Assembly (NCBI GenBank): GCA_020720625.1
Contig: DYOH01000009.1
Coordinates: 7,057-71,056, forward strand
Length of the DNA: 64,000 bases
Source of the DNA: Acetofilamentum sp.
Lineage (GTDB): Bacteria > Bacteroidota > Bacteroidia > Bacteroidales > DYOH01
Direction: 5' to 3'
Shown: one piece after another, positions 1 through 64,000 of the stretch
How positions within the stretch are numbered: position 1 is the first letter of the stretch
Layout: each line of letters begins with the position of its first letter
Notes under the pieces: model-generated
Database searches by the model: none
What the model saw: only the letters and a program-made list of their open reading frames with translations
Told to the model about the DNA's origin: nothing
Translations under genes and position numbers: made by a program

Positions 1-752
1 AGAAAAAAGGAAAATGATGCAATAAAAATATAAATCGCTATAATAAACACGCTAAAAAGACTCCTGTTAAAAGGATTCTTTAAGATTCGCTTTTTGCTTT
101 CTGTTTTGCCAAATACGGTTTGTTTTTCATTCTCCGGATTTGGGTATTTTTTTATGGTAAAAATAAATAAGCTTAAATGAAAAAATAATGCTACATAAAG
201 CAACTGCTCAATATGCTTAAATATCCCAACAAAAAGTATTGCCAATGCTATTCCAAGCATCATCATAATGCGGCTAAACAAAAATATACGTTTTTCCTTT
301 AGTTCTTTATGTTTACCAATAATAACCGGACTATAAAATAACACACTTACCTGTTTCCAGAAAAACCATAAGGGTAAAATAATCAGCGACGAAATGGCAT
401 AAGCCTCATGAAGGGCCAGAAATTTAGGCAAATTGATGACCACCAGGATTAGCACCAAATTTATAATCAGAAATATAAAAACAAAAACCCTTGTCTTTTT
501 AAGCTTAATTAACCATGCTGAAATAAAATAAAAAGGTATCAGCAAAAGCAAATTTCCCAAAAACATAAACGGATATATGGCCGGATCAACCTTATCCAAT
601 GCCAGAAAAAAAATAGGGAGAACCAACAATGGCAATACAATTCCGCCAAATAGTGAGTGAAATAAAAATAAACTTGACTTTAAATTCTGCCAAAAAATAA
701 TTACTTGATTAAAATTATTATCATTTTGCTTGGGCATATATTTTGATTTCAT
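1..752 (-). CDS. Multi-pass membrane protein, 3' end runs off the window (partial, absent from ORF track)
   Basis: Manual translation from ATG at 752 (alternative 737) gives MKSKYMPKQNDNNFNQVIIFWQNLKSSLFLFHSLFGGIVLPLLVLPIFFLALDKVDPAIYPFMFLGNLLLLIPFYFISAW... and stays open to position 1, with many hydrophobic segments. A TAATTTTG -7 box lies at 773-780 on the minus strand. Confidence 0.75.
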   Translation of the reverse strand, partial: MKSKYMPKQNDNNFNQVIIFWQNLKSSLFLFHSLFGGIVLPLLVLPIFFLALDKVDPAIYPFMFLGNLLLLIPFYFISAWLIKLKKTRVFVFIFLIINLVLILVVINLPKFLALHEAYAISSLIILPLWFFWKQVSVLFYSPVIIGKHKELKEKRIFLFSRIMMMLGIALAILFVGIFKHIEQLLYVALFFHLSLFIFTIKKYPNPENEKQTVFGKTESKKRILKNPFNRSLFSVFIIAIYIFIASFSFF

Positions 753-772
753 TTTTATTTGTAACTTTAGCT

Positions 773-780
773 CAAAATTA
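773..780 (-). promoter_or_regulatory. Bacteroidota sigmaA -7 box (TAATTTTG)
   Basis: Matches TAnnTTTG about 20 nt upstream of the minus-strand ATG at 752. Confidence 0.5.
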
Positions 781-807
781 ATACTTTAATCGGAAAAATG
801 GAAAATA

Positions 808-1104
808 ATGAAAAATTATAAAATAAGTACAAGCGAGTTGGCAGAAAACACATACGATGTAGTTTTTTCAGGAAATCTGGATTTGGAAAATATCGAAAAT
901 ATAAAATCAGATGTAATCCATTTACTTGAACCCGAGAAAGAATATGTATTCAATTTTGCCAAGATAAACAACATCGATTTAGCCTTTATTCAATTGCTCC
1001 TTGTTTTGGAAAACGACGAAAAATACATCAATGTTTCCATAAATTTCGAGAAAATTAATGAACACAAAGATTTTCTGCAATATATTTCAAGTAAAAAAAT
1101 ATAA
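808..1104 (+). CDS. STAS-domain protein (anti-sigma-antagonist-like, type usually found in chemotaxis clusters)
   Basis: 98 aa with the STAS pattern FSGNLDLENI...FNFAKINNIDLAFIQLL; directly upstream of cheW. Confidence 0.75.
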   Translation: MKNYKISTSELAENTYDVVFSGNLDLENIENIKSDVIHLLEPEKEYVFNFAKINNIDLAFIQLLLVLENDEKYINVSINFEKINEHKDFLQYISSKKI

Positions 1105-1113
1105 ATTCAAGCC

Positions 1114-1581
1114 ATGAACGAAAATAGCAACAAAACATACGTAATATTTGGAATCCAAAGCGAGCTTTTTGCACTTAGCACCGAAATGGTTTCTGAGGTA
1201 ATCGAAATTAACAATATTACACCTGTGCCCAATACTCCGCCCCACATATTGGGTGTAACTAATTTCAGGGGAAATATACTGCCCGTTATAAGCAGTAAAA
1301 TAAAATTTGGCTTTACAGATGTTGAGTCCGAAAATATAGCTTTTGTGGTTTTGGTTCTTGAGCTTGAAATTGAAAAGCGAAAAGCCAAAATTGGCCTGGT
1401 AGTTGACGATGTTTCGGACGTTTTCAAAATAAGCACTTCCGAGATAAACAATGTGCCTGCAAGCGATAGTAAATTTAATCCGGAATATTTAGAAGGTGCT
1501 TTTAAACGAAAAGATAAATATGTGTATATACTAAATGCTCAAAAAGTTTTTGCGGTTAGAGATTTACAGTTAATGGTTTAA
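1114..1581 (+). CDS. cheW: Chemotaxis coupling protein CheW
   Basis: Motifs V-x-EVI, ITPVPNTPPHILGVTNFRGNILPVI and IGLVVDDVSDV are diagnostic of CheW. Confidence 0.92.
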   Translation: MNENSNKTYVIFGIQSELFALSTEMVSEVIEINNITPVPNTPPHILGVTNFRGNILPVISSKIKFGFTDVESENIAFVVLVLELEIEKRKAKIGLVVDDVSDVFKISTSEINNVPASDSKFNPEYLEGAFKRKDKYVYILNAQKVFAVRDLQLMV

Positions 1582-1632
1582 TTCATTTACCGGATTTTTG
1601 CGGCGTATATTTTTTTGCACTCAATCTTGGTT

Positions 1633-2163
1633 TCATTTCACGCTTAAAACCTGGAGTTCGTAAATTATTGTTGTTCGGGCCGGAATACAATTTTCATCGC
1701 CAATTAATCCGTAAGCAAGAAAGGGTGGAAAAATAAATATGGCTTTATCGCCCTTATGAAGCATTCTAATGGCATAATCCAAACCCTGCTCTACGGGACT
1801 CTTGCCCACAACAAAATTTTTTGTACCCATAGAATCGCTGTCGTAGCACAAAAATCCATTCAGTAAACGAAGGGAATAACTAATTTCCACAGCAGTGCCC
1901 TCTCCTATGGCTAAAGTATCGCCGCTAGCCCTTATCTGATAAAAAAATCCCAAAGGATGTATTTGGGCATTTATCTTATTCTTTGCGCAAAAAGCCTCTA
2001 TTTCGGCGCTGTCTTTTTTGTTGAGATATTTGTTTATTCTGATCAATTTATTCGCCGAACTATCTAAATGTATATTTTTCTGATAGTTTACAGGTATATC
2101 AGAATTACAAGATGCAAGCTGCGCGATTAAGAAAAGAAGTAACAAAATCTTACTTTTTCCCAT
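1633..2163 (-). CDS. FKBP-type peptidyl-prolyl cis-trans isomerase lipoprotein (GldI-like)
   Basis: Lipobox LASC; FKBP motifs GLDYAIRMLHKGDKAIFIFPPFLAYG and IPARTTIIYEL; next to a DHH gene as GldI homologues often are. Confidence 0.85.
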   Translation of the reverse strand: MGKSKILLLLFLIAQLASCNSDIPVNYQKNIHLDSSANKLIRINKYLNKKDSAEIEAFCAKNKINAQIHPLGFFYQIRASGDTLAIGEGTAVEISYSLRLLNGFLCYDSDSMGTKNFVVGKSPVEQGLDYAIRMLHKGDKAIFIFPPFLAYGLIGDENCIPARTTIIYELQVLSVK

Positions 2164-2233
2164 ATTTCTCTAAAATTTATATTTTCCATTATCAATCAAA
2201 TTGCATCATAATCAGGCAACTCAACGCAATGGT

Positions 2234-3316
2234 TTATTCTTTAATTGCTTCGTAGCAATATGACGAAACTATGTCGCTGTGATAATCGTTGAGCAAATGT
2301 TCAAATTTATTGAGCGTTTTTTCCATACCGATATACGAACGTCCTCCGGCGGCATTTAAGTGTCCGCCACCATCGAAATGCTTTCTGGCAAACAAATTCA
2401 CATCAAAATTGCCTTTTGAACGCAATGACATTTTAATTTTTTGATCGTTCTCTATAAACAAAACCGAAAAGTATACTTCTTTGATATCCAATGGCATATT
2501 TACAAAGCCTTCGGTGTCGCCCAACTGATGATTGTATTGGGCCAATTCTTCTTTGGTAAGCCAGATATAGGCTGTATTGTGCTCAGGAAAAAATTTCATC
2601 TTGTGGTTAAGTGCAAATCCTTTCAATCGCATGCGTTCAAAACTGTATACCTGAAACAATAATCGTCTGATACGCTCTTTATCGATATGATAAGCAGAAA
2701 GTTCAGAAATAATCCCATAAGTCCTTGGAGATGCATCGTTGTAGCTAAAATTACCGGTATCTGTCATAATTCCGGTAAAAATACAGCTGGCTATAACTTC
2801 ATCAATTGGGGCAAGGTTCATCTCCAGCATAAATTCGTAGACAATTTCTGCCGCACTGCTAACCTCTATGCATGAAAAAACGTAAGGGGTATTTAAGTTT
2901 TCCGAAGGATTTGGATGATGGTCTATAACAATCTTCACTCCCTGAAAAGAGATTAATTCGGATGCCAGTTTATTGGTTCTTTCCCAATCATTAAAATCTA
3001 CACCAAATAAAATATCAGATTCATCGAGCAGTGCTTTGGCAGCCCCTGGCTGTTGCTCATAAACCAAAGTTTGCTCCACCTGCGGCATCCAGGCATAACT
3101 TTGGGCATAAGCATTTGGTGCAATTACTTTTGCCAAATGACCGGCTTTCACGAAATAATGCTTTAAGGCCAGAGCCGAACCTATAGCATCTCCATCGGGA
3201 TTGCAGTGCACCACAAGGGCAATCTTCTTAGGGGTCTCAAACAAACGAGCCAATTCATCTTTAGAATCAGCAAACAAATTTCTCTTCATGCTGGTGTAGC
3301 TATCAAAATAACCCAT
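2234..3316 (-). CDS. nrnA: DHH/DHHA1 bifunctional oligoribonuclease / pAp phosphatase
   Basis: HCNPDGDAIGS, IDHH, TDTGNF and GGGHLNAAG motifs; start may be the second Met (3289). Confidence 0.9.
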   Translation of the reverse strand: MGYFDSYTSMKRNLFADSKDELARLFETPKKIALVVHCNPDGDAIGSALALKHYFVKAGHLAKVIAPNAYAQSYAWMPQVEQTLVYEQQPGAAKALLDESDILFGVDFNDWERTNKLASELISFQGVKIVIDHHPNPSENLNTPYVFSCIEVSSAAEIVYEFMLEMNLAPIDEVIASCIFTGIMTDTGNFSYNDASPRTYGIISELSAYHIDKERIRRLLFQVYSFERMRLKGFALNHKMKFFPEHNTAYIWLTKEELAQYNHQLGDTEGFVNMPLDIKEVYFSVLFIENDQKIKMSLRSKGNFDVNLFARKHFDGGGHLNAAGGRSYIGMEKTLNKFEHLLNDYHSDIVSSYCYEAIKE

Positions 3317-3385
3317 AAAATTAGCAAATAGCTTGAAGTTTACAAGAAAACTGCTATTTTATGGCCTTATTTAGTTTTAATCTAA

Positions 3386-3868
3386 TTAAGATAAATATTT
3401 TCCATCAAAATTAAACGGCAATAACGATTTTGCATTTTCTACCATATCAATTTTTTGTTCTCCAACCATAATAATTTTTATTGGGTGATTAAAACGCATT
3501 TCGGTTTCAGTAATTACCTGTCGGCATGAGCCGCAAGGTGGAACCGGATCTACAATAGATTTTCCGTTTACAATTACGGCCACTGCCAGGCTTAAAACCT
3601 TCTGCTTTGGATATTGGGCATTGGCATAGAATAAGGCCACCCGCTCGGCGCATAATCCGCTCGGATAGGCTGCATTTTCCTGATTATTTCCTTGTATTAT
3701 AAGGCCATTCTCCAGCAAAACCGCTGCACCTACCTGAAAATGGGAGTATGGTGCATAGGCATTTTCGGCTGCTTCTCTGGCTTTGCTTACGAGTTCTTGG
3801 TCTATTTCTGTCAATTCGTTTTCTGAATCGTATTCATAAACGCGGGTAATAATGTCGCGGTGTTTCAT
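3386..3868 (-). CDS. cdd: Cytidine deaminase
   Basis: AYAPYSHFQVGAA, NQENAAYPSGLCAER and PPCGSCRQ zinc motifs; start placed at MKHRDI. Confidence 0.93.
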   Translation of the reverse strand: MKHRDIITRVYEYDSENELTEIDQELVSKAREAAENAYAPYSHFQVGAAVLLENGLIIQGNNQENAAYPSGLCAERVALFYANAQYPKQKVLSLAVAVIVNGKSIVDPVPPCGSCRQVITETEMRFNHPIKIIMVGEQKIDMVENAKSLLPFNFDGKYLS

Positions 3869-3947
3869 TTGTATCATTTTTTTTATTTTTTTTCCGACAA
3901 TCAAAAATTCCGGTATTAGTCTTGCTTCTATTTATCTGCTTTTAAAT

Positions 3948-4919
3948 TTAGTCTACTTCTAATTCGTATTGCTCTAATGAAAATCCTCTAAGTAATTCAT
4001 CGTTGCTCATTCGTTTTTTCCCTTCCACCTGAATGGCATTCAGCTTAATTATTGAATCTGATAAATGCACAATAATTTCCTTCTTTGCCAGCACATTCAA
4101 GGATATTTTACTCTGTCTTGCATGGGATATAAGCTCCGATTCAAAAATTTTCACAAGCAAACGTTCCTTGGTTTGTTTATGTTTAAAGTAAGTAAATGCT
4201 GCCGGATAGGGACTTAAGCCGCGAATGAACAAGTTAATTCTCCGGGCCGGCCAATTCCAGTTTATCTGGCAATCTTCTTTAAAAATTTTGGGAGCAGATT
4301 TTAATTGGCCGTCTTGGGGCATAATTTGCTCCATGGGGTGTATGTTGCCGCTAAAAATGGCATCCGCAGTTTCACAAACCAGCTTTGCGCCAGTTTCCAT
4401 CAGCTTATCGTGCAAACTACCGGCATTATCTTCGGGTAAAATGTCCAATTTTTGAGCGAAAAGTATTTTTCCTGTATCAATTTCCTGCTGAATAAAAAAA
4501 GTGCTAAGGCCTGTTTCTGTTTCTCCATTAATAATAGCCCAGTTTATAGGTGCGGCTCCTCTGTATTGCGGCAAAAGCGATGCATGTAGATTAAAAGTGC
4601 CCAAAGATGGCATTGCCCAAACAATCTCTGGCAGCATACGAAAAGCTACAACAATCTGCAAATCTGCTTTATAGGCCTTCAATTCGGCCAAAAAACCTTC
4701 GCTTTTCAGGTTTGTGGGCTGCAAAACCGGTATTTGCTTTTCTAAAGCATATTTCTTAACTGCCGACATTTGTAGCTGTCTGCCTCTGCCTGCAGGTTTG
4801 TCGGCAGAGGTAATTACGGCTACCACCGGGAAACCTTCATCTACAAGAGCTTTTAACGAAGCTACTGCAAAATCGGGAGTTCCCATAAAAACAATGCGTT
4901 TATCGTTCCACTTCTTCAT
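3948..4919 (-). CDS. fmt: Methionyl-tRNA formyltransferase
   Basis: RIVFMGTPDFA and NLHASLLPQYRGAAPINWAI; start at MKKWND avoids overlap with the upstream gene. Confidence 0.95.
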   Translation of the reverse strand: MKKWNDKRIVFMGTPDFAVASLKALVDEGFPVVAVITSADKPAGRGRQLQMSAVKKYALEKQIPVLQPTNLKSEGFLAELKAYKADLQIVVAFRMLPEIVWAMPSLGTFNLHASLLPQYRGAAPINWAIINGETETGLSTFFIQQEIDTGKILFAQKLDILPEDNAGSLHDKLMETGAKLVCETADAIFSGNIHPMEQIMPQDGQLKSAPKIFKEDCQINWNWPARRINLFIRGLSPYPAAFTYFKHKQTKERLLVKIFESELISHARQSKISLNVLAKKEIIVHLSDSIIKLNAIQVEGKKRMSNDELLRGFSLEQYELEVD

Positions 4920-4947
4920 ATTTGAAATTCGTCTATAGCGCACTAAA

Positions 4948-6012
4948 TTACTTATTTTTCCAGACATCCAAAAAAACAGGCAAATGATCGGCATAGCCTC
5001 CGTGATAACTTTGCCCGATATAAGTTCGGTTGGTAATATATCCGGTATAGTTTTTATCTACTTCGAGCAAATATGGTGCTGCAAATATATGTACGTCGTT
5101 TACACCGGTTCTGATCTTAGATTCCTGATTCAGCAATGTGCCCGAAACAATAAACTGATCGAGCACTCCCCATTCACCATCGTGCTTATGCGAACCTATT
5201 TTGCCAATGTCTTGCAGGTACGACGACAAATTATACAAATTTTCGGACCTGATATCATCAAAACTCCTTTCTGCCATCAAAGCCTCTGTAAGACTAATAT
5301 TATATGGATAATCGTTTAAATCGCCCATAATAACAATATTTGGATTTCTATCGGCCAGGTAAATAGAATCTACCGTTTTTCTCACCACAGAGGCTACATA
5401 CACCCTCCTACTCTCCGAATTCATCTGGCCGCCCCATCTGCTTGGCCAGTGGTTCACAAAAAAATGGAAAGTATCGCCAGCAGCTGTGCCTGCCTTTACA
5501 TACAAAATATCGCGCGTTTTGCTACCGGGTGCATCCGGAAAAACAATGGCTATGGGCTGAACTTTTATGGGATATATTTTTGATTGATTGTAGAGCATTG
5601 CCACATCAATGCCCCTATTATCGGGCGATTCGAAATGTAGTACAGCATAATCGCTATTCCATAAATGGGTTTTCTTTAATATGTCTTCTACCACTTTTCG
5701 GTTTTCAACCTCGCATAAACCCACCACATCGGGCAATTGCCAGCCACCAACTGCAGTAATTACTTTTGCCGTATTTCTTAATTTTGCATAATACTTATAT
5801 GTGCCCCAATAACGACCTCCTTCGGGCAAAAATTCTTCATCTGTTTTATCTGGCGTATCTATTGTATCAAACAGATTTTCAACATTATAAAACATAAACC
5901 GATAATCGCCTCTCTCGGGCAATTCGTAAGTTATTTCTTTTGATATTTTCTCAAAGAAATTACATCCGAAGAATAATATACTCAGCACTATAACAAAAAT
6001 ATACTTTTTCAT
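4948..6012 (-). CDS. Endonuclease/exonuclease/phosphatase (EEP) family lipoprotein
   Basis: Lipoprotein signal MKKYIFVIVLSILFFGC; motifs YNVENLFD, CEVEN, NHWPSR, GDLND and GGYADHLP; -7 box TATTTTTG at 6042-6049 (minus). Confidence 0.88.
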   Translation of the reverse strand: MKKYIFVIVLSILFFGCNFFEKISKEITYELPERGDYRFMFYNVENLFDTIDTPDKTDEEFLPEGGRYWGTYKYYAKLRNTAKVITAVGGWQLPDVVGLCEVENRKVVEDILKKTHLWNSDYAVLHFESPDNRGIDVAMLYNQSKIYPIKVQPIAIVFPDAPGSKTRDILYVKAGTAAGDTFHFFVNHWPSRWGGQMNSESRRVYVASVVRKTVDSIYLADRNPNIVIMGDLNDYPYNISLTEALMAERSFDDIRSENLYNLSSYLQDIGKIGSHKHDGEWGVLDQFIVSGTLLNQESKIRTGVNDVHIFAAPYLLEVDKNYTGYITNRTYIGQSYHGGYADHLPVFLDVWKNK

Positions 6013-6154
6013 ACTACAACAAAAGGGGTTGATAATTACCGCAAAAATAAGATAATGTTGAAAAGAAACGCAAAACAACTTTCAAAACATGGCATTTTTA
6101 ATTGATTTATCATAAAAATGTTGTAAATTATTCAGGCAAACAAAATCTTAAACC

Positions 6155-8227
6155 ATGAAAAAGCAAATAAATCCTTCAAAAACAACCCTATTACATCATA
6201 TTCAAGCATTTTCGGCTGGTGAAAGAAAATTCGAAAATATTTACGAATCCTTGGTGCGAATGATTCTGGGAGACACCAAACAAATAAAAAAAACTTTCGT
6301 AAACGGCAAATCTTTATACGATTACGAAGTATTACGACAGGGCAAACGCCATATAATTGGCATGTACGAAGAGATAAACAGTTTTGTGTCGTTTATTAAA
6401 GACGCTGCCGAAGGTGGTTCATCAAAAGAAATGGCCTTTGTTTTAATTGGTGAACCCGGAAACGGTAAAACATTTTTTGTAGATTATCTGGGCGCACTAT
6501 ACCGCGATTTTATTGCCTTGCCAGAAAACAGCCGTTATAGTTTCCGCTTTAAAAATCTGGATAAATTGGGTGGATACGGTAAAATTACCACCATGGAATC
6601 GCAAACTTATGAAGATCCAATGATTCTGGCCATGAATATTTTTGATGAAACATCGCTTAATATAGACTTGCTCGAAAAATGGAAACTACAGAGCGAACAA
6701 ATTGAAAAAATATATAAAAACTATCGCCCATTAGGCGCTGATTCTTATTTTATCCTAAATCAAATTAAAGAATACATTCAGGATGATATTTCGCAACTAG
6801 ATGAATTTGTAGAGATTTATAAGGTTCCCATTAGCGAATCCCGCGGAACACTTACGGGAAAATATGCTGCTAAAGACAAAATTACTTCGTCGGCGGTAGA
6901 TCTGCTTGGCGACGAAAGTATTACCCGTTTGCTCCATATCTCCGACAGCAGTAATCCCTATAGATTTGATTTGCGAAGAGGAGCCCTTGCCAGAGTTGCC
7001 GGTGGCGGTATTCATTTTGCTGACGAAATTTTTAAAAATAAGCGCGACTTGGTTCAAATTTATCTTGGCGTAATTCAAAACAGAACCATTGAGATGGAAG
7101 GATACAAATGGCCGCTCGATACTTTAATTGTGGCTACCAGTAATAACGCCGAGTTTGGCCGTTTTCTCGAAGAAAAAGAACAGGCTCCTATTGTTGATCG
7201 ATGCCGTCTGGTGTATATGTCGCACAATACCAATTACTTACTACAAGAAAAATTAACCCGCTATTCCATTGGTTCTCAACAAAAAACAACGCTTACCGGT
7301 CAAAAATTACATATAGACCCAAATCTAAACGCTGCAATCTCTGTATCTTTTATTCTTTCGCGCATGCCTCACCACGAAAAACTAAATCCGGTAGAAATGA
7401 TGAAACTATCGGCAGGTGAAGTGGCCGGCGAAAAAAGCATTCAAACCCTTAACGAAGTTATTAACGAATTAAACACCGACCCCGACATAACCAAACGATT
7501 TGGACAAAAAGGTCTGGGACACCGTAATTTGGGCCGTGCCATTCAGATGCTGCTCGAACGCTCCGAAACCCAGGAAGGACAATGCATGTACGCAGGTGAT
7601 GTTTTTGAAGCCATCGAAAAAGTTATTATTGATTATGTTCAGGATCCAAACGACAGAAACAAATACCTCGAAGATCTTAAATTGGCCAGAAAACTTCATC
7701 GAAAAAATATCATGACTGCCATTTTTAATGCCTATATGAATGAGCCTGATGCCATTGAGAAAGATGTGCTCAACTACGTGAATATGATTATCGGTATTGA
7801 TGCCAAAAATCTGGGAAGTGATAAAATCTGGACTTACAAAGACCCGCAAGCAGGAAAACTAATCTCCATAAAAATTGATGAAACATTTATAAACAGTGTG
7901 GAAGAACGAATGGGTTTAAAAACCTACGAACAAAAACAAAGTTATAGAACAACCATTGCCAAAATCTATGGGCAGAAAATGATTCAGGACAGAAACTATA
8001 CCTTTATGGATAATAACGATTTGGTGAAAGCTGTTACTGATGTGCGCCTAAAATCGGATATTGCCGGAGCCGGAAGTTTGGTGGGTGCTTTATCGAACAG
8101 AACCAACGAAGACAATCAAAGGCTTTACAACCGCATGATAGATACCATGATAAACAAATTGCACTATTGTAATACCTGCGCACAAAAAACCATAGAATAT
8201 TTTTGCACACAGGACGATGCAAATTAA
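6155..8227 (+). CDS. prkA: PrkA/YeaG-family AAA+ ATPase ('serine protein kinase'), paralogue 1
   Basis: Walker A GEPGNGKT, Walker B IHFADE, ATSN sensor, DRC arginine finger, C-terminal HYCNTCA typical of PrkA; followed by yeaH and spoVR homologues. Confidence 0.88.
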   Translation: MKKQINPSKTTLLHHIQAFSAGERKFENIYESLVRMILGDTKQIKKTFVNGKSLYDYEVLRQGKRHIIGMYEEINSFVSFIKDAAEGGSSKEMAFVLIGEPGNGKTFFVDYLGALYRDFIALPENSRYSFRFKNLDKLGGYGKITTMESQTYEDPMILAMNIFDETSLNIDLLEKWKLQSEQIEKIYKNYRPLGADSYFILNQIKEYIQDDISQLDEFVEIYKVPISESRGTLTGKYAAKDKITSSAVDLLGDESITRLLHISDSSNPYRFDLRRGALARVAGGGIHFADEIFKNKRDLVQIYLGVIQNRTIEMEGYKWPLDTLIVATSNNAEFGRFLEEKEQAPIVDRCRLVYMSHNTNYLLQEKLTRYSIGSQQKTTLTGQKLHIDPNLNAAISVSFILSRMPHHEKLNPVEMMKLSAGEVAGEKSIQTLNEVINELNTDPDITKRFGQKGLGHRNLGRAIQMLLERSETQEGQCMYAGDVFEAIEKVIIDYVQDPNDRNKYLEDLKLARKLHRKNIMTAIFNAYMNEPDAIEKDVLNYVNMIIGIDAKNLGSDKIWTYKDPQAGKLISIKIDETFINSVEERMGLKTYEQKQSYRTTIAKIYGQKMIQDRNYTFMDNNDLVKAVTDVRLKSDIAGAGSLVGALSNRTNEDNQRLYNRMIDTMINKLHYCNTCAQKTIEYFCTQDDAN

Positions 8228-8271
8228 CCAATTTTAAACGAATTAAATCTTTGGAAGCGGAGGATTTCAAA

Positions 8272-9594
8272 ATGGAAAATAATCCAAAAAATAAGCTGAG
8301 CGAAGATAGCATATCAAGGGAACTGAAAATGAACGAAAGCACTCAAATTCATTTCGATAGTTCTTTCTACCTGGAACTATATATGACCAATGATTTTGAA
8401 GTGCTACAATCTTTCAATCATCCACATTTATCATCTCAAACAAATCTGAAAACACTCGACGAGTTGCTCGAAAATGATAAACTTAGAACGAAAGATGGTT
8501 TTAGTTCCCGAATAAGGCTGGGTAAATTAGTAAAACCACTGCCAGGAAATAAAACTCAGGTGGTGGTTGTGCCTACAACTACCGAACCAAAATTCTACCA
8601 CGATAATTCCATCACCACCGAAGAGCAATCTACCGGTGGAAGTGGTGAGGGCGAAGAAGGAGAAATTATTGCCAAAAAACAAGCCAACCCACAGCAAGGT
8701 AAAGGCGATGGCTCCGGACCCGGACAAGGAGAAGGCTCCGACCACGAAGTAGGAACAAATGCCTACGATCTTGGGCGAATTCTGACTGAAAAATTTCAAC
8801 TCCCAAATCTTAAAATCAAAGGCAACAAAAAATCGCTCACCAAATTTACCTACGATCTTACAGATATTAATCGGTCTTTTGGTCAGGTACTTGACAAAAA
8901 ACTAAGCTTACGAAACATAATTAAAACCAACATTTTATTAGGAAATCTCGATCCGGAGCAAAATTTTTCGCCCGAAAACCTTATTATTAACCCCAAAGAT
9001 CAAATTTATAAAATTCTATCGCGTGAAAAAGATTTCGAAGCACAGGCAGCCGTTTTTTTTATCCGCGATTACTCGGGTTCCATGTCGGGCAAACCCACAG
9101 AGGCAGTTACTACGCTGCATCTGCTCATCTACAGTTGGCTTATGTATCAGTATCAGAATAATGTTCTTACACGTTTTATTGTGCACGACACAGCAGCCAA
9201 AGAAGTGCCCGATTTTTATAGCTATTATAAATATCAGGTGGCTGGAGGAACCAATGTTTATCCGGCATTTGAACTCGCAAACAAAATTGTAGAAATGGAA
9301 CAACTAGGCAAAGACTACAATATTTATGTTTTCTATGGCACCGATGGCGATGATTGGGAAAGCAGTGGCGAAAAAATGATTAATGCTTTGCGTGTTATGC
9401 TTAAATACGCCAACCGAACAGGCATTTGTGTTGCCCGAAACGGCTGGACAAACGGAGATACAACAATAGAAAAATACTTAAAAAATTCTGGCTTGCTTGC
9501 CAAGGAACCCCAATTTTTGCGTCTCGACCATTTCGAAGCAAACAGCTATACCCAGGAAGTTCTCATTGAGACCATAAAATCATTAATAAGCTAA
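8272..9594 (+). CDS. YeaH/YhbH (DUF444) vWA-domain protein
   Basis: Gly-rich linker (GGSGEGEEGE...GKGDGSGPGQGEG), LPNLKIKG, MIDAS-like RDYSGSM, GGT and TDGDDW; start at MENNPK is preceded by GGAGG. Confidence 0.88.
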   Translation: MENNPKNKLSEDSISRELKMNESTQIHFDSSFYLELYMTNDFEVLQSFNHPHLSSQTNLKTLDELLENDKLRTKDGFSSRIRLGKLVKPLPGNKTQVVVVPTTTEPKFYHDNSITTEEQSTGGSGEGEEGEIIAKKQANPQQGKGDGSGPGQGEGSDHEVGTNAYDLGRILTEKFQLPNLKIKGNKKSLTKFTYDLTDINRSFGQVLDKKLSLRNIIKTNILLGNLDPEQNFSPENLIINPKDQIYKILSREKDFEAQAAVFFIRDYSGSMSGKPTEAVTTLHLLIYSWLMYQYQNNVLTRFIVHDTAAKEVPDFYSYYKYQVAGGTNVYPAFELANKIVEMEQLGKDYNIYVFYGTDGDDWESSGEKMINALRVMLKYANRTGICVARNGWTNGDTTIEKYLKNSGLLAKEPQFLRLDHFEANSYTQEVLIETIKSLIS

Positions 9595-9598
9595 AAAT

Positions 9599-10492
9599 AT
9601 GGCACTTAATCAATCAACTGTAAATCATGAAACATGCAAGGCATGTGCATATTGCGCAGATATTTGCCCAAATATGCTTCTGGAATTATCAGATGAAAAA
9701 AAAATTATTTTTAAATCCGACTTTCAAAACTTATGCATAATTTGCGGTCATTGTATGGCTGTGTGCCCTACTAATTCGATCCAGATTGAGGGTTTGAATT
9801 ACGAAACTGATTTTTTTCCTATTGACCCAAAAATAAAAGAAACGGACAGCTTTCAGAACATCATTAAGAAACGAAGAGCAGTTAGACTTTTTAAAGACAA
9901 AGCCGTTCCAAAAGAATTACTTGAAAAAATTGCCATTGCCATGACTTTTGCCCCCGTTGGATTTACACCTTCGATGCTCCATTTTCAGGTGATTTCTAAT
10001 CAACAAAAAATAAAAGAAGCTTTACCGGGGATGTTAGCTATTTACGAAAAATTTATTCGCATGATGAAAAATCCCATTATCAGGTATTTTATCAGAAAAA
10101 GTGCCGGTGAAGAAAATTATCTTAGCCTAAAAGACCATGTTATACCTATACTTAAAGCAAAAATGCCGGCCATAAAAAAAGATGGCCTTGACCCAATTTT
10201 CAGAAATGCTCCGGCAGTGATACTTATTCATGCTTCAAAAAAAGCAGCCAGCGTTACCGAAGACGGACTAATTGCCCTTAGCTATGGTTTTTTAGCTGCC
10301 GAATCTCTCGGACTAGGCACCTGCCCCATTAGCCTTATTCCACCGGCATTGAATTACGACGAAAAACTTAAACAAATTTTCGGAATACCCCCTGAAAATA
10401 AAGTAATAAGCTCATTTATAATAGGTTACCCAAAATATAGACTTAAAAAATCAATTTACCGCAAGGTACAAGAAATCAATTATGTAAGCTAA
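9599..10492 (+). CDS. Nitroreductase family protein with N-terminal 2x[4Fe-4S] ferredoxin domain
   Basis: CKACAYCADICP and CIICGHCMAVCP ferredoxin motifs; RRAVRLFKDKAVP, AAESLGLGTC and IGYP nitroreductase motifs. Confidence 0.9.
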   Translation: MALNQSTVNHETCKACAYCADICPNMLLELSDEKKIIFKSDFQNLCIICGHCMAVCPTNSIQIEGLNYETDFFPIDPKIKETDSFQNIIKKRRAVRLFKDKAVPKELLEKIAIAMTFAPVGFTPSMLHFQVISNQQKIKEALPGMLAIYEKFIRMMKNPIIRYFIRKSAGEENYLSLKDHVIPILKAKMPAIKKDGLDPIFRNAPAVILIHASKKAASVTEDGLIALSYGFLAAESLGLGTCPISLIPPALNYDEKLKQIFGIPPENKVISSFIIGYPKYRLKKSIYRKVQEINYVS

Positions 10493-10523
10493 AGCAGCTC
10501 CTTCTTTTACAAAAAAATAGATT

Positions 10524-12119
10524 ATGAAACTGATTGATCAGCATACAAAAAAAATAATGGAAGAATGCAAAAGCAGAGCCCGCGACCATGGTCTGAAATT
10601 CGACAACCAAACGCTGGAGTATATTGTGAGTAACCGCGATATGATTTTGCTTTCGCCCAAAGGAATGATACCAACACTCTACGATTACTGGGTAGACGAT
10701 GTGGAGGTGCTGAAAAAAGAAGGCGAGTACAAACTTTATCCGTCAAATCCATACGAAACTGTTATTAATACACGTCCGGCTGTTTCTTTTTACAACGACA
10801 ATAATCCGGATTGGATGAATATCATGATTTTTTATCATGTATTGGCACACATCGATTTTTTCCAAAATAATATATTTTTTCGTCAAACATGGGATTATGA
10901 TTTTGCAGGAAAAGCGCTTTCCGGCAAAAGATTACTCGATAGTTTGCGCAGCGAGCATGGTCGATGGGTAGATTACGTTATAGAATTTGCCCGAGCCATT
11001 GATAATTTGGTTGGATATCATTCCAAAAATGCTGCATTTAGGTTCTCTACCCGGCTAGAAACTAGTCCTGAAATTAATTTTTACTTTCAGGTATTTCTTC
11101 AAGAACTTATTAAAGTGCCTGAGCACATTATTTATAAAGAGGTAGAAAAATACAACGAATTTTTGATGCAAAACAGCACTCTGGGCGAAAAACTATTTTT
11201 GGCCGAGGTAAAAAGAAAATTTCCGGAATTCGATTCAAAATTTAAAAAATATTTGCCAAAAAAAGAAAGAGAACCGGATATTATCGAATACATTGTTCGG
11301 AATTCAGCTTTTTTAAACAAAGATCAAAACAAATGGATGAATCAGGTAATTGAAATAGTGCACGAAACATCGCTTTATTTTGCTCCGCAGATAAGAACCA
11401 AAACCATAAACGAGGGATGGGCAAGCTATTGGCACGATTACTTGTTCCGCAAAGATGAAAGAATTAGCGGTCACGAAAGTGCTTATGCTAAAACAAATGC
11501 AGCAGTTACATCGATAAACCGAATCGGATTAAATCCGTATGCTGTTGGTTTACGGCTATTTCAGCATATCGAAGAGATGGCCGATAAGGGGCAATCGGGC
11601 TACGATTATCAAAAATTGCGGAACAAACAAGAACGCGAAAATTTCGATAAAAACCTAAATAAAGGTAAGGAAAGCATTTTCGATGTGCGCGAAAATTTTA
11701 ACGATTTCATGCTCTTTAATACCTTTGTAAATCAAGACTTTACAGACAAGCATAAACTTTTTACCGTTGGAAAAAGACTCAATGAGCAACAAGGTGTGGT
11801 AGAATACTTTATAAAAAGCAAAAAAGCAAACGATTATAAACAAATGCTAATTAATTCGCTCTATCATCCGCCATATATCATTATAAACAAAGAACATACA
11901 AACGAGAATAATCTGTACCTGCAACATCAGTTCGAAGGCAAACAACTTTATCAGGATTTTATTCCGGATACCTTGTTGGCCATATCGTTTTTATGGGGAA
12001 ATCAGGTTCAACTGGAAACTACAGAAATTCTTAAAAAGCAAAATCAGTCGGCGGATTTTCGACGAGTTATCTACACTGTTAAAAATAAGCAAATTACTAA
12101 AGTTTTAGTTTCAAAATAA
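10524..12119 (+). CDS. spoVR: SpoVR/YcgB family protein
   Basis: YETVINTRP, HVLAHIDFFQNN, YFAPQIRTKTINEGWASYWH and NPYAVG are SpoVR signatures. Confidence 0.92.
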   Translation: MKLIDQHTKKIMEECKSRARDHGLKFDNQTLEYIVSNRDMILLSPKGMIPTLYDYWVDDVEVLKKEGEYKLYPSNPYETVINTRPAVSFYNDNNPDWMNIMIFYHVLAHIDFFQNNIFFRQTWDYDFAGKALSGKRLLDSLRSEHGRWVDYVIEFARAIDNLVGYHSKNAAFRFSTRLETSPEINFYFQVFLQELIKVPEHIIYKEVEKYNEFLMQNSTLGEKLFLAEVKRKFPEFDSKFKKYLPKKEREPDIIEYIVRNSAFLNKDQNKWMNQVIEIVHETSLYFAPQIRTKTINEGWASYWHDYLFRKDERISGHESAYAKTNAAVTSINRIGLNPYAVGLRLFQHIEEMADKGQSGYDYQKLRNKQERENFDKNLNKGKESIFDVRENFNDFMLFNTFVNQDFTDKHKLFTVGKRLNEQQGVVEYFIKSKKANDYKQMLINSLYHPPYIIINKEHTNENNLYLQHQFEGKQLYQDFIPDTLLAISFLWGNQVQLETTEILKKQNQSADFRRVIYTVKNKQITKVLVSK

Positions 12120-12128
12120 GCTACAACG

Positions 12129-14432
12129 ATGAACAAAAATAAGCCTTTCAGGCATTTATCCATAGAGGAGAATCCGGAAATTGCGCAAAAATTAAGCACC
12201 TTGATGCGAAATTTAAGCGATAGCCTGCTCGATAGCACAAAAGTACCCTACAGTTTTCACGATTTTATTTTTCAGTTATCGAGAACTCCAAATCTTATTC
12301 TTCGCGATAGTTTTCAGTTATTTACCGATATGGTAAATCATTACGTAAAAAAAGAGAAAAACGAAGAAAAACTTAGTTTCCGCGATTACAACACGGCCGG
12401 ATTATTTATCAAAAATACTGAAAATCCGTTTTTTGCAGACAATATGTTTGCCAATAGATTTATGGAGCTAACCAAAAGTATGCGCAAAGGCATGCAAACA
12501 AACCGCATATTCCTATTTGAAGGCCCGCCGGGAAGCGGCAAAAGCACATTTTTGAATAATTTGCTCGACAAGCTCGAAGAATACACCGAAACCCCCCAAG
12601 GAATTATGCTTTCAACGGTTTGGCATATCCATTTAAAACAATTAGGAAAAATCTCGTTATTTGAACAAAAATTAAGAGAAATTGCTGAAAAATCGTGTGA
12701 TACAGAATTAAAACAATTTCTGAGTTCCAACGAATTTCTAAAAATACAAAATAAAAGCGATTTCCTTGAAATCAGTTGCCCCTATCACGACCATCCGATT
12801 ATTCAAATTCCAATACATATACGTAAAGAATTTTTAGACACAGTGATTGAAGACCAGAACTTTAAGGACCGGCTTTTTAACGACAGGCAATACGATTGGG
12901 TACTTAAAGAAAAACCATGCCACATTTGCTCTTCCATTTACGATAGTTTATACGACGCGCTTAATAGCCCCGACGAAATACTACCGATGCTGCATGCTCA
13001 GGTTTTTACATACAACCGAAAATACGGTAAAGGAATAACCGTTTTTAATCCCGGAGATCCTATTATGAGTCCTTCTATAGAAAACTCAGCCATGCAAAAC
13101 AAACTGCATCAATTGTTTAGCAACGATAAAATAAGATTTGTATACTCGCCTCTGGCCTATACAAACAATGGCGTTATGGCTATTATGGATGTGAAAGAAA
13201 ACAATATACACAGACTAAAAAACCTCCATTCTACTATCTCCGATGGAATTAATAGGGTTGATATGTTCGAAGAAAGAATAAGTACCCTGTTTTTAGGTGT
13301 AATTAATCCGGAAGATAAAGCCCACTATGCCAATTTAAGCTCGTTTCAGGATAGAATAATTACTATAAATATACCATACACTCTTGATTACGAAACTGTT
13401 GTAAAAATTTACAAAAACAAATACGGAAATAAAATAGGCGAACACTTCTTACCCGGAGTTTTAGATAACTTTGCCCGAATTATAGTTTCTACCAGATTAG
13501 AGGAAACCAAAGCCATTAAAAACTGGATAAAAAACCCAAAAAATTACAAATTTGCCGACGATAAATTGTTTTTAGTTAAAATGGAAATCTATACCGGAAC
13601 TATCCCAAATTGGCTTACCGACGAAGATAAAAATAATTTTACCAAAGAAATAAGAAAAGAATTGCTTGATGATTCAGCTTTGGAAGGATTAAAAGGCATT
13701 TCGGGACGAAAAGCCCTCAATATTTTTAATACCTTCTTTACCAAATATACAGCACGACAAGGAATGCGCATTACCATGGACGAAGTAATTGATTTCTTTA
13801 CCAAGGAAAACCCGGATTTAAAAGAGCTTATTCCTCCCAATTTTCTGGAAGCACTTACCCGACTTTACGATTATTCGGTTCTTCAACAAGTTAAAGAATC
13901 TATTTATTTCTTTAATACAGAGCAAATTGGAAGAGATATCAAAAATTATCTGTTTGCCATTAATTTCGATAATCAACAATCGCTGGTTTGCCCCTATACC
14001 AACGATAAAATTTTGATAAACGAAGATTTTTTCAAAAATTTTGAGGCCATTTTTTTAGGTACTCTCAGCAAACCAGATGAACGCAAAAAGTTTAGAGAAA
14101 ATACTTTAAAAGAATATATCAGCAAAACACTGAGCCAGGAAATGAATGTGGATGCTAAAGAAATTGGCGATACACTTCAATACAAATATCTTTTTGCTCG
14201 TTACACAGCCAATTTGAAAGAACATGCCCTGGCTCCATATTTAAATAATGCCAATTTTAGACGAGCAATTTTGGATTATGGCGAAAAGAAATTCCAAAAT
14301 TACGACGAAAGGCTCAAAACAGATGTTTGTAGGCTGATAAACAATCTCAAAAAAATACAAAATTATTCAAAAAAAGGTGCACAACAGATATGCATATATG
14401 TAATAGACAAAGATTTAGCAAAAAAATACTAA
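12129..14432 (+). CDS. PrkA-like AAA+ protein, paralogue 2 (degenerate Walker B)
   Basis: Walker A GPPGSGKS, CPYHDHP and CHIC motifs, FQDRI, IPYTLDY, EGLKGISGR; the apparent Walker B reads AIMDVK. Confidence 0.8.
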   Translation: MNKNKPFRHLSIEENPEIAQKLSTLMRNLSDSLLDSTKVPYSFHDFIFQLSRTPNLILRDSFQLFTDMVNHYVKKEKNEEKLSFRDYNTAGLFIKNTENPFFADNMFANRFMELTKSMRKGMQTNRIFLFEGPPGSGKSTFLNNLLDKLEEYTETPQGIMLSTVWHIHLKQLGKISLFEQKLREIAEKSCDTELKQFLSSNEFLKIQNKSDFLEISCPYHDHPIIQIPIHIRKEFLDTVIEDQNFKDRLFNDRQYDWVLKEKPCHICSSIYDSLYDALNSPDEILPMLHAQVFTYNRKYGKGITVFNPGDPIMSPSIENSAMQNKLHQLFSNDKIRFVYSPLAYTNNGVMAIMDVKENNIHRLKNLHSTISDGINRVDMFEERISTLFLGVINPEDKAHYANLSSFQDRIITINIPYTLDYETVVKIYKNKYGNKIGEHFLPGVLDNFARIIVSTRLEETKAIKNWIKNPKNYKFADDKLFLVKMEIYTGTIPNWLTDEDKNNFTKEIRKELLDDSALEGLKGISGRKALNIFNTFFTKYTARQGMRITMDEVIDFFTKENPDLKELIPPNFLEALTRLYDYSVLQQVKESIYFFNTEQIGRDIKNYLFAINFDNQQSLVCPYTNDKILINEDFFKNFEAIFLGTLSKPDERKKFRENTLKEYISKTLSQEMNVDAKEIGDTLQYKYLFARYTANLKEHALAPYLNNANFRRAILDYGEKKFQNYDERLKTDVCRLINNLKKIQNYSKKGAQQICIYVIDKDLAKKY

Positions 14433-14533
14433 AAAAAGAAACGGAAAATTTAAAATGAATATTTTTTTCCATTTTCAGCATGTTTTACACCAGGAAATAA
14501 AGCAAAAGCCATTTTATTATTGCTCAAATATGC

Positions 14534-14541
14534 TATTTTTG
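14534..14541 (+). promoter_or_regulatory. Bacteroidota -7 box (TATTTTTG) for mutS2-tamB
   Basis: TAnnTTTG 17 nt upstream of the GTG start. Confidence 0.5.
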
Positions 14542-14558
14542 TCTAAAACTTAAATAGT

Positions 14559-17057
14559 GTGATTTATCCAAAAAATTTCGAAGAAAAACTGGGTTTCGAC
14601 CAAATAAGATTACTCTTAAAACAGCACTGCCTAAGCAATCTGGGAAAAGAACAGGTAGATGAAATGCGTTTTATGACCAAACATGCCAATATTGAGAAAC
14701 AAATAATATTGACAGAAGAATTTAAACATATTCTGATGTTTCAATCAGATTTTCCTACATCCTATTTTATAGACCTTCGCCAGGCACTAAGTAAAATACA
14801 TATAGAAGGCACTTTTTTAAGTCAAACGGAACTTTTCGATCTTAAAAAATCGCTTTCGACTATAAAAGATATTGTACAATTCTTTAAAAATACAAAGGAA
14901 GAATATTATCCGGAACTCAAAAAAATAGCAGCCCAATTTAATCTATATCCCTTTATTTTTCAACGAATCGAAAGCATTTTAGATAAATATGGCGATATAA
15001 AAGATAGTGCATCTGCAGAACTTGCCAGAATAAGAGCAAGTTTGCAATCTAAACGCAATGCCATTTCGAGGCGTGTACAATCGGTTTTGCGAAAAGCTCA
15101 GGAAGAAGGAATTGCAGAGAGCGATGCCGAAATAACCATTCGCGATGGCAAAATGTTGATTCCCGTTTTGGCTACAAACAAGCGAAAAATTCCGGGCTTT
15201 ATCTACGACCAATCGGCTACCGGAAAAACATTTTTTATTGAACCAGCCGAAGTAATCGAACTTGATAACGAAATAAGCGAACTTGTTTATGAAGAAAGAA
15301 GAGAGATTATCAAAATACTTACCATCTTTTCCAACGAACTCCGACCCTATTTGCCAGAACTACAAGTATCTTATCAAACTTTAGGCGTTTTCGATTTTAT
15401 CAGAGCAAAAGCACTTTATGCCATTAACATTGATGCCGTAAAGCCGCTTATCATGGAAAATAAACCTTGGCTAAACTGGCAAAATGCAAAACATCCGGGA
15501 TTATTGCTTACCCTGAAAAAAGAAAAACGCGAAATTGTGCCACAAGATTTGTTTTTTACCGAATCAAACCGAATTATTCTTATTTCCGGACCAAATGCAG
15601 GAGGTAAATCGGTATTGCTAAAAACCGTAGGCCTTATTCAATACATGTTTCAATGCGGATTGCAAATTCCTGTCGGACATAATTCCGAAGCCGGTATTTT
15701 TGAGCATATTTTTATAGATATTGGCGACGAACAGTCTATTGAAAGCGATTTGAGCACTTACAGCTCACATCTTATCAATATGAAGCATTTTTTAAAACAT
15801 GCCAATGATCAAAGCATTATTCTAATAGATGAGTTTGGTACCGGAACTGAGCCGCTTTTGGGTGGAGCAATTGCCGAATCTGTTTTGGAACAGCTTAATA
15901 ATCAAAAAACTTATGGAATAATTACCACACACTATACCAATTTAAAGCACTTTGCCGGAAATACCGAAGGTATAGTAAACGGCGCAATGCTCTATGATTT
16001 ACAAAACCTCGAACCACTATACAAATTGCGTGTAGGAAGCCCCGGAAGTTCTTTTGCTTTCGAAATTGCCGGAAAAATTGGACTGCCTCGGGAGATTATT
16101 GAAAAAGCTTCTGCAAAAATCGGCATAGAACATGTAAACTTCGACAAAAACTTAAAAGCCATTGAACGCGACCGTGCTTATTATCAGGAAAAAAGAAAAA
16201 GTATTAAGCTACTCGAAAAAAAGCTGGAAAAAAAAATGGCCAAACACGATGAAATGATGGAAAAAGAGCTAAATCAACGAAAAAAAATAATTGATGATGC
16301 TAAATCCGAAGCCCAAAGTTTTCTAAAAGATTTGAACAAAAAAATAGAAAATACCATTTTTGAAATTCGACAAGCACAAGCCGAGAAAGAAAAAACCAAA
16401 GTGCTTCGAAAAGAAATTGAACAAATAAAAGTGCAGGCAGAAAATTCGCTATTGGAACAAGAAGATGCAGTGCTAAAGAAAATGGAAAAACTGCGCAAAA
16501 AACAGCTTGAGAAAGCCCAAAACAAAAAAAACAATCAACAGAAAAATCAAAATACAGTTGAGCACACTGAAACTGATATTCAGGAAGATAAAAAACCCGA
16601 AGTTGGCGACAACGTTAGAATTTACGGTCAGGACAGCACTGGCATTATCGAAGAAATAAAAAATAAAACAGCTTTGGTAAATTTTGGAAGCGTTAAAGCA
16701 TTTATTAGTTTAAAAACCCTCGAAATAATTAAAAAACAAGTACAAACTAATCATAAACAACCAAAAATAGCTTTTAAACTTTCGGATACCGACCAAACAA
16801 AGAGCATATTTATGTTCGGATTAGATGTTCGCGGAAAAAGAACCGACGAAGCCCTAAGTGCTGTGGCCAAATATATGGACGAAGTAATTGTGAATCAGGC
16901 TTCCGAAGTTAAAATTCTCCACGGAACAGGGAATGGAATTTTACGACAATTTATTAGAGAATATTTGCAAACAGTAGATTTTGTAGTTTCGGTAAAAGAC
17001 GAAAAAGTAGAACTTGGCGGCACCGGAATTACCGTAGTTAATTTAAAATATCGCTAA
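14559..17057 (+). CDS. mutS2: Endonuclease MutS2 (Smr-domain ribosome-collision/anti-recombination factor)
   Basis: SGPNAGGKS Walker A, DIGDEQSIE, DEFGTGT, coiled coil, KOW region, C-terminal Smr (LDVRGK...ILHGTGNG). Confidence 0.95.
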   Translation: MIYPKNFEEKLGFDQIRLLLKQHCLSNLGKEQVDEMRFMTKHANIEKQIILTEEFKHILMFQSDFPTSYFIDLRQALSKIHIEGTFLSQTELFDLKKSLSTIKDIVQFFKNTKEEYYPELKKIAAQFNLYPFIFQRIESILDKYGDIKDSASAELARIRASLQSKRNAISRRVQSVLRKAQEEGIAESDAEITIRDGKMLIPVLATNKRKIPGFIYDQSATGKTFFIEPAEVIELDNEISELVYEERREIIKILTIFSNELRPYLPELQVSYQTLGVFDFIRAKALYAINIDAVKPLIMENKPWLNWQNAKHPGLLLTLKKEKREIVPQDLFFTESNRIILISGPNAGGKSVLLKTVGLIQYMFQCGLQIPVGHNSEAGIFEHIFIDIGDEQSIESDLSTYSSHLINMKHFLKHANDQSIILIDEFGTGTEPLLGGAIAESVLEQLNNQKTYGIITTHYTNLKHFAGNTEGIVNGAMLYDLQNLEPLYKLRVGSPGSSFAFEIAGKIGLPREIIEKASAKIGIEHVNFDKNLKAIERDRAYYQEKRKSIKLLEKKLEKKMAKHDEMMEKELNQRKKIIDDAKSEAQSFLKDLNKKIENTIFEIRQAQAEKEKTKVLRKEIEQIKVQAENSLLEQEDAVLKKMEKLRKKQLEKAQNKKNNQQKNQNTVEHTETDIQEDKKPEVGDNVRIYGQDSTGIIEEIKNKTALVNFGSVKAFISLKTLEIIKKQVQTNHKQPKIAFKLSDTDQTKSIFMFGLDVRGKRTDEALSAVAKYMDEVIVNQASEVKILHGTGNGILRQFIREYLQTVDFVVSVKDEKVELGGTGITVVNLKYR

Positions 17058-17058
17058 T

Positions 17059-20000
17059 TTGAAAACCAGAAAGCCAATAAACCGCTACTTCGTAATACTT
17101 ATAGTTTTTACAGAACTATTTGTTTTACATTGGCTTGCATTATTCATTATAAATAAATTACCCATAAAACAAAAATTACTAAAAACAATTACCGAACAAG
17201 CAGAAAAGTACCTGCATGCAAAAATAAGCCTCCAGGACATAAAACTAAATCTTACCGGTTTTACGATTGAAGGAATTACCGTTTTCGATCACAACAAAGA
17301 TACAATGCTCCATGCCGGCAAAATTTTTCTCTCTCTGCCTTATATCAACACAGAAAAACAGAGTATTAAGGCATACAAAATTGCTGCCAGCCATATTTAT
17401 TTTTACCATCACACGGACAGTTTGGGAATAAACAACCTAAGCAAGTGGCTGGAGAATTTTAACTCGGAGCCGGATTCTACTGAACTAAAAACTTCTAATC
17501 CATGGAAAATAGATGTCATGCAAATTGTACTGGAGAATTTACAATTAATCTCCAAATCAGATTCAGTAGCCGAAACTCCCGGCTTTTTCAACAGCAGCGA
17601 TATACAAATTCTCGCACAAACAGAAATTCATGATTTCAATTTAGAAGGAGATATTATCTATGCAAGAATCAAAAAACTCAGTGCCTTCGAAAAATCCGGA
17701 TTAACGCTCAGGCAGCTCGAAGCGGAAATAAATTTCCATCCAAGCGAAATTAGCATCGCAGATTTGCACCTGGCGCTCAATAATTCTGATTTTTATTTTA
17801 CACAAATTTTACTTAACCCCGATAGTGCCTACAATTACGCCAATGTATACGAATCAGGAAAAATTAAAGTCTATCCGCATGCCACAAAACATAACACACT
17901 AAACACAAGCGATTTAAAATACTTCAGCAATAAGATACCAGTTCTTGAACTTCAATTCACAGGAATAATCAAAGGAAATATGCACAGTATTCAAGTGCAA
18001 AATTTTAATCTTTCGTTGGGAAATCATACCCGATTATTTACCAATGCAAAAGTTGAAAATGCTTTCGATTTCGAAAATTTGAGATTCAAAATACCACTTT
18101 TACAGGTAAATTCAAATATCAACCTACTAAACAAAGACTTAGGTAATATTTTAGGAGTAGCTTTGCTTAGCGACACATTATCTATTGTAAATTTCAAACT
18201 AAAAGCCGATGGTTCTCTTAAAAATGCGTTTATTGATGCGCAATTGCATACAATTTTCGGAAATATTTTTCTAAATACCAGATTAGATTATAAGCATGAA
18301 ACCTACCTTGCCGAAGGTAAAATATGGTCCGATGAAATGAAAAGCGAGAAATTGCCTTTTCTGCCCTACGACAGCCTGAAATTGCAAACGCAAAATAGTT
18401 TTCTGGCCTTATACTCCAAAAATAATCTCGAAATTACTGCCAAAGGAAAAATTAGCGAAATTGAAATAGACGAAACCCGCCTAGATTCGGTATTCTATGA
18501 TTTTAATATGGCCGATAATCAAATCCGGTTTAGCTCCAGTTCCTTAGATGCTCATTTAAATTTCAACATTAAAGGCAATTTAAATCTGAATAATAGTAGC
18601 ATTATCGGCAAAACAGCATTTGAGATAAACCGGGTCGACCTGAAAAAACTAAGAATAGATAATTCCGACTTCAATAATATTCTAAAAATAGACCAAATTA
18701 TAAGCGAATTTCAATATACCAATATTGATAGTTTTGGTGGCTTTATCGACATAAAAAACCTAAAAATTGCATCGGTTGAAAAAGCATTTATTTTAAAAAG
18801 ACTTATCCTTACAGCAGATTCTGTAAAAAACGAGAAAAGAATAAAATTGGTCTCCGATTTTGTGAATGGAAGCATACAAGGCAAATTTACAGTACCCGAT
18901 TTATTTGAAGCCGGATTGTTTACACTAAATCAGCATCTTCCAACTGTTTTTCAAACAGAGGCACTTTCTTCGGAAGAACTAAGCATGAATCACCCAATGC
19001 AATTCGATTTGCTCGATGAAACAAAAAAACTAAATTTTAATATCCTTATAAAAGATTTATATCCGCTTACAAACGTATTTGCTCCAGATTACTATCTAGC
19101 ACCAAACACCCGAATCAATGGTTTTTATTTTCTGGATTTAAATAAGCTTGAATTTAGCGTATATACCGACTCTATTAGCGTTGCCGACAATAAAATTAAA
19201 AACCTTACATTTGAAGTAAAAAACTATTCCGATAAAATTCATGTTAATGCATTTAGCGAGGGAATTAACCTAAGTAACCAAATATATCTCGACCAATTTA
19301 CCATGGACTGGTTTATTTTCCGCGATACTATTGGTTTTGAGTGTAACTGGGGAAATTTTTCTACCTCGGATGCCAATAGCGGTGAAATAAAAATGCAAAT
19401 CGTTCCTACTAAAGTAGATACAAACGTTGTTTACAATTTTCACATCTTTCCTACAGAACTTACCATTAACAACAAAATATGGGAAATTGCCCAATCCAAG
19501 ATAAGCATTGCTCCCGACTCTATTTTGGTTAGCCTTTTTGAAATTTCACAGCAAAATCAGAAAATTGGCATCAATGGCAAAATATCTCAGAACGAAAAAG
19601 ATGCTCTCAAAATTTCTTTCAACCAATTTTTACTCGAAAACTTTAATTCGTTTTTGGCATCATCAGGCATTAGCCTAAGTGGCATTATGAGCGGCCAAAT
19701 GGCCCTGCATAATTTATTGCAAATGCCATATTTCTTTGCTGACGATACAATCATAGACTTCTCTCTAAATAAGCAGCTTATGGGCAATACTTATTTATTG
19801 ACAAATTACAACGCAGCCGAAGAAAAAATTAATCTTAGATTATGGGCTGAAAAAGGACTTCGAAAAAAAACCACAACCCTACTTATTGATGGTTATTACC
19901 AACCGGCAGATAATTTCTTTCAACTCGATACCATCAAAATAGACCAACTCCCTATAAAAACCTTTGAACCATTTCTTAGCGGATATTTATCGACACCAGT

Positions 20001-21516
20001 AGGCTATATAGATGCCAATTTAAAAGCCTTCGGGAATTTTAGTGCCCCAAGTATTAGTGGTGAAATTGTTTTATCTAAAAGCCGATTTACGATAGATTAC
20101 CTGCAATCTAGATTTAATTTATCAGACACCATTTTTCTGGCACCCGGACAAATTTTGCTTAAAAACTTTCAACTAGAACAACCCAAAGCTACTGCAAACA
20201 TCAATGGCGAACTAAATTACGCCGATGGATTTAGCGAAATGTATTTTGATATTGGACTTAGTACCGGCAATTTTAACTTCTTAAACACCAAACAAACAGA
20301 TACATCCTACTTTTTCGGGGTGGCAAACTTAGCAGCCGATGCCCGAATAAGTGGTACGCTAAACGACATTAACGTTAGCATCAGCGGGAAAACCATGCCA
20401 GGAACCAGGTTTAATATTCCGCTCTCATCGGCATCGGATATCGAAGAAACTGCCTTCATAAGCTTTACAAACCAGCAGCAAGAACAAATTGTTCAAAAAG
20501 AGGAGGTATTGGCCAAACAAGTTTCCGGAATGCAAATGGATTTTACACTTAATGTTACTCCGGAAGCCGAAGTTGCACTTATTTTCGACGAAAAAGTGGG
20601 CGATGTAATTAAGGCCAGCGGTGAAGGCAACCTTAAAATTCTTATGAATGCCAACGGAGATTTAAACATGTATGGCGACTATATTCTTTCCAAAGGAGAT
20701 TATCTTTTTACTCTTGGAAATACACTCAACAAAAAATTTACCGTAGAAAAAGGTGGACTTATTCGCTGGAACGGAGACCCCTATAACGCAGAAATTAATC
20801 TGAATGCTATTTATAGCGTAAAAAAAGTGGCACTCTACGACCTTACCTACGACGACAACGATAAAAACACCAAAATTCCTGCCGATTGTAAACTCAACAT
20901 GACAAATAACCTGGAGCAACCGGTAATTCTTTTTGGAATAGAATTACCAACTGCCGACGAAGATATTGTGCAACAATTTAATACACTTCCTTCCGACGAA
21001 CTCAACAAACAAATTCTATCGCTGTTGATATTTAATAAATTTCAGGCACTTCCTGGTTATAAGCAAGATGCATCCAAACAAGCTGGCGTAGGATTTAATA
21101 CCACAGAAATGATTACAAACCAGCTTAGCCACTGGCTATCTCAGATTAGCAACGACTTAGATATCGGCATCAACTACCAAAGCGGAGATAGCCTGAATAG
21201 TTCTGCCCTCGAAGTTGAACTTTCGACACAATTACTCAACGAAAGATTAATCATAAACAGCAACTTTGGAGTAAGCTCCAATAATCAAAGTACTAATAAT
21301 CAGAACTTTGTTGGTGATATGGAAATTGAATATAAAATAGACAAAGCAGGAAAATTCAGAGCCAAAGCATTTACCAAAACCAATCAAAACGATGTATACT
21401 TTGAACAAGTGCCTTATTCCTATGGCTTAGGAATATTCTATCGCCACGAATTTGAGCATCTTTTTAAACATTATTATACAAAAAAAATAGTAGCAGATTC
21501 TACTAAAATTAAATAA
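17059..21516 (+). CDS. tamB: Translocation/assembly module TamB (AsmA-like) protein
   Basis: N-terminal membrane anchor, long beta-rich body, C-terminal DUF490-like region (WNGDPYNA, QILSLLIFNKF, GLGIFYRHEF). Confidence 0.85.
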   Translation: MKTRKPINRYFVILIVFTELFVLHWLALFIINKLPIKQKLLKTITEQAEKYLHAKISLQDIKLNLTGFTIEGITVFDHNKDTMLHAGKIFLSLPYINTEKQSIKAYKIAASHIYFYHHTDSLGINNLSKWLENFNSEPDSTELKTSNPWKIDVMQIVLENLQLISKSDSVAETPGFFNSSDIQILAQTEIHDFNLEGDIIYARIKKLSAFEKSGLTLRQLEAEINFHPSEISIADLHLALNNSDFYFTQILLNPDSAYNYANVYESGKIKVYPHATKHNTLNTSDLKYFSNKIPVLELQFTGIIKGNMHSIQVQNFNLSLGNHTRLFTNAKVENAFDFENLRFKIPLLQVNSNINLLNKDLGNILGVALLSDTLSIVNFKLKADGSLKNAFIDAQLHTIFGNIFLNTRLDYKHETYLAEGKIWSDEMKSEKLPFLPYDSLKLQTQNSFLALYSKNNLEITAKGKISEIEIDETRLDSVFYDFNMADNQIRFSSSSLDAHLNFNIKGNLNLNNSSIIGKTAFEINRVDLKKLRIDNSDFNNILKIDQIISEFQYTNIDSFGGFIDIKNLKIASVEKAFILKRLILTADSVKNEKRIKLVSDFVNGSIQGKFTVPDLFEAGLFTLNQHLPTVFQTEALSSEELSMNHPMQFDLLDETKKLNFNILIKDLYPLTNVFAPDYYLAPNTRINGFYFLDLNKLEFSVYTDSISVADNKIKNLTFEVKNYSDKIHVNAFSEGINLSNQIYLDQFTMDWFIFRDTIGFECNWGNFSTSDANSGEIKMQIVPTKVDTNVVYNFHIFPTELTINNKIWEIAQSKISIAPDSILVSLFEISQQNQKIGINGKISQNEKDALKISFNQFLLENFNSFLASSGISLSGIMSGQMALHNLLQMPYFFADDTIIDFSLNKQLMGNTYLLTNYNAAEEKINLRLWAEKGLRKKTTTLLIDGYYQPADNFFQLDTIKIDQLPIKTFEPFLSGYLSTPVGYIDANLKAFGNFSAPSISGEIVLSKSRFTIDYLQSRFNLSDTIFLAPGQILLKNFQLEQPKATANINGELNYADGFSEMYFDIGLSTGNFNFLNTKQTDTSYFFGVANLAADARISGTLNDINVSISGKTMPGTRFNIPLSSASDIEETAFISFTNQQQEQIVQKEEVLAKQVSGMQMDFTLNVTPEAEVALIFDEKVGDVIKASGEGNLKILMNANGDLNMYGDYILSKGDYLFTLGNTLNKKFTVEKGGLIRWNGDPYNAEINLNAIYSVKKVALYDLTYDDNDKNTKIPADCKLNMTNNLEQPVILFGIELPTADEDIVQQFNTLPSDELNKQILSLLIFNKFQALPGYKQDASKQAGVGFNTTEMITNQLSHWLSQISNDLDIGINYQSGDSLNSSALEVELSTQLLNERLIINSNFGVSSNNQSTNNQNFVGDMEIEYKIDKAGKFRAKAFTKTNQNDVYFEQVPYSYGLGIFYRHEFEHLFKHYYTKKIVADSTKIK

Positions 21517-21581
21517 ATAGATAGAACTTCAGATATGTTGTAAAATACTAAATATTTATTCTCATAATCTTTCAACATCTC

Positions 21582-21589
21582 TATCTTTG
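21582..21589 (+). promoter_or_regulatory. Bacteroidota -7 box (TATCTTTG) for nhaD
   Basis: TAnnTTTG about 50 nt upstream of the ATG. Confidence 0.5.
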
Positions 21590-21639
21590 AGCACCTTTTT
21601 AAGGCAGTAAATTAATTTTTTAACTAAAAATAGAGATTT

Positions 21640-23097
21640 ATGTTTATTTTAATGGTCGTTATTTTTGTTTTAGGGTATGTATCAATAGCCCTTGAACATC
21701 CGCTGCGTGTAGACAAAGCTGCTCCTGCTTTGCTAATAGGCGTATTAACCTGGGTTGTATATATGCTCGGAAGCAGCGATATTTTAAGCATGGTAAATGC
21801 ATCGGGAGAATATGTGAGCAAAGCTTGGGGAGAATTTGTAAATACAAATCCTGCCAAAAATAATCACGAAGGAATGGTGGAATTTATTTCTCACCACGAG
21901 CTATTGCATCACTTGGGCGAAATTGCCGAAATTCTATTCTTCTTGCTTGGAGCAATGACTATTGTTGAAATTGTAGATCAACACCAAGGATTTAAAGTAA
22001 TTACTGACAGAATACATACCACCAATAAAGTTAAATTATTGTGGATTATTAGTTTCCTTACATTCTTTATGTCGGCTGTATTAGATAACCTTACAACAAC
22101 TATTGTTTTAGTGGCCCTTTTGCGCAAACTAATAAACGACAAAGAAACACGCTGGTTTTTTGCCAGTATGGTAGTTTTGGCTGCCAATGCCGGTGGTGCA
22201 TGGTCGCCCATTGGCGACGTTACCACAATTATGCTTTGGATTGGCGGACAAATTACCGCTGCAAACATTATTTTAATGGTATTCATACCCAGTTTGGTTA
22301 CAATAATAATTCCGCTTGCCGTTCTCTCATTTATAATGAAAGGCGAGGTAGAAAGACCAGTTGTTGAAAATAACGGCCCCGGCCTTGTTTCGTCGCGCCA
22401 ACAAATATTTATCTTAATTATGGGTGTTTCAGCATTACTATTTGTTCCGGTGTTTAAAACTCTTACACATCTCCCCCCATATTTAGGCATGTTATTTGGC
22501 TTGAGCATTCTCTGGGTTACTACAGAAATCTTACACCGCTGGTATGCCGATTATAAAAAGAAAAAGGGCGAATTGGTGGATACAAAAGAAGGAAATTTTG
22601 GTGTGGAATCAAAAGATAAACTGGTTGTAATTAAAATATTATCAAAAGTAGATGTTCCTACAGTGCTCTTCTTCTTAGGAATATTGCTGGCCGTAGCCAG
22701 TATGCAATCCGCCGGACAACTTGGCATTTTAGCTAAATATTTAGACAAAACATTAGGAAACATTTATCTGATAAATCTGGCCATTGGAATCCTTTCTTCA
22801 ATTGTAGACAATGTGCCACTTGTAGCTGGTGCCATGGGTATGTACGATATTGCAGCAGCCGGAACAACAGGCTACGCATCAAGCTTTATGGTTGATGGCG
22901 CATTCTGGGAATTTTTGGCCTATTGCGCCGGTACAGGCGGTAGTATTTTAATTATTGGCTCAGCCGCAGGTGTAGCTGCCATGGGAATGGAAAAAATTGA
23001 TTTTATCTGGTATCTCAAACGAATAAGCTTACTGGCTCTATTAGGTTATTTCTCAGGAGCTGCTGTTTACTATTTGCAATATTCACTTTTACACTAA
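21640..23097 (+). CDS. nhaD: Na+/H+ antiporter, NhaD family
   Basis: SAVLDNLTTTIV, AANAGGAWSPIGDVTT, VDNVPLVA and GTGGSILIIGSAAGV; multi-pass hydrophobic. Confidence 0.92.
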   Translation: MFILMVVIFVLGYVSIALEHPLRVDKAAPALLIGVLTWVVYMLGSSDILSMVNASGEYVSKAWGEFVNTNPAKNNHEGMVEFISHHELLHHLGEIAEILFFLLGAMTIVEIVDQHQGFKVITDRIHTTNKVKLLWIISFLTFFMSAVLDNLTTTIVLVALLRKLINDKETRWFFASMVVLAANAGGAWSPIGDVTTIMLWIGGQITAANIILMVFIPSLVTIIIPLAVLSFIMKGEVERPVVENNGPGLVSSRQQIFILIMGVSALLFVPVFKTLTHLPPYLGMLFGLSILWVTTEILHRWYADYKKKKGELVDTKEGNFGVESKDKLVVIKILSKVDVPTVLFFLGILLAVASMQSAGQLGILAKYLDKTLGNIYLINLAIGILSSIVDNVPLVAGAMGMYDIAAAGTTGYASSFMVDGAFWEFLAYCAGTGGSILIIGSAAGVAAMGMEKIDFIWYLKRISLLALLGYFSGAAVYYLQYSLLH

Positions 23098-23230
23098 TGA
23101 GTCTAGTCTAAAAACCCTGCCAGCGTTGATTTTTATAAAATGCTGTAACTGTACTAAACAGTTTATAAGTCAATTAAGAAAACGCTGGCAGGGGTATAAT
23201 CATTTTTTCAATCTTTTTAGACTGAACTCA
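23098..23230. mobile_element. 133-bp MITE-like element with nested inverted repeats
   Basis: Terminal IRs TGAGTCTAGTCTAAAAA (23098-23114) / TTTTTAGACTGAACTCA (23214-23230), 15 of 17 matching; inner perfect IR CCCTGCCAGCGTT (23115-23127) / AACGCTGGCAGGG (23181-23193). Confidence 0.6.
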
Positions 23231-23251
23231 CTAATTAAAAACATATTTGCC

Positions 23252-23288
23252 AAAAAGCCGAAATCTATTTGCTTTCGGCTTTTTTTTT
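23252..23288 (+). terminator. Rho-independent terminator for nhaD
   Basis: AAAAAGCCGAAA-loop-TTTCGGCTTTTTTTTT. Confidence 0.85.
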
Positions 23289-23302
23289 AGCGTTATTTTT
23301 TA

Positions 23303-23310
23303 TAGATTTG
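23303..23310 (+). promoter_or_regulatory. Bacteroidota -7 box (TAGATTTG) for the yfiR-HK operon
   Basis: TAnnTTTG 25 nt upstream of the ATG; identical to the box upstream of siaB. Confidence 0.5.
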
Positions 23311-23335
23311 ATAGATTAATAAGTTTTGTGCTCTA

Positions 23336-23863
23336 ATGAGAATTTTCTCACTAATTATTGTTTTATTGATTGGCTCTGATTATGCCTTTTCACAACACTC
23401 GCAAGATGTGCTAAAGGCTGTATTTACAGCACGTTTTATACAATTTAGTCAATGGGAAAACGAGGAAATATTCTTTCAAAAACAAGATAAATTCTATTTC
23501 TATTCTTTATCAGAAAAAAGTATTAATAACGAACTGGAAAAAACGCTTTCCAAAATTGTACTAAAAGGAAAAAAAGTAGAGTTTAAGAAAATTTCTGATA
23601 TAGAAGAAGCATTAGAAGCCAACGTAATTTTTTTAAGCGACGATTGTATAGAATGCATCGCATCTTTAATAAATGCAGTCGAAAACAAACCAATTCTTAT
23701 TATTAGTGATGCAGATAATTTTGCAGAATTTGGCGTACACATCAATATGTACATTACAAACAAAGGTACAATAGGATTTGAATTGAACATGAAAGCTTTT
23801 GAAAAATCGGGAATTATGCCCAATAGCGGTTTAATCAGAATGGGTAAAATTGTAAAACAATGA
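23336..23863 (+). CDS. YfiR/HmsC (DUF4154) family periplasmic protein
   Basis: Signal peptide; LKAVFTARFIQFSQW, PILIISDADNFAEFGVHINM, IGFELNMKAFEKSGI; ATGA overlap with a HAMP sensor kinase. Confidence 0.85.
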   Translation: MRIFSLIIVLLIGSDYAFSQHSQDVLKAVFTARFIQFSQWENEEIFFQKQDKFYFYSLSEKSINNELEKTLSKIVLKGKKVEFKKISDIEEALEANVIFLSDDCIECIASLINAVENKPILIISDADNFAEFGVHINMYITNKGTIGFELNMKAFEKSGIMPNSGLIRMGKIVKQ

Positions 23864-25965
23864 ACATATTTAGCAAACTATCTATAAAGTATAAAATAAT
23901 ATTTGTCAGCCTGATTATCACTATCCCATCGGTTTTAATAAGCAGCATGTTGATACTTTATCTTAATCTGAACACATTCAAAAACGAAATTATTCAAAAA
24001 TCGCTTACCGATGCAAAATTGGTTAATGAACTTATTGCCGCCCCTATGGCTTTCGATTATGCCGATCAGGTATATCAAATTATTGAAAAACTAATTAACC
24101 AGGAAAACATACTTTCTATTTATGTGCTTAATAATAAAAATGAAGTGATAAGCGAATACATAAAACCGGGAACACAAAAATTTTCGCTATCCCTGCGCAA
24201 CGAAAGTGAAATTAACTCCTACCGGTATGCTTTCGACGATATAAATACCTTACACATAGACTATACCATTTCCTTCGAAACCGAAAAATACGGAAATTTA
24301 ATAATTTATTCTGATACCGGAATCACTAAATATTTCTGGCACTCCTTGCAATACATAATCATAATTGGCTTAATCATTGGCCTACTCGCTTATATTGTAA
24401 TCTCCAGACTACAGATTATTATATCGGCACCCATTGTGGAATTAGCCGAAATTAGCCAAAAAATTACCGAAAACCAAGACTATACCATTACTGTTACAAC
24501 CAATTCTAAAGACGAAATCGGATTATTATACAATCAGTACCAAAAAATGTTGTACTCACTGCAAACAAAAGAAAAGGAGAATAGAGAAATAGTAGACAAA
24601 CTTAAGCAAAATCAACAAACCTTAATAAAAACGCAAGCAATTGCACGCATTGGAAGTTGGGAACGAAACTTTTTGACCAACGAAATAGTTTGGTCCGACG
24701 AAGAATACCAAATACTCGAACAATCCAAACATCTAATTCCAACTTTCGACGCAATCCTGGAAAACATTTATCCTGCCGACAAGCAAAATTTTTTAAACAA
24801 TTGGGAGAAAGCACTAAAATTTGGAGCAGAATACAATATCGAATTTCGGTACATGCGAAACTCCGGAATAAAATGGCTTCAGGAAAAAGCCGAAATATAC
24901 TTCGACAAAAACGGAAAAGCCTTGAAAGCACTTGGCTACACTTATGATGTTACCAAACGAAAAGAGCAAGAACTTGAGCTGCTCAAACACCGAAATAACC
25001 TTGAAGAACTAGTACAACACAGAACAAACGAAATTATACAACTCTATTCTGATATTGCCTTCAAAAATGAATTGCTCTATAAAATAAATTCGGAGCTAAA
25101 CAGCGAAAAACTTAAAGTAGTGGAGCAAAGCGAAAAAATAAACAGTGTAAATTCGAGATTACTAAAAAAAGCACAAGAACTTGAAAACACCTTAGGAAAA
25201 TTAAAATCGGCTCAATCGCAATTAGTGCAACAAGAAAAAATGGCTTCGCTCGGTACCTTAACCGCCGGTATTGCACACGAAATAAACAATCCAATTAATT
25301 TTATATCATCAAATATGATGGGTCTCGAAACATTACTATTTGAATTAAAAGAACAATTTGATAACTTGGCTGCTTTACAACCAGAAAATGGAAACATCAT
25401 AAAAGAGATAAATAGCAATATAAACCTGTTAATCAATAATATAAAGATTGGAATTAACCGAACTGTTGAAATTATTAAGAGTTTAAGAACATTCTCCAGA
25501 GATAGTAAAGAAAACTACTCAAATGCAAATATAAACGATAATTTGGACTCGACATTGCTGCTGCTTAAAAATCAGTACAAAGACAAAATAGAAATAATTA
25601 AAGAATATGGCCATATTTCTCCGGTATTTTGCTCCATCGGACAAATAAATCAAGTGTTTATGAATTTGATTTTAAATGCCATTCAGGCAATTACTGATGC
25701 CGGAGTTATCAAAATAAAAACCACCGAAGAAACCAATTTCTTAAAAATTACAATCGAAGACAGCGGAAAAGGTATACCGGAGGATATCAAAAACAAAATC
25801 TTTGAACCATTCTTTACAACCAAAGAAATTGGAAAAGGAACAGGCCTTGGCTTATCTATTAGCTACAACATTATAAAAAATCACAAAGGTGAAATAAAAG
25901 TAGAGTCAACTATTGGAAAAGGAACAAGTTTTTTTGTATTTTTACCACTAAATGAAAAAGCATAA
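23860..25965 (+). CDS. Membrane sensor histidine kinase (periplasmic sensor-HAMP-PAS-HisKA-HATPase)
   Basis: Two TM helices, HAMP ([14 protein letters not shown]), PAS (IGSWE...WSDEEYQI), H-box [33 protein letters not shown]. Confidence 0.92.
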
Positions 25966-27101
25966 TGATTAATTCGTCGGGAAGAATATTAGAACCAATA
26001 CTTTACATTGATGATGAAGAGCAAAACCTGACAGGTTTTAAATTTACATTTTATAAAGATTTTAAAATATTTACCGCAATCAACCAAGACGAAACTTGGA
26101 AAATTCTCGACGAACAAACCATTAAAGTTGTTATCTCTGACCAAAGAATGCCCCAAATTAGTGGAATAGAACTTCTCCAAAAAATTAACCAGAAGTATCC
26201 TTCCATTATTCTTATTCTTATGACCGGATACACTGATTTACAAGCAATAATAGACGCAATTAATAAAGTTGGAATTTTTAAATACATTGCCAAACCTTGG
26301 GAAAAAGAAGACGTAAAGCTTATTTTAAACAGCGCCATTAAAACATATAACCTAAGTTTCGAAAACGAAAACCTGATTCACGATCTAAAAATAGCTAAAG
26401 AGAAAGCCGAAGAATCCGACAAACTTAAAACTGCTTTTTTAAAAAATATTTCCCACGAAATAAGAACACCACTAAATGGAATGCTTGGTTTCTTAAATCT
26501 GATGCTTGAGCAAACAAAGGGAATTCCGAAATTCGAAAACTATGAGCTGTACATAAGAAACGGTGCCAACGAACTTTTGGATATTATTCAGAATATTGTA
26601 GAAATGGCCGAAATTCAAACAGAAAAAACCAAAACCCTTGTTGAAACATTTGAGTTAAATGCCCTTATTAATGCCATAAAACAGGAGTTCAAATCGAATG
26701 ATTTGTACTTGGATAACCCCAATGTACAGTTTAAGTGCAGTACTCCCGATATTCAGAATACAATTAATTCTGATAAAACCAAAATCAAGGAAATTTACAG
26801 ACATCTCATTCACAATGCACTCAAATTTACATCACAAGGTATTGTTGATTTTGGATACGAAATAAATAACAGCAAGCTAGAGATTTTTGTTAAGGATACA
26901 GGAATAGGAATTAAGCAAGAAGATTTGCCGCACATTTTCAACAGATTTTGGAAAGGCTACTTCGAAGACAATCTTTTCCGTGGTTTAGGAATTGGCCTTA
27001 GCATTACCAAATCGTATGTCGATGATTTACATGGTGAAATTTATGTAATCTCAACGCCCAATCAAAGTACAGAATTCAGAGTTATTATTCCCTTAAGCTG
27101 A
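25965..27101 (+). CDS. Hybrid receiver-histidine kinase (REC-HisKA-HATPase)
   Basis: YIDDE...SDQRMP receiver with conserved T and K; SHEIRTPLNG H-box, HNALKFT, DTGIGI, GLGIGLSI. Confidence 0.9.
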   Translation: MINSSGRILEPILYIDDEEQNLTGFKFTFYKDFKIFTAINQDETWKILDEQTIKVVISDQRMPQISGIELLQKINQKYPSIILILMTGYTDLQAIIDAINKVGIFKYIAKPWEKEDVKLILNSAIKTYNLSFENENLIHDLKIAKEKAEESDKLKTAFLKNISHEIRTPLNGMLGFLNLMLEQTKGIPKFENYELYIRNGANELLDIIQNIVEMAEIQTEKTKTLVETFELNALINAIKQEFKSNDLYLDNPNVQFKCSTPDIQNTINSDKTKIKEIYRHLIHNALKFTSQGIVDFGYEINNSKLEIFVKDTGIGIKQEDLPHIFNRFWKGYFEDNLFRGLGIGLSITKSYVDDLHGEIYVISTPNQSTEFRVIIPLS

Positions 27102-27103
27102 TA

Positions 27104-27988
27104 TTATTTTTTTGATATATCTGCCGCCAATAAGGTATTTTTCAACAAAGATACTATCGTCATTGGTCCCACCCCACCAGGAACAGGTGTGATATAACTG
27201 CATTTTGGAGCCACTTCTTCGAAAAGAACATCTCCTTTTAGTCTAAAACCCGATTTTGTTTCTTGCGATGGAACTCTTGTGGTTCCTACATCGATAACCA
27301 CTGCACCGTCTTTAACCATTTCTGCCCCTACAAATTCGGGATTACCAAGTGCTGCAATCAGAATATCTGCCTGTAAGGTGATTTCTGACAAATTTTTGGT
27401 TCTGCTATGACAAATTGTAACAGTGGCATCGCCTGGTTTGGACTTGCGGCTCAATAACAATGCAAGCGGTGTTCCAACTATATTGCTTCTTCCCAACACA
27501 ACAACATGCTTTCCGCTAGTATCTATTTTATAATATTTCAGCAATTCTAAAATGCCAAAAGGTGTAGCCGGAAGAAAAGACGGAAGGCCAATAACCATCT
27601 TTCCAACATTAACAGGATGAAACCCGTCTACATCTTTCTCTGGCGAAATGGCTTCAATAATTTTTTGCTCATCGATATGTTTTGGCAAAGGCAACTGTAC
27701 AATAAATCCATCAATATCAATGTTTCTATTTAAATCTCCGATTACACTAAGTAACTCTAATTCAGAAACTTGCTCATCCATCCGAATAAGTGTACTATCA
27801 AAACCTACCTGGGCACATGCTTTAACCTTATGTCCAACATAAGTTTCGCTTCCACCGTCGTTTCCTACAAGCACAGCAGCCAAATGTGGTTTTTTTAGAC
27901 CAGATGCAAGTCTTTGCTTTACAGCTTCGGCAATCTGGAGCTTTATATGCTCCGAAACCATTTTTCCGTCGATGATTTGATAGGCCAT
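27104..27988 (-). CDS. folD: Bifunctional methylenetetrahydrofolate dehydrogenase/cyclohydrolase
   Basis: [17 protein letters not shown] and [11 protein letters not shown] motifs. Confidence 0.97.
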
Positions 27989-27999
27989 TTTAGATGCTT

Positions 28000-29358
28000 T
28001 TATCTTCTTTTTTTCTTTCCTTTTTTTGCCACAGCAGTTCCCGCACCGGGTACGTTTTTGCCCAATCCTTTTCCAGCCGACATCATGCGCATCATTTTAC
28101 GCGTTTCGTCGAATTGTTTTATAAGTCTGTTCACTTCCTGAATAGATGTTCCGCTACCGCTGGCAATTCTGTTTTTTCGGCTACCATTTAATACTTCAGG
28201 CTCTTCTCTTTCTTTTGGGGTCATTGACTGTATTATTGCTTCTATTCCCTTAAATGCATTATCGTCAATATCCATATCTTTAATGGCTTTGCCAACACCC
28301 GGAATCATAGAGGCCAAATCTTTCAGATTTCCCATCTTCTTAATTTGTTGAATCTGACTGAGAAAATCATCAAAGTTGAATTTGTTTTTGGCAATTTTCT
28401 TCTGAAGTTTGCGGGCTTCTTCTTCGTCGAATTGTTCCTGAGCCTTTTCAACCAAAGAAAGCACATCACCCATACCCAAAATACGGCTAGCCATACGATC
28501 GGGATGGAACACATCGAGTGCATCCATTTTTTCGCCAGTACCAACAAATTTAATTGGTTTATTAACCACCGAGCGAATAGAAAGGGCAGCACCACCGCGG
28601 GTATCGCCATCTAATTTGGTTAGCACCACGCCATCAAAATTCAATCTGTCGTTGAATTCCTTTGCGGTATTAACGGCGTCCTGACCAGTCATACTATCTA
28701 CAACGAATAATATTTCGTGAGGGTTAACGGCCTTTTTAATGTTGCTTATTTCGTTCATCATCTCCTCATCAACGGCCAAGCGACCGGCGGTATCAATGAT
28801 TACAACATCGTATCCTCTTAGTTTTGCTTCTTTTACGGCATTTTGGGCAATCTGTACCGGATTTTTACTTCCATCTTCCGAATATACAGGTATCCCAATT
28901 TGTTGGCCTAAAACCTTTAGCTGCTCAATGGCTGCCGGACGATAAACGTCGCCGGCAACAAGCAAAGGTTGTTTGCCTCGTTTTGTTTTCAAAAAGTTTG
29001 AAAATTTTCCGCTGAAAGTGGTTTTTCCCGAACCTTGTAATCCGGCAATCAAAATTACGGCAGGATTTCCTTTCAGGTTAACATCTACAGTTTGCCCGCC
29101 CATTAAATTAACCAATTCCTGATGAACGATTTTCACCATCAATTCACCCGGTTTCACAGCGATAAGCACGTCTTGTCCAAGGGCTTTTTCTTTTACCGTA
29201 TTGGTAAATTCTTTGGCTATTTTAAAGTTTACGTCAGCATCTAGCAGTGCTTTTCTTACTTCTTTAAGCGTTTCGGCCACATTAAGCTCTGTAATTCTTC
29301 CCTGACCTTTTAGAAGTTTTAGCGACCTGTCGAGTTTATCCGTTAAATTTTCAAACAT
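28000..29358 (-). CDS. ffh: Signal recognition particle protein
   Basis: [36 protein letters not shown] domain with RIASGSG. Confidence 0.98.
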
Positions 29359-29387
29359 AAAATTATCTCATTTTCATATTTCGAGCG

Positions 29388-29395
29388 CAAAATTA
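29388..29395 (-). promoter_or_regulatory. Bacteroidota -7 box (TAATTTTG) for ffh-folD
   Basis: TAnnTTTG about 30 nt upstream of the ffh ATG. Confidence 0.55.
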
Positions 29396-29683
29396 AAAAA
29401 ATTTCTTAAAGAACTGACATATTCTCTATCGCTTTTTTATTTTGCAAACAAAATATTATCAATTAATTAATATTAAGCTTAAATAATTTTTTTCGTTTTA
29501 CACAAAAAATGCCTATCTTTCAATCGACGAAAAAATATTATGTAAAATTTTCGAAATAGCCCTAAATTTTTATTTTATGAAAAAAAAATTTATCGCCAAA
29601 ATATCTTAATCAATTGATATAATAGGTTCTAACACACTTTATTTCCTATTCGCAATAGCTACCCACATATTAACACAAAAATC

Positions 29684-30082
29684 ATGAAAAAGGAATTTAC
29701 CATCGAATTTGAAATGAATACATCACCTCAATTAATTTTTTCTTTTGTTGATACCTCAGATGGATTACAAGAATGGTTTGCCGACAAAGTTACTCAAAAC
29801 AACCATTTTTATATTTTTATTTGGGATCAATCTCAGGAAATTGCCATAAAAATGGAATCCAAAAAAAACGAATGGGTAAAATACGCCTGGGTTGAAAACG
29901 AAAATGAAGATATAAACAATATTGATCCTGAAGCAATAATTAAATTTGCGATTATTCAACATGAATTAACCGGCGATGTTTCACTAATGATAAGCTTCTT
30001 TGAAGAAGAAGATGAATTCGAAAACGAAAAAGTAGTATGGGAACATCAAATTCAAAAATTAAAACGCACTATGGGCTTATAA
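29684..30082 (+). CDS. START-like (START_2/SRPBCC) domain protein
   Basis: GLQEWFADKV, FIWD, ELTGDVSL and W-x-x-QI-x-x-LKRTMG; position upstream of lptF typical of Bacteroidota. Confidence 0.85.
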   Translation: MKKEFTIEFEMNTSPQLIFSFVDTSDGLQEWFADKVTQNNHFYIFIWDQSQEIAIKMESKKNEWVKYAWVENENEDINNIDPEAIIKFAIIQHELTGDVSLMISFFEEEDEFENEKVVWEHQIQKLKRTMGL

Positions 30083-30141
30083 ATCATTTTTTTTTTCTTC
30101 GCTTTTTAATATGAAATAAGGTCAATATTTCACAAAAATTG

Positions 30142-30149
30142 TACATTTG
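30142..30149 (+). promoter_or_regulatory. Bacteroidota -7 box (TACATTTG) for lptF-GT-GT-ribBA
   Basis: TAnnTTTG 27 nt upstream of the ATG. Confidence 0.55.
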
Positions 30150-30176
30150 TGCCTTCAAAAATAAAATATCAATCAG

Positions 30177-31706
30177 ATGTTGAAAAAACTTCATGCATAC
30201 ATATTAAAGTCTTACATCGGCCCTCTCATAATGACTTTTGCCATAGCCTTGTTTATTCTATTACTTCAGTTTATATGGAAATACATTAATGAGCTAATAG
30301 GTAAAGGATTAGAGTGGAGTATTATATCCGAGTTATTAGTATATGCTGCTTCGGGGCTTGTTCCAATGGCTTTACCTTTGGCTATTTTGTTATCTTCGCT
30401 TATGCTTTTTGGTAATCTTGGCGAACACTACGAACTTACAGCCATGAAATCGGCCGGAATTTCTTTACAAAAAATAATGTCTCCTTTAATTGTACTTAGT
30501 ATTTTTATTAGCATTTTGGCTTTTTTGTTTTCCAACCATGTTTTGCCATATACGAATTTTAAAATGAATATGCTTTTCTACGATATCAGACATCAAAGGC
30601 CGGAGCTAAATATTCAGCCCGGGGTTTTTAACTATGATATTGAAGGATATGTACTTAAAGCAAAATCTAAAAATCAGCAAACCAATGTTCTTTATGATAT
30701 TTTAATCTACGACCATAAAAATTTTGGTAGAGGAAATACCAATGTAACCCATGCCGATAGCGGAATTATGGTGGTTACTACGGATAAAAAATATATGTTT
30801 ATTACCCTTTATAATGGCGAATCGTATCTGGAAGTAAAAGAAGATGAGCAAAACAAAAATAAATTTCCGCATAGAAACGATAAATTTGAGAAACAAACCG
30901 TTATATTAGAGCTTACCGGATTCGACTTTAATCGCACAGACGAAAGCTTATTCCGACAGAACTATCAGATGATGAGTATTGCACAACTCAATGTATCGTC
31001 TGACTCCCTGATAAAGGAATATGAATACGATAAAGCAAGAACCGAAAATACATTAATTACGGTAAACTATTTTAAAAACGCCAGAAAAATTGGTATCCCC
31101 AAACCAGATACCACCAATATTTCTCTCGTCGAAAATTTCAGACCCACAAGGGATGTTGTGTTCCGACACGAAAAACTAAACAATGAGCAGATTTTGCTTA
31201 ATATCGACAGCCTATTTAACGAATCGGCACCTAACAACAAAATGAAAATGATTGATTGGGCGACAAATTATGCCCGAGCGAGTAAAAGTTATATCGACGA
31301 TTCTGATGAAAGACTCTCCAGAAAACAAAAAGAAATTAACCGATACCACATTGCCTGGCATCAGAAATATAGTTTGTCTTTTGCCTGTTTAATATTCTTT
31401 TTTATTGGTGCTCCCCTTGGGGCTATTATCAGAAAAGGTGGCTTTGGAATGCCTGTTGTTGTATCTGTATTTATTTTTATCATTTACTACATCATTTCGC
31501 TTACCGGACTAAAATTTTCCAGAGAGAGTGTTGTGCCCGTTTGGACAGGAATGTGGGCTTCCTCTTTTGTGCTGCTCCCATTAGGAATTTGGCTTACTTA
31601 TAAAGCCACAACCGATTCCGGTTTGCTGAGCAAAGAAGCATACGCTAATTTTGTTCATAAGTTAGCTTCTATAGTTAAGGTATTTATAAAAGCCAAACAA
31701 AAATAA
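30177..31706 (+). CDS. LptF/LptG (YjgP/YjgQ) LPS export ABC permease
   Basis: MALPLAILLSSLMLFGNLGEHYELTAMKSAGISL and FFFIGAPLGAIIRKGG. Confidence 0.92.
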   Translation: MLKKLHAYILKSYIGPLIMTFAIALFILLLQFIWKYINELIGKGLEWSIISELLVYAASGLVPMALPLAILLSSLMLFGNLGEHYELTAMKSAGISLQKIMSPLIVLSIFISILAFLFSNHVLPYTNFKMNMLFYDIRHQRPELNIQPGVFNYDIEGYVLKAKSKNQQTNVLYDILIYDHKNFGRGNTNVTHADSGIMVVTTDKKYMFITLYNGESYLEVKEDEQNKNKFPHRNDKFEKQTVILELTGFDFNRTDESLFRQNYQMMSIAQLNVSSDSLIKEYEYDKARTENTLITVNYFKNARKIGIPKPDTTNISLVENFRPTRDVVFRHEKLNNEQILLNIDSLFNESAPNNKMKMIDWATNYARASKSYIDDSDERLSRKQKEINRYHIAWHQKYSLSFACLIFFFIGAPLGAIIRKGGFGMPVVVSVFIFIIYYIISLTGLKFSRESVVPVWTGMWASSFVLLPLGIWLTYKATTDSGLLSKEAYANFVHKLASIVKVFIKAKQK

Positions 31707-31709
31707 CAT

Positions 31710-32900
31710 GTGAGAATTCTACAAATTTGCAAAAAAATACCATTCCCAACCACCGATGGAGAAACGGTGGCTATTTGGGATATGACATGCGCAGCTTTAG
31801 CTAAAAATGCAAAAATTCATTTGATTTGTTTACAAACCGATAAACAGCCAAATATTAACGAAATTTCCTTCAGGCACGAAAATTTTAGCTATACACTGCT
31901 AAAGCATCAAACTAAAATAGTTTGGATGCAGTTATTTTTTTACGATTTTTTTTCTAAAACGCCTTACATCGCCCAACGGTTTATGAAAAAAAATCTAATT
32001 CCAGTAATAAAGAATAAAATTTCTGATTTTAAACCGGATGTGGTGCATATAGAAAGTTTATACATGGCTTGGCTAATGCCCCATTTTTCGGGAGTAAAAA
32101 AAATAGTTAGAACCCATAATATTGAGGCTGATATTTGGCAAAGCCGTGCAAATAAAGAGAAAAATCTTTTTAAAAAGATTTACTTTAGCTTTCTTTCGAA
32201 AAAGCTCCGAAAATACGAAATCAACACCCTAAAACATGCCGATTCGATTATATGCATCAGTAATAAGGAAAAAGAGTATTTTGCTGAAAATATTGAACAC
32301 TCCGAAGTAATCAGTTTGCCCACTTCTATAAAAATTCTTCCCCCCAAAGCAGCACCCGATTCGGAAAACTACCTTTTTTTTGGTGCCTTAGATTGGTTTC
32401 CAAACATAGATGCCCTTAATTGGTTGATAAAAATGGTATGGCCGCTAATTTTAGATAAGCAACATAAGGCAAAACTGCACATAGGCGGTAAAAATGCGGC
32501 AAAAAGAAACATTGACTTCTGGAAATCCATCCCAAACGTATATTTTCACGGCGAAATTGAAAATATTGAGACATTCTACAAAAATGGCTCAATCATGTTG
32601 GTTCCATTGTTTTCCGGAAGCGGCATTCGGATAAAAATCATTGAAGCACTTAGCATGCGTAAGGCCATTGTAGCTTCTCCAATGGCAATAGATGGTCTGC
32701 AATTAACCCACAACGAGCATTTATATGTGGCTGATAGTGCTCACGAATTTGCTGACGCAGCCATTCGTTTGTCAGATAATAATAATCTAAAAGCCAAATT
32801 TGCTGAAAACGGAATCAAGTATTTAGAAAGACATCATGCTCCCGAAAACATAGCCGAACAATTGCATAATCACTATAATAAACTGATTAATAATGATTAG
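31710..32900 (+). CDS. Glycosyltransferase family 4 (GT-B)
   Basis: P-F-P-x-x-DG, HNIE, GALDWFPN and PLFSGSGIRIKIIEAL. Confidence 0.88.
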   Translation: MRILQICKKIPFPTTDGETVAIWDMTCAALAKNAKIHLICLQTDKQPNINEISFRHENFSYTLLKHQTKIVWMQLFFYDFFSKTPYIAQRFMKKNLIPVIKNKISDFKPDVVHIESLYMAWLMPHFSGVKKIVRTHNIEADIWQSRANKEKNLFKKIYFSFLSKKLRKYEINTLKHADSIICISNKEKEYFAENIEHSEVISLPTSIKILPPKAAPDSENYLFFGALDWFPNIDALNWLIKMVWPLILDKQHKAKLHIGGKNAAKRNIDFWKSIPNVYFHGEIENIETFYKNGSIMLVPLFSGSGIRIKIIEALSMRKAIVASPMAIDGLQLTHNEHLYVADSAHEFADAAIRLSDNNNLKAKFAENGIKYLERHHAPENIAEQLHNHYNKLINND

Positions 32901-34074
32901 TGTTTACTTTGTTTTAAAATTTTGGTTTTGGTTTTTTATGCTGATTCTTGTTTATCATTATATCATTTTTCCCATTTTTCTAGCAGTACTGTCAAAATTT
33001 AAAAAACTAAAACTATCATCAGGAACAAATTTCTCGGCAGAAATAAGTATTCTCATACCGGCACACAACGAAGGGCAGGTAATTGAATCAAAATTATTGA
33101 GTATTTTAAACGGCCATTTTCCGCTAAACAAGATGGAAATTTTGATTGGCTCCGATGCATCTACAGACAATACCCTAGCGATATGTATGGAAATGGCAAA
33201 AAAATATCCGCAAATAAAAGTTTATAATTTCGAAAAACGAGCAGGAAAACCGGAAATCATCAACTACCTTAGTCAAATTGCATTAAATGAAATACTTATA
33301 ATTTCTGATGCCAATGTAATTTTTAATTCAACTACTTTAGAAAATCTTATCAAACCATTTGAAAACAGCCAAATAGGACTTTCAGAAAGTAAAACAGAGA
33401 ATCTAAAAGGAGAAAAAAAAGAAAGTTCGAAGCAAGAAAAAGCCTATATACGTATTGAACAATTTATCAAACAAAAAGAATCGGAAATATTCGGGCAAAT
33501 TATGGGGCCTTCGGGAACATGTTTTGCCATAAGAAAAAGCCTTTACAAACCGGTACCCGAAAATTTTTTGGTCGACGATTTTTTTATAAGCATGAACGTA
33601 TTGTTGCAGAAGCACTTTAGTGTTATTTCGAGTAACTCTATTGTTTACGAAGACCTGAGCAACCAATTGGAAGAACAATTTCGCCGAAAAAAAAGAATTG
33701 GCACAGGAAATTTTCAAAATCTTATCTACTTTAAACATTTACTCCATCCACGCTACAAAAGTATTGCCTTCTTGTTTTGGTCGCACAAAGTAATCAGATG
33801 GCTAAGTCCACTGTTTTTATTGCTCATTCTTTTGTTAAGTGTTTGTTTAGTTCATGAAACATATTTTAAATTATTTCTATATCTGTATTTATTCAGCATA
33901 TTTGCAGCATTATTCGACCTTGTTTTGAGTCGTTATCGCAAAGAAATATTACTTTTGCGTTTTATATCGCACTTTTACGCCATGAATAGTGCATTATTTT
34001 TAGGATTTGTAAATTATTTAAAAGGAGTAAAAACAAATGTCTGGCAACCAACAAAACGAAATCATGGAAAATGA
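32893..34074 (+). CDS. Glycosyltransferase family 2, membrane-bound (cellulose synthase/IcaA-like)
   Basis: [28 protein letters not shown] and SHKVIRW; N- and C-terminal TM helices. Confidence 0.88.
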
Positions 34075-35329
34075 TTTCAAACTAAACACGATAGAAGAAG
34101 CCATTGATGATATTAGGGCAGGAAAAATAATCATCGTAGTGGATGATGAAAACAGGGAAAACGAAGGCGATTTTATTGCCTCGGCCGAGCTGGTTAGCCC
34201 CGAAATTATCAATTTTATGGCCACACACGGGCGTGGGTTAATCTGCACGGCTATACCCGAAGAAAGATGCAATGCCTTGAGCCTTGAGCTTATGGTTGGG
34301 AAAACCGGAAATACAGCCTTGCACGAAACTGCTTTTACCATTTCTGTAGATTTAATAGAAGGTACTAGTACCGGAATTTCTGCTCAGGATAGAGCTAAAA
34401 CTATTTCTGCCCTTGTAAATCCGGCCACTAAACCCGAAGATTTGGCTCGCCCGGGGCATGTTTTCCCGCTTAAAGCACGTAATAAAGGCGTTTTGAGAAG
34501 AGCCGGACACACTGAGGCTGCGGTTGATTTAACCAAACTTGCTGGTCTTTTGCCCGGTGGCGTTTTGGTTGAAATTATGAACGAAGACGGAACAATGGCC
34601 CGACTACCCGAATTGATAGAAGTGGCTAAAAAATTCAATCTTAAAATAATCAGTATTGAAGATTTAATTGCTTACCGACTAAAAAAAGAAAGCCTGATTG
34701 AAAGAGGTGTTAGAGTAAAATTACCTACCGAATACGGTAATTTTGATTTAGTTCCTTACAAACAAATTAGCAATGGTGTTGAACATGTAGCCCTCATTAA
34801 AGGGAACTGGCAGAACGAAGAACCAATTTTGGTAAGAGTACACAGCTCTTGCGTTACCGGAGATATTTTTGGATCGAAAAGATGCGATTGCGGCGATCAA
34901 CTGCATCATGCCATGCGAATGGTAGAAAAAGAAGGAAAAGGTGTTATTCTTTATATGAATCAGGAAGGACGAGGAATTGGTTTATTCAACAAAATTAAGG
35001 CATACAAACTCCAGGAAGAAGGACGAGACACAGTTGAGGCCAATATTGAACTCGGATTTCAGGACGATGAAAGAGATTACGGTGTTGGTGCTCAAATTTT
35101 GAGGGATTTGGGAATTACCAATATGCGTCTTATTACCAACAATCCGGTTAAAAGAATTGGATTAGAGGCCTATGGATTAAGCATTTCCGAAATTGTGCAT
35201 ATCGAAATTGAACCAAACCAGCATAATATGCTTTATCTTAAAACTAAAAGGGATAAAATGGGGCACTTTCTGGAATTGTACGAATACGATGAAAAAGAGC
35301 TTAAAGATTTAAAAATCGATAAAAAGTAG
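34064..35329 (+). CDS. ribBA: Bifunctional DHBP synthase / GTP cyclohydrolase II
   Basis: [43 protein letters not shown]. Confidence 0.97.
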
Positions 35330-35335
35330 TTTTTA

Positions 35336-35382
35336 TTGTCATCGGTTGAAAAAATAGTTTTTTACCATTCAACCGATGACAA
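35336..35382. repeat. Perfect 15-bp inverted repeat immediately after ribBA (terminator-like or REP-like hairpin)
   Basis: TTGTCATCGGTTGAA (35336-35350) / TTCAACCGATGACAA (35368-35382), 17-nt loop. Confidence 0.75.
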
Positions 35383-35656
35383 AATGATGAATTTCTGTTT
35401 TCTACATAAGCCTTCCGAAAATATCATATTTCTTTCCGCCAGCTATTACATATAAAATACTGCATAACAATTACTTATGTACTGCTGAAAAATATATAAT
35501 TATTTTTAAATCAATATTATAAATCAAATATTTGATACTTCAATGCAAGGTTTTTCACGCATATTGCTGTTTTTCATGCATTGATTCTTCATTTACAACA
35601 ATAAGCACTTAGAATTAATAGTGAGCATGTATTTTTTTAAGAGATATATTTATAAT

Positions 35657-35790
35657 TAGCCGTAGCATTTATGCTACGGTAAAATTTGACATCAATAATC
35701 GGCTTTAGCCTAAAAAATATCAATAATTTTTTGGCTAAAGCCCAGTATTATAATATATTCATGCATTCCGTAGCATAAATGCTACGGCTA
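35657..35790. repeat. REPIN/BIME-like nested palindrome element
   Basis: TAGCCGTAGCATTTATGCTACGG (35657-35679) and its exact reverse complement (35768-35790) enclose GGCTTTAGCC (35701-35710) / GGCTAAAGCC (35733-35742). Confidence 0.75.
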
Positions 35791-36007
35791 CTCATTGTCT
35801 CAATATACCAACCCAATTCAGCATATTTTCAAATTATTCATTGAAAAATATACCTAACTGAAAATAAATATTATGCTTTTGATTCTTGCACTTTTTGTTA
35901 CTATGCACTCTTTAATGAACTAAATACTTTCTCAGCAAACCCTACTTAATTCTACAAGTAAATAATAAAAAGCATCAGCGCTGAACAATAATACTTAAGC
36001 CAAAAAT

Positions 36008-37504
36008 TCAAAGGCTCTCTTTAAAATAATCAAAGGCTATTTGATCTTTTCTGTTTTTCGAAACCCAAGTTTTTTCGCTGTATTTCAGAATAAAATCGTT
36101 TAATTTTTCTTCGTATTCATCCTTATACGATTGGTCAAATTTTCGATAAGTATTAAACTTTACATCTTGGTTTAGCACATCAGAATGCTGATGAAGTAAT
36201 GGCCATATTTTTTCATCCATAGTAAGTAAAAAGCTGGTTTCCATGTTATTCTTAAATTCATGATTTAGATTGTGTTTGGCAATAATCATATCCCAATCGA
36301 AAGCTGCAAAAACCACAAAACCAATATAAAACGCCCAGGAATTTAAGCGGATAAGATAGAAAAGCGATTTGCCGTTAAGAATTTTCAATGCCAGGGTAAA
36401 TAATCCAAAAACAACCAAAGTTAGGAAAAAGAAAAGCCCAATGCGCAAATAAGCCAAACCAAAATAGTGAATATAATGAAGATTTCTGATTACTACCGAG
36501 ACCAACAAAATAAAGTTCTGAAAAATCCAAACAAAGCTTGCCAATTGCATTGCTTTTTTGGCCGGATAAAAATTAAGATTTTGTCGAAAAAAATAGAGCA
36601 TTATCGCCATAGAAAGCATGATGCTTAATATAAGTAAATAGGTGCCTTCGTGTACAAACTGTTTTAAATCGAAATCGTTTGTATAATCGAATCCAAACCA
36701 AATAGTTAGAATATCTATAGCATTTACAATGAAAAGTAAAATATTTACAGAAATAAGCAAAATCATGCCAGAACGAAACTCATTTTTTAGACTAGGCTTT
36801 AAGTTACGTTGCACCTGTTTATTTCTTAACCTTTGCACATCGTTGTTATATTTTTGCTCACTGAGCAGCAAATAGTTTCGTTGTTGCTTGCTAAAAAGCC
36901 AATATGTTGTAATAATTGCCCAAATAATAAACAATATCATCACAAACGAGATATCATGGAAAATATAGAGAAACCAATCGTTTATCTTTTGCAGAAATTC
37001 GCCCGAAATACGGCTAAATTCAGGCACGGCCCACTTATAAATAAAATAAAAAATAATAAAAAATATGGCTGGAATAATGGCGAGTTTAATCCATTTAAAA
37101 ACGAGTCTGCTCCTTAAGCTCCATGCAGAATAGCTCTTTTCGTGCTGACTAAGCACAGTGGCAAACGAAAAATAATCCCTTAAAGAAGACAAAAAAGCAT
37201 AAAGCGGTGTACGAAAACTATTCCAGTGCAAAAACGCCTGAAAAACTATAAGCGTAAATATCCAAACAACAATAACCAAAACAGATGCATGGTAGGAAAC
37301 AAAAAAACTGCTAAGGAGCACAGAAATAGCTGTGGTATAAAATCCAAAGCTCCGTTTTGTAATCTGTTCGCCCACCAGCAATGAGCTAATAAGCACAAAA
37401 ATACTATAGATTAATGCATTATAGCCAAGTGATTGCTTATAAAAAAGGAAAAAGAATACCAAACTGCCTAATAAAATTAACGGGAATCTCAATTTTCTTG
37501 TCAT
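36008..37504 (-). CDS. DUF4153/DUF4173-like integral membrane protein
   Basis: About 12 hydrophobic segments; VHEGTYLLILSI and RNLHYIHYFGLAYLRIG resemble the family pattern. Confidence 0.7.
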   Translation of the reverse strand: MTRKLRFPLILLGSLVFFFLFYKQSLGYNALIYSIFVLISSLLVGEQITKRSFGFYTTAISVLLSSFFVSYHASVLVIVVWIFTLIVFQAFLHWNSFRTPLYAFLSSLRDYFSFATVLSQHEKSYSAWSLRSRLVFKWIKLAIIPAIFFIIFYFIYKWAVPEFSRISGEFLQKINDWFLYIFHDISFVMILFIIWAIITTYWLFSKQQRNYLLLSEQKYNNDVQRLRNKQVQRNLKPSLKNEFRSGMILLISVNILLFIVNAIDILTIWFGFDYTNDFDLKQFVHEGTYLLILSIMLSMAIMLYFFRQNLNFYPAKKAMQLASFVWIFQNFILLVSVVIRNLHYIHYFGLAYLRIGLFFFLTLVVFGLFTLALKILNGKSLFYLIRLNSWAFYIGFVVFAAFDWDMIIAKHNLNHEFKNNMETSFLLTMDEKIWPLLHQHSDVLNQDVKFNTYRKFDQSYKDEYEEKLNDFILKYSEKTWVSKNRKDQIAFDYFKESL

Positions 37505-37593
37505 AGTAATTCGTATTTGCTTAAGAACGAAAAAAAAGCCAGTTTTTATACGCTAGTTAACAATTTTTGCCTGTTTTTAGTTGATTTTAAGAA

Positions 37594-37962
37594 TTAAACC
37601 AAAGTTTTTCCAAATGGAAACAAAGATAAACCGGCAAGCTTAATATGCTGCTGTGCAAATGGAATACCTATAATGGTGATGGCAAAAATGAACGCAAAAA
37701 CCAAATGTGTGATACTAATCCAAAAACCGCCAAGCAAAATCCACACGATATTCATAATTATATTCAGCAAACTGGAAGCCGAAGATTTGTCTTTTACTTC
37801 GGTGCCAAATGGCCATAAAGCCAATGCAGCAAATTTCAATGTTTGCACCCCAAATGGAATTCCAACAATGGTTATCATCATTAATAAACTGGCAATTAAA
37901 TATTCTAATGCGATAAATATTCCGCCAAAAACAACCCAAATAAGATTCCCGATAAATTTCAT
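37594..37962 (-). CDS. YccF-domain inner membrane protein
   Basis: Duplicated N-x-x-W-x-x-x-GG...ITI(V/I)GIPF...L(W/F)PFG repeat; start at MKFIGN. Confidence 0.92.
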   Translation of the reverse strand: MKFIGNLIWVVFGGIFIALEYLIASLLMMITIVGIPFGVQTLKFAALALWPFGTEVKDKSSASSLLNIIMNIVWILLGGFWISITHLVFAFIFAITIIGIPFAQQHIKLAGLSLFPFGKTLV

Positions 37963-37982
37963 ACAATATTTTTTTAGATGAT

Positions 37983-38010
37983 AAAAAAAGACCCGCAATT
38001 TGCGGGTCTT
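37983..38010 (-). terminator. Rho-independent terminator for dnaK
   Basis: Minus strand reads AAGACCCGCAAATTGCGGGTC followed by T7. Confidence 0.85.
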
Positions 38011-38030
38011 AATATAAACATAATTTTTTA

Positions 38031-39965
38031 TTATTTCACTTCTTCAAAGTCAACATCTGTAACATCGTCGTCTTTCTTTTTTTGCTGACCACCATTCGGG
38101 TTATTAAAATTCATATCCTGAAAGTTTGGCCCTTGGGCACCACCAGCACCACCACCGGCAGCATTCTGAGCATTATAAATATCCTGAGATGCAGCTTGAA
38201 ATACAGTATTTAATTCGGCAGTAGCAGCATCGATAGCGGCTAAGTCCTGACTTTTATGAGCTTCTTTGAGTTTTGCCAGAGCGGTTTCAATAGGAGCCTT
38301 TTTGTCGCCCGGAATTTTATCTCCATACTCTTTGAGTTGTTTTTCGGTTTGAAAAATCAGGCTGTCGGCAGCATTAACCTTGTCGATGCGTTCTTTGGCT
38401 TTACGGTCTTCTTCGGCATTTGCAGAGGCTTCGCGCTTCATTCGTTCAATTTCGTCCTGACTTAATCCAGATGATGCTTCTATTCTGATACTTTGGGTTT
38501 TTCCGGTACCTTTATCTTTGGCCGCAACATGCAAAATACCATTGGCATCTATATCGAAAATAACTTCGATTTGAGGTACACCGCGTTGTGCCGGTGGAAT
38601 TCCATCGAGATGAAAACGACCAATCGTTTTATTATCTCTTGCCAAGGAGCGCTCGCCCTGTAAAACGTGTATTTCTACTGAAGGCTGATTATCGGCTGCG
38701 GTTGTAAATACTTCGGTTTTCTTAGATGGAATAGTTGTATTTGATTCTATCAATTTGGTCATAACCCCACCCATGGTTTCAATACCTAAAGAAAGCGGAG
38801 TAACATCAAGCAACAAAACATCTTTAACTTCGCCGGTAAGCACACCGCCCTGAATTGCAGCACCTACGGCCACAACTTCGTCGGGATTAACGCCTTTTGA
38901 AGGTACCTTTCCAAAAAATTCTTCCACAACTTTCTGAATTGCAGGAATACGTGTAGATCCACCGACCAAAATCACTTCATCTATATCAGAAGAGGTCATT
39001 CCGGCATCTCTAAGCGCCAAACGGCATGGTTCAATAGTAGCCTGAATTAACTTATCGGCTAATTGCTCAAATTTTGCTCTGCTAAGCGTGCGTACAAGGT
39101 GTTTTGGAATACCATCAACAGGCATAATATAAGGCAAATTAATCTCAGTAGAGCTAGAGCTGGAAAGCTCAATCTTAGCTTTTTCGGCAGCCTCTTTTAA
39201 ACGCTGCAAAGCCATTGGGTCTCTACGTAAATCAATGTTTTCGTCTTTTTTAAATTCATCAGACAGCCAATCGATAATTACGTGGTCAAAATCGTCGCCA
39301 CCCAGATGCGTATCACCATTAGTAGATTTTACTTCAAATACACCATCGCCCAATTCAAGAATGGAAATATCAAAAGTACCGCCGCCAAGGTCAAAAACGG
39401 CTACTTTCATATCGCGATCCTTTTTATCGAGCCCATAAGCCAATGAGGCCGCTGTTGGTTCGTTGATAATACGGCGTACCTTCAGGCCGGCTATTTCGCC
39501 TGCCTCTTTAGTTGCCTGACGCTGTGCATCGTTAAAATAGGCTGGTACGGTAATTACTGCTTCGGTAACTTCTTGTCCCAGATAATCTTCGGCAGTTTTT
39601 TTCATCTTTTGCAAAATGATAGCAGATATTTCTTGGGGAGTATATTTTCTATCGTCTATTTCAACTCTAGGTGTATTATTCTCTCCTTGAACAACTTTAT
39701 AGGGCATTCTGGAAATTTCTTTACTTACGTTTCCAAAAGATTCACCCATAAAGCGTTTTATGGAGAAAACTGTTTTAGTTGGATTTGTAATTGCCTGACG
39801 TTTAGCAGGATCCCCAACTTTACGTTCACCATTTTCCAGAAATGCCACCATAGATGGCGTTGTTCTTTTTCCTTCGCTGTTTGGAATTACAACCGGCTCA
39901 TTTCCTTCCATTACGGCAACGCATGAGTTTGTTGTACCTAAATCTATACCAATAATTTTTCCCAT
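38031..39965 (-). CDS. dnaK: Chaperone DnaK (Hsp70)
   Basis: [26 protein letters not shown]-terminal DVDFEEVK. Confidence 0.99.
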
Positions 39966-40014
39966 TGTTGTTTTTATATTAATGTTTTACTTATTCTGAT
40001 TTTCTCAGAATAGG

Positions 40015-40030
40015 TCAATCATTATGCCAG
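40015..40030 (-). promoter_or_regulatory. Putative sigma54-type -24/-12 element upstream of dnaK
   Basis: Minus strand CTGGCATAATGATTGA has exact GG-N10-G spacing (A instead of C at -12), about 50 nt upstream of the ATG. Confidence 0.5.
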
Positions 40031-40220
40031 CGTAGAAACAGTTTTATTGCAAAAGCAATTCAATCTATTTATAATCAATAATTTAATTGAAAATATATTT
40101 TTTATTGCAAAAGTATCATTTCCTTATACTGACAGATTTTTTAAAATTTTTCTGCAAATCTGTCAATAACAAAGGCCTAAAGCAAAGAATATCTGCCATT
40201 ACTGCCGACAAATTGTCAGA

Positions 40221-42272
40221 CTAATCTAGTCCGTAATACTTTCTCACAAGCCACTCTGCAGAAAGTAAAAATAAAATAATGAAAAACAAGTACTTAAAAT
40301 GAATAACATCATCCACTTGCGACGTAGTTCTTATTATACTTTTCAGATTTTTCTTAAATAGTATACTATCTATTAACTGATTTCTACTTTCCCATGGAAG
40401 CAGAGCTCCTTTAGAACGAAACGACATTTGTTGCAAAAGTGCAACATCTGCTCTACTCTTTTTGCTTTCGAGTAAATTTTGCTCAACAAAAAAGGCACCT
40501 TCTTCTCGATATTTTTTCTCGTTTTGATAAACGGCCTCAAAAATAAAATTCTTTAATCCCGCAGAATCAGGCACAACTTTGGCTTGAAAAATGTTTTCTG
40601 CTACCGGAACAAAATTAATTACTTCTTTATTTATGCTCAGTTTTGGTGCAGTTTTCAGTTTGAGCGAATCGGGTACAAAAAACTGAAAAATAGCAGGCTC
40701 CCCCTCCGATGTAATGAGATTGTATTCCAGGTTTTCTTTATTCTCGTTTTGCTTAAGCATTAAGGATGCCACTTGATTAACAAACTCCTGAAAATTGGTT
40801 TTAGATGCATTTTGTTTATAATCTTCCATGGCCCATTTCCAAATTCCGGTGGCATTTAAAAAAACGGTTTTGGTTGATGGAACAAATTGCATTAAAACAT
40901 CGTTGGTTTCAATACCTTTGTATAGCCTTTTTAAAAGGATATTTCCACCTAAAGGATATTTATACTCGGCATATTGAGTAATAAGTGGCGCCTTATTTTG
41001 TATTATATCCAGAAAAGCAGGCGAAATTTGAAGCAAACTCTGCGAACTTTCAGGAGTTGCATTCGAAAAATCCAGATTTCGGCTAATAAGTTTTGCATCT
41101 ACCCCCCATTTTTGTTCGTTCAAAAGCTTAAACTGCGTGCGGGTACCAATAATTACAAGTTTTGGAATATCCCCAAAATTAAATTGAGCCGACAAACTTC
41201 GCCAATCAGCAGAAATATCCGGTAACTGATGCAGCACAACTGCATCGGGTACACTCGTCATTTTATAATTAGAGATAATTTGAGAAACAACAGTAAAATT
41301 CAGATTATCGCTTAAAATTCCATGTATTGCCGCCATATCAGGATGTGGAGCACTTCCGAGTATCAACCAATTGGTTTTCTTATCGATAACCTTTATGGCG
41401 ATTTTTTGTTTATTATTGAGCACATTTGCCTCACCTTCGAGTACCTTCAATTCAAAATCGAATAACTGAAGACCAACTTCCTTAAATTCTAATTCAATCT
41501 CCTTTTCCCAGAAAAATGATGAATTATTAATTACAATCGGGAAAGACTGAAGCACTCGCCCATCCTTTTTTACTTCGAGTGTTGTTTTTTTCCCTTCTAA
41601 AAAATCAGCAGCAAGCTGCACTTTTAATGTGGCAGTGGTTTGCCAAAAAGCAGTTTGATTATAAAAAATACGATCAAAACCAATATCCGGACTTTTTAAA
41701 TCGCCTCCAACCACAAGATTGATTATAGGAACCAAAGATTTTTCTGATAAATAAACCGGATTGCTCCCAAAATTGTGGTTTCCATCTGAAATAATCACTG
41801 CAGCCACCATGTTTTTTCCTGTTAAATAGCCCAAATACGGGAAAACAGCAGAAATATTCGTAAACTTTTGTTTAAACCCAATGGTCTCATTTTTTAAAAT
41901 ATCTTTTCCAAACGAAAATATATCGAACTCAATTTCTTTCTCATTTTTTAGCATATTAGTAAACTCGCTTACCGATGGCTGCGGATTATTATCCGGAAAA
42001 TACATCTGCATTGACGCTGAATTATCAATAAATACCGGAACATAAGGTTTTTCTATTGTTCTAAAAACCTGTTCAATTAGCGGCTTTAAAAAAAGAAAAA
42101 TCAGGAGTAAAAAAACCAAAGTTCGAAACAAAATCAGCACATAAAACCAGAATTTTGGAATCTGATTTTTTATCGGGCGATGATATAATCTCAAAATCAA
42201 CCATAAACTAACAATTAATAATGGAATAGCCCAAAATATTGAAATTTGAAAATCGATTCCAAAATCGGTCAT
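40221..42272 (-). CDS. Membrane-anchored vWA-like domain protein (conserved hypothetical)
   Basis: Two N-terminal TM helices, DNSASM (MIDAS-like) and ISDGNHN, APHPD, C-terminal TM ending EWLVRKYYG; downstream of fabG. Confidence 0.7.
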   Translation of the reverse strand: MTDFGIDFQISIFWAIPLLIVSLWLILRLYHRPIKNQIPKFWFYVLILFRTLVFLLLIFLFLKPLIEQVFRTIEKPYVPVFIDNSASMQMYFPDNNPQPSVSEFTNMLKNEKEIEFDIFSFGKDILKNETIGFKQKFTNISAVFPYLGYLTGKNMVAAVIISDGNHNFGSNPVYLSEKSLVPIINLVVGGDLKSPDIGFDRIFYNQTAFWQTTATLKVQLAADFLEGKKTTLEVKKDGRVLQSFPIVINNSSFFWEKEIELEFKEVGLQLFDFELKVLEGEANVLNNKQKIAIKVIDKKTNWLILGSAPHPDMAAIHGILSDNLNFTVVSQIISNYKMTSVPDAVVLHQLPDISADWRSLSAQFNFGDIPKLVIIGTRTQFKLLNEQKWGVDAKLISRNLDFSNATPESSQSLLQISPAFLDIIQNKAPLITQYAEYKYPLGGNILLKRLYKGIETNDVLMQFVPSTKTVFLNATGIWKWAMEDYKQNASKTNFQEFVNQVASLMLKQNENKENLEYNLITSEGEPAIFQFFVPDSLKLKTAPKLSINKEVINFVPVAENIFQAKVVPDSAGLKNFIFEAVYQNEKKYREEGAFFVEQNLLESKKSRADVALLQQMSFRSKGALLPWESRNQLIDSILFKKNLKSIIRTTSQVDDVIHFKYLFFIILFLLSAEWLVRKYYGLD

Positions 42273-42307
42273 ACTTTAATAATTAACGGTACATTTTTAT
42301 ATAATCA

Positions 42308-43054
42308 TTACAAAGGCATAGCACCATTTACCATAATTACCTCACCTGTAATATAAGTAGATAAGTCAGAAGCTAGAAACAATGCTGTATTTGCTACATC
42401 TTCGGGCGTTCCGGCCCTTTTTAGCGGTATCGCTTTTACCCATTCTTCCTTAAGTTTTTGATCAAGGGCAGCAGTCATGTCGGTTTCAATATAGCCCGGT
42501 GCTATAGCATTGCAGCGAATATTGCGTGCCCCAATTTCTTTGGCAATAGATTTGGTAAAGCCAATAATTCCGGCTTTAGAAGCAGAATAAACAGATTGCC
42601 CTGCATTTCCGCCCACTCCAACCACCGATGTGAGATTTATAATACTACCGGCTCTTTTTTTAAGCATCGATGGAACAAAATTCTTGGTTGTATTAAATAT
42701 AGATTTCAAGTTTACGGCCATAACTTGATCCCACTGCTCTTCCGAAATTCTTAAAATCAAATTATCAATAGATATTCCGGCATTATTGACTAAAATATCG
42801 GGAGCGCCGAATTCTTTAACAACTTGTTCGGAAAATTTTTTTACTTCGTCGAAATTACTAATATCAAATCCAAAAGCAATGGCATTTACACCCAATTTTT
42901 TTAGCTCAGACTCTAAACTACTCGTGTTCTCGTTTAATTTACTGGCTGTAAAAATTATATTTGCCCCGTGTTCGGCAAATTTTATGGCAATAGCTTTGCC
43001 AATTCCTCTCGAAGCACCTGTTACAACGGCCAATTTGTTTTCCAATAATTTCAT
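42308..43054 (-). CDS. fabG: 3-oxoacyl-ACP reductase
   Basis: TGASRGIG, NNAGI, YSASKAG and APGYIETDMT; -7 box at 43074-43081 (minus). Confidence 0.93.
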   Translation of the reverse strand: MKLLENKLAVVTGASRGIGKAIAIKFAEHGANIIFTASKLNENTSSLESELKKLGVNAIAFGFDISNFDEVKKFSEQVVKEFGAPDILVNNAGISIDNLILRISEEQWDQVMAVNLKSIFNTTKNFVPSMLKKRAGSIINLTSVVGVGGNAGQSVYSASKAGIIGFTKSIAKEIGARNIRCNAIAPGYIETDMTAALDQKLKEEWVKAIPLKRAGTPEDVANTALFLASDLSTYITGEVIMVNGAMPL

Positions 43055-43168
43055 AATCTGTCAGTTTTTTATTCAAAAATACAATGTTTTCTACACAAAC
43101 ATTTCACAATTATAAAAAAAATAAATAAATTCGTATCTGTAATACCGCCATATTGGTTTTTTTTTTAT

Positions 43169-43176
43169 TAGATTTG
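43169..43176 (+). promoter_or_regulatory. Bacteroidota -7 box (TAGATTTG) for the siaB operon
   Basis: TAnnTTTG 20 nt upstream of the ATG. Confidence 0.5.
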
Positions 43177-43196
43177 TCGATATAATATAAATATAA

Positions 43197-43733
43197 ATGC
43201 CTTCGAAAATAACATCAAAACTAATAGCAGAAATTCACGATAATCACGTAATTATTGCTTATCAGGGTATATTTGATAATTCGGTGCTTACAATATTAGC
43301 TCAAAATATTGAGAATAATGTGGATACTGATGAGAGACTAAAAAAGAAACTGTTCAAAATTTTTTTAGAAATGGCTCAGAATGTATCGCTATATTCCGAA
43401 GAAAGAAAAATGGTAGGAACTTCGGATATGGGCGAAGGCATATTTATTATCAAAGAATATGACGACCATTTTACCATAGCAACAGGAAATTTGTCGCCAA
43501 CGGCATACGCAGAAATGGTAATTGAGCACATAGATAAAATAAATGCAATGAACCGGGAACAATTGCGGGAGTATAAAAGGGAGAGAAGAGCTTTGCCTCA
43601 CGGGGCAAAAGGTGGAGCCAATATTGGGCTCATACAAATTGCACTTACCTCTGAAAACAAGATTAATTGCAGAATAGGCGAAAATCATGGGCAAAATGTT
43701 TTTCTGGCTTTAGCGACCCGAATAAATAAATAA
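43197..43733 (+). CDS. SiaB-family (DUF6272) GHKL-type Ser/Thr protein kinase
   Basis: AYQGIF, KKLFKIFLEMAQNV, IATGN, IDKINAMNREQLREY and GGANIGLIQIA match the SiaB pattern; upstream of PP2C phosphatases. Confidence 0.82.
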   Translation: MPSKITSKLIAEIHDNHVIIAYQGIFDNSVLTILAQNIENNVDTDERLKKKLFKIFLEMAQNVSLYSEERKMVGTSDMGEGIFIIKEYDDHFTIATGNLSPTAYAEMVIEHIDKINAMNREQLREYKRERRALPHGAKGGANIGLIQIALTSENKINCRIGENHGQNVFLALATRINK

Positions 43734-43740
43734 ATCTATA

Positions 43741-46700
43741 ATGAATTTCCCTTTCCGACATATTATCATTATTATATTTTCAGGTATATTTTTCAATGCC
43801 TTTGGGCAGGAACATTATTTCAGATTCGAACATTTATCTAACGAGCAGGGGCTTTCGCAAAACTCCATAAGCTCCATTGTTCAAGACAACAAAGGATTTA
43901 TCTGGATTGGCACTTACGATGGATTAAACAGATACGACGGACACAATATAAAGCTATTTAGAAACGACCCTAATCTGCCTTTTTCTATTGCCGATAATTA
44001 TATAAAAACCATTATGGTTGACGAAGAAGGAAAAATTTGGGTAGGCACAAATAGCGAAGGAATTTCTGTATATTTTCCGCAAACAAATAATTTTAGAACT
44101 ATCAGAAAAGATAAATTCAACCCCAATGGATTGAGCAATAACGAGATTAACGCTATTTTCATCGATTCGGATAAACAAATTTGGGTTGGAACCAACGATG
44201 GATTAAACCTTTTGAAAAAAGACCAGGAAGAAATTAGCGCCTACGAGGATAACGAAGAAAGCTTTATTGCACAGCAAAGTGGAATTCTGACAAAAGTATT
44301 TCAAAATTTTTTTCACAATGCTTCCAATCCCAATACTATTGCGGGAAATAAAATATCCGATATCGCACAAGTTGATGATATCTCGCTTGCCATATCAACC
44401 GAAAATGGTATTTCTATTTACAACAAAACCGATGATAAGTTCTCGATTTTTTGGAACAAAAGCACACAAAAAATCTTTATGAACAAAAATAATTATTTCT
44501 ATTTCGCATCCGAAAATAATTTATATTCAGCTTATTTCGATGGATATACATTATCGAAGCCCGAAATTATTATTCCCAACATAAAAGTTAAAGACATATT
44601 AGCCGACAATGAGGGTGTTATTTGGCTGGCAACCTCAGAAGGAATTATCTCGCTCAATGCAGAAAATAAAGCTGTTCGCAAAATATTAAATAATCCCCTA
44701 GATCCTAGCTCATTAACAGTTAACGATATTAACACCTTATTTTTCGACCGAACCCAGGTGCTTTGGGTTGGAACGGAACTGGGCGGCCTAAATAAATGGG
44801 ATCCGGGTTCTACCGGAATTGAACTTTACAGAAAAAACCCATTCAGCACTAATAGCATTTCATCAAACATGATAAGATCCATTTATAAAGATAAACAAAA
44901 TATCCTTTGGATTGGCACTGTTGATGGAGGATTAAACAAATGGGATCTGAATACAAATAAAATTAGCAGATTTTTACACAACCCAAAAGATAAATTCAGC
45001 CTCCCGCACAACCATGTAAGATGTATTTTCGAAGACGATAAAAATAATTTATGGATTGGCACCGACGGCAATGGTGCTTGCATTTTCGACAGAAAAACCG
45101 AAAAATTTATTCCAATAGAAATCGAAGGCCTTGAACCAGAAAACAAGCGAATTTGGCATATAGCTCAAGACCATAAAAAAGCTATTTGGCTGGCAAGTTT
45201 TGGCGGCGGATTAATAGAATACGATCCCATTACCAAAAAGTCTAAAATTTACAGGCGAAAAGCTGAGAAAAGCGGCAGTCTTACTGACAACCGCATTACC
45301 TTTGTATACGAAGATAATAGCAGAATACTTTGGGTAGGAACATTTGGCGGTGGATTGGAACGCTGGGACAGATATACCCAAACTTTTAAACATAATAAAT
45401 ACAGCAGAAAAGACCCTAAAACAATTAGTAACGACCGTATTTACACCATTTTCGAAGACTCGAAAAACACCATTTGGATTTCGACAAAGGCTGGCTTAAA
45501 TAAGTATCTGCCTGAAAAAAACGAATTTATACGTTTCACTGAGGCCAACGGACTTCCCAATAATGTAATCATGGGAATTTTAGAAGACGCACATCGAAAT
45601 CTTTGGCTTAGTACGAATAATGGCATTGCACGTTTCGATCTAAACGACTATTCTGTTGTAAATTACGACATGAATGATGGTTTGCAGAGTAATGAATTTT
45701 TGGTAGGAGCCTACTTTAAGGACCTTAGCGGAAAAATGTATTTCGGCGGAATTAACGGATTAAATGCCTTTTATCCGGAAAAATTACAATCGAACCAGTA
45801 TGTACCCCAAATTGTTATTCTTAATTTAAAAATAAACAATAAAAATGCCGAAACAATAGTAAACTCGCCCCTTTTGCAAAATATTACCTATACAAAAGAC
45901 ATTACTTTAAATTACGAACAAAACGTTTTTTCGATTGAATTTGCCGCCATGCATTTCTCTCAACCTCAAAAAAACAAATACATGTACATGCTTTATCCTT
46001 TTGATAAAGAGTGGATTAATACAGATGCAAACCATAGAACCGCTACATATACCAACATAGAACCCGGAGAATATATTTTTAGGGTAATAGGATCAAACTC
46101 CGATGGCGTTTGGAACGAAGAAGGTGTATCGCTGGTAATTAAGATAAATCCACCGGTTTGGCAAACCTGGTGGTTTAGAACCATCGTAATATTAAGCGTA
46201 TTGCTTGGCATTTTTTTTTGGTACTGGTCGCGTATTAATAGAATTAAAAATCAAAAGAAAAAACTAGAAGAAGAAGTAATTCTGCGCACCAAAGAAATTG
46301 CAGATAAAAATGATGAAATTACCAAGCAATCCAAAGAACTCGAAAAATTATCATGGGTAGCCAGCCAAACACAAAACGCCGTTATTATTATGTCGCCAAC
46401 CGGCGAAATAGAATGGGTAAATGCAGGCTTTAAACGCATGTTTGGTTATAAGCTCGGCGAATGGATTAAGCACAAATCTTCGAATATTATGGGGCCTGAA
46501 ACCAATGATATGGTGAAAGAACAATTTAGATTATGCACTGAAAAATCAAGACCGGTTACTTACGAACTTAAAGTGATGAAAAGAGATGGGTCTATTATGT
46601 TTGTTCAAGCAAATTTAGTACCCATACTAGATACTTCAAACAATGTAATAAAAATAATTGCAGTGGATTCTGATATTACGGATTTAAAAAAAGCTGAATC

Positions 46701-47553
46701 TGAAATTATTGCACAAAAAGAAGAATTAGAAGAACAAAAAGAACAGCTTGAACTGCAAAACAGACAAATTGCACAACAAAACGAAAACATAAAAGGCTCA
46801 ATAAGATATGCACTTACGCTACAAACCAATATATTGCCACTTGAAGAACAAATACAGGATTTTTTTAATACTTTTATTCTATATCAGCCCAAAGACATAG
46901 TTTCCGGAGATTTATACTGGTATCATCATCATAAAGATACAGACGATCATTTTTTAGCTGTAATAGACTGCACCGGCCATGGAGTTCCGGGAGCATTTAT
47001 GTCGCTTATCTCTAATAATCTGCTCAACGAAATTGTTATTCAAGACAAAATTCTTGTGCCTGCCGATATCTTATTTCAAATTGACCGACGATTAACCAAA
47101 TTTTTGAAACAAGACAAGAACGACAATACAGATGGTATGGATATTGCACTAACTAAAATCAAAATAAACCAAAAAATACTTAATGTAACTTTTGCCGGAT
47201 CTAAAAGACCTGCCATTATTTACAGAAAAGTAACAAATAATACAGAAATTATTAAAAGCAGCAGAAAAGCAATTGGCGGATTAATTGGAAAAAATCCGGA
47301 AAGTGAATTTTTAAATATAAATTTTTTGTTAAATCAAGGAGATATATTATTTTTAACCTCTGATGGATTTGCTGACCAAAACGACAAGGACAGAAAAAAA
47401 TTCGGTTCGACAAAGTTGATACAAGTTTTCGAAGAAAACGCTTCTGAATCAATGGAATACCAAAAAGAAGCACTTCTAAAAAAACTAGAAAATCACATGC
47501 AAGGAACAGAACAAAGAGACGACATTACAATAATTGGATTAAAACCCAAATGA
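43741..47553 (+). CDS. Membrane sensor phosphatase: beta-propeller (Reg_prop) repeats-Y_Y_Y-TM-PAS-SpoIIE/PP2C
   Basis: Many D-x-x-G-x-IWIGT repeats, YTNIEPGEYIFRV, PPVWQTWWF, PAS; PP2C motifs PKDIVSGD, DCTGHGVPGAFMS, DGMD, SDG, RDDIT. Confidence 0.92.
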   Translation: MNFPFRHIIIIIFSGIFFNAFGQEHYFRFEHLSNEQGLSQNSISSIVQDNKGFIWIGTYDGLNRYDGHNIKLFRNDPNLPFSIADNYIKTIMVDEEGKIWVGTNSEGISVYFPQTNNFRTIRKDKFNPNGLSNNEINAIFIDSDKQIWVGTNDGLNLLKKDQEEISAYEDNEESFIAQQSGILTKVFQNFFHNASNPNTIAGNKISDIAQVDDISLAISTENGISIYNKTDDKFSIFWNKSTQKIFMNKNNYFYFASENNLYSAYFDGYTLSKPEIIIPNIKVKDILADNEGVIWLATSEGIISLNAENKAVRKILNNPLDPSSLTVNDINTLFFDRTQVLWVGTELGGLNKWDPGSTGIELYRKNPFSTNSISSNMIRSIYKDKQNILWIGTVDGGLNKWDLNTNKISRFLHNPKDKFSLPHNHVRCIFEDDKNNLWIGTDGNGACIFDRKTEKFIPIEIEGLEPENKRIWHIAQDHKKAIWLASFGGGLIEYDPITKKSKIYRRKAEKSGSLTDNRITFVYEDNSRILWVGTFGGGLERWDRYTQTFKHNKYSRKDPKTISNDRIYTIFEDSKNTIWISTKAGLNKYLPEKNEFIRFTEANGLPNNVIMGILEDAHRNLWLSTNNGIARFDLNDYSVVNYDMNDGLQSNEFLVGAYFKDLSGKMYFGGINGLNAFYPEKLQSNQYVPQIVILNLKINNKNAETIVNSPLLQNITYTKDITLNYEQNVFSIEFAAMHFSQPQKNKYMYMLYPFDKEWINTDANHRTATYTNIEPGEYIFRVIGSNSDGVWNEEGVSLVIKINPPVWQTWWFRTIVILSVLLGIFFWYWSRINRIKNQKKKLEEEVILRTKEIADKNDEITKQSKELEKLSWVASQTQNAVIIMSPTGEIEWVNAGFKRMFGYKLGEWIKHKSSNIMGPETNDMVKEQFRLCTEKSRPVTYELKVMKRDGSIMFVQANLVPILDTSNNVIKIIAVDSDITDLKKAESEIIAQKEELEEQKEQLELQNRQIAQQNENIKGSIRYALTLQTNILPLEEQIQDFFNTFILYQPKDIVSGDLYWYHHHKDTDDHFLAVIDCTGHGVPGAFMSLISNNLLNEIVIQDKILVPADILFQIDRRLTKFLKQDKNDNTDGMDIALTKIKINQKILNVTFAGSKRPAIIYRKVTNNTEIIKSSRKAIGGLIGKNPESEFLNINFLLNQGDILFLTSDGFADQNDKDRKKFGSTKLIQVFEENASESMEYQKEALLKKLENHMQGTEQRDDITIIGLKPK

Positions 47554-50369
47554 AAATAAGTTATAGATACATAGCCGTTTTAATAGTATTATTTCTCTTC
47601 AACAGCAAACAAATGCTGGGGCAGGCAATGTCGCAAGATAAAATCAAATCCATTTACATACTTAATTTTGCACGATACGTTGAATGGCCAAATGCTCAAA
47701 ATCAAAAAGAAATTTCTATTGGAATTGTTGGTAATGAAAACATTTTCAACGAATTATTAATCCAAACAAAAAATAATGAAATAAACGGTTTGCCGATAAA
47801 AGTAATCTATTTTAAAAAAATTAAAGGGCTTACAAAGGTAAATGTGCTATACATCGACAATAAATTGAACGACTACGTAGTAGATGTAGTAGAAACCGTG
47901 CAAAAGCAATCTACACTTTTGGTTACAGACAGATACGAAAACCCTGACCATATTATGGTTAACATTTTGCCTTTGGATATTGGCAAAAAGCGCTACGAAC
48001 TAAACAAAGCTAATTTTACCAAAGCCAAACTAAAAGCTACCAACCAATTACTGCTTCACGGAGGCACAAGCGACGATATAAAGCTTATTTATACTGAAAT
48101 AGAAAATGAATTAAAAGAAAAAGAAACTCGCGTACAGGAACAAACCAAAATACTTGACGAAAAAATAAAAGAAAACGATAACCAGAAAAAAGCCATTGCT
48201 GAACAACAAAGAAAAATAGACGAACAAAAAAAGGAACTATCTACTTTACTACTTGAATTAAAAGTTCAGAAGGATGCCTTAGACAAAAATGAGCTTATTT
48301 TGTTAGAGCAACAAAATAATATGGAAGTACAAACCAAAGCGCTCGACGACCAAAACAAGGCCATTCAAGAACAAACATTAAGGCTTGAAGAACAGAAAGA
48401 AAAAGCAAATAAGCAAGAAAAAGCCATTGAAATAAAAACTAAGGAAGTTAGCGAAATTCAGAAAAAAATTGAAGCTCAGAAAAAAATCTTACGACAACAA
48501 GATGCCCTTATTCAAACCCAAAAAGGTATTCTCATCATTATTATAGCTTTTTTAGCCCTCTTGCTGCTTCTCGCATTTTTTATTTGGCGTGGTTATAGAA
48601 TAAAACAAAAAATAAACAAACAACTCGAAGAGAAAAACATTGCCATTAACCAGCAAAAAGAAGAAATTCTTGCGCAAAGTAAGCAGCTTGAGATTATTAA
48701 CCAGGAATTAGAAAAATTATCGATTGTAGCCAGTAAAACAGAAAATGCAGTTACCATTATGGATGCCCAAGGAAATCTGGAGTGGGTAAATGCCGGTTTT
48801 ACAAGACTTTATGGATATACACTGCAATTACTTACTAACGAAAAAGGGCTGAACATTATAAATATTAGTTCGAATCCGAATATTCGCAAGATTATTTATA
48901 ATTGCACTCACAACAAAAAAACCGAATTATACGAATCTCAGAATTATACCAGGCAAGGAGAAACCATTTGGGTACAAACCACCCTTACTCCCATCCTGGA
49001 CGACGATGAAAATGTAGTGAAACTAGTAGCTATTGAAACCGACATAAGACAATTAAAAGAAGCAGAAGAAGCTAACAGGCGATATAGCACACAAATATCC
49101 CGTCAGGCAGAGGAACTTCAGCTAAAAAACGAGCAGCTCGAAAAGCTTTCGATTGTAGCTAGTGAAACAGACAATGCCATTACTATTATGAACGGAATAG
49201 GAAATATTGAATGGATTAATGAAGGATTTACAAGACTGTTTGGATACAATTTGGACGAGTATCTGAGTCAGAAAAAAAATATTGTTTCGGCAGATACACC
49301 CGAAGAAACCAAAATATTGATACATAGCTGCATTAGAGAAAAACAAACGGCTAGTTTTCAGTCGAAGCTTAAAACAAGGCATGGCAAATATTTGTGGGTA
49401 CAAACTACCCTAACCCCATTGATCGACAAAACAGGAGGCGTTTACAAACTTATTGCCATTGACACCGATATCAGCAAATTAAAAGAAGCCGAACAGGAGA
49501 TAAGGCAGCAACACGAAGAAATTTTGCAGCAAAAAGAAACACTATTGCTGCAAAATGAAGAGATTCAGGCGCAAAGAGATAAAGTTGAACAACAAAACAA
49601 ACATATAAGGGGAAGCATAAATTACGCTCTTACTATTCAAAGGGCAATGCTACCATTATTGGATATTACAAATCAATACTTTAAATCCTTTATTATTTAT
49701 CGGCCAAAAGATATTGTCTCGGGCGATTTTTATTGGTTTTTTCATAAAGATGAAACCACGAGAACCTTGGCTGCAGTTGTTGATTGCACTGGCCACGGTG
49801 TTCCGGGGGCTTTTATGAGCATGATAGGTAGCCGCATTTTGAGCGAAATTGTGGCCGAAAGTAAACTTATCCGACCCAGCCAAATTTTAGAAGAATTAAA
49901 CATCAGAATTAAAAAAGCACTTAAGCAATCGCAAACCGAAAATAACGACGGCATGGATGTGTCATTGGTTTGTTTGTCGAAAATTGACGAACATAAAACA
50001 CGGGTGGTATTCTCCGGTGCTAAAAGACCATTATTCTTTTTCCGCAAAAGCGATAGTGAAATGGATATGATTAAAGGTGATCGAAAATCTATTGGTGGCT
50101 CAAGGTTAAAAAGGGTTGAGATTCCATTTACCGACAAAGAATTGTTTTTCGAAAAAGGCGATATGATATATCTTTTTTCTGATGGCATTATTGACCAAAA
50201 CGATTTTGACAGGAAAAAATTTGGTTCCCCCCAATTTATAGAACTTATTAACCAGGTAGCTAAGGAAAGTCTCGAATACCAACAGGAAATTATTACCCAG
50301 GCGCTCGACAAGCACCAAGGAAAAGAAGAGCAGCGCGACGACATTACCGTTTGGGGTATTCAGACTTAA
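47550..50369 (+). CDS. Membrane sensor phosphatase: YfiR-like domain-long coiled coil-TM-PAS-PAS-SpoIIE/PP2C
   Basis: Signal peptide, IKSIYILNFARYVEWP (YfiR), ~150-aa Q/E/K heptad region, TM, two PAS repeats, intact PP2C motifs; ATGA overlap with the upstream gene. Confidence 0.88.
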   Translation: MKISYRYIAVLIVLFLFNSKQMLGQAMSQDKIKSIYILNFARYVEWPNAQNQKEISIGIVGNENIFNELLIQTKNNEINGLPIKVIYFKKIKGLTKVNVLYIDNKLNDYVVDVVETVQKQSTLLVTDRYENPDHIMVNILPLDIGKKRYELNKANFTKAKLKATNQLLLHGGTSDDIKLIYTEIENELKEKETRVQEQTKILDEKIKENDNQKKAIAEQQRKIDEQKKELSTLLLELKVQKDALDKNELILLEQQNNMEVQTKALDDQNKAIQEQTLRLEEQKEKANKQEKAIEIKTKEVSEIQKKIEAQKKILRQQDALIQTQKGILIIIIAFLALLLLLAFFIWRGYRIKQKINKQLEEKNIAINQQKEEILAQSKQLEIINQELEKLSIVASKTENAVTIMDAQGNLEWVNAGFTRLYGYTLQLLTNEKGLNIINISSNPNIRKIIYNCTHNKKTELYESQNYTRQGETIWVQTTLTPILDDDENVVKLVAIETDIRQLKEAEEANRRYSTQISRQAEELQLKNEQLEKLSIVASETDNAITIMNGIGNIEWINEGFTRLFGYNLDEYLSQKKNIVSADTPEETKILIHSCIREKQTASFQSKLKTRHGKYLWVQTTLTPLIDKTGGVYKLIAIDTDISKLKEAEQEIRQQHEEILQQKETLLLQNEEIQAQRDKVEQQNKHIRGSINYALTIQRAMLPLLDITNQYFKSFIIYRPKDIVSGDFYWFFHKDETTRTLAAVVDCTGHGVPGAFMSMIGSRILSEIVAESKLIRPSQILEELNIRIKKALKQSQTENNDGMDVSLVCLSKIDEHKTRVVFSGAKRPLFFFRKSDSEMDMIKGDRKSIGGSRLKRVEIPFTDKELFFEKGDMIYLFSDGIIDQNDFDRKKFGSPQFIELINQVAKESLEYQQEIITQALDKHQGKEEQRDDITVWGIQT

Positions 50370-50491
50370 ATTGTGCCACCCAGGAACAAACTTAGCCAAT
50401 ACCATATTTCATCCAAGTGTATTTAGGATAAAGATAATGCTACATTTTAGCGCAACACGATTAGGTTAAAATATAAGCCCTTCTCACACAT

Positions 50492-50529
50492 AAAAAAAAA
50501 GCTGTATGACAAGTCAAACAGCTTTTTTT
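50492..50529. terminator. Bidirectional intrinsic terminator between the PP2C operon and rplS
   Basis: A9-GCTGTATGAC-AA-GTCAAACAGC-T7. Confidence 0.8.
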
Positions 50530-50548
50530 AGTAATGAAAAAATATTCA

Positions 50549-50896
50549 TTAAACTCTTCTTTCTTTAATACGGGCTTTCTTACCGGTAAGTTTTCTAAAA
50601 TAGTAAATACGTGCTCTACGTACTTTACCGTTTTTATTTATCACAATACTTTCCACGAAAGGTGAATGTACTGGGATAACACGCTCTACTCCAACATTAC
50701 CAGACATTTTACGCACGGTAAAAGTTTCGGTGGCTCCTTCGCCTTTTCTTTGTATAACTACCCCACGGAATGCTTGCACGCGTTCTTTGTTTCCCTCCTT
50801 AATTTTGTAATTAACAGTTACTGTATCACCTGCTTTAAAATCCGGGATTTGGTTTTGTGCTAAAAATTCGTTTTGTGCAACTTTTATTAGGTCCAT
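50549..50896 (-). CDS. rplS: 50S ribosomal protein L19
   Basis: FKAGDTV, KEGNKERVQAFRGVVI, GVER and VRRARIYY. Confidence 0.98.
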   Translation of the reverse strand: MDLIKVAQNEFLAQNQIPDFKAGDTVTVNYKIKEGNKERVQAFRGVVIQRKGEGATETFTVRKMSGNVGVERVIPVHSPFVESIVINKNGKVRRARIYYFRKLTGKKARIKERRV

Positions 50897-50987
50897 CCTT
50901 ATATCGATTTAATAATTCATGAATTCTCTAACGAGCCGCAATATTACAACTTTTTTTTCAAATTACGAATTAAAATTTTACTTTTTT

Positions 50988-51647
50988 TTATTGTTGCGTA
51001 AATGCATAAGTCAATATATTGGCTCCCATCTTTAGTGCTTCTATTCTCTTCGATTCAGGATCGTTGTGTACGGCTTCATCCTCCCAACCATCGCCCAAAT
51101 CGGATTCGTATGTGTATAAAACAGCCAATCTGCCCTGAAGAAATATGCCAAAGGCCTGTGCAGGTTTTCCGTCGTGCTCATGTATTTTTGGTAGTCCATT
51201 CGTAAAGGAATAAAACGCATGAAAAATGGGAAAATCAGGAGGAAGCTCAGCGAAATTCTCCTCCGGAAACACTTTTTTCATCTCGCGTCTGATAAACTCA
51301 TCGAGCCCATAATTATCATCAATATGTAAAAAACCGCCTGCAAGAAGATAGTTTCTCAGATTTGATACGTCTTGCTCATCAAAGTACACATTTCCATGCC
51401 CGGTAAGGTGTAAAAACGGGTAATTAAAAAGCTGGGCGCTCCCCAGCTCCACCTCTGCAATCTCAGGATGAATATTGGTGGCAAGGTGTTGATTGCAATA
51501 TTTTACCAAATTTGGTAAAGATGTTGGATTGGCATACCAATCTCCACCACCTTTATATTTCGCCAAAGCTATCCGGTAGTCGAAAGTTTGAGCATTCATT
51601 TGTATACCCGACAATATGCTTATCCACAAAAAAAATAGAACTCTCAT
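50988..51647 (-). CDS. DUF4159 domain protein
   Basis: KYKGGGDWYANPTSLPNL, GGFLHIDDNYG, PKIHEHDG, DLGDGWED. Confidence 0.85.
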   Translation of the reverse strand: MRVLFFLWISILSGIQMNAQTFDYRIALAKYKGGGDWYANPTSLPNLVKYCNQHLATNIHPEIAEVELGSAQLFNYPFLHLTGHGNVYFDEQDVSNLRNYLLAGGFLHIDDNYGLDEFIRREMKKVFPEENFAELPPDFPIFHAFYSFTNGLPKIHEHDGKPAQAFGIFLQGRLAVLYTYESDLGDGWEDEAVHNDPESKRIEALKMGANILTYAFTQQ

Positions 51648-52354
51648 TAGTATTGATTTTTGGTTGCTACTGCTGCGCAGGCCACAAGGGCCGCTGTTTC
51701 TGTCCGTAATCTCGAAATTCCAAGACTTACCGGCTTAAATCCGTTTTCCATAGCTGTGTTTATTTCGGAAATATCAAATCCACCTTCGGGGCCGATAATA
51801 ACAAGTAATGACGAATCTTTAGGTATTTCATCAAAAAAATACTTTTTCGGCAAATCAAGACAATGGGCTATGAATTTATTTTCGCATTTTTTGTGCTGAT
51901 TTAAAAAATCAGAAAAAGAAATTAGCTCGTTTAACTGTGGATGATAGGCCTTATAAGATTGTTTCATGGCCGCTTCGAGCACTTTATTGTAGCGCTCCAT
52001 ATTTATTTTAGTTCTTTCGGAATACTTTGTAATAAGAGGTGTTATTTCATCTATCCCAATTTCTGTTGCTTTTTCAAGAAACCACTCAAATCTTTCGTTG
52101 GCCTTGGTTGGAGCTACAGCAATATGCAAAGAATACGATTTCTTGTTGTATTGTTCAAATTCCTTTTCAATTTCGAGAACTGTTCTCTTCGAATTATCAT
52201 CAATTATCTTGCATTCAAATAAACTACCTTTTCCATTTGTTACATGCACATTTTCGCCTTTTTGCAAACGTAGTACTCTAGTGCAATGCTTAGATTCTGT
52301 TTCAGGCAAACTTATTAATTTGCCATTTATATCGGGTAAATAAAACCAATGCAT
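51647..52354 (-). CDS. rsmE: 16S rRNA m3U1498 methyltransferase
   Basis: HCTRVLRL, EKATEIG, IGPEGGF, LGISRLRTETA. Confidence 0.95.
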   Translation of the reverse strand: MHWFYLPDINGKLISLPETESKHCTRVLRLQKGENVHVTNGKGSLFECKIIDDNSKRTVLEIEKEFEQYNKKSYSLHIAVAPTKANERFEWFLEKATEIGIDEITPLITKYSERTKINMERYNKVLEAAMKQSYKAYHPQLNELISFSDFLNQHKKCENKFIAHCLDLPKKYFFDEIPKDSSLLVIIGPEGGFDISEINTAMENGFKPVSLGISRLRTETAALVACAAVATKNQY

Positions 52355-52356
52355 AA

Positions 52357-54417
52357 TTATAATTGTACACCTAAAACCAAAATATCATCAATTTGTTTGA
52401 ATTTATCGGCCTGCCATAATTTCAGCTCCTGATTTAGTTTTTGCTTTTGCGTTTCTAAAGGATGAACAGAAATTGAAACTAAAAAATCGCGATAGGCAGA
52501 TTTAAAATATTTTCGGCCTTTTACGCCACCTACCTGATCCTGAAAACCATCTGTTGATAAATAAAGTTTATCTCCTGCCGAAAAAGTTTTTGTAGTAGAA
52601 ACAAATGGCTCTTCGTTTCTCGATATTGCCACTGGCATGCGCTGTGAATCAATAATCTCAATATTTCTACCCGAAATAAGGTAGGCATCGTTGTGAGCAC
52701 CGCTAAATTCTAATTTAAATTCTTTTTTGTAAATTTTAACCAAAGAAATATCCAATCCATCTTTATTATCTGCAATAGATTTTTGCCCAAGTGAACTCTT
52801 TAATTTTGAACGTAATAGATTTAAAATATTGCCTAAATTTTGTTGATGTATGCTATCCATGTTGATTATTTCGTTGAGCAATGAAATACTTAATACACTC
52901 ATAAAAGACCCGGAAACTCCATGCCCTGTTGAGTCTGCAACAGCAAGATATATATATTCCTGATGCTGATAAACCCAGTAAAAATCGCCACTTACAATAT
53001 CGCGCGGAATATTGAGCACAAAAAAATCAGAAAATATAGCTCCAAGTGTATCATCTGAAGGCATAAGCGCCTTTTGAATCCTGCTGGCATAATTTATACT
53101 ATCGGTTATAAAAGTTTGCCTATCCTCTAATATTTTATATTGAATTTCAAGTAAATTATTTATATTCTGCAAATTGTTTGCCTGCACTTCGAGTTCCACA
53201 CTTTGCTCTTTTAATGCTTTATTCTTCTCCTCAATAAGCTGATTTGTTTGTGTTAATTGATTATTTATACGATTCATTTTCTTTCTGTTTCGGTTAAATA
53301 ATACCAAGGCCACAAAGCCTATCAAAATTAATATGACCAAAAAAGCGGAGATAAATGTAATTCGTTTTTTATACAATTCTTCTATCCGTAAATCGCGTTG
53401 CAATAATTCAATTTCCGATTGTTTTTTTAGCTGCTCCTTGCTAAATTCAATACTTGCAATTTGCTTGGAAACTTGCTCACTATAGAGCGAGTCTTTATAA
53501 TTATTCACCAATTGCTCATAAGAATAAGCGCGCTGATAATCTTTTAACGAACTAAAAACTTGTGCCAACTGCTCGCATGAGCGCATGGTTCTTAAATTGG
53601 AACGAACAACACGTGCGACATTTAAACTAATTGTGGCATAGTGTAAAGCACTGTCGAGCATATCTTTTTCTAAATAGAGTATAGAAAGCTGATTGCAATA
53701 ATCGGAGTATAAATCCTTATCTGCTTCAAAATTGCTATATTTTTGCGCAAGCTTATAGTATTCCATGGCCTTGGAGTAAGAATTTTTCTCCAACTCAACA
53801 TCGCCCAAATACTTATAGGTAACTCCAATTTTTTCAAAATCACTTGCTTGCTCTCTTAATTCCAGTGTTTTTTCCAAAAAAAACCGGGCACTATCAAATT
53901 TATTTAAAAGCAAATAAGATCGCCCAAGGTTTTGATAGGCATATCCCAATAAGTCTTCATTTTTTAATTTTGATGCAATAGGTAAAACCATTTGCAAGTA
54001 TTGCACTGATAATTCAGGTTTCTCCTGATAGAGATATAGGTTGGCAAAATTATTATATGCATATCCCAATTGATCTTCGTAGCCAAAATCCATTGCTAAA
54101 TCTACCGAATTTTGATAATTTTCTAAGGCTTGGGTATAAACACCCATATTGCGGTACAAAACACCTATAAAGCTATATGATTTGGTTAACTCGTAAGAAA
54201 AATTGTTTTTTGTTGAAATATCAATGGCTTCCTGGATATATTTTAATGCCTCACGTGGTTCAGAATTGCGCAAGCTCCATCCTATTTTATTGAGTGTTTT
54301 TGCTTTTGTTTCACCCTCTTGCTTTGGAAGCAAGTTGATGAGAGAATCTGTTTCTTGTGCCCTTAATGACAAAACACAAAAAATAAACACAACAAAATAA
54401 AGCAAGTATTTCTGCAT
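52357..54417 (-). CDS. Membrane sensor phosphatase: TPR repeats-TM-coiled coil-SpoIIE/PP2C
   Basis: Signal peptide from MQKYLL, TPR-like helical repeats, TM, PRDIVSGD, DSTGHGVSG, DGLD, TDG, IDDI. Confidence 0.88.
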   Translation of the reverse strand: MQKYLLYFVVFIFCVLSLRAQETDSLINLLPKQEGETKAKTLNKIGWSLRNSEPREALKYIQEAIDISTKNNFSYELTKSYSFIGVLYRNMGVYTQALENYQNSVDLAMDFGYEDQLGYAYNNFANLYLYQEKPELSVQYLQMVLPIASKLKNEDLLGYAYQNLGRSYLLLNKFDSARFFLEKTLELREQASDFEKIGVTYKYLGDVELEKNSYSKAMEYYKLAQKYSNFEADKDLYSDYCNQLSILYLEKDMLDSALHYATISLNVARVVRSNLRTMRSCEQLAQVFSSLKDYQRAYSYEQLVNNYKDSLYSEQVSKQIASIEFSKEQLKKQSEIELLQRDLRIEELYKKRITFISAFLVILILIGFVALVLFNRNRKKMNRINNQLTQTNQLIEEKNKALKEQSVELEVQANNLQNINNLLEIQYKILEDRQTFITDSINYASRIQKALMPSDDTLGAIFSDFFVLNIPRDIVSGDFYWVYQHQEYIYLAVADSTGHGVSGSFMSVLSISLLNEIINMDSIHQQNLGNILNLLRSKLKSSLGQKSIADNKDGLDISLVKIYKKEFKLEFSGAHNDAYLISGRNIEIIDSQRMPVAISRNEEPFVSTTKTFSAGDKLYLSTDGFQDQVGGVKGRKYFKSAYRDFLVSISVHPLETQKQKLNQELKLWQADKFKQIDDILVLGVQL

Positions 54418-54576
54418 ATATGTAATCAGATTAAATCCGAAAATTCTTATTCGCTTAACTTCAATGGAAGATTGAATCAAATATAATATAAATTTGCAAA
54501 TTAACTAAATGTATAGGCAAAGAAAAAATAGAATCCATTAATTTCACAAAAAATTAATTTTGCCGGAAGAATTAAC

Positions 54577-54584
54577 TACTTTTG
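54577..54584 (+). promoter_or_regulatory. Bacteroidota -7 box (TACTTTTG) for panB-rluA
   Basis: TAnnTTTG 16 nt upstream of the ATG. Confidence 0.55.
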
Positions 54585-54600
54585 CACAAATAAAAAAAAT

Positions 54601-55416
54601 ATGTCGGTACACAGCGATATTAAAAAAATTACCACCCATGTGCTTCAAAATATGAAGTTTAATGGCGAAAAAATAAGTATGCTTACGGCTTACGATTATT
54701 CATTAGCCCGTATTTTAGACCAATCCGGAATAGATGTAATTCTGGTAGGCGATTCGGCATCCAACGTAATGGCCGGATTTGAAACTACTTTGCCTATTAC
54801 GCTTGATATGATGATTTATCATGCAAGCTCTGTGGTTAGAGCGGTAGACAGGGCCTTGGTGGTGGTAGATATGCCTTTTGGTACCTATCAGGGAAATTCA
54901 AAACTTGCACTTTCTTCGGCCATTCGTATTATGAAGGAGACCGGGGCAAGTGCAGTAAAACTTGAAGGGGGTAGCGAAATTGTAGAATCGGTGCAACGAA
55001 TTCTTTCGGCGGGTATACCCGTAATGGGACATTTGGGACTAACACCTCAATCTATTCATAAATTTGGCACTTATGTAGTTAGAGCCAAGGAAGACGAAGA
55101 AGCAGAAAAACTTATCAGCGATGCTTGTTTGCTTCAGGAAACCGGAGCATTTGCTATTGTTATCGAGAAAGTTCCGGCTCAGTTGGCTCAAAAAGTAGCA
55201 GAAAAACTTAAAATCCCAATTATTGGCATTGGTGCAGGTGCTTTTGTCGACGGCCAGGTGCTCGTTTTGCATGATATGCTGGGAATTACTCAAGAATTTT
55301 CGCCTCGTTTTTTGCGAAGATACCACAATTTGAGCGAAGAAATATTAATTGCCGTTAAACAATATATTACAGACGTTAAAAATCAGGATTTTCCGAATGA
55401 AAAAGAACAATACTAA
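54601..55416 (+). CDS. panB: 3-methyl-2-oxobutanoate hydroxymethyltransferase
   Basis: [36 protein letters not shown]. Confidence 0.97.
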
Positions 55417-56119
55417 TTTAGAAATTTTATTTGAAGATAACCACATTATTGCTGTAAATAAGCCATGTGGCGAGCTTTCGCAAGGCGACAATACCGGCGA
55501 CGAATCAATGTTGCTTAAAGTGAAAGAATACATCAAGGAAAAATATGAAAAACCCGGAGATGTTTTTCTGGGATTAGTGCACAGGCTTGATAGACCCACG
55601 AGTGGAGTTTTGCTTTTCGCACGCACTTCTAAAGCTTTGGTGCGAATCAACCAAATGATGCAGGAAAAAGTGGATATGAAAAAAATTTACTGGGCGGTTG
55701 TAGACAAAATTCCTGTTGATTTAGAGAGCGAACTTACCCATTACATAATTAAAGACAGTAGTACAAACAAATCTAAAGCGCACGACAAAGAAGTGAAAGG
55801 CTCTAAAATTGCCAAACTTAAATACAGGTATATTGGCCGTACGGATAAATTTCACCTTCTCGAAATTGAATTAATAACCGGCAGACATCACCAAATCAGA
55901 GCTCAGCTGGCCAAAATTGGGCTTCATATAAAAGGCGACTTAAAATATGGTTTCCCACGCTCAAATGCTGATGGAAAAGGTATTCATTTGCATGCTAAAA
56001 GGCTGGAAATGATGCATCCGGTATTAAAAAAATGGATAATTATTGAAGCTCCTCTCCCAAAAGAAAATTTATGGAACGAGCTAAAAAACATTAAACCCGA
56101 CAATTCATCTTTGAAATAG
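55397..56119 (+). CDS. RluA-family RNA pseudouridine synthase
   Basis: [33 protein letters not shown]. Confidence 0.93.
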
Positions 56120-56133
56120 CATTTTTTTCTTAA

Positions 56134-56180
56134 AAAAGCTAATTCTTTTATCGAAACGATACAGAATTAGCTTTTCTTTT
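56134..56180. terminator. Bidirectional terminator between rluA and ndk
   Basis: AAAAGCTAATTCT...AGAATTAGCTTTT inverted repeat between convergent genes. Confidence 0.75.
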
Positions 56181-56201
56181 ACATTATCTCAAACTTTGTG
56201 C

Positions 56202-56645
56202 TTATTGCATAAACAAATCTCCATCAACTGAGTATCTTTCTTTGAATGGAAAGAAAAAAGTAGATTCAATAGCTGCATTCTCATCACTATCCGAACCATG
56301 AACTGCATTAGCCTGAACAGATTCTGCAAATTGCCTTCTAATGGTGCCCTCGGCGGCTTGAGCCGGATTGGTGCTGCCAATTAGCCTGCGATAGTCTTCT
56401 ACGGCATTCACTTTTTCTAAAATTGCAGCTACTACTGGTCCCGACGACATAAAATCTACTAATTCGCCATAAAATGGCCTTTCTTTGTGAACAGCATAAA
56501 AGGCTTCGGCTTCGCTTTTACTTAGTAAAACCATTTTCATGGCAGCAATCCTAAACCCATCTTTTATAATTTGGTCTAAAATTGCACCGGTATAACCTTT
56601 TGCCACTGCACGCGGCTTTATCATTGTAAATGTAAAATTACCCAT
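56202..56645 (-). CDS. ndk: Nucleoside diphosphate kinase
   Basis: [29 protein letters not shown]. Confidence 0.97.
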
Positions 56646-56893
56646 AAAGTATTTTTTTTTAATTTTGGCTCCAAAATAAATAATAATAATTGTTTATTGC
56701 AATTCAATCTAAATATAATTAACTAAGAAATTTTTTTGTATTAATCATACCAAGAAACTAATTTTTTCGTACTAAATTTATTGAATTCAAAATTTAGTTT
56801 TTTTTTTGAAACTGTGGGCGACAAATTTTCTCAATAACAGAAATTTATGCTCAAATTTGACGACAACTCAAAATAATTTCTAAAATTAATCAA

Positions 56894-59800
56894 ATGAAAA
56901 ATAAGAAATACATTTTCATAATCATTATTCTGGGACTTACATTCCTGCAATCGACAAATATTTTTGCGCAAAGAACCGTTTTTCGAACCGACCCGGAACA
57001 GTTTATCAACGACTTTTTCTCTTTTGCCAAAGAAAGTGGAAAAGAGGGGCTTAACATTTTCAACGACTTTAAAAATCGCTGGGATAGTCTGTATTTCGAA
57101 GAATCAGACCGAAAACAGATTGTTCAATCACTGAACGCAATTCTGAAAAAAAACGGTCAGATGAGCCCTCATATCGAAAATTATCTAAAAACGCTTTATG
57201 CCTTTCATCAAATCCAACATCCGATCGAAAGTTATCGTGAATGGGCAGATGGCAACGAAAAAATCCTGCAAAAATATCCCATTGCGCACATCAATATTTT
57301 CCTTACAAATTCGTATAATTTACTTACTAAAAATATATTAGACGAAAAAGGACACAAAATATGGACACATAGCGCTAGTTTTGTCTTTGTAAACAAGCAA
57401 AATAAACTCCAGGCTCATTTTGAGCAGGGCATGCTAATTGGAAAAATTCAGGAAGACTCTACTTTTATCTTAGACACCCAAGGCGATTATTTGCTCATGG
57501 AAAACGTTTGGGAAGGAGTTGGTGGAAAAATTACCTGGCAAAAGGCCGGATTTGAACCCGATATGCGATATGCAACACTTACAAAATATGAAATTAAGCT
57601 TAATGGCAGTACTTTCGAAGCCGAAAAAGTAAATCTTACCGATAATTATTTTGGCTTAGCAGGCATAGATGGTAAACTGGAAGATAAAATCAGCCCATTG
57701 AAATATCCGATGAAAAGTACTTATCCTCAGTTTGTTTCCTATAACGATGATTTAAAAATCAGCAATATTTTCGAAATGCTTAATTTTCAGGGCGGTTTTT
57801 CTTCAAGAGGCAGAAAAGCCTACATTTTTGTAGATAAAGCAGCAAAAGCCGATATGTGGGTTACCAAAAATAAAGAAATTATCGGCCATCTGCGTTCTAA
57901 AAGCTTTGTACTTGATTCGGCAACCATTAGCTCACAATTAAGCTCACTTGAGATTAAGGCAGATACGTCTAGTGTTTTTCATCCGGGCATTAGTTTTACA
58001 ATGCTCATTCCTTCGCCCGAAGAAGCTTCTGTAACATTCTTTAGAAGCACTGAAGGAATGGCGTCGGCTCCTTTTTACGATAATAATCATTTACTGGATA
58101 TTTATGCTGATATTGCATTGTGGTTTCCTTTTAAAAATGAACTTAGTTTTAAAAATGGCGTAAGCAACAGCAATGGTGAAGTTTATTATCGTTCGCTCAA
58201 TTTTTTTGATCCCAACGACCCACTATTAAAAGGATTGTATCCAAAACACCCGGTTTTTATGCTCAACGAATTTGGTGGCAACGAATTTGAAGCACGCGAA
58301 TTTGCCAGATTTCTGCAAAAACCTGTAGACCAAGTTGTTTTTATGCTTTTAGAACTTTCGTTCAAGGGCATTATCGAATTTGATTTGGAAACGAAAAAAG
58401 CAGTATTATTGCCCCGGTTTTATACCTATCTCGAAGCTTTACGCGGGAAAAAAGACTACGACAATATGCAAATGGTTTCTAACCCCAAAGGAATTAGTAG
58501 CGGCGCTATATACGATTTAAATAAAGGTAGCCTAAAACTTAATGCCTTGCAGCCAATACCATTAAGCAATAAGCAACAGGTAATTGTAAAACCCGATAGC
58601 AATTCTATTACACTAAATAAAGGCAGAGACTTTTCTTTTGATGGAACTTTTTCTATTGGATACTTTTTGTTTAAAGGTAAAGATTTTAGTTTCTTCTACG
58701 ATGATTTTAAAATCAACCTTGATAGCGTTGATTACATGCAAATATATGTACCCAACGAAAAAGCAGACTCTCTTCAAAGAAGAGTGAATCAGGTTTTAAA
58801 CAAAATCGAAAAAATCAGGGGAGATATTTTAATCGACGACCCCGGAAACAAATCAGGCTTGCAAGATTTTACTGATTATCCTATTCTTACGACCTACGAT
58901 ACATCTTATGTATATTACGACCAAGTAGTTCAGCCGGCAGGTATTTACAACCGCGAAGAATTCTTTTTTATGGTTTATCCTTTTAAAATTGATAGCTTAG
59001 GCAGTTTTACCACCAAAGGTTTTAATCTATTAGGCGAATTTCATTCAGACTCTATTTTCCCTGTATTTAAAAATGTAGATTTAGTTATTCAGCCAGATTT
59101 AAGTTTAGGATTTAACAAACCATCAAGTGAAAAAGGAGATTCTTTATATGGGGGTAAAGCTTTATTTTTCAACGAAATAGTATTAAACTCCTTAGGATTA
59201 AACGCCCGGGGTACCATTCAATATCTTACCAGCAAAACTACCTCATCGCAATTTCAGTTTTACCCGGATTCCATGATTACCAAAGCAAGCAATTTCGAAA
59301 TTATCAAGCAAACCGTTGGATATCAATTCCCAAGCTTACTAACAGATAGCATTTACATACAATGGTACCCTAAATCCGACAGTTTGTGGGCAAACAATGC
59401 AAACATAATAAAACAAAAATTTCCAATCCTTGTTTTTGATGAGAAAACTAATTTTGGTGGAAAATTACTATTGCAGCCCAATGGATTAAAAGGAAGCGGA
59501 GCCGTTGAAGTGAACAACGGACGACTTAGTTCCGAAAAATTCAAATTCAAATCGGATGCTTTCACGGCCGATACTGCCGACTTTGTTTTAAAAATGGATA
59601 TTCAGCCTGGTGAAGAAGAATTTAGCTTAGCCAAAGAACCCGATTTTGAAACCAAAAATGTTTTCGCCGAAATTGATATGAAACAAAGAATTGGAAAACT
59701 CAAATCTAATGGGGCAGAATCTTATATCTTCTTTCCACAGAATATGTTTTTATGCTATATGTCGGAAATGATTTGGTATATGGACAAAAAGCTGCTCGAT

Positions 59801-61408
59801 TTAAGTTCAGCCAAACCCGAAGAAGATTCTACTAGCGTTGAAGCCCTTTCTGCTCGTTTTGTTTCTACAAATCCGAAACAAGATTCGCTCGAATTTTTTG
59901 CACGCTCATCGAGTTTCGATGCCATGAAAAAAGAAATTTGGGCCAAAGGGGTAGATAGTATACCGGTAGCTAATGCAAGTATTTACACATCCGACGGAAA
60001 TGTATACATCGAAAAGAAAGCCAAAATTAAAACCCTCGATAATACTAAAATTAAAACAGAAAAATTCGAATTCTTTAATGCCACTGCAACGATCGAAGGA
60101 AAATTCAGCTTCTTTGGCTCGGGTTTTTATAATTTTATCGACGAAATAGATAGCATTCAGATGCTAGCTTTTAACGACATTAAAGTAGATTCTGCTAAAA
60201 ATGTTGTGGCAAACGGACAAATTGCCCGTGAGCAAAAATTTAAACTGAGCCCGGTTTACGATTATTATGGTAAAATTATTATCAATACCTTCGACTCGAT
60301 TCCTTTCTTCAACGGTCATTTTAAAATAGTGCACCAATGCGACAAGCTAAAAGTTAATCCAATTGCCATGCAATATATTCCCATGGCCGCATTTATAAAC
60401 CCCGATTCTATTTATATCCCGATAACTGATATTAACCACGAAAATGCTCCTTATGCTGCCACTTTGGTTACGATTGATTCCACTCATGTATATAGTGCAT
60501 TCTTAAATGATATTAAATGGTGGAGCGACCAACCTATCATGAAAGCTGATCAAATGCTGTATTATAACAAAACTTTATCGCAATTTAACTTATCGAATCC
60601 GGAAAAGCTCAAAAATCCTGAACTAAGGGGAAATTTTGTTTCGCTAAACAAAAATTACTGCAATATTTATAGTCAGGGCGATATTGATTTAGGCCTTGAT
60701 TATGGTCAAATGAAAATTAATGCTGCCGGCGAATTATTTCATGCAATTGAGCAAAACAGAATGAGTATAAATTTAAGCTTTGGTCTTAATTTTTATTTTC
60801 ATCAGCCAAGTTTGGATGCAATTTATAACACTTTTCAACAAGAGCCTACATTGCAAGCTATTGATTTAACATCCTTGGGGGTACAACAGCAGTTAAAACA
60901 GCTTACCAACGATAATGTGCTGCAAGGTATGTTCTCAGAACTTAGCTCCACAGGCGCCATTCAAACTGTGCCAAACGAGTTTGCCAAAACTTTGTTCTTT
61001 AGCGATGTAAAACTGGTTTGGAACAAAGAAACCCAGTCGTATGTTTCGGAGGGCCCTATTGGAATAGGTTTTATTGGTGGAAAACCTGTAAACAAAAAGG
61101 TGACTGGAATTATTGAAATGACCAAAAAGAAAAGCGGAAACTTACTCAATATTTATATTGAAGCTAGTCCCAATAAGTGGTACTTTTTTACATACTCAAG
61201 AAACGTGCTTAGAACTTTCTCTTCCGATGCTACCTACAATACTACAATTGCGAACCTCGAAGGAAAGGAGAATATTATGCCTGTGGAGCGGAATCAAACT
61301 CCATTTTCGTTTTTAACTTCGAGCGAAAGAATAAAAAGTAAATTCCTTTACCGAATAATGCAGGGCGAATTGGAAGAAGAAGAAGAAGAGGAAGAAATGG
61401 AAGAATAA
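56894..61408 (+). CDS. Large (1504 aa) exported beta-rich hypothetical protein
   Basis: Long uninterrupted ORF with a signal peptide (…NIFA|Q), alternating beta-strand patterns and a poly-Glu C-terminus; no catalytic motif recognised. Confidence 0.8.
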   Translation: MKNKKYIFIIIILGLTFLQSTNIFAQRTVFRTDPEQFINDFFSFAKESGKEGLNIFNDFKNRWDSLYFEESDRKQIVQSLNAILKKNGQMSPHIENYLKTLYAFHQIQHPIESYREWADGNEKILQKYPIAHINIFLTNSYNLLTKNILDEKGHKIWTHSASFVFVNKQNKLQAHFEQGMLIGKIQEDSTFILDTQGDYLLMENVWEGVGGKITWQKAGFEPDMRYATLTKYEIKLNGSTFEAEKVNLTDNYFGLAGIDGKLEDKISPLKYPMKSTYPQFVSYNDDLKISNIFEMLNFQGGFSSRGRKAYIFVDKAAKADMWVTKNKEIIGHLRSKSFVLDSATISSQLSSLEIKADTSSVFHPGISFTMLIPSPEEASVTFFRSTEGMASAPFYDNNHLLDIYADIALWFPFKNELSFKNGVSNSNGEVYYRSLNFFDPNDPLLKGLYPKHPVFMLNEFGGNEFEAREFARFLQKPVDQVVFMLLELSFKGIIEFDLETKKAVLLPRFYTYLEALRGKKDYDNMQMVSNPKGISSGAIYDLNKGSLKLNALQPIPLSNKQQVIVKPDSNSITLNKGRDFSFDGTFSIGYFLFKGKDFSFFYDDFKINLDSVDYMQIYVPNEKADSLQRRVNQVLNKIEKIRGDILIDDPGNKSGLQDFTDYPILTTYDTSYVYYDQVVQPAGIYNREEFFFMVYPFKIDSLGSFTTKGFNLLGEFHSDSIFPVFKNVDLVIQPDLSLGFNKPSSEKGDSLYGGKALFFNEIVLNSLGLNARGTIQYLTSKTTSSQFQFYPDSMITKASNFEIIKQTVGYQFPSLLTDSIYIQWYPKSDSLWANNANIIKQKFPILVFDEKTNFGGKLLLQPNGLKGSGAVEVNNGRLSSEKFKFKSDAFTADTADFVLKMDIQPGEEEFSLAKEPDFETKNVFAEIDMKQRIGKLKSNGAESYIFFPQNMFLCYMSEMIWYMDKKLLDLSSAKPEEDSTSVEALSARFVSTNPKQDSLEFFARSSSFDAMKKEIWAKGVDSIPVANASIYTSDGNVYIEKKAKIKTLDNTKIKTEKFEFFNATATIEGKFSFFGSGFYNFIDEIDSIQMLAFNDIKVDSAKNVVANGQIAREQKFKLSPVYDYYGKIIINTFDSIPFFNGHFKIVHQCDKLKVNPIAMQYIPMAAFINPDSIYIPITDINHENAPYAATLVTIDSTHVYSAFLNDIKWWSDQPIMKADQMLYYNKTLSQFNLSNPEKLKNPELRGNFVSLNKNYCNIYSQGDIDLGLDYGQMKINAAGELFHAIEQNRMSINLSFGLNFYFHQPSLDAIYNTFQQEPTLQAIDLTSLGVQQQLKQLTNDNVLQGMFSELSSTGAIQTVPNEFAKTLFFSDVKLVWNKETQSYVSEGPIGIGFIGGKPVNKKVTGIIEMTKKKSGNLLNIYIEASPNKWYFFTYSRNVLRTFSSDATYNTTIANLEGKENIMPVERNQTPFSFLTSSERIKSKFLYRIMQGELEEEEEEEEMEE

Positions 61409-61417
61409 TGAAAAAAT

Positions 61418-61457
61418 AAAAGCGCAAGAGCCAAATAATTTTGCTCTTGCGCTTTTT
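61418..61457. terminator. Bidirectional intrinsic terminator
   Basis: AAAAGCGCAAGAGC...GCTCTTGCGCTTTTT between convergent genes. Confidence 0.85.
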
Positions 61458-61462
61458 GACGC

Positions 61463-62245
61463 TCAGATTAGTTCAATTGAACTTGCTGGCAACCAGGCTA
61501 TTTTACCATCTGCTAACCTTATCTCAACCCAATCTTGACGTATGGAGGTAATCTCAACCTTTACTCCCTCGGTTAAGGTAAAAATGAGTACCCCTATTTT
61601 ATCGGGCGAACTAAAGGCTTCGGTATTTGTTTTCATTACTATGGCTGTTTTATGCATAAGCACTTGCTGCCTTGCCGAATATCCAGCCCAAAAAGTGATT
61701 CCAAAAAAAACAATCATAAAAACGGACAATGCAAACGACCATTTGCGAATAGACATGGAAGCTGAAAACACAAAAATGATAGCAAAAACAATCATCAGCA
61801 TAAAAAATATGATGCTTAGTGTGGTCCATGTTCCAATTCCAAAAAAATTTCGGAAATAAGCAAAAAAGACATGAAGAAAAAACTCGGGCAATGGTTCTAC
61901 CTTTTGTTTTACCAGCAAATTAGACTTTTCTAAATTAAACTCAATGTTTCTGTCGTTGGGTGCCAATAATTTGGCTTTCTCGAAATACAAAATAGATTTT
62001 GCTACCGAATTAGTTCTGTAATAAGCATTTCCTAAATTATAATATAACTCCGATGCTTCGTATCCTTGAGATAATATACGCTCATACAATTCAATTGCAA
62101 TTGCATAATTGCCGTTTCTATAGGCTAGATTGGCCTCCTCAAAAATACTTTGATTGCTTTGTGCATTCATTGCAAAAATCAGAAACAATAAAATATTGCT
62201 AATAAGCCATTTACGCCATGAATTAGTAATTTGATTTAATCTCAT
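61463..62245 (-). CDS. batE: BatE (TPR + TM + SH3-like) aerotolerance-operon protein
   Basis: YYNLGNAYYR...ILYFEKA TPR, two TM helices, EGVKV...WVEIRLADGKIAWLP SH3-like end; downstream of batD; exact start uncertain. Confidence 0.88.
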   Translation of the reverse strand: MRLNQITNSWRKWLISNILLFLIFAMNAQSNQSIFEEANLAYRNGNYAIAIELYERILSQGYEASELYYNLGNAYYRTNSVAKSILYFEKAKLLAPNDRNIEFNLEKSNLLVKQKVEPLPEFFLHVFFAYFRNFFGIGTWTTLSIIFFMLMIVFAIIFVFSASMSIRKWSFALSVFMIVFFGITFWAGYSARQQVLMHKTAIVMKTNTEAFSSPDKIGVLIFTLTEGVKVEITSIRQDWVEIRLADGKIAWLPASSIELI

Positions 62246-62249
62246 TTTT

Positions 62250-64000
62250 TTATAATTTTTTGTCCAATTGGTCAATAATCTCTGAAGCCGTTTTATAAAT
62301 ATCTGTAAAACTATCGTTTACCTGCGCAGGTGCATAACGGGCAAATTCGCATTTATCAATTAACTGCATATAGTTCTCAACTATGGAATTGTCGATATTC
62401 TTTTGCGCTAATCTCTCTTTTAAATAATCCCGCTTTATATCAGAAGTAGGAATGCTTAACTTATCGGCCAAAAATCCAACCAAAGCCTGATTAATTGCCG
62501 CATAAAACGGCTCTTTTTTATCGCTGTTAATAAGCAACTTAGCTTCCTTTAATCGTTTACGCGACACTTTTCCGGCCTTTTTAGTTCTCATTTTGGAAAC
62601 ATCAGCCATTTCTTTGGCTCTTTTTCGCAATAAAATAATGAGTATAAAAAATAGCGTAAAAGGTGCTCCAAGCAAAAGAAAATAATTAAGCGATGCGATA
62701 AAAAACTGATCTTTTAACTTAAAATCGGGCGCATTTTCTTTTATAAACAAAATATCCGAATTCAACACATCAACCTCCGATTTTACAACCCCTGTCTGAT
62801 TAATTATGGCTGCCGGCTGCTCCTCGCCTTCTTCAACATAAACAGTATCTTCGGCCGTTTTTATGGTTTTGTAGCTTTTGCTTGCCACATCGAAATAGCT
62901 GAAAACTACTCCGGGAATAACGAAAGTGCCTGCACTTCGCGGAATAAGCAAATATTGAAATGTTTTGGTGCCCGATTGTCCACCCTCTGTAGATTTTATA
63001 TTTTCGCTCACTTTGGGGTCAAATACTTCGAATTGTGACGGAAATTGTGGTTTTGGCTCGCTAAGTAAATTTAAATTTCCAACGCCGCTAATGGTAATGT
63101 CATATTTTATAGCATCATTGGCTTTGATTTTATTTTGGTCTATCTTTTTTTGCATTGAAAATTGCCCCACCGCACCGTTAAAAGCCTCCGGTTTGGGTAA
63201 AGGCAAATCTCTTACATCTACATTTATCTGATTAGAAACCAGTTTTAGCTCTCCGGCTGCCTGCATTCCAAAAAAAGAGGGACGCCCCTTCACAACATCC
63301 AACTCAAAAGCTTCTATATTTAGTTTGCCGGTTTTTTGCGGAAAAAGCAACACCTTTTTTATCACTGCAGCATTATATATTGCACCATTTACATTTTCTC
63401 TTTCCAGATTTATTTGATTGGGCGAAAATACATCCTGAACCCAAAATCCGGCAAATGCAGGCACTTTCAAATTATTTACATCAACCAGATTAACTCTGGT
63501 ATAAAATTTAAGTGTGGCAATAATGCCTTCGCCTACATAGGCCTGACCTTTGGATAGCGAAATTGTAGCAAATACTTCTTTATTACCTTCGCCTGCTCCC
63601 GATGGCTGCCCTGGTTCTGTTTCATTTTCCGGAGCTTCGCCAATGGCCTCAATGGCAAGCTTGTTCGATTGTACCAATTTACCATCTACTTTTGCGGTAG
63701 CAGGCTCCAGATTATATTCGCCCTTCTTGCTTGCTACAGCATAAAAAACATAGCCAAATGAATACGATTGTTTCATCCTCCCGTTTACAATCTCCACACT
63801 ACTAGATGTTTGAGTGCTTGGGCCTTGCACTGATAGTCCCTTGAAATCGGGAAATTGAACATCGCTCCCCTTGGCATTGAGCCGGTAAATTATCTGAAAA
63901 CGTTCTCCAATCTGCACCACACGAGGTGCCGAAACTGTAAACTCAACATCCTGAGCCCATAATTGGTTTTGAAAAATAAAAAGCAAAATAATTGTCAGAT
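62250..64000 (-). CDS. batD: BatD family protein (5' end probably just beyond the window)
   Basis: GPSTQTSSSVEIVNG, LFPQKTG, FNGAVGQF, SGVGNL, LIPRSAG, CEFARYAP; frame stays open to the window end. Confidence 0.9.
   Translation of the reverse strand, partial: LTIILLFIFQNQLWAQDVEFTVSAPRVVQIGERFQIIYRLNAKGSDVQFPDFKGLSVQGPSTQTSSSVEIVNGRMKQSYSFGYVFYAVASKKGEYNLEPATAKVDGKLVQSNKLAIEAIGEAPENETEPGQPSGAGEGNKEVFATISLSKGQAYVGEGIIATLKFYTRVNLVDVNNLKVPAFAGFWVQDVFSPNQINLERENVNGAIYNAAVIKKVLLFPQKTGKLNIEAFELDVVKGRPSFFGMQAAGELKLVSNQINVDVRDLPLPKPEAFNGAVGQFSMQKKIDQNKIKANDAIKYDITISGVGNLNLLSEPKPQFPSQFEVFDPKVSENIKSTEGGQSGTKTFQYLLIPRSAGTFVIPGVVFSYFDVASKSYKTIKTAEDTVYVEEGEEQPAAIINQTGVVKSEVDVLNSDILFIKENAPDFKLKDQFFIASLNYFLLLGAPFTLFFILIILLRKRAKEMADVSKMRTKKAGKVSRKRLKEAKLLINSDKKEPFYAAINQALVGFLADKLSIPTSDIKRDYLKERLAQKNIDNSIVENYMQLIDKCEFARYAPAQVNDSFTDIYKTASEIIDQLDKKL

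Follow-up and report, generated by a model that had tools for sequence, protein, structure and literature searches.

A two-PrkA version of the YeaG-YeaH-SpoVR starvation module, with SpoVR as candidate peptidase

What might be the role of an operon in which two PrkA-family ATPase genes enclose yeaH, spoVR and a nitroreductase gene, and is such an operon peculiar to its host? It was analysed within a window of 64,000 nucleotides, the whole stretch of Acetofilamentum sp. DNA under study. The original prediction treated the locus as a novel, possibly acquired five-gene system. This reading fails: four of the five genes make up a two-ATPase form, widely distributed, of a starvation module that is already known. 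As to its host, its nitroreductase and its supposed origin the locus is ordinary, and the gain of the analysis lies in mechanism.

Five open reading frames on the + strand occupy positions 6155-14432 and are separated by 44, 4, 31 and 9 nt (Table 1). Coordinates thus confirm the predicted arrangement, and Pfam scores above cut-off uphold assignment of the products to PrkA, YeaH, nitroreductase and SpoVR families; both PrkA1 and PrkA2 exceed gathering scores of PF08298 (PrkA AAA) and PF06798 (PrkA C-terminal). A TTG further upstream, at 8203, is an alternative start of yeaH, which would then overlap prkA1. In other DNA runs each of the four gene junctions lies within a single contig, and the four DNA runs compared all contain an extra T at 10504, giving a nitroreductase-spoVR gap of 32 nt. 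Judged by gene spacing only, the operon is presumably co-transcribed. Its downstream neighbour, on the same strand, starts 126 nt after prkA2, with no terminator-like site found in this gap. Counts of promoter- and terminator-like sites were no higher than in shuffled sequence (34 versus 29.1 and 7 versus 8.5, respectively), and an Rfam search of positions 5600-14700 returned no match.

Table 1. Features of the operon, in window coordinates
Feature	Position	Strand	Description
prkA1	6155..8227	+	690 aa; Pfam PrkA and AAA_PrkA above cut-off; PrkA/YeaG-family AAA+ ATPase
yeaH	8272..9594	+	440 aa from ATG; DUF444 (PF04285) above cut-off; vWA-type, MIDAS, N-terminal arm
predicted SpoVR-binding arm of YeaH, residues 58-138	8443..8685	+	predicted complex; F108 at core
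nitroreductase gene	9599..10492	+	297 aa; Pfam Nitroreductase and 4Fe-4S domains; 4Fe-4S-dicluster flavoprotein of the nitroreductase family
spoVR/ycgB	10524..12119	+	531 aa; PF04293 above cut-off; predicted gluzincin fold
prkA2	12129..14432	+	767 aa; Pfam PrkA and AAA_PrkA; divergent PrkA-family AAA+

The same three Pfam families constitute E. coli yeaG(spdA)-yeaH plus ycgB and B. subtilis prkA-yhbH plus spoVR, and proteins of such canonical-type operons share the MIDAS and the SpoVR E/HxxxH/NEG/Y motifs with those of the window. In contrast to the canonical systems, the operon is bracketed by two PrkA genes and all four proteins of its type fall into separate long-branch clades; YeaH and SpoVR are 19-29% identical to canonical-type rows. 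Scores far below the cut-offs of canonical equivalog models (30 versus 576 bits for NF011999, 123 versus 468 for TIGR02877 and 85 versus 679 for NF008737) indicate a distinct subfamily. Since YeaH is a member of NCBIfam NF003712 (PRK05325.2-4, hypothetical protein; 568 bits, cut-off 421), this subfamily is already catalogued, in a model that carries neither function nor operon assignment.

The two-ATPase arrangement is less rare than the original prediction implied. Among the matches listed, it was found across several phyla, and in haloarchaea two PrkA paralogues are described as always accompanied by DUF444 and SpoVR (PMC3102087). In the cluster presented there the prkA genes are adjacent, whereas those of the window flank the operon. 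A literature search for prkA1-prkA2 pairs listed nothing relevant. Using PrkA1 alignment as query, genome-contig search detected at least 330 related loci, of which the best 80 were examined, so distant phyla are under-sampled; 54 of these 80 display the complete order prkA1-yeaH-spoVR-prkA2, which we regard as the conserved unit. The same search with PrkA2 alone found no relative, and a plasmid search gave two weak canonical-type matches only. An apparent PrkA1-YeaH fusion at one locus (L147) is explained by an assembly N-gap.

Does the operon come from Desulfobacterota, as was originally proposed? The same four-gene type does occur in 17 of 250 Desulfobacterota, and in Bacteroidota it occurs patchily, in 42 of 400 genomes from the host order and 4 of 400 from the phylum. 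However, named close homologs point to a host within Bacteroidales, and PrkA1 is 71-84% identical to Bacteroidales and 62-69% to Desulfobacterota proteins among the matches listed. In the concatenated tree, Bacteroidales and Desulfobacterota copies are split with support of 100 and the window copy lies among the former; four-protein AU test rejects its grouping with Desulfobacterota (p=0.0006), although the test with SpoVR alone does not (p=0.059). These trees were built by FastTree on 117 rows and by IQ-TREE on hand-picked subsets of 40 and 36 rows (quick search, LG+G4, no mixture). GC3 and codon usage of the operon are within the genome's own range, its flanking genes are conserved in a same-family genome, and genomes of the same family mostly cluster together. 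Some loci labelled as non-Bacteroidota are found inside each clade, which can be taken in favour of the Desulfobacterota origin and implies that operon transfers do occur. Recent transfer from Desulfobacterota is nonetheless largely refuted and appears extremely improbable; with the root placed on a very long branch, ancient transfer may have happened in either direction. Of the two observations that were to speak against the original prediction, vertical inheritance appears to hold within Bacteroidales families, and wide occurrence in Bacteroidota does not.

The nitroreductase gene was originally seen as part of the module. Its flanking gaps of just 4 and 31 nt would suit a functional fifth subunit through which redox or nitrosative stress acts on the module, and so would its position being kept in another genus of the family, where the copy is 50% identical to that of the window and its neighbours are 67-84% identical. 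A homolog is also present somewhere in 10 of the 42 operon carriers, compared with about 5 expected from its frequency in the order (52 of 400 genomes), in a sample where related genomes are not independent. In all ten, however, it is unlinked to the operon. Only the window genome and that of the second genus contain the gene inside the operon; among the loci listed, it is absent from all others holding both yeaH and spoVR (62 of 62 and 27 of 27). In many genomes these intergenic gaps are occupied by unrelated short inserts. Metagenome search with the nitroreductase retrieved three distant loci at 24-28% identity. The gene is thus likely to be a lineage-restricted passenger, which may be co-transcribed and so co-regulated with the operon, and its being a subunit is quite improbable.

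We wondered what the motifs of the four core proteins reveal. PrkA1 meets sequence criteria of an active AAA+ ATPase: Walker A (G99-T106), a classical DE Walker B (D290-E291), sensor 1 (N330), arginine finger (R349) and sensor 2 (R457). All are invariant in 106 of 106 relatives, and all except N330 were also found invariant in 120 of 120 rows of a second alignment. It is the slow-evolving copy, 59-84% identical across mapped loci; its AF2 model, built from 14 close sequences, reached pLDDT of 47. PrkA2, which forms its own clade, yielded only short weak BLASTP segments against PrkA1 (best E 0.01). Walker A, sensor 1, arginine finger and sensor 2 are intact in PrkA2, but its Walker B reads M353-D354 and is devoid of catalytic glutamate. 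This MD is invariant in two alignments (84 of 84 and 120 of 120), with D354 aligned to the glutamate of PDB 9xip and of canonical rows; C217, C264 and C267 are invariant as well. Instead of DE or MD, canonical PrkA carries ExxE in 20 of 22 rows, itself an unusual Walker B. Since canonical PrkA is nevertheless an active ATPase, MD need not mean that PrkA2 is inactive.

YeaH possesses a MIDAS (D266-x-S268-x-S270, T327, D358) that is invariant in 98 of 98 relatives; the DxSxS...T...D pattern is kept in 83 of 83 proteins when canonical-type operons are included. The vWA profile VWA_CoxE matches it below cut-off (E 0.011), with weak matches in 11 of the 83 members. The proposed pairing of an AAA+ ATPase with a vWA adaptor is supported by the invariant MIDAS. 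In MoxR/vWA pairs such as RavA-ViaA and CbbQ-CbbO, an AAA+ ring works with a MIDAS adaptor that engages ring or substrate, and these systems are chaperone-like, not proteolytic. FtsH and Lon are AAA+ proteases whose ATPase is coupled to a peptidase. In contrast to all of these, motor, adaptor and putative peptidase of the window are on separate chains, and the AAA+ domain is of the PrkA family.

For the third core protein, SpoVR, a gluzincin fold and zinc binding are predicted. Its AF2 model (pLDDT 89.8, pTM 0.83) was compared by VIA-align with 48,161 chains, and 49 of the top 50 rows, as judged by entry titles, are of zincin/gluzincin fold; the sole exception has Z 5.7. Nearly all matches cover the protein from its N-terminus up to around residue 400-445. 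The best match is DUF885 protein 3o0y (Z 10.9, rmsd 3.6, 185 aligned residues); others include M1 aminopeptidase 6oiu (Z 10.4), LTA4 hydrolase (Z 9.9) and thermolysin (Z 7.7). For helical proteins the tool advises caution under Z of about 13, and the value of about 11 at rmsd 3.6-4.6 for this largely helical model is lower. With Foldseek, PDB gave no match at E<=0.001, and re-alignment of its own candidates reached at best Z 7.0 for an ACE homologue and 6.6 for a collagenase. In a viral structure library it detected one unnamed match (E 6e-10), whereas a phage "zincin protease" came up only at E 0.15. Sequence and profile searches revealed no peptidase link, and ESM Atlas gave no usable match. 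We found no literature linking SpoVR with zincins, though structure papers or clan annotations may already note the fold.

In the model, putative zinc ligands H105 and H109 are located on helix 96-115 and E297 on helix 293-309. Five residues are invariant in the 150 best representatives after clustering at 50%, counted over the rows that cover each position: E78 (141 of 141), H105 and H109 (145 of 145 each), E297 and Y339 (146 of 146 each). SpoVR resembles gluzincin metallopeptidases (M1, DUF885, M3, M4, M30, M32) in predicted fold, in its HxxxH helix with an NEG glutamate further downstream, and in having a conserved tyrosine. In contrast to them, it is 6-13% identical in sequence, has a C-terminal alpha/beta domain as well as a large insert of helices, and lacks the general-base glutamate of HExxH. 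This position is V106 in the window protein and in 93 of 93 rows; in about 145 representatives it is V (117), A (16), C (9) or others, glutamate not being among the common residues. Inteins of SpoVR relatives are inserted beside the E78, H109 and E297 motifs; 15 of 18 hand-picked long relatives match the Intein_splicing model, and two more have a LAGLIDADG domain only or neither.

An arm of YeaH is predicted to bind SpoVR. The modelled complex scored 0.77, compared with 0.00 for the best control, at least 92% of contacts agree between runs, and partner pLDDT is at least 66. Of 157 solved complexes 116 attain this score mark, as do 2 of 215 mismatched pairs, a calibration roughly applicable to YeaH-SpoVR; no PDB relative of either protein was found at sequence level. 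The predicted interface takes in SpoVR residues 331-336, which adjoin N337-Y339. At YeaH position 108, all 68 rows have F or L, and all 15 canonical-type rows have F.

Taken together, the four-gene core may be one ATP-driven machine for protein degradation in starvation, a reading that we judge to have close to an even chance, with the nitroreductase as passenger. PrkA1 and PrkA2 would form its motor as a mixed AAA+ ring, in which PrkA1 would hydrolyse ATP and PrkA2 would bind it and supply an arginine finger, hydrolysing poorly. The MIDAS domain of YeaH would engage ring or substrate, as in MoxR-type partners, and its arm would hold SpoVR. SpoVR, the candidate peptidase of the module, would cut peptides, with zinc bound by H105, H109 and E297 and the transition state stabilised by Y339; the missing general base might be replaced by E78 or by a residue that another chain provides in trans. 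By analogy with E. coli YeaG, the physiological role would be protein recycling at nutrient exhaustion. This reading joins observed gene order, motifs, distribution and phylogeny with a model-predicted SpoVR fold and YeaH(58-138)-SpoVR contact, and all functional data behind it stem from single-PrkA operons in other phyla. Non-specific proteolysis in starving E. coli is reported to require YeaG (PMC13684143), and yeaG, yeaH and ycgB are reported to be cofit in six bacteria (10.1101/072470). The protein-remodelling role suggested originally gains support.

A missing HExxH glutamate usually marks a pseudo-peptidase. The same assembly could contain SpoVR as a catalytically dead zincin, a receptor binding zinc and peptide ends of substrates, and the machine would then unfold or mark proteins for Lon/Clp-type proteases or remodel a specific complex. 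Absence of this glutamate across about 145 rows speaks for such a receptor, as do inactive M1 homologs (TFIID entries 6hqa and 5fur), which match SpoVR as well as active ones, and the chaperone-like nature of MoxR/vWA systems. On the other hand, E78 and Y339 are conserved just as strictly as the metal ligands, which exceeds the need of a pure scaffold, and inteins cluster at the motifs. We regard a dead SpoVR as rather unlikely, though a serious competitor.

PrkA itself might be the effector, either as Ser/Thr kinase in signalling or as self-contained Lon-like protease, with YeaH and SpoVR as regulators. A kinase model has been put forward for E. coli YeaG (PMC4664914; 10.1101/072470; 10.64898/2026.07.20.739708), and B. 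subtilis PrkA is described as an ATPase without kinase activity that hydrolyses casein, a protease activity of its own (PMC9512850). B. anthracis PrkA is likewise reported to have no kinase activity and, when highly purified, no protease activity, earlier weak activity being traced to a contaminant (PMC13001217). Window PrkAs match no kinase family beyond the name of the PrkA C-terminal family. We consider an effector PrkA improbable. Since pure PrkA of one species is reported without protease activity, SpoVR becomes a testable candidate peptidase in the preferred, proteolytic reading.

In its boldest form, which we put forward tentatively and as somewhat doubtful, that reading makes PrkA/YeaG-YeaH-SpoVR a new class of ATP-dependent protease. 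SpoVR/YcgB would be a rewired zinc peptidase tethered by the YeaH arm, and the motor would be split in a mixed ring between catalytic PrkA1 and hydrolysis-impaired PrkA2. In starving E. coli, YeaG was recently shown to be behind protein breakdown in bulk and much of the survival that depends on RpoS. The predicted zincin fold of SpoVR, its five invariant site residues and the predicted YeaH tether single out one candidate and the very residues to change in laboratory strains, and the two-PrkA variant, in which ATP hydrolysis and ATP binding are set apart at sequence level, may help to dissect the motor. If true, global protein degradation induced by starvation would have its missing protease in this module.

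All five genes lie on the same strand with intergenic gaps of 44, 4, 31 and 9 nt, so that on ORF coordinates and Pfam assignments the original prediction is borne out in this respect. The window proteins fall short of the NCBIfam equivalogs for canonical PrkA, YhbH and SpoVR by wide margins, and prkA1 and prkA2 encode the only two PrkA-domain matches genome-wide. Every operon junction is spanned by contigs of other DNA runs (labelled as cave, biofilm and soil metagenomes), which rules out misassembly as the source of this gene order. At window position 10504, in the non-coding gap between nitroreductase and spoVR, all four other runs compared have one more T, owing either to strain variation or to a homopolymer miscalled in this assembly.

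Genes of the window operon and their family assignment
Gene	Position (nt)	Strand	Assignment
prkA1	6155-8227	+	Pfam PrkA, both domains
yeaH	8272-9594	+	Pfam DUF444; passes NCBIfam NF003712
nitroreductase	9599-10492	+	Pfam 4Fe-4S nitroreductase
spoVR	10524-12119	+	Pfam SpoVR
prkA2	12129-14432	+	Pfam PrkA, both domains

Using PrkA1 alignment as query against GTDB-type genomes, at least 330 loci were retrieved, the best 80 of which were studied. These come from Bacteroidales, other Bacteroidota, Ignavibacteria, Desulfobacterota, one spirochaete, Fibrobacterota, KSB1 and Krumholzibacteria. The order prkA1-yeaH-spoVR-prkA2 is found in 54 of the best 80; the remaining 26 are mostly ended by a contig edge, and a few are genuinely split. 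When loci were centred on spoVR in the host order, Bacteroidales, the four-gene set was complete in 23 of 35 (the two sets share members, and their counts are kept apart). The conserved unit is these four genes. Of the five genes described originally, four make up this recurring core; the nitroreductase lies among them only in the window genome and in one genome of the same family (G002). The window operon is a variant subfamily of an already known module. PMC3102087 describes a haloarchaeal cluster in which a pair of PrkA genes accompanies DUF444 and SpoVR; it comprises the same families, but its two prkA genes are adjacent, while those of the window are flanking.

Strong matches occur in 42 of 400 genomes of the order (SpoVR query, one weak row left out) and in 4 of 400 of the phylum (PrkA1 query, one canonical-type row left out). 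Operon-type matches are present in 17 of 250 Desulfobacterota, with other PrkA types only in 19 more, and the operon is present in one of three other genomes of the host family (78-91% complete). At several loci (L024 of genome G294, L037, L060, L078, L122, L132, L142, L152 and L154) prkA1 or spoVR stands without the remaining genes in the fetched stretch; the operon can therefore be split.

The embedded redox enzyme had been regarded as a feature of the module. Nitroreductase was found in none of the 62 (80-locus set) and none of the 27 (spoVR-centred set) loci having both yeaH and spoVR, and it lies within the operon only in the window genome and G002, which belong to different genera of one family. 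Homologs occur in 52 of 400 genomes of the order, and in the 10 that carry both operon and homolog, the two sit on different contigs or roughly 0.8 Mb apart; that part of the prediction is not upheld. Unrelated short genes are frequent in operon gaps of relatives; judged from their sequences, they resemble genes for toxin-antitoxin, four-helix-bundle, methylase and secreted proteins. At loci L014, L018, L039, L059, L069, L123, L126, L135-L138 and L145 the gaps act as a hotspot where small genes of mobile appearance are inserted. The most fitting reading of the nitroreductase is that it is another gap insert of such kind, probably co-transcribed with the operon.

To estimate evolutionary relationships, trees were constructed from SpoVR (117 rows) and from four proteins (36 selected rows). 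In the former, genomes of the same family mostly cluster together, and Desulfobacterota form a distinct starred clade with a few outsiders nested within. In the latter, the window and G002 are sisters, joined next by family f122, within an 18-row, mainly Bacteroidales clade. Constraining the window and G002 into Desulfobacterota costs 510 log-likelihood units with four proteins (AU p=0.0006; SpoVR only, p=0.059). GC3 and codon usage of the operon are inside the range of its genome, and upstream genes are identical in kind between G002 and the window. On these grounds acquisition from Desulfobacterota, raised originally as a possibility, is unsupported as a recent event. The best fit is that the operon has long resided in Bacteroidales and been lost many times; as for exchange between the two groups at depth, the trees may be read in either direction.

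Between PrkA1 and PrkA2, BLASTP aligns only short segments with weak scores, and the two fall in separate long-branch clades, so they do not stem from recent duplication; the relation between the clades is without support. PrkA1 is strongly conserved, with Walker A, classical DE Walker B, arginine finger and sensor 2 kept in 106 of 106 rows. PrkA2, 37-67% identical across loci, retains Walker A, sensor 1, arginine finger and sensor 2, and its Walker B reads M-D in all 84 rows. Single-PrkA operons have ExxE at Walker B in 20 of 22 rows, as does PDB 9xip; the two remaining rows, likewise with Asp, are second-copy PrkAs of another type, one of them from a full four-gene operon (L174). From these motifs we infer a mixed ring in which PrkA1 would be active and PrkA2 hydrolysis-impaired.

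L174 (G824:C1:1558000-1577000, 5031-12645), from a Desulfobacterota-group genome, is a very divergent second prkA-yeaH-spoVR-prkA2 operon type; its second PrkA has 830 aa with Asp replacing the Glu of Walker B, and long branches are formed by both its first PrkA and its SpoVR. PrkA2 also contains three invariant cysteines (C217, C264 and C267; 84 of 84; window 12777-12929), with H220 common, which correspond to Cys motifs of 9xip and probably form a zinc site of structural kind within the AAA+ insert. Entries 9xip, 9xiq and 9xir (30 chains in total) contain a 692-aa PrkA-family protein that resembles PrkA2 (E 1.6e-14) more closely than it does PrkA1 (E 1.4e-9).

The SpoVR structure model (pLDDT 89.8, built from 93 sequences) gave no significant match with Foldseek. 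When it was aligned with 48,161 PDB representatives, zincin-fold proteins, judged by title, made up 49 of the 50 best rows, with best Z of 10.9, although the alignment tool warns that Z below about 13 may mean merely an arrangement common in helical proteins. The zincin reading is credible because the match list is uniform and the motif evidence independent. Among the best 150 of 3,444 representatives, every row that covers E78, H105, H109, E297 or Y339 has the same residue there, and a small residue such as V, A or C occupies position 106. This set presumably resembles the edge-strand glutamate, HExxH, NEG and YxxG tyrosine of M1 peptidases, minus the general base. Among the papers listed in our searches, none connected SpoVR to zincins.

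Several long SpoVR relatives carry inteins (P0378, P0385, P0403, P0411, P0420, P0435, P0452, P0473, P0487, P0375, P0410, P0472, P0475 and P0507, the last with two) at three sites adjoining E78, H109 and E297, many with LAGLIDADG domains; 19 of the 150 representatives exceed 800 aa. A 617-aa viral protein (BFVD A0A3Q8HYQ4) matches the SpoVR model (E 6e-10), and a jumbo-phage paper names SpoVR and PrkA (PMC8504454); some phages may carry the module.

The YeaH MIDAS is invariant in 83 of 83 rows, including 15 of other operon types, and YeaH matches the vWA profile weakly. In a single complex prediction job, SpoVR together with YeaH 56-440 and zinc received a score of 0.77, the best control 0.00, with contact agreement of at least 92% and partner pLDDT of at least 66. 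Of 157 solved complexes 116 attain this mark, and of 215 mismatches 2 do; these figures apply only roughly to this pair. The predicted contact involves YeaH 58-138, not the vWA domain, and would reach SpoVR 331-336 next to Y339, which supports YeaH-SpoVR binding at the level of a model.

According to published work, non-specific starvation-induced protein degradation in E. coli needs YeaG (PMC13684143, whose main text contains neither "ycgB" nor "SpoVR"), and yeaG, yeaH and ycgB show cofitness in six bacteria (10.1101/072470). B. subtilis PrkA is described as an ATPase without kinase activity, with casein degradation reported (PMC9512850), and highly purified B. anthracis PrkA as not degrading casein, its authors suspecting contamination (PMC13001217). 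This literature and the predictions of fold and complex are accounted for most economically by a model in which PrkA would be the motor of starvation protein breakdown, SpoVR the peptidase of the machine and YeaH the adaptor; we hold it tentatively, as slightly short of an even chance. Its main rival, in which SpoVR is a dead zincin serving as substrate receptor, draws on the HExxH glutamate missing everywhere in SpoVR, and we consider it somewhat less likely. What gives the locus its value is neither a redox enzyme nor a Desulfobacterota origin, but the chance to test, residue by residue, which protein cuts.

Follow-up and report, generated by a model that had tools for sequence, protein, structure and literature searches.

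A SiaB kinase operon with two receptor phosphatases as a probable input of a SiaABC-type threonine switch network in Bacteroidales

Introduction

How could a SiaB-family kinase signal when it is encoded beside two giant receptor phosphatases and apart from the other components of the Pseudomonas aeruginosa SiaABCD partner switch (PDB 6k4e, 6kko, 6kkp, 7e6g; 10.1101/674879, PMC7278518, PMC8457831)? This question is raised by a locus in Acetofilamentum sp. (Bacteroidales), which lies within a 64,000-nucleotide stretch of contig DYOH01000009.1, hereafter the window. The initial annotation interpreted the locus as a rewired three-gene system lacking SiaC. We instead favor, with a probability of about 0.68, a reading in which the cassette is an input of a SiaABC-type threonine switch network that extends across the genome, with SiaC encoded elsewhere and with an ABCG-type exporter, rather than c-di-GMP, as the output.

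Results

Organization of the operon

The features of the locus are as follows.

43197..43733, + strand: siaB, ORF of 178 aa, SiaB-family (DUF6272) GHKL-type Ser/Thr kinase, assigned to subfamily B2
43741..47553, + strand: receptor phosphatase 1, 1270 aa, propeller/Y_Y_Y-PAS-PP2C
47550..50369, + strand: receptor phosphatase 2, 939 aa, YfiR-like domain, coil, TM, PAS-PAS, PP2C
48054..48527, + strand: proline-free stalk of receptor phosphatase 2, 158 aa, periplasmic, E/Q/K/R-rich
50489..50532, no strand: hairpin between the operon and a convergent ribosomal protein gene, A and T runs on its flanks, -14.9 kcal/mol
52357..54480, - strand: third receptor phosphatase, TPR-TM-SpoIIE, QIDD type, outside the operon but within the genome-wide network

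The ORFs and Pfam matches bear out the order originally proposed, which consists of siaB, a 7-nt gap, the propeller-PP2C gene, an ATGA overlap and the YfiR-PP2C gene, and one independent metagenome contig spans positions 42658-48970 without indels. The three genes are likely co-transcribed. The hairpin, which is likely a bidirectional terminator, is absent from the output of a consensus terminator scan, and the promoter and terminator scan returned no more sites than shuffled sequences did. The TPR-TM-SpoIIE gene sits 2 kb from the operon, and no polysaccharide-use genes were found flanking the operon. Comparison with relatives, as had been suggested, revealed the same three-gene order in two close relatives (G001 and G002). 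Another genome, G003, keeps siaB and the propeller gene, and no close orthologue of the YfiR phosphatase was found in it (best match, 28% identity).

Receptor phosphatases and their sensors

Receptor phosphatase 1 (Pfam Reg_prop, Y_Y_Y, PAS and SpoIIE) features a signal peptide, a beta-propeller/Y_Y_Y ectodomain that matches PDB 4a2l (E 5e-112), a TM helix at aa 814-832, a coil, a PAS domain and a SiaA-type PP2C domain with residues D1057, D1076, D1208 and R1259-D1260-D1261. Receptor phosphatase 2 (Pfam DUF4154/YfiR, E 8e-20, two PAS and SpoIIE) has PP2C residues D726, D745, D878 and R929-D930-D931, and all metal-binding motifs are present in both proteins, as originally claimed. The long coil of receptor phosphatase 2 is assigned to the periplasm because it precedes the only TM helix (aa 327-345). 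Extending from the YfiR domain to the TM helix, this 158-aa stalk would measure ~24 nm if it formed one straight helix. Among 19 distinct homologues, 16 have a stalk of 145-165 aa and none has a proline within it; the lengths 151, 158 and 165 differ by heptads. The YfiR domain lacks cysteines and has no PDB match by sequence. A LOV reading of the PAS domains was rejected, as the LOV motif is absent.

Both PP2C domains have SiaA (6k4e) as their top PDB match (E 1.7e-33; next match, 7e-5). By sequence, both phosphatases are SiaA-type, and the earlier reading of one switch protein as their probable common target is supported; their scores against the SiaA equivalog NF038263 (164 and 184) do not reach its cut-off of 700. 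The two domains share 46% identity and are not sisters in the PP2C tree. Each is QRDD-type, with a tail (SiaA R652) that occurs in 38/65 readable phosphatases near B2 kinases vs 8/45 genome-wide; the tree is weakly resolved, with 9 changes needed across the B2-adjacent rows, and the QRDD tail is missing from the C83 paralogue. Because the same genome encodes at least five propeller/Y_Y_Y phosphatases and five YfiR phosphatases, the architectures in the window are not unique.

A network of Sia proteins across the genome and the order

The source genome, which is 98.5% complete, contains 11 SiaC matches, with Thr at position 68 in 10 and Ser in 1. None of the 11 is on the window's contig, and hence none is in the operon; the originally reported absence of SiaC holds for the window and not for the genome. 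The genome also encodes 10 SiaB domains in 8 genes, 3 STAS matches, none of which is near a siaB locus, and 45 SpoIIE ORFs. Of these ORFs, 43 carry an SGD motif of the SiaA type, and a TM helix is predicted in 41. An RsbU-type phosphatase (C23) is separate from the SiaA-type set, and next to the C3 siaBB-siaC locus lies one ECF sigma gene in divergent orientation. No GGDEF and no EAL domains were found in the genome, which agrees with the reported lack of GGDEF in the window and supports the proposal of an output independent of c-di-GMP. Concerning a possible canonical siaC-siaD locus elsewhere, siaB-siaC loci are present and siaD was not found.

Other candidates for an output were rejected. 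An adenylate cyclase-HD protein on C137 features a sensor-less coil but has neither a SiaD-type motif nor sia neighbors. The pattern of the docking helix found in SiaD (I-S-D-x-Y-Q, based on PMC8457831) matched 10 times in strict, once in medium and 16 times in loose form among the genome's signaling proteins, with 0 of these matches in SpoIIE proteins. A weak search for proteins in which SiaC is fused to a domain that could identify the output returned SiaB-SiaC as the sole fusion among 110 candidates.

In a sample of 151 genomes of the order, SiaC occurs in 68 (~45%), of which 2 encode GGDEF, and at least six SpoIIE are found in 58/68 SiaC-positive vs 0/83 SiaC-negative genomes; an exporter head of the TerB type accompanies SiaC in 62/68, with the head lacking SiaC in 6 genomes and a single SiaC lacking the head in 6, all of these co-occurrence counts being overstated because related genomes are not independent. 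Among 150 exporter heads listed, 42 come immediately after a listed siaC, and 24 are oriented towards one.

The B2 kinase and its SiaC partners

The siaB product matches Pfam DUF6272 (E 2e-30) and clears the cut-off of the NCBIfam model 'SiaB family protein kinase' (NF038262; 122.5 vs 85), and it does not reach that of the Pseudomonas SiaB equivalog (NF038264; 62.7 vs 225). Its structural model (pLDDT 87) has 6kko as the top fold match (TM 0.79). N-box residues E58 and N62 are intact, and the G-box reads GGANIGL rather than the GAGLGL of P. aeruginosa SiaB, an alteration that the initial annotation had correctly identified. Phylogeny places kinases with an A[N/H]IGL G-box in a subfamily, B2, which forms a single clade (support 100/100). 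Gene neighborhoods indicate that B2 pairs with its own SiaC clade, C2: 26/33 B2 kinases have SiaC within 900 bp, which belongs to C2 in all 26, and a C2-clade SiaC lies within 7 kb in 66/80 B2 loci. In this genome, two C2-clade SiaC proteins are encoded, on C33 and C83. The pairing within 7 kb and the 11 SiaC proteins encoded elsewhere leave a rewired three-gene system that lacks SiaC unsupported. Threonine is kept in 105/115 C2 proteins, and a PP2C gene is near B2 in 55/80 loci.

An unlikely alternative is that C2 holds B2, and that freed B2 activates neighboring receptor phosphatases in a two-tier cascade resembling RsbT/RsbU, which would then signal through C1-type SiaC to the exporter. Consistent with such a cascade, B2 directly abuts phosphatase genes even without SiaC (the window, L069, L078 and L178-type loci), shares operons with C1 or B1 (C33, L154 and L197) and is present in 23/151 genomes, all 23 of which also carry SiaC and many SpoIIE. 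Furthermore, no conserved non-phosphatase output gene was found beside B2/C2, where recurring neighbors represent sets of closely related genomes, and RsbT activates RsbU through the RsbU linker (PMC12143880). However, the window receptors have no match to an RsbU N-terminal domain, and the publications consulted do not describe SiaB as an activator.

The altered G-box suggests another alternative, in which B2 is a pseudokinase that sequesters SiaC. In 33/33 B2-labelled domains the middle G-box glycine has become Asn or His, as the label itself requires, and degenerate SiaB halves occur in tandem fusions. In left-handed turns, however, no non-glycine residue is commoner than Asn. Residues E58 and N62 of the N-box, along with N98 and G144, are invariant in 30/30 aligned domains, the modelled fold matches that of 6kko, and the C2 partners retain threonine as described above, which makes a pseudokinase improbable. 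Least probable is a self-contained new system, with a phosphatase heterodimer and kinase acting on a non-SiaC substrate such as one of the three STAS proteins: the gene order kept in G001 and G002, and in part in G003, and the presence of STAS matches in the genome are consistent with it, but the PP2C domains are divergent and non-sister, G003 has no close YfiR orthologue, orphan B2 kinases recur with varied receptors, and the RsbU-type phosphatase is available for STAS proteins.

An ABCG-type exporter as candidate output

Co-occurrence and structural modeling point to a TerB-headed ABCG-type exporter as the likely network output, for which it is the best candidate. The complex of SiaC and the exporter head scored 0.81 (best control, 0.00) for the C120 B1/C1 pair, which is another pair of the genome and not the window's channel; the calibration mark, reached by 116/157 solved and 2/215 mismatched pairs, holds roughly, as custom alignments were used. 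Model runs share at least 88% of contacts, and the partner pLDDT is 93. In the modelled complex, SiaC T68 contacts exporter S76 and T124, each of which is kept in 21/22 exporters. The modelled SiaC interface comprises residues 65-72, 75 and 103-114, which are the same residues named for SiaD binding (PMC8457831).

We infer that the window's own channel would likewise reach the exporter. One B2-C2-exporter tandem locus (L079) keeps S76, V77 and T124. B2/C2 may have another output, because the C2 docking face differs (A107 is mostly E, G108 is changed to V/I/L, and I114 is mostly E/D) and because 0/80 B2 loci have a TerB-headed exporter within 7 kb. Two exporters do not obviously serve all 11 SiaC proteins, and other TerB heads were rejected as SiaC targets since the two exporters are the sole good matches to the head profile. 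A canonical FHA reading of phospho-SiaC was likewise rejected: the FHA hallmark motifs, G-R and S-x-x-H, are absent, the match to an FHA-like fold is weak (Foldseek E ~0.01), and the interface is on the TerB part.

Discussion

The cassette resembles SiaABCD in its SiaB-fold kinase and in PP2C domains with the same catalytic residues and the R652 equivalent, and the genome's SiaC proteins carry the Y-x-N-T motif and are predicted to dock through the same face. In contrast to the one operon of Pseudomonas, this genome has 8 kinases, 11 SiaC and 43 SiaA-type phosphatases, with no SiaD or GGDEF and no I-S-D-x-Y-Q helix in the phosphatases. The G-box is altered, the sensors are a propeller and a YfiR stalk, the predicted output is an exporter, and phosphorylatable SiaC is encoded outside the window operon. 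YfiBNR and HmsCDE are envelope-sensing systems, in which free periplasmic YfiR controls a membrane diguanylate cyclase. Receptor phosphatase 2 shares a YfiR-like periplasmic domain (DUF4154) with these systems, whereas its domain is fused via the 158-aa coil and TM helix to PAS-PAS-PP2C in a genome without GGDEF. Receptor phosphatase 1 shares a propeller/Y_Y_Y ectodomain and single TM helix with Bacteroides hybrid two-component sensors (PDB 4a2l, 3v9f, 3ott), but continues into PAS and a SpoIIE Ser/Thr phosphatase rather than His kinase-receiver-AraC. The RsbT-RsbU-RsbV-RsbW system likewise combines a GHKL Ser/Thr kinase, a PPM phosphatase with a coiled-coil linker and a STAS-like switch. The 46 SpoIIE-like phosphatases of S. 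coelicolor (PMC12143880, PMC2887360) are a further parallel. Here, unlike in that system and in Streptomyces, the predicted switch is DUF1987 rather than STAS, no consistently linked sigma factor was found, and the phosphatases are almost all membrane receptors.

In the threonine switch network that we favor, a periplasmic sugar is the likely ligand of the propeller/Y_Y_Y head, and the YfiR head on its stalk likely monitors the outer envelope. Going by PMC12143880, signals would run through the TM helix, the coil and the PAS region and bring order to the linker, which would promote PP2C dimerization and activation. The B2 kinase would phosphorylate the Thr68-equivalent of the C2-clade SiaC proteins from contigs C33 and C83, a step that both QRDD-type phosphatases of the operon would reverse. 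Unphosphorylated SiaC is predicted, for the C120 B1/C1 pair and by extension for B2/C2, to dock with its Thr68 against the S-V-[R/K] helix in the TerB head of the exporter. SiaC would thereby use its SiaD-binding face on the exporter, and phosphorylation would block docking.

More tentatively, and at somewhat less than even odds, many uncultured Bacteroidales may run a c-di-GMP-free network. In it, receptor Ser/Thr phosphatases would number in the dozens, on a par with histidine kinases, and would feed insulated SiaB/SiaC channels, with SiaC docking on the TerB head of an ABCG-type exporter through its phospho-threonine site to switch export. The window would encode inputs of a second channel, B2/C2/QRDD, that include a periplasm-spanning YfiR ruler.

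To our knowledge, earlier work on SiaABC is confined to Pseudomonas, where one operon controls one cyclase. A literature query too broad to bear much on novelty, its 20 listed matches being off-topic, found no publications on Bacteroidota Sia loci or on a link between SiaC and exporters. The window operon is an ordinary node of the network, distinguished by its B2 kinase subfamily and its stalked YfiR sensor. In ~45% of the genomes sampled from an order nearly without c-di-GMP enzymes, SiaABC chemistry appears expanded into a network that spans the cell. Given the predicted contact between SiaC Thr68 and a conserved exporter serine, two small soluble proteins could be used to test what SiaC does when SiaD is absent, and control of the exporter by SiaC, if true, would be an unusual mode of ABC transporter switching.

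The operon encodes a SiaB kinase and two receptor phosphatases

43197-43733, forward strand: SiaB kinase
43741-47553, forward strand: propeller phosphatase (protein 1)
47550-50369, forward strand: YfiR phosphatase (protein 2)

The open reading frames, 7-nt gap and ATGA overlap described in the initial annotation are all present in the window, and Pfam and NCBIfam searches bear out its assignment of one SiaB kinase and two receptor phosphatases. The kinase scores above the NF038262 cut-off, which places it in the SiaB family (NCBIfam). The one PDB entry significantly related to it is P. aeruginosa SiaB (6kko, E 2.4e-9), and the kinase's structural model (pLDDT 87) matches 6kko at TM 0.79. The PP2C domain of protein 2 matched SiaA (6k4e) at E 1.7e-33, with the next PDB entry at 7e-5. 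The PP2C motifs are intact as claimed, in that the residues listed for SiaA in 10.1101/674879, including the Arg before the final Asp-Asp, are kept in both phosphatases.

Four independent metagenome runs cover the operon stretch without indels, one contig spanning 42658-48970, and the source records are biofilm, cave and soil metagenomes. Among the 39 listed coding differences (of 55), 26 are synonymous and none lies in a catalytic motif. The nearest named relatives are genomes of uncultured Bacteroidales or Bacteroidetes. Compared with the window's genome (G000), the gene order beside fabG is the same in relative G002, across a contig break in G001 and to the contig end in G003. A further trio in the window (23336-27101, forward strand) comprises a free-standing yfiR gene and genes for a receiver-kinase and a HAMP-PAS histidine kinase. 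G002 has orthologues of all three (kinase 49% identical) directly 3' of its siaB-phosphatase operon, which suggests former adjacency of the window's two blocks or a functional link between them.

The ectodomain of protein 1, of the propeller/Y_Y_Y kind, matched PDB 4a2l at E 5e-112 and resembles those of Bacteroides hybrid sensors; the protein has one transmembrane segment. In protein 2, the long coil precedes the sole transmembrane segment (aa 327-345), which indicates that a 158-residue stalk in the periplasm carries the YfiR-like domain. Among 19 distinct homologues (21 rows less two duplicates), the stalk is free of proline in all 19 and 145-165 residues long in 16, with lengths of 151, 158 and 165 corresponding to heptad steps. 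At 0.15 nm per residue the stalk would measure about 24 nm, a length close to periplasmic width; on this basis we infer that protein 2 may act as an envelope sensor.

SiaC is encoded elsewhere in a genome rich in Sia components

The initial annotation had read the operon as a rewired partner-switching system with no SiaC or SiaD. G000 (98.5% complete) contains 11 SiaC matches, which indicates that SiaC is missing only locally and that the operon does not stand alone. The SiaD part of the claim held: GGDEF and EAL searches gave no match in G000, and were positive in 8/14 and 6/14 control genomes, so no SiaD was found in G000. A canonical siaC-siaD locus elsewhere had been named as a competing explanation; siaB-siaC loci do occur on contigs C78 and C120, but the absence of SiaD matches extends to the whole genome. 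G000 further encodes ten SiaB domains spread over eight genes, some of them SiaB-SiaB or SiaB-SiaB-SiaC fusions. SpoIIE gave 46 matches, which fall in 45 ORFs; 43 of these have the SiaA-type motif and 41 a predicted transmembrane segment. For scale, HATPase_c gave 58 matches, part of them not kinases. S. coelicolor, with 46 SpoIIE-like phosphatases, sets a precedent for expansion on this scale (PMC2887360).

In the fusions (L021 2992-4113, L024 3698-5251), the second kinase half has a degenerate G-box, and these halves form a separate clade. An orphan siaC directly follows, in the same orientation, a tandem pair of RelA/SpoT genes (C44, L022 6588-11512). A sensor-less protein on C137 (L081 1294-2769) combines an N-terminal coil, a class III nucleotide cyclase and an HD domain; it is a possible synthase-hydrolase and candidate switch target.

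Across 151 genomes of the order, G000 among them, which include kin and are not independent (counts are given without P value, and per-genome counts near 20 are lower bounds), SiaC occurs in 68, with at least 10 copies in 39. At least six SpoIIE matches were found in 58/68 SiaC-positive versus 0/83 SiaC-negative genomes. GGDEF occurs in eight genomes, just two of them SiaC-positive.

The window kinase belongs to a distinct subfamily

The unusual G-box was confirmed: the window kinase reads GANIGL which, judged from sequence, is not decay. Kinases with Asn/His at this position form a single clade, B2 (100/100, 51 domains), in which the N-box Glu and Asn are invariant. SiaC lies within 900 bp of 26/33 B2 domains and of none of the other seven, and all 26 belong to the C2 clade (SH-aLRT 99, quick tree), a label given by motif rule in all but one, which was assigned by tree. 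The B1 domains adjoin C1 in 14/14. At an E threshold of 1e-45, which we set, B2 is present in 23/151 genomes, all 23 with SiaC. G000 has four B2 genes and two C2 genes, the latter on C33 and C83; the C83 order is siaB-siaC-siaB-YfiR-PAS-PAS-PP2C.

A scan of species genomes, seeded with B2 motifs and so uninformative on motif conservation, yielded 250 matches. Among the best 80, C2 lies within 7 kb in 66, only B1/C1 in seven and no SiaC in seven (several of these end at a contig edge), and PP2C lies within 7 kb in 55. Tails of the QRDD type, with Arg before the final Asp-Asp, were found near B2 in 14/19 phosphatases of the tree set and 38/65 readable ones of the locus scan versus 8/45 genome-wide, an enrichment weakly resolved by the PP2C tree and to which the C83 phosphatase is an exception. 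Other families, too, have B2 orphans standing among phosphatase genes (L069, L078). The phosphorylatable threonine is kept in 105/115 C2 sequences; the ten that lack it (L122-L201), eight with proline there, may be fixed-state paralogues. On C33 (L019 9524-13476), siaB2-siaC2-siaC1 is convergent with cheA-cheY, as in G002 and G003; a second che cluster lies on C81.

An ABCG-type exporter is a candidate output

Both canonical siaB-siaC loci of G000 (C78, C120) lie next to a gene for an ABCG-type exporter, about 1030 aa long. Its 248-residue head is TerB-like in 22/22 members, with a weakly matched FHA-like fold, and occurs in 68/151 genomes, 62 of which also have SiaC. Among the 150 heads and 150 siaC genes listed, pairs are arranged in tandem in 42 cases and convergently in 24, across 49 genomes. 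Complex prediction for the C120 SiaC/exporter pair, run on our own alignments, scored 0.81 versus 0.00 for the best control, a mark met by 116/157 solved and 2/215 mismatched pairs. Contact agreement between runs was at least 88% and partner pLDDT 93, and the model supports predicted binding of the C120 SiaC to the exporter head; PDB searches returned no solved structure of such a complex. In the model, SiaC T68 contacts S76 and T124 of the exporter; 21/22 sequences retain S76, 21/22 retain T124, and V77 is invariant among the 22. The SiaC face is the one used on SiaD in SiaABCD, where T68 bonds SiaD S82 and Q86 and its phosphorylation stops binding (PMC8457831).

We consider it probable that the B1/C1 channel ends at the exporter. 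That the window's own channel does so is less likely than not. Two points count against it: C2 has different residues at positions 107, 108 and 114, and a TerB-headed exporter was found near B2 in 0/80 loci. In its favour, the docking residues are retained in one B2-C2-exporter tandem, whose B2 kinase falls in the window kinase's small subclade (95/82).

A lipoprotein-like protein (~300 aa) and a small secreted one accompany both G000 exporters (L017 6209-7561, L018 6299-7754); no convincing Pfam match was found for them. Upstream of the C120 PP2C-siaB-siaC-exporter operon are genes for two membrane proteins that have GAF but no output domain (L018 14927-19039). On C116 of G002 (L079 2859-6103), the exporter 3' of siaB2-siaC2 is broken, as assembled, into two ORFs of 789 and 264 aa.

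The operon as part of a Bacteroidales Sia variant

SiaABCD is described in PMC7278518, 10.1101/674879, PMC8457831 and PMC12834913; PMC8457831 suggests that DUF1987 proteins modulate adjacent proteins. Similar modules are reported from Campylobacterota (10.1101/2022.03.11.484041). A phosphatase linker mechanism is described in PMC12143880, whose available part does not mention Sia. We found no publication on Sia systems in Bacteroidota in searches for SiaA/B/C, DUF1987/DUF6272, SpoIIE expansion, YfiR-SpoIIE or propeller-SpoIIE fusions, or TerB, FHA and ABC transporter combinations in Bacteroidetes, which covered mainly the main texts of open-access papers. The operon is predicted to work like SiaABC; unlike SiaABCD it has no cis SiaC and no SiaD, and it is therefore not a member of that system. 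Taken together, we conclude that the operon forms a single input node within a large Sia variant of Bacteroidales that is apparently unpublished. The present analysis adds its census, the sub-channel made up of B2, C2 and QRDD, the stalk in the periplasm and a specific prediction of docking.

Follow-up and report, generated by a model that had tools for sequence, protein, structure and literature searches.

The 64,000-nucleotide stretch of Acetofilamentum sp. DNA analyzed here (the window) encodes a 939-residue membrane protein in which a YfiR-like head, carried on a long periplasmic heptad stalk, is joined within one open reading frame to a SiaA-like PP2C phosphatase. The original prediction of a stalked YfiR-PP2C gene is confirmed as an observation, and its interpretation is partly supported. 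Hundreds of relatives keep about the same stalk length; the stalk therefore likely lets the head span the periplasm and read a partner in the outer membrane, and a precise measurement of width is less likely. The features of the gene and its surroundings are as follows.

23336..27101, + strand: soluble YfiR-like gene, CHASE8-HAMP-PAS histidine kinase and REC-kinase
43197..43733, + strand: SiaB-family protein kinase, the operon's first gene (NF038262)
43741..47553, + strand: upstream operon gene, beta-propeller (Reg_prop/Y_Y_Y)-PAS-PP2C, 1270 residues (Pfam, NCBIfam)
47550..50369, + strand: whole stalked gene (P0001), 939 residues (ORF call)
47550..47621, + strand: signal peptide (residues 1-24), predicted to be cleaved at a G|Q site and free of Cys (sequence)
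47640..48053, + strand: YfiR/HmsC-like (DUF4154) head, residues 31-168 (Pfam, Foldseek)
48060..48065, + strand: Gly-Gly hinge joining head to stalk, residues 171-172 (alignment of relatives)
48066..48524, + strand: periplasmic heptad stalk, residues 173-325 (sequence, model, relatives)
48528..48584, + strand: single TM helix (residues 327-345), with positive charge in the segment after it (sequence, charge)
48591..48743, + strand: cytoplasmic signalling helix (S-helix), with IxxQ heptads as in the stalk (sequence, model)
48744..49049, + strand: PAS domain 1, residues 399-500 (Pfam)
49167..49460, + strand: PAS domain 2, residues 540-637 (Pfam)
49758..50357, + strand: SpoIIE/PP2C phosphatase, SiaA-like (Pfam, NCBIfam, motifs)

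The start of the stalked gene overlaps by 4 nt the upstream beta-propeller-PAS-PP2C gene, which is retained in both orthologous loci. The SiaB kinase gene scores 122.5 bits against NF038262 (cut-off 85) and is retained in the family relative G547; a SiaB-family kinase is therefore encoded with the PP2C (43197-43733), as expected of a SiaABC-type system. The SpoIIE/PP2C match covers residues 737-936, the typical set of Asp-bearing PP2C motifs was located in the protein, and the NCBIfam SiaA model matches this part with an E value of 4.6e-54. Neither a SiaC gene, nor a diguanylate cyclase gene, nor a YfiN-type target is present in the operon. A soluble YfiR-like gene, the CHASE8-HAMP kinase that it accompanies (weak CHASE8 match) and a REC-kinase lie 20 kb from the stalked gene; their counterparts in G547 are found directly 3' of the orthologue. 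A scan for promoters and terminators gave chance-level counts (23 against 28.5 and 6 against 6.2, respectively).

The signal peptide, YfiR-like domain, 151 codons of Q/E/K-rich, proline-free heptads and single TM helix of the original prediction were all recovered from the sequence and Pfam. The YfiR/HmsC-like family (PF13689) matches residues 31-168 with 71.8 bits (E = 8e-20, curated cut-off 24.9). Based on Foldseek, the best matches of the model are crystal structures of P. aeruginosa YfiR (E = 3.4e-6, target TM 0.70-0.75), and the target TM across 4yn7, 4xjy and 5eb1 is 0.67-0.75. Thus, the head is predicted to have the YfiR fold. YfiR is dimeric in crystals and in solution and carries conserved cysteine pairs (PMC4655355), whereas the head described here has no cysteine; at least two are present in 27 of 252 fused heads. 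Gly occupies the hinge positions in 67-70% of 61 aligned relatives.

The stalk comprises 153 residues in one uninterrupted heptad register and is predicted to form a single helix of ~23 nm. Residues 175-325 (48072-48524, 151 codons) contain no Pro and no Gly, and include 27 Lys, 24 Glu and 21 Gln. The hydrophobic period is 7.0, with one heptad position occupied by L, I, V or M in 18 of 21 cases, and only 1 of 10,000 shuffles matched the periodic power. Heptad position a is Leu or Ile and position d, three residues further, is mostly Gln. Modelled as a monomer with AlphaFold2 (residues 25-378, 61-row alignment, mean pLDDT 91.5), the helix is unbroken from residue 174 through the stalk and the TM segment into the cytoplasmic helix, up to the end of the model. 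A continuous helix from the head into the cytoplasm is thus predicted, in line with the extended stalk first proposed.

Residues 327-345 form the only TM helix of the protein. The net charge after this helix is more positive than before it in 202 of 230 relatives, and a signal-cleavage-like [AGS]Q site occurs in 127 of 137 complete N-termini (a lipobox in 1). Signal cleavage in Bacteroidota follows an N-terminal-Gln rule. Given the charge bias and the signal sites, we place the stalk in the periplasm, as had been predicted, and a cytoplasmic stalk is ruled out.

Relatives were collected as the best 150 of 20,972 representatives. The profile used extended into the beginning of the stalk, so fusions with short stalks may be under-represented in this set. 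Family outputs are PP2C or histidine kinase. Out of 230 measured relatives, 202 have stalks of 140-163 residues, and this band persists after filtering by head identity (115/133 at 50%, 41/47 at 35%). Length changes come in heptad steps, the stalk length being 0 or 1 modulo 7 in 190 of the 230, and one third of the pairs with 50-60% head identity are already at least one heptad apart. The median stalk identity between distant length-matched pairs is 18%. Stalk length also varies less than the length of the heptad linker on the cytoplasmic side of each protein: the coefficient of variation is 0.15 versus 0.39 in 39 PP2C proteins, and 0.13 versus 0.36 in 57 kinases. Stalks of 155-161 residues were found in five Pseudomonadota members, a sample centred on one locus that matches only the cytoplasmic part of P0142. 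The 28 relatives outside the band extend the range to 77-253 residues, and a kinase clade has stalks of 190-253; none of the 230 carries the head directly on the TM helix. The head tree (FastTree, 168 heads, midpoint root) was read for clades only and not for the order of events.

Divergent sequence combined with conserved length is a described mark of spacer coils (PMC5082667), and the stalk shows both. Because the 140-163 band is maintained at ~18% identity, Pseudomonadota included, the stalk is probably a length-selected spacer. In contrast, a molecular ruler should have one length per cell or lineage. The stalks of the source genome measure 100, 120, 143, 154 and 162 residues, a spread of 62 residues (~9 nm) in which the two shortest fall outside the band, and the nearest orthologues differ by one whole heptad (154 versus 147). 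Genome identity does not explain stalk length (F 1.47, permutation p 0.17; 17 genomes, 47 proteins). Together with the spread within one cell, this rules out a genome-specific ruler length. The length conservation that the original prediction named as a check stands in so far as the band is tighter than the cytoplasmic linker, but not as a single length, and a precise ruler or mechanical gauge is not supported, given the range, the paralogue spread and the permutation result. Its estimate of scale fares better: head and stalk together would span ~26 nm, matching the roughly 25 nm in P. gingivalis made up of PorM (17 nm) and PorKN (8 nm) (PMC9170169).

The original prediction placed the head at the outer membrane, where soluble YfiR is normally captured by the lipoprotein YfiB. 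Among 20 OmpA-like matches in the source genome, the best YfiB score is 95.4 bits against a cut-off of 128, and an OmpA-domain gene occurs in none of the 55 loci around stalked genes; on both grounds a YfiB partner is rejected. A TonB-dependent receptor is encoded in 12 of the 55 loci, and 11 of these receptors have an N-terminal LSLEELM-type helix, a recurrent motif modelled as a short helix preceding a strand. We infer that this receptor class is the best partner candidate. In the source genome, one of seven near-complete TonB receptors inspected bears the helix, on another contig (G000:C11:40411-42549), and both orthologue-bearing genomes contain receptor matches covering the N-terminal helix. 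Among the 150 of 377 receptor matches listed, a YfiR-like gene is present in 36 of 37 helix-receptor genomes of the order (hand tally), in 29 of 30 once the seed genomes are removed, and in 28 of 114 other genomes of the order, counts that mix kinship and signalling richness.

The helix-bearing receptor is absent beside the stalked gene itself, in the eight other loci of its clade that were examined (L083, L090, L093, L097, L116, L117, L182 and L183) and in two Pseudomonadota loci. Of the 35 genomes of the order that bear stalks, 14 yielded no such receptor; six of the 14 were rescanned with every candidate scored, although these assemblies are incomplete. The receptor is therefore probably not a universal partner of stalked heads. 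When the head (residues 25-184) was modelled together with the N-terminal helix and plug of the receptor on C11, a pair not known to be cognate, the complex scored 0.22 against a mark of 0.32 with controls unfolded, and it carries no weight for or against binding.

The reading we favor, with a little less than even confidence, is an inner-membrane sensor phosphatase whose stalk is a fixed spacer that holds the YfiR-like head on the outer-membrane side, where it binds the helix of a TonB-dependent receptor. Histidine-kinase outputs are dimers, and together with the heptads this suggests that two chains would form a parallel dimer. The head would bind an outer-membrane protein from its periplasmic side, with the LSLEELM-type helix of the receptor, supplied here in trans, as the likeliest site. 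Binding or release may displace the coil, whose Gln core is loosely packed, and the displacement would pass through the TM helix, the S-helix and both PAS domains to the PP2C. Since the two PAS domains lie between the TM helix and the phosphatase, the link is not the direct one originally proposed. SiaA dephosphorylates SiaC and SiaB phosphorylates it; the PP2C would oppose the SiaB kinase on SiaC-type phosphoproteins. One tethered chain would thus replace a YfiR that shuttles between two membranes. More doubtful is a broader claim, that these proteins form a class of single-chain trans-envelope receptors in which a 23-nm Gln-cored coil carries a YfiR head gripping the N-terminal helix of a TonB receptor, and in which ligand binding at the cell surface, or altered membrane spacing, directly sets phosphatase or kinase activity. 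If true, paralogues that coexist in one cell but differ in stalk length would each probe the periplasm at a depth of their own, and the output here would feed an expanded SiaB/SiaC network.

The stalk could also be a spacer whose head recognizes another target, be it a small ligand, the peptidoglycan, a protein of the OmpA/PorE type, or a soluble YfiR-like protein that is thereby kept from its inner-membrane kinase; we consider this rather unlikely. The receptor class is present in 17 of 21 genomes with GG-type heads versus 4 of 14 with other heads only (hand tally), the G547 orthologue lies directly 5' of a soluble YfiR-like gene and its kinase, YfiR dimerises (PMC4655355), and soluble YfiR-like genes of the source genome adjoin an OmpA protein and a PorE-like protein. 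However, a soluble YfiR-like neighbor occurs in only 1 of 55 loci, an OmpA gene in none, and a conserved 23-nm reach is needless for a diffusible ligand. A true envelope-width gauge seems improbable to us; in it the head would be fixed to the outer membrane or to peptidoglycan, and changes in membrane spacing would stretch or compress the stalk and so switch the phosphatase. Head and stalk are about one periplasm wide, the main band of the family corresponds to about plus or minus 1.6 nm, the same scale as the 3-4 nm of extra spacing that abolishes Rcs signalling (accessible text of PMC5736177), and Rcs has been proposed to respond to periplasmic thickness (accessible text of PMC12528386). Paralogues of unequal length could, moreover, report unequal thresholds. 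Against this stand the lack of per-genome length tuning, the orthologue difference, the long kinase clade, and the missing YfiB and OmpA neighbors; nothing tested favors width sensing over a spacer.

We give little credence to the view that the IxxQ heptad of the signalling helix expanded passively into a stalk of inherited length that has no distance function. The cytoplasmic linkers are built of the same heptads, and indels are frequent and of whole heptads, as any continuous coil requires. Nevertheless, the length mode is stable despite these indels, across distant clades and two phyla, the spread is far below that of the cytoplasmic linker, and pN (0.22) is far below the saturated pS (0.77) between the stalked gene and its same-genus orthologue, with synonymous sites saturated in most regions. 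Least probable is an antiparallel bundle, formed by a stalk that doubles back and leaves the head near the inner membrane. The polar d position makes a weak core able to repack, and the model is of a monomer only, but just 3 Pro occur in 34,599 stalk residues of relatives, this stalk keeps its register with neither Gly nor Pro, and its helix is continuous at pLDDT above 90.

The stalked gene is a variant of YfiR-type trans-envelope signalling. It shares with YfiBNR (P. aeruginosa and E. coli; HmsCDE of Yersinia) the head fold and the idea of a YfiR-type domain that couples a signalling enzyme of the inner membrane to a partner in the outer one. In these systems YfiR is soluble and shuttles, whereas here it is fused through a 150-residue stalk and a TM helix to a PP2C. 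The YfiBNR target is a YfiN-type PAS/CHASE8-HAMP-GGDEF protein; the chain here ends in PAS-PAS-PP2C and has no periplasmic PAS/CHASE8 docking domain. YfiBNR includes YfiB, unlike the source genome above the cut-off, but according to the accessible text of PMC3375315, distant systems have varied output domains and frequently lack YfiB. NCBIfam also describes an unfused pair, TOL_0243 (YfiR-like, NF053591) and TOL_0244 (TonB-dependent receptor, NF053590), which are the best YfiR-like model for the head and the best model for the N-terminal part of the C11 receptor, both below cut-off. TOL_0243 is a separate YfiR-like family of 150 positions, in contrast to the stalk-fused head. TOL_0244 is reported to be 40.3% similar to OmpS of Alcanivorax dieselolei, which has been described as sensing alkanes and inducing the expression of chemotaxis genes; the accessible text of these reports mentions neither a stalked fusion nor a YfiR link (PMC6304351, PMC9788540).

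Outer-membrane-to-cytoplasm signalling is known from few systems: Rcs, FecA-type and YfiBNR. FecA-FecR is a TonB-dependent cell-surface signalling pair, from outer-membrane receptor to inner-membrane protein, and Rcs (RcsF-IgaA) likewise communicates across the periplasm in dependence on reach. Those systems rely on an anti-sigma factor or on the flexible linker of an outer-membrane lipoprotein; here the reach would come from a rigid coil anchored in the inner membrane, and the signal would end in a Ser/Thr-type phosphatase or a histidine kinase. Because heptads can be added or removed to alter the reach of one chain, this design makes it possible to test directly how signalling depends on distance and how a signal travels along a 23-nm coil. 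Even if the stalk is a mere spacer to a known kind of partner, a YfiR-stalk-enzyme fusion was not found described in the titles and abstract openings of the open literature that was searched. The favored reading would give a role to the TonB-dependent-receptor class that tracks YfiR-like genes.

It would also add an input for the many SiaB/SiaC phospho-switches that these Bacteroidota encode. The stalked protein shares with SiaABC(D) of P. aeruginosa a SiaA-like PP2C, a SiaB-family kinase in the operon and SiaC-like genes elsewhere in the genome. Over its full length it scores 184 bits against the SiaA model (NF038263, cut-off 700), the PP2C part alone matching and the input part being unrelated. 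SiaB or SiaC genes were found in 12 of the 55 stalked-gene loci, and the source genome contains 8 SiaB-like and 11 SiaC-like ORFs.

The stalked YfiR-PP2C gene is the last of an apparent three-gene operon, laid out below with the domains of its product.

43197-43733: SiaB-family kinase (profile score over the cut-off), start of the operon
43741-47553: beta-propeller-PAS-PP2C
47550-50369, forward strand: stalked YfiR-PP2C gene (ORF, 939 aa)
Residues 31-168: YfiR/HmsC-like domain (Pfam)
Residues 175-325 (48072-48524): stalk, 48% K/E/Q
Residues 327-345: single TM helix, after the stalk
Residues 399-500 and 540-637: PAS domains (Pfam)
Residues 737-936: SpoIIE/PP2C (Pfam)

The Pro-free, Q/E/K-rich heptads originally described ahead of one TM helix are confirmed: the stalk lacks both Pro and Gly, and its hydrophobic residues recur with a period of 7.0, with Gln at +3 residues, a periodicity equalled by 1 of 10,000 shuffled sequences. 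In an AlphaFold2 monomer of residues 25-378 (pLDDT 91.5), an alpha/beta head is followed by one continuous helix spanning stalk and TM, which, together with the missing Pro and Gly, makes a folded-back stalk highly improbable. YfiR crystal structures are the top structural matches of this model, and a sequence profile of the head retrieves the same entries. Based on charge asymmetry across the TM (202 of 230 relatives) and signal-peptide features (127 of 137; a lipobox in one), head and stalk are periplasmic, contradicting a cytoplasmic stalk. Helices rise 0.15 nm per residue, so the stalk would measure ~23 nm, or ~26 nm including the head. The predicted ~22 nm, similar to periplasm width, thus holds as a length, next to a PorM span of 17 nm and a PorKN ring 8 nm thick in P. 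gingivalis (excerpts of PMC9170169); its use as a width gauge is unsupported.

Relatives were gathered from genomes and protein libraries (the latter share being the best 150 of 20,972 representatives) using a profile of 16 fused heads and their first stalk residues. Of 285 distinct head-bearing sequences, 251 run on beyond the head, and a TM can be detected in 230 of these; the 21 left out are mostly fragments, plus two proteins with tandem heads and two long ones with a sub-threshold TM. Outputs among the 230 are PP2C (113), histidine kinase (99) and other or truncated (18). Taking stalk length as the distance between the Gly-Gly hinge and the TM (154 residues in the window's protein), 202 of the 230 stalks are 140-163 residues long (median 152, range 77-253), and 190 have lengths of 0 or 1 mod 7. 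This band holds 115 of 133 stalks at a 50% identity filter and 41 of 47 at 35%; five Pseudomonadota members have 155-161. Median identity between distant stalks of matched length is 18%, and heptad indels are common even between close relatives. Spacer coils conserve length while sequence diverges (PMC5082667, in part), and by sequence the stalk length pattern is a spacer-coil signature. Within the same proteins, the coefficient of variation is 0.15 and 0.13 for the stalk versus 0.39 and 0.36 for the cytoplasmic linker, which is shorter and a few of whose values may conceal extra domains; passive expansion of the stalk is therefore improbable. Two apparently truncated proteins, P0006 and P0007, carry three and two tandem YfiR-like heads ahead of the stalk start.

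That the stalk senses membrane spacing is unlikely. Distance sensing has a precedent in Rcs (PMC5736177, PMC12528386, both in part), and the main length band is about as narrow as the Rcs tolerance. A precise version of the ruler originally predicted is nevertheless unsupported, given the full range and the five stalks of the window's own genome (100, 120, 143, 154 and 162 residues). A comparison of 47 paralogues from 17 genomes shows no significant effect of genome on stalk length (F 1.47, p 0.17), and the nearest orthologues' stalks differ by one heptad. A kinase clade (P0138, P0142, P0144, P0151; names Psychromonas, Alteromonadales, Lentisphaeraceae) has stalks of 190-253 residues (28-38 nm), unexplained by a fixed periplasm width. 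Tandem stalked YfiR-PP2C gene pairs have unequal stalks (154/162, 147/155 and 147/151 at loci L083, L090 and L096). One paralogue (G000:C53:30936-33335, locus L009) has a degenerate head and a 143-residue stalk broken by a Gly-containing acidic segment.

We tentatively favour a stalk that acts as a spacer, which would hold the head out to an outer-membrane protein that the head would bind. The coil, probably a dimer and loosely packed (a is L/I in 81%, d is Gln in 49%), would pass binding via TM, S-helix and PAS domains to the PP2C, which would oppose SiaB. It is less probable that the head reads another ligand or a soluble YfiR; a soluble YfiR-like gene lies in 1 of 55 stalked-gene loci, against 12 with a TonB-dependent receptor and 12 with SiaB or SiaC. 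The proposed YfiB-type tether found no backing: no YfiB match passes the cut-off in the window's genome, and OmpA genes are absent from the 55 loci (3-20 kb each).

Neighbouring receptors have an N-terminal motif in common, approximately D-[IL]-[FY]-x-[LM]-S-[LI]-E-E-L-M-x-x-x-V; in the model it forms a short helix, with a strand after it. One of the motif's seeds is the only such receptor found in the window's genome:

G000:C11:40411-42549 (L122:10412-12550, reverse strand in L122): motif-bearing TonB-dependent receptor (LSIEDLM)

By hand tally of the best 150 of 377 matches in a 151-genome sample of the order, whose genomes are not phylogenetically independent, a YfiR-like gene occurs in 36 of 37 genomes with a helix-covering receptor match versus 28 of 114 others; without 7 seed genomes, it occurs in 29 of 30 among the matches listed. 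By coordinates, many helix-bearing receptors lie ~2 kb from soluble YfiR-like genes, and NCBIfam holds an unfused YfiR-like/TonB-receptor pair, TOL_0243/TOL_0244, the latter likened to the alkane sensor OmpS (excerpts of PMC6304351, PMC9788540). The helix-bearing receptor adjoins neither the stalked gene nor 8 other loci examined from its clade, and none was seen in 14 of 35 stalk-bearing genomes, 6 of these 14 with every candidate scored. A soluble YfiR-like gene, with no sensor beside it, lies ~6 kb downstream of the C11 receptor. P. aeruginosa YfiR binds YfiB via its C-terminal region (PMC4655355, in part), and the best-conserved head positions (M136, N138, E150, N152) all lie in the C-terminal half, which would fit a retained binding surface. 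Candidates for other outer-envelope partners are the OmpA-domain product at G000:C42:55849-59703, where a chemoreceptor is on the other side of a soluble YfiR-like gene, and the PorE/CHU_0125-like product at G000:C78:46342-51753, where such a gene is likewise flanked by a hybrid kinase.

The working principle resembles that of YfiBNR, but the head is not soluble and lacks cysteines, and the system has neither a YfiB over the cut-off nor a YfiN-type target. Published accounts (PMC3375315, in part) include distant YfiNR systems that lack YfiB and use other outputs. The stalked YfiR sensor phosphatase is a real observation, and no such fusion was found in the literature searched at the level of titles and abstract starts. 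New from the window are the PP2C/SiaB branch, a comparison inside one genome that speaks against a ruler, and the receptor helix as a candidate.

The propeller gene is kept at both orthologous loci (orthologues 73% and 66% identical), and siaB also in the relative genome G547. There, the stalked-gene orthologue is directly followed by three genes that in the window lie 20 kb away from the stalked gene, so the operon was either assembled or broken up by a rearrangement:

23336-27101, forward strand: soluble YfiR-like gene, CHASE8-HAMP-PAS histidine kinase and REC-kinase (G547 counterpart L183:4158-7941)

In the Sia switch, SiaA dephosphorylates SiaC and SiaB phosphorylates it. Judged by its genes, the window probably comes from a Bacteroidales-like organism. 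The window's genome encodes 8 SiaB-like and 11 SiaC-like ORFs, 41 ORFs with a DCTGHG-like PP2C motif, and nine YfiR-like domains (four soluble, five fused to stalk, TM and PP2C). A 535-aa ORF (C80:5646-7250) matches both SiaB and SiaC profiles. At 52357-54480 on the reverse strand of the window lies a third membrane sensor PP2C, with TPR repeats as its input domain.
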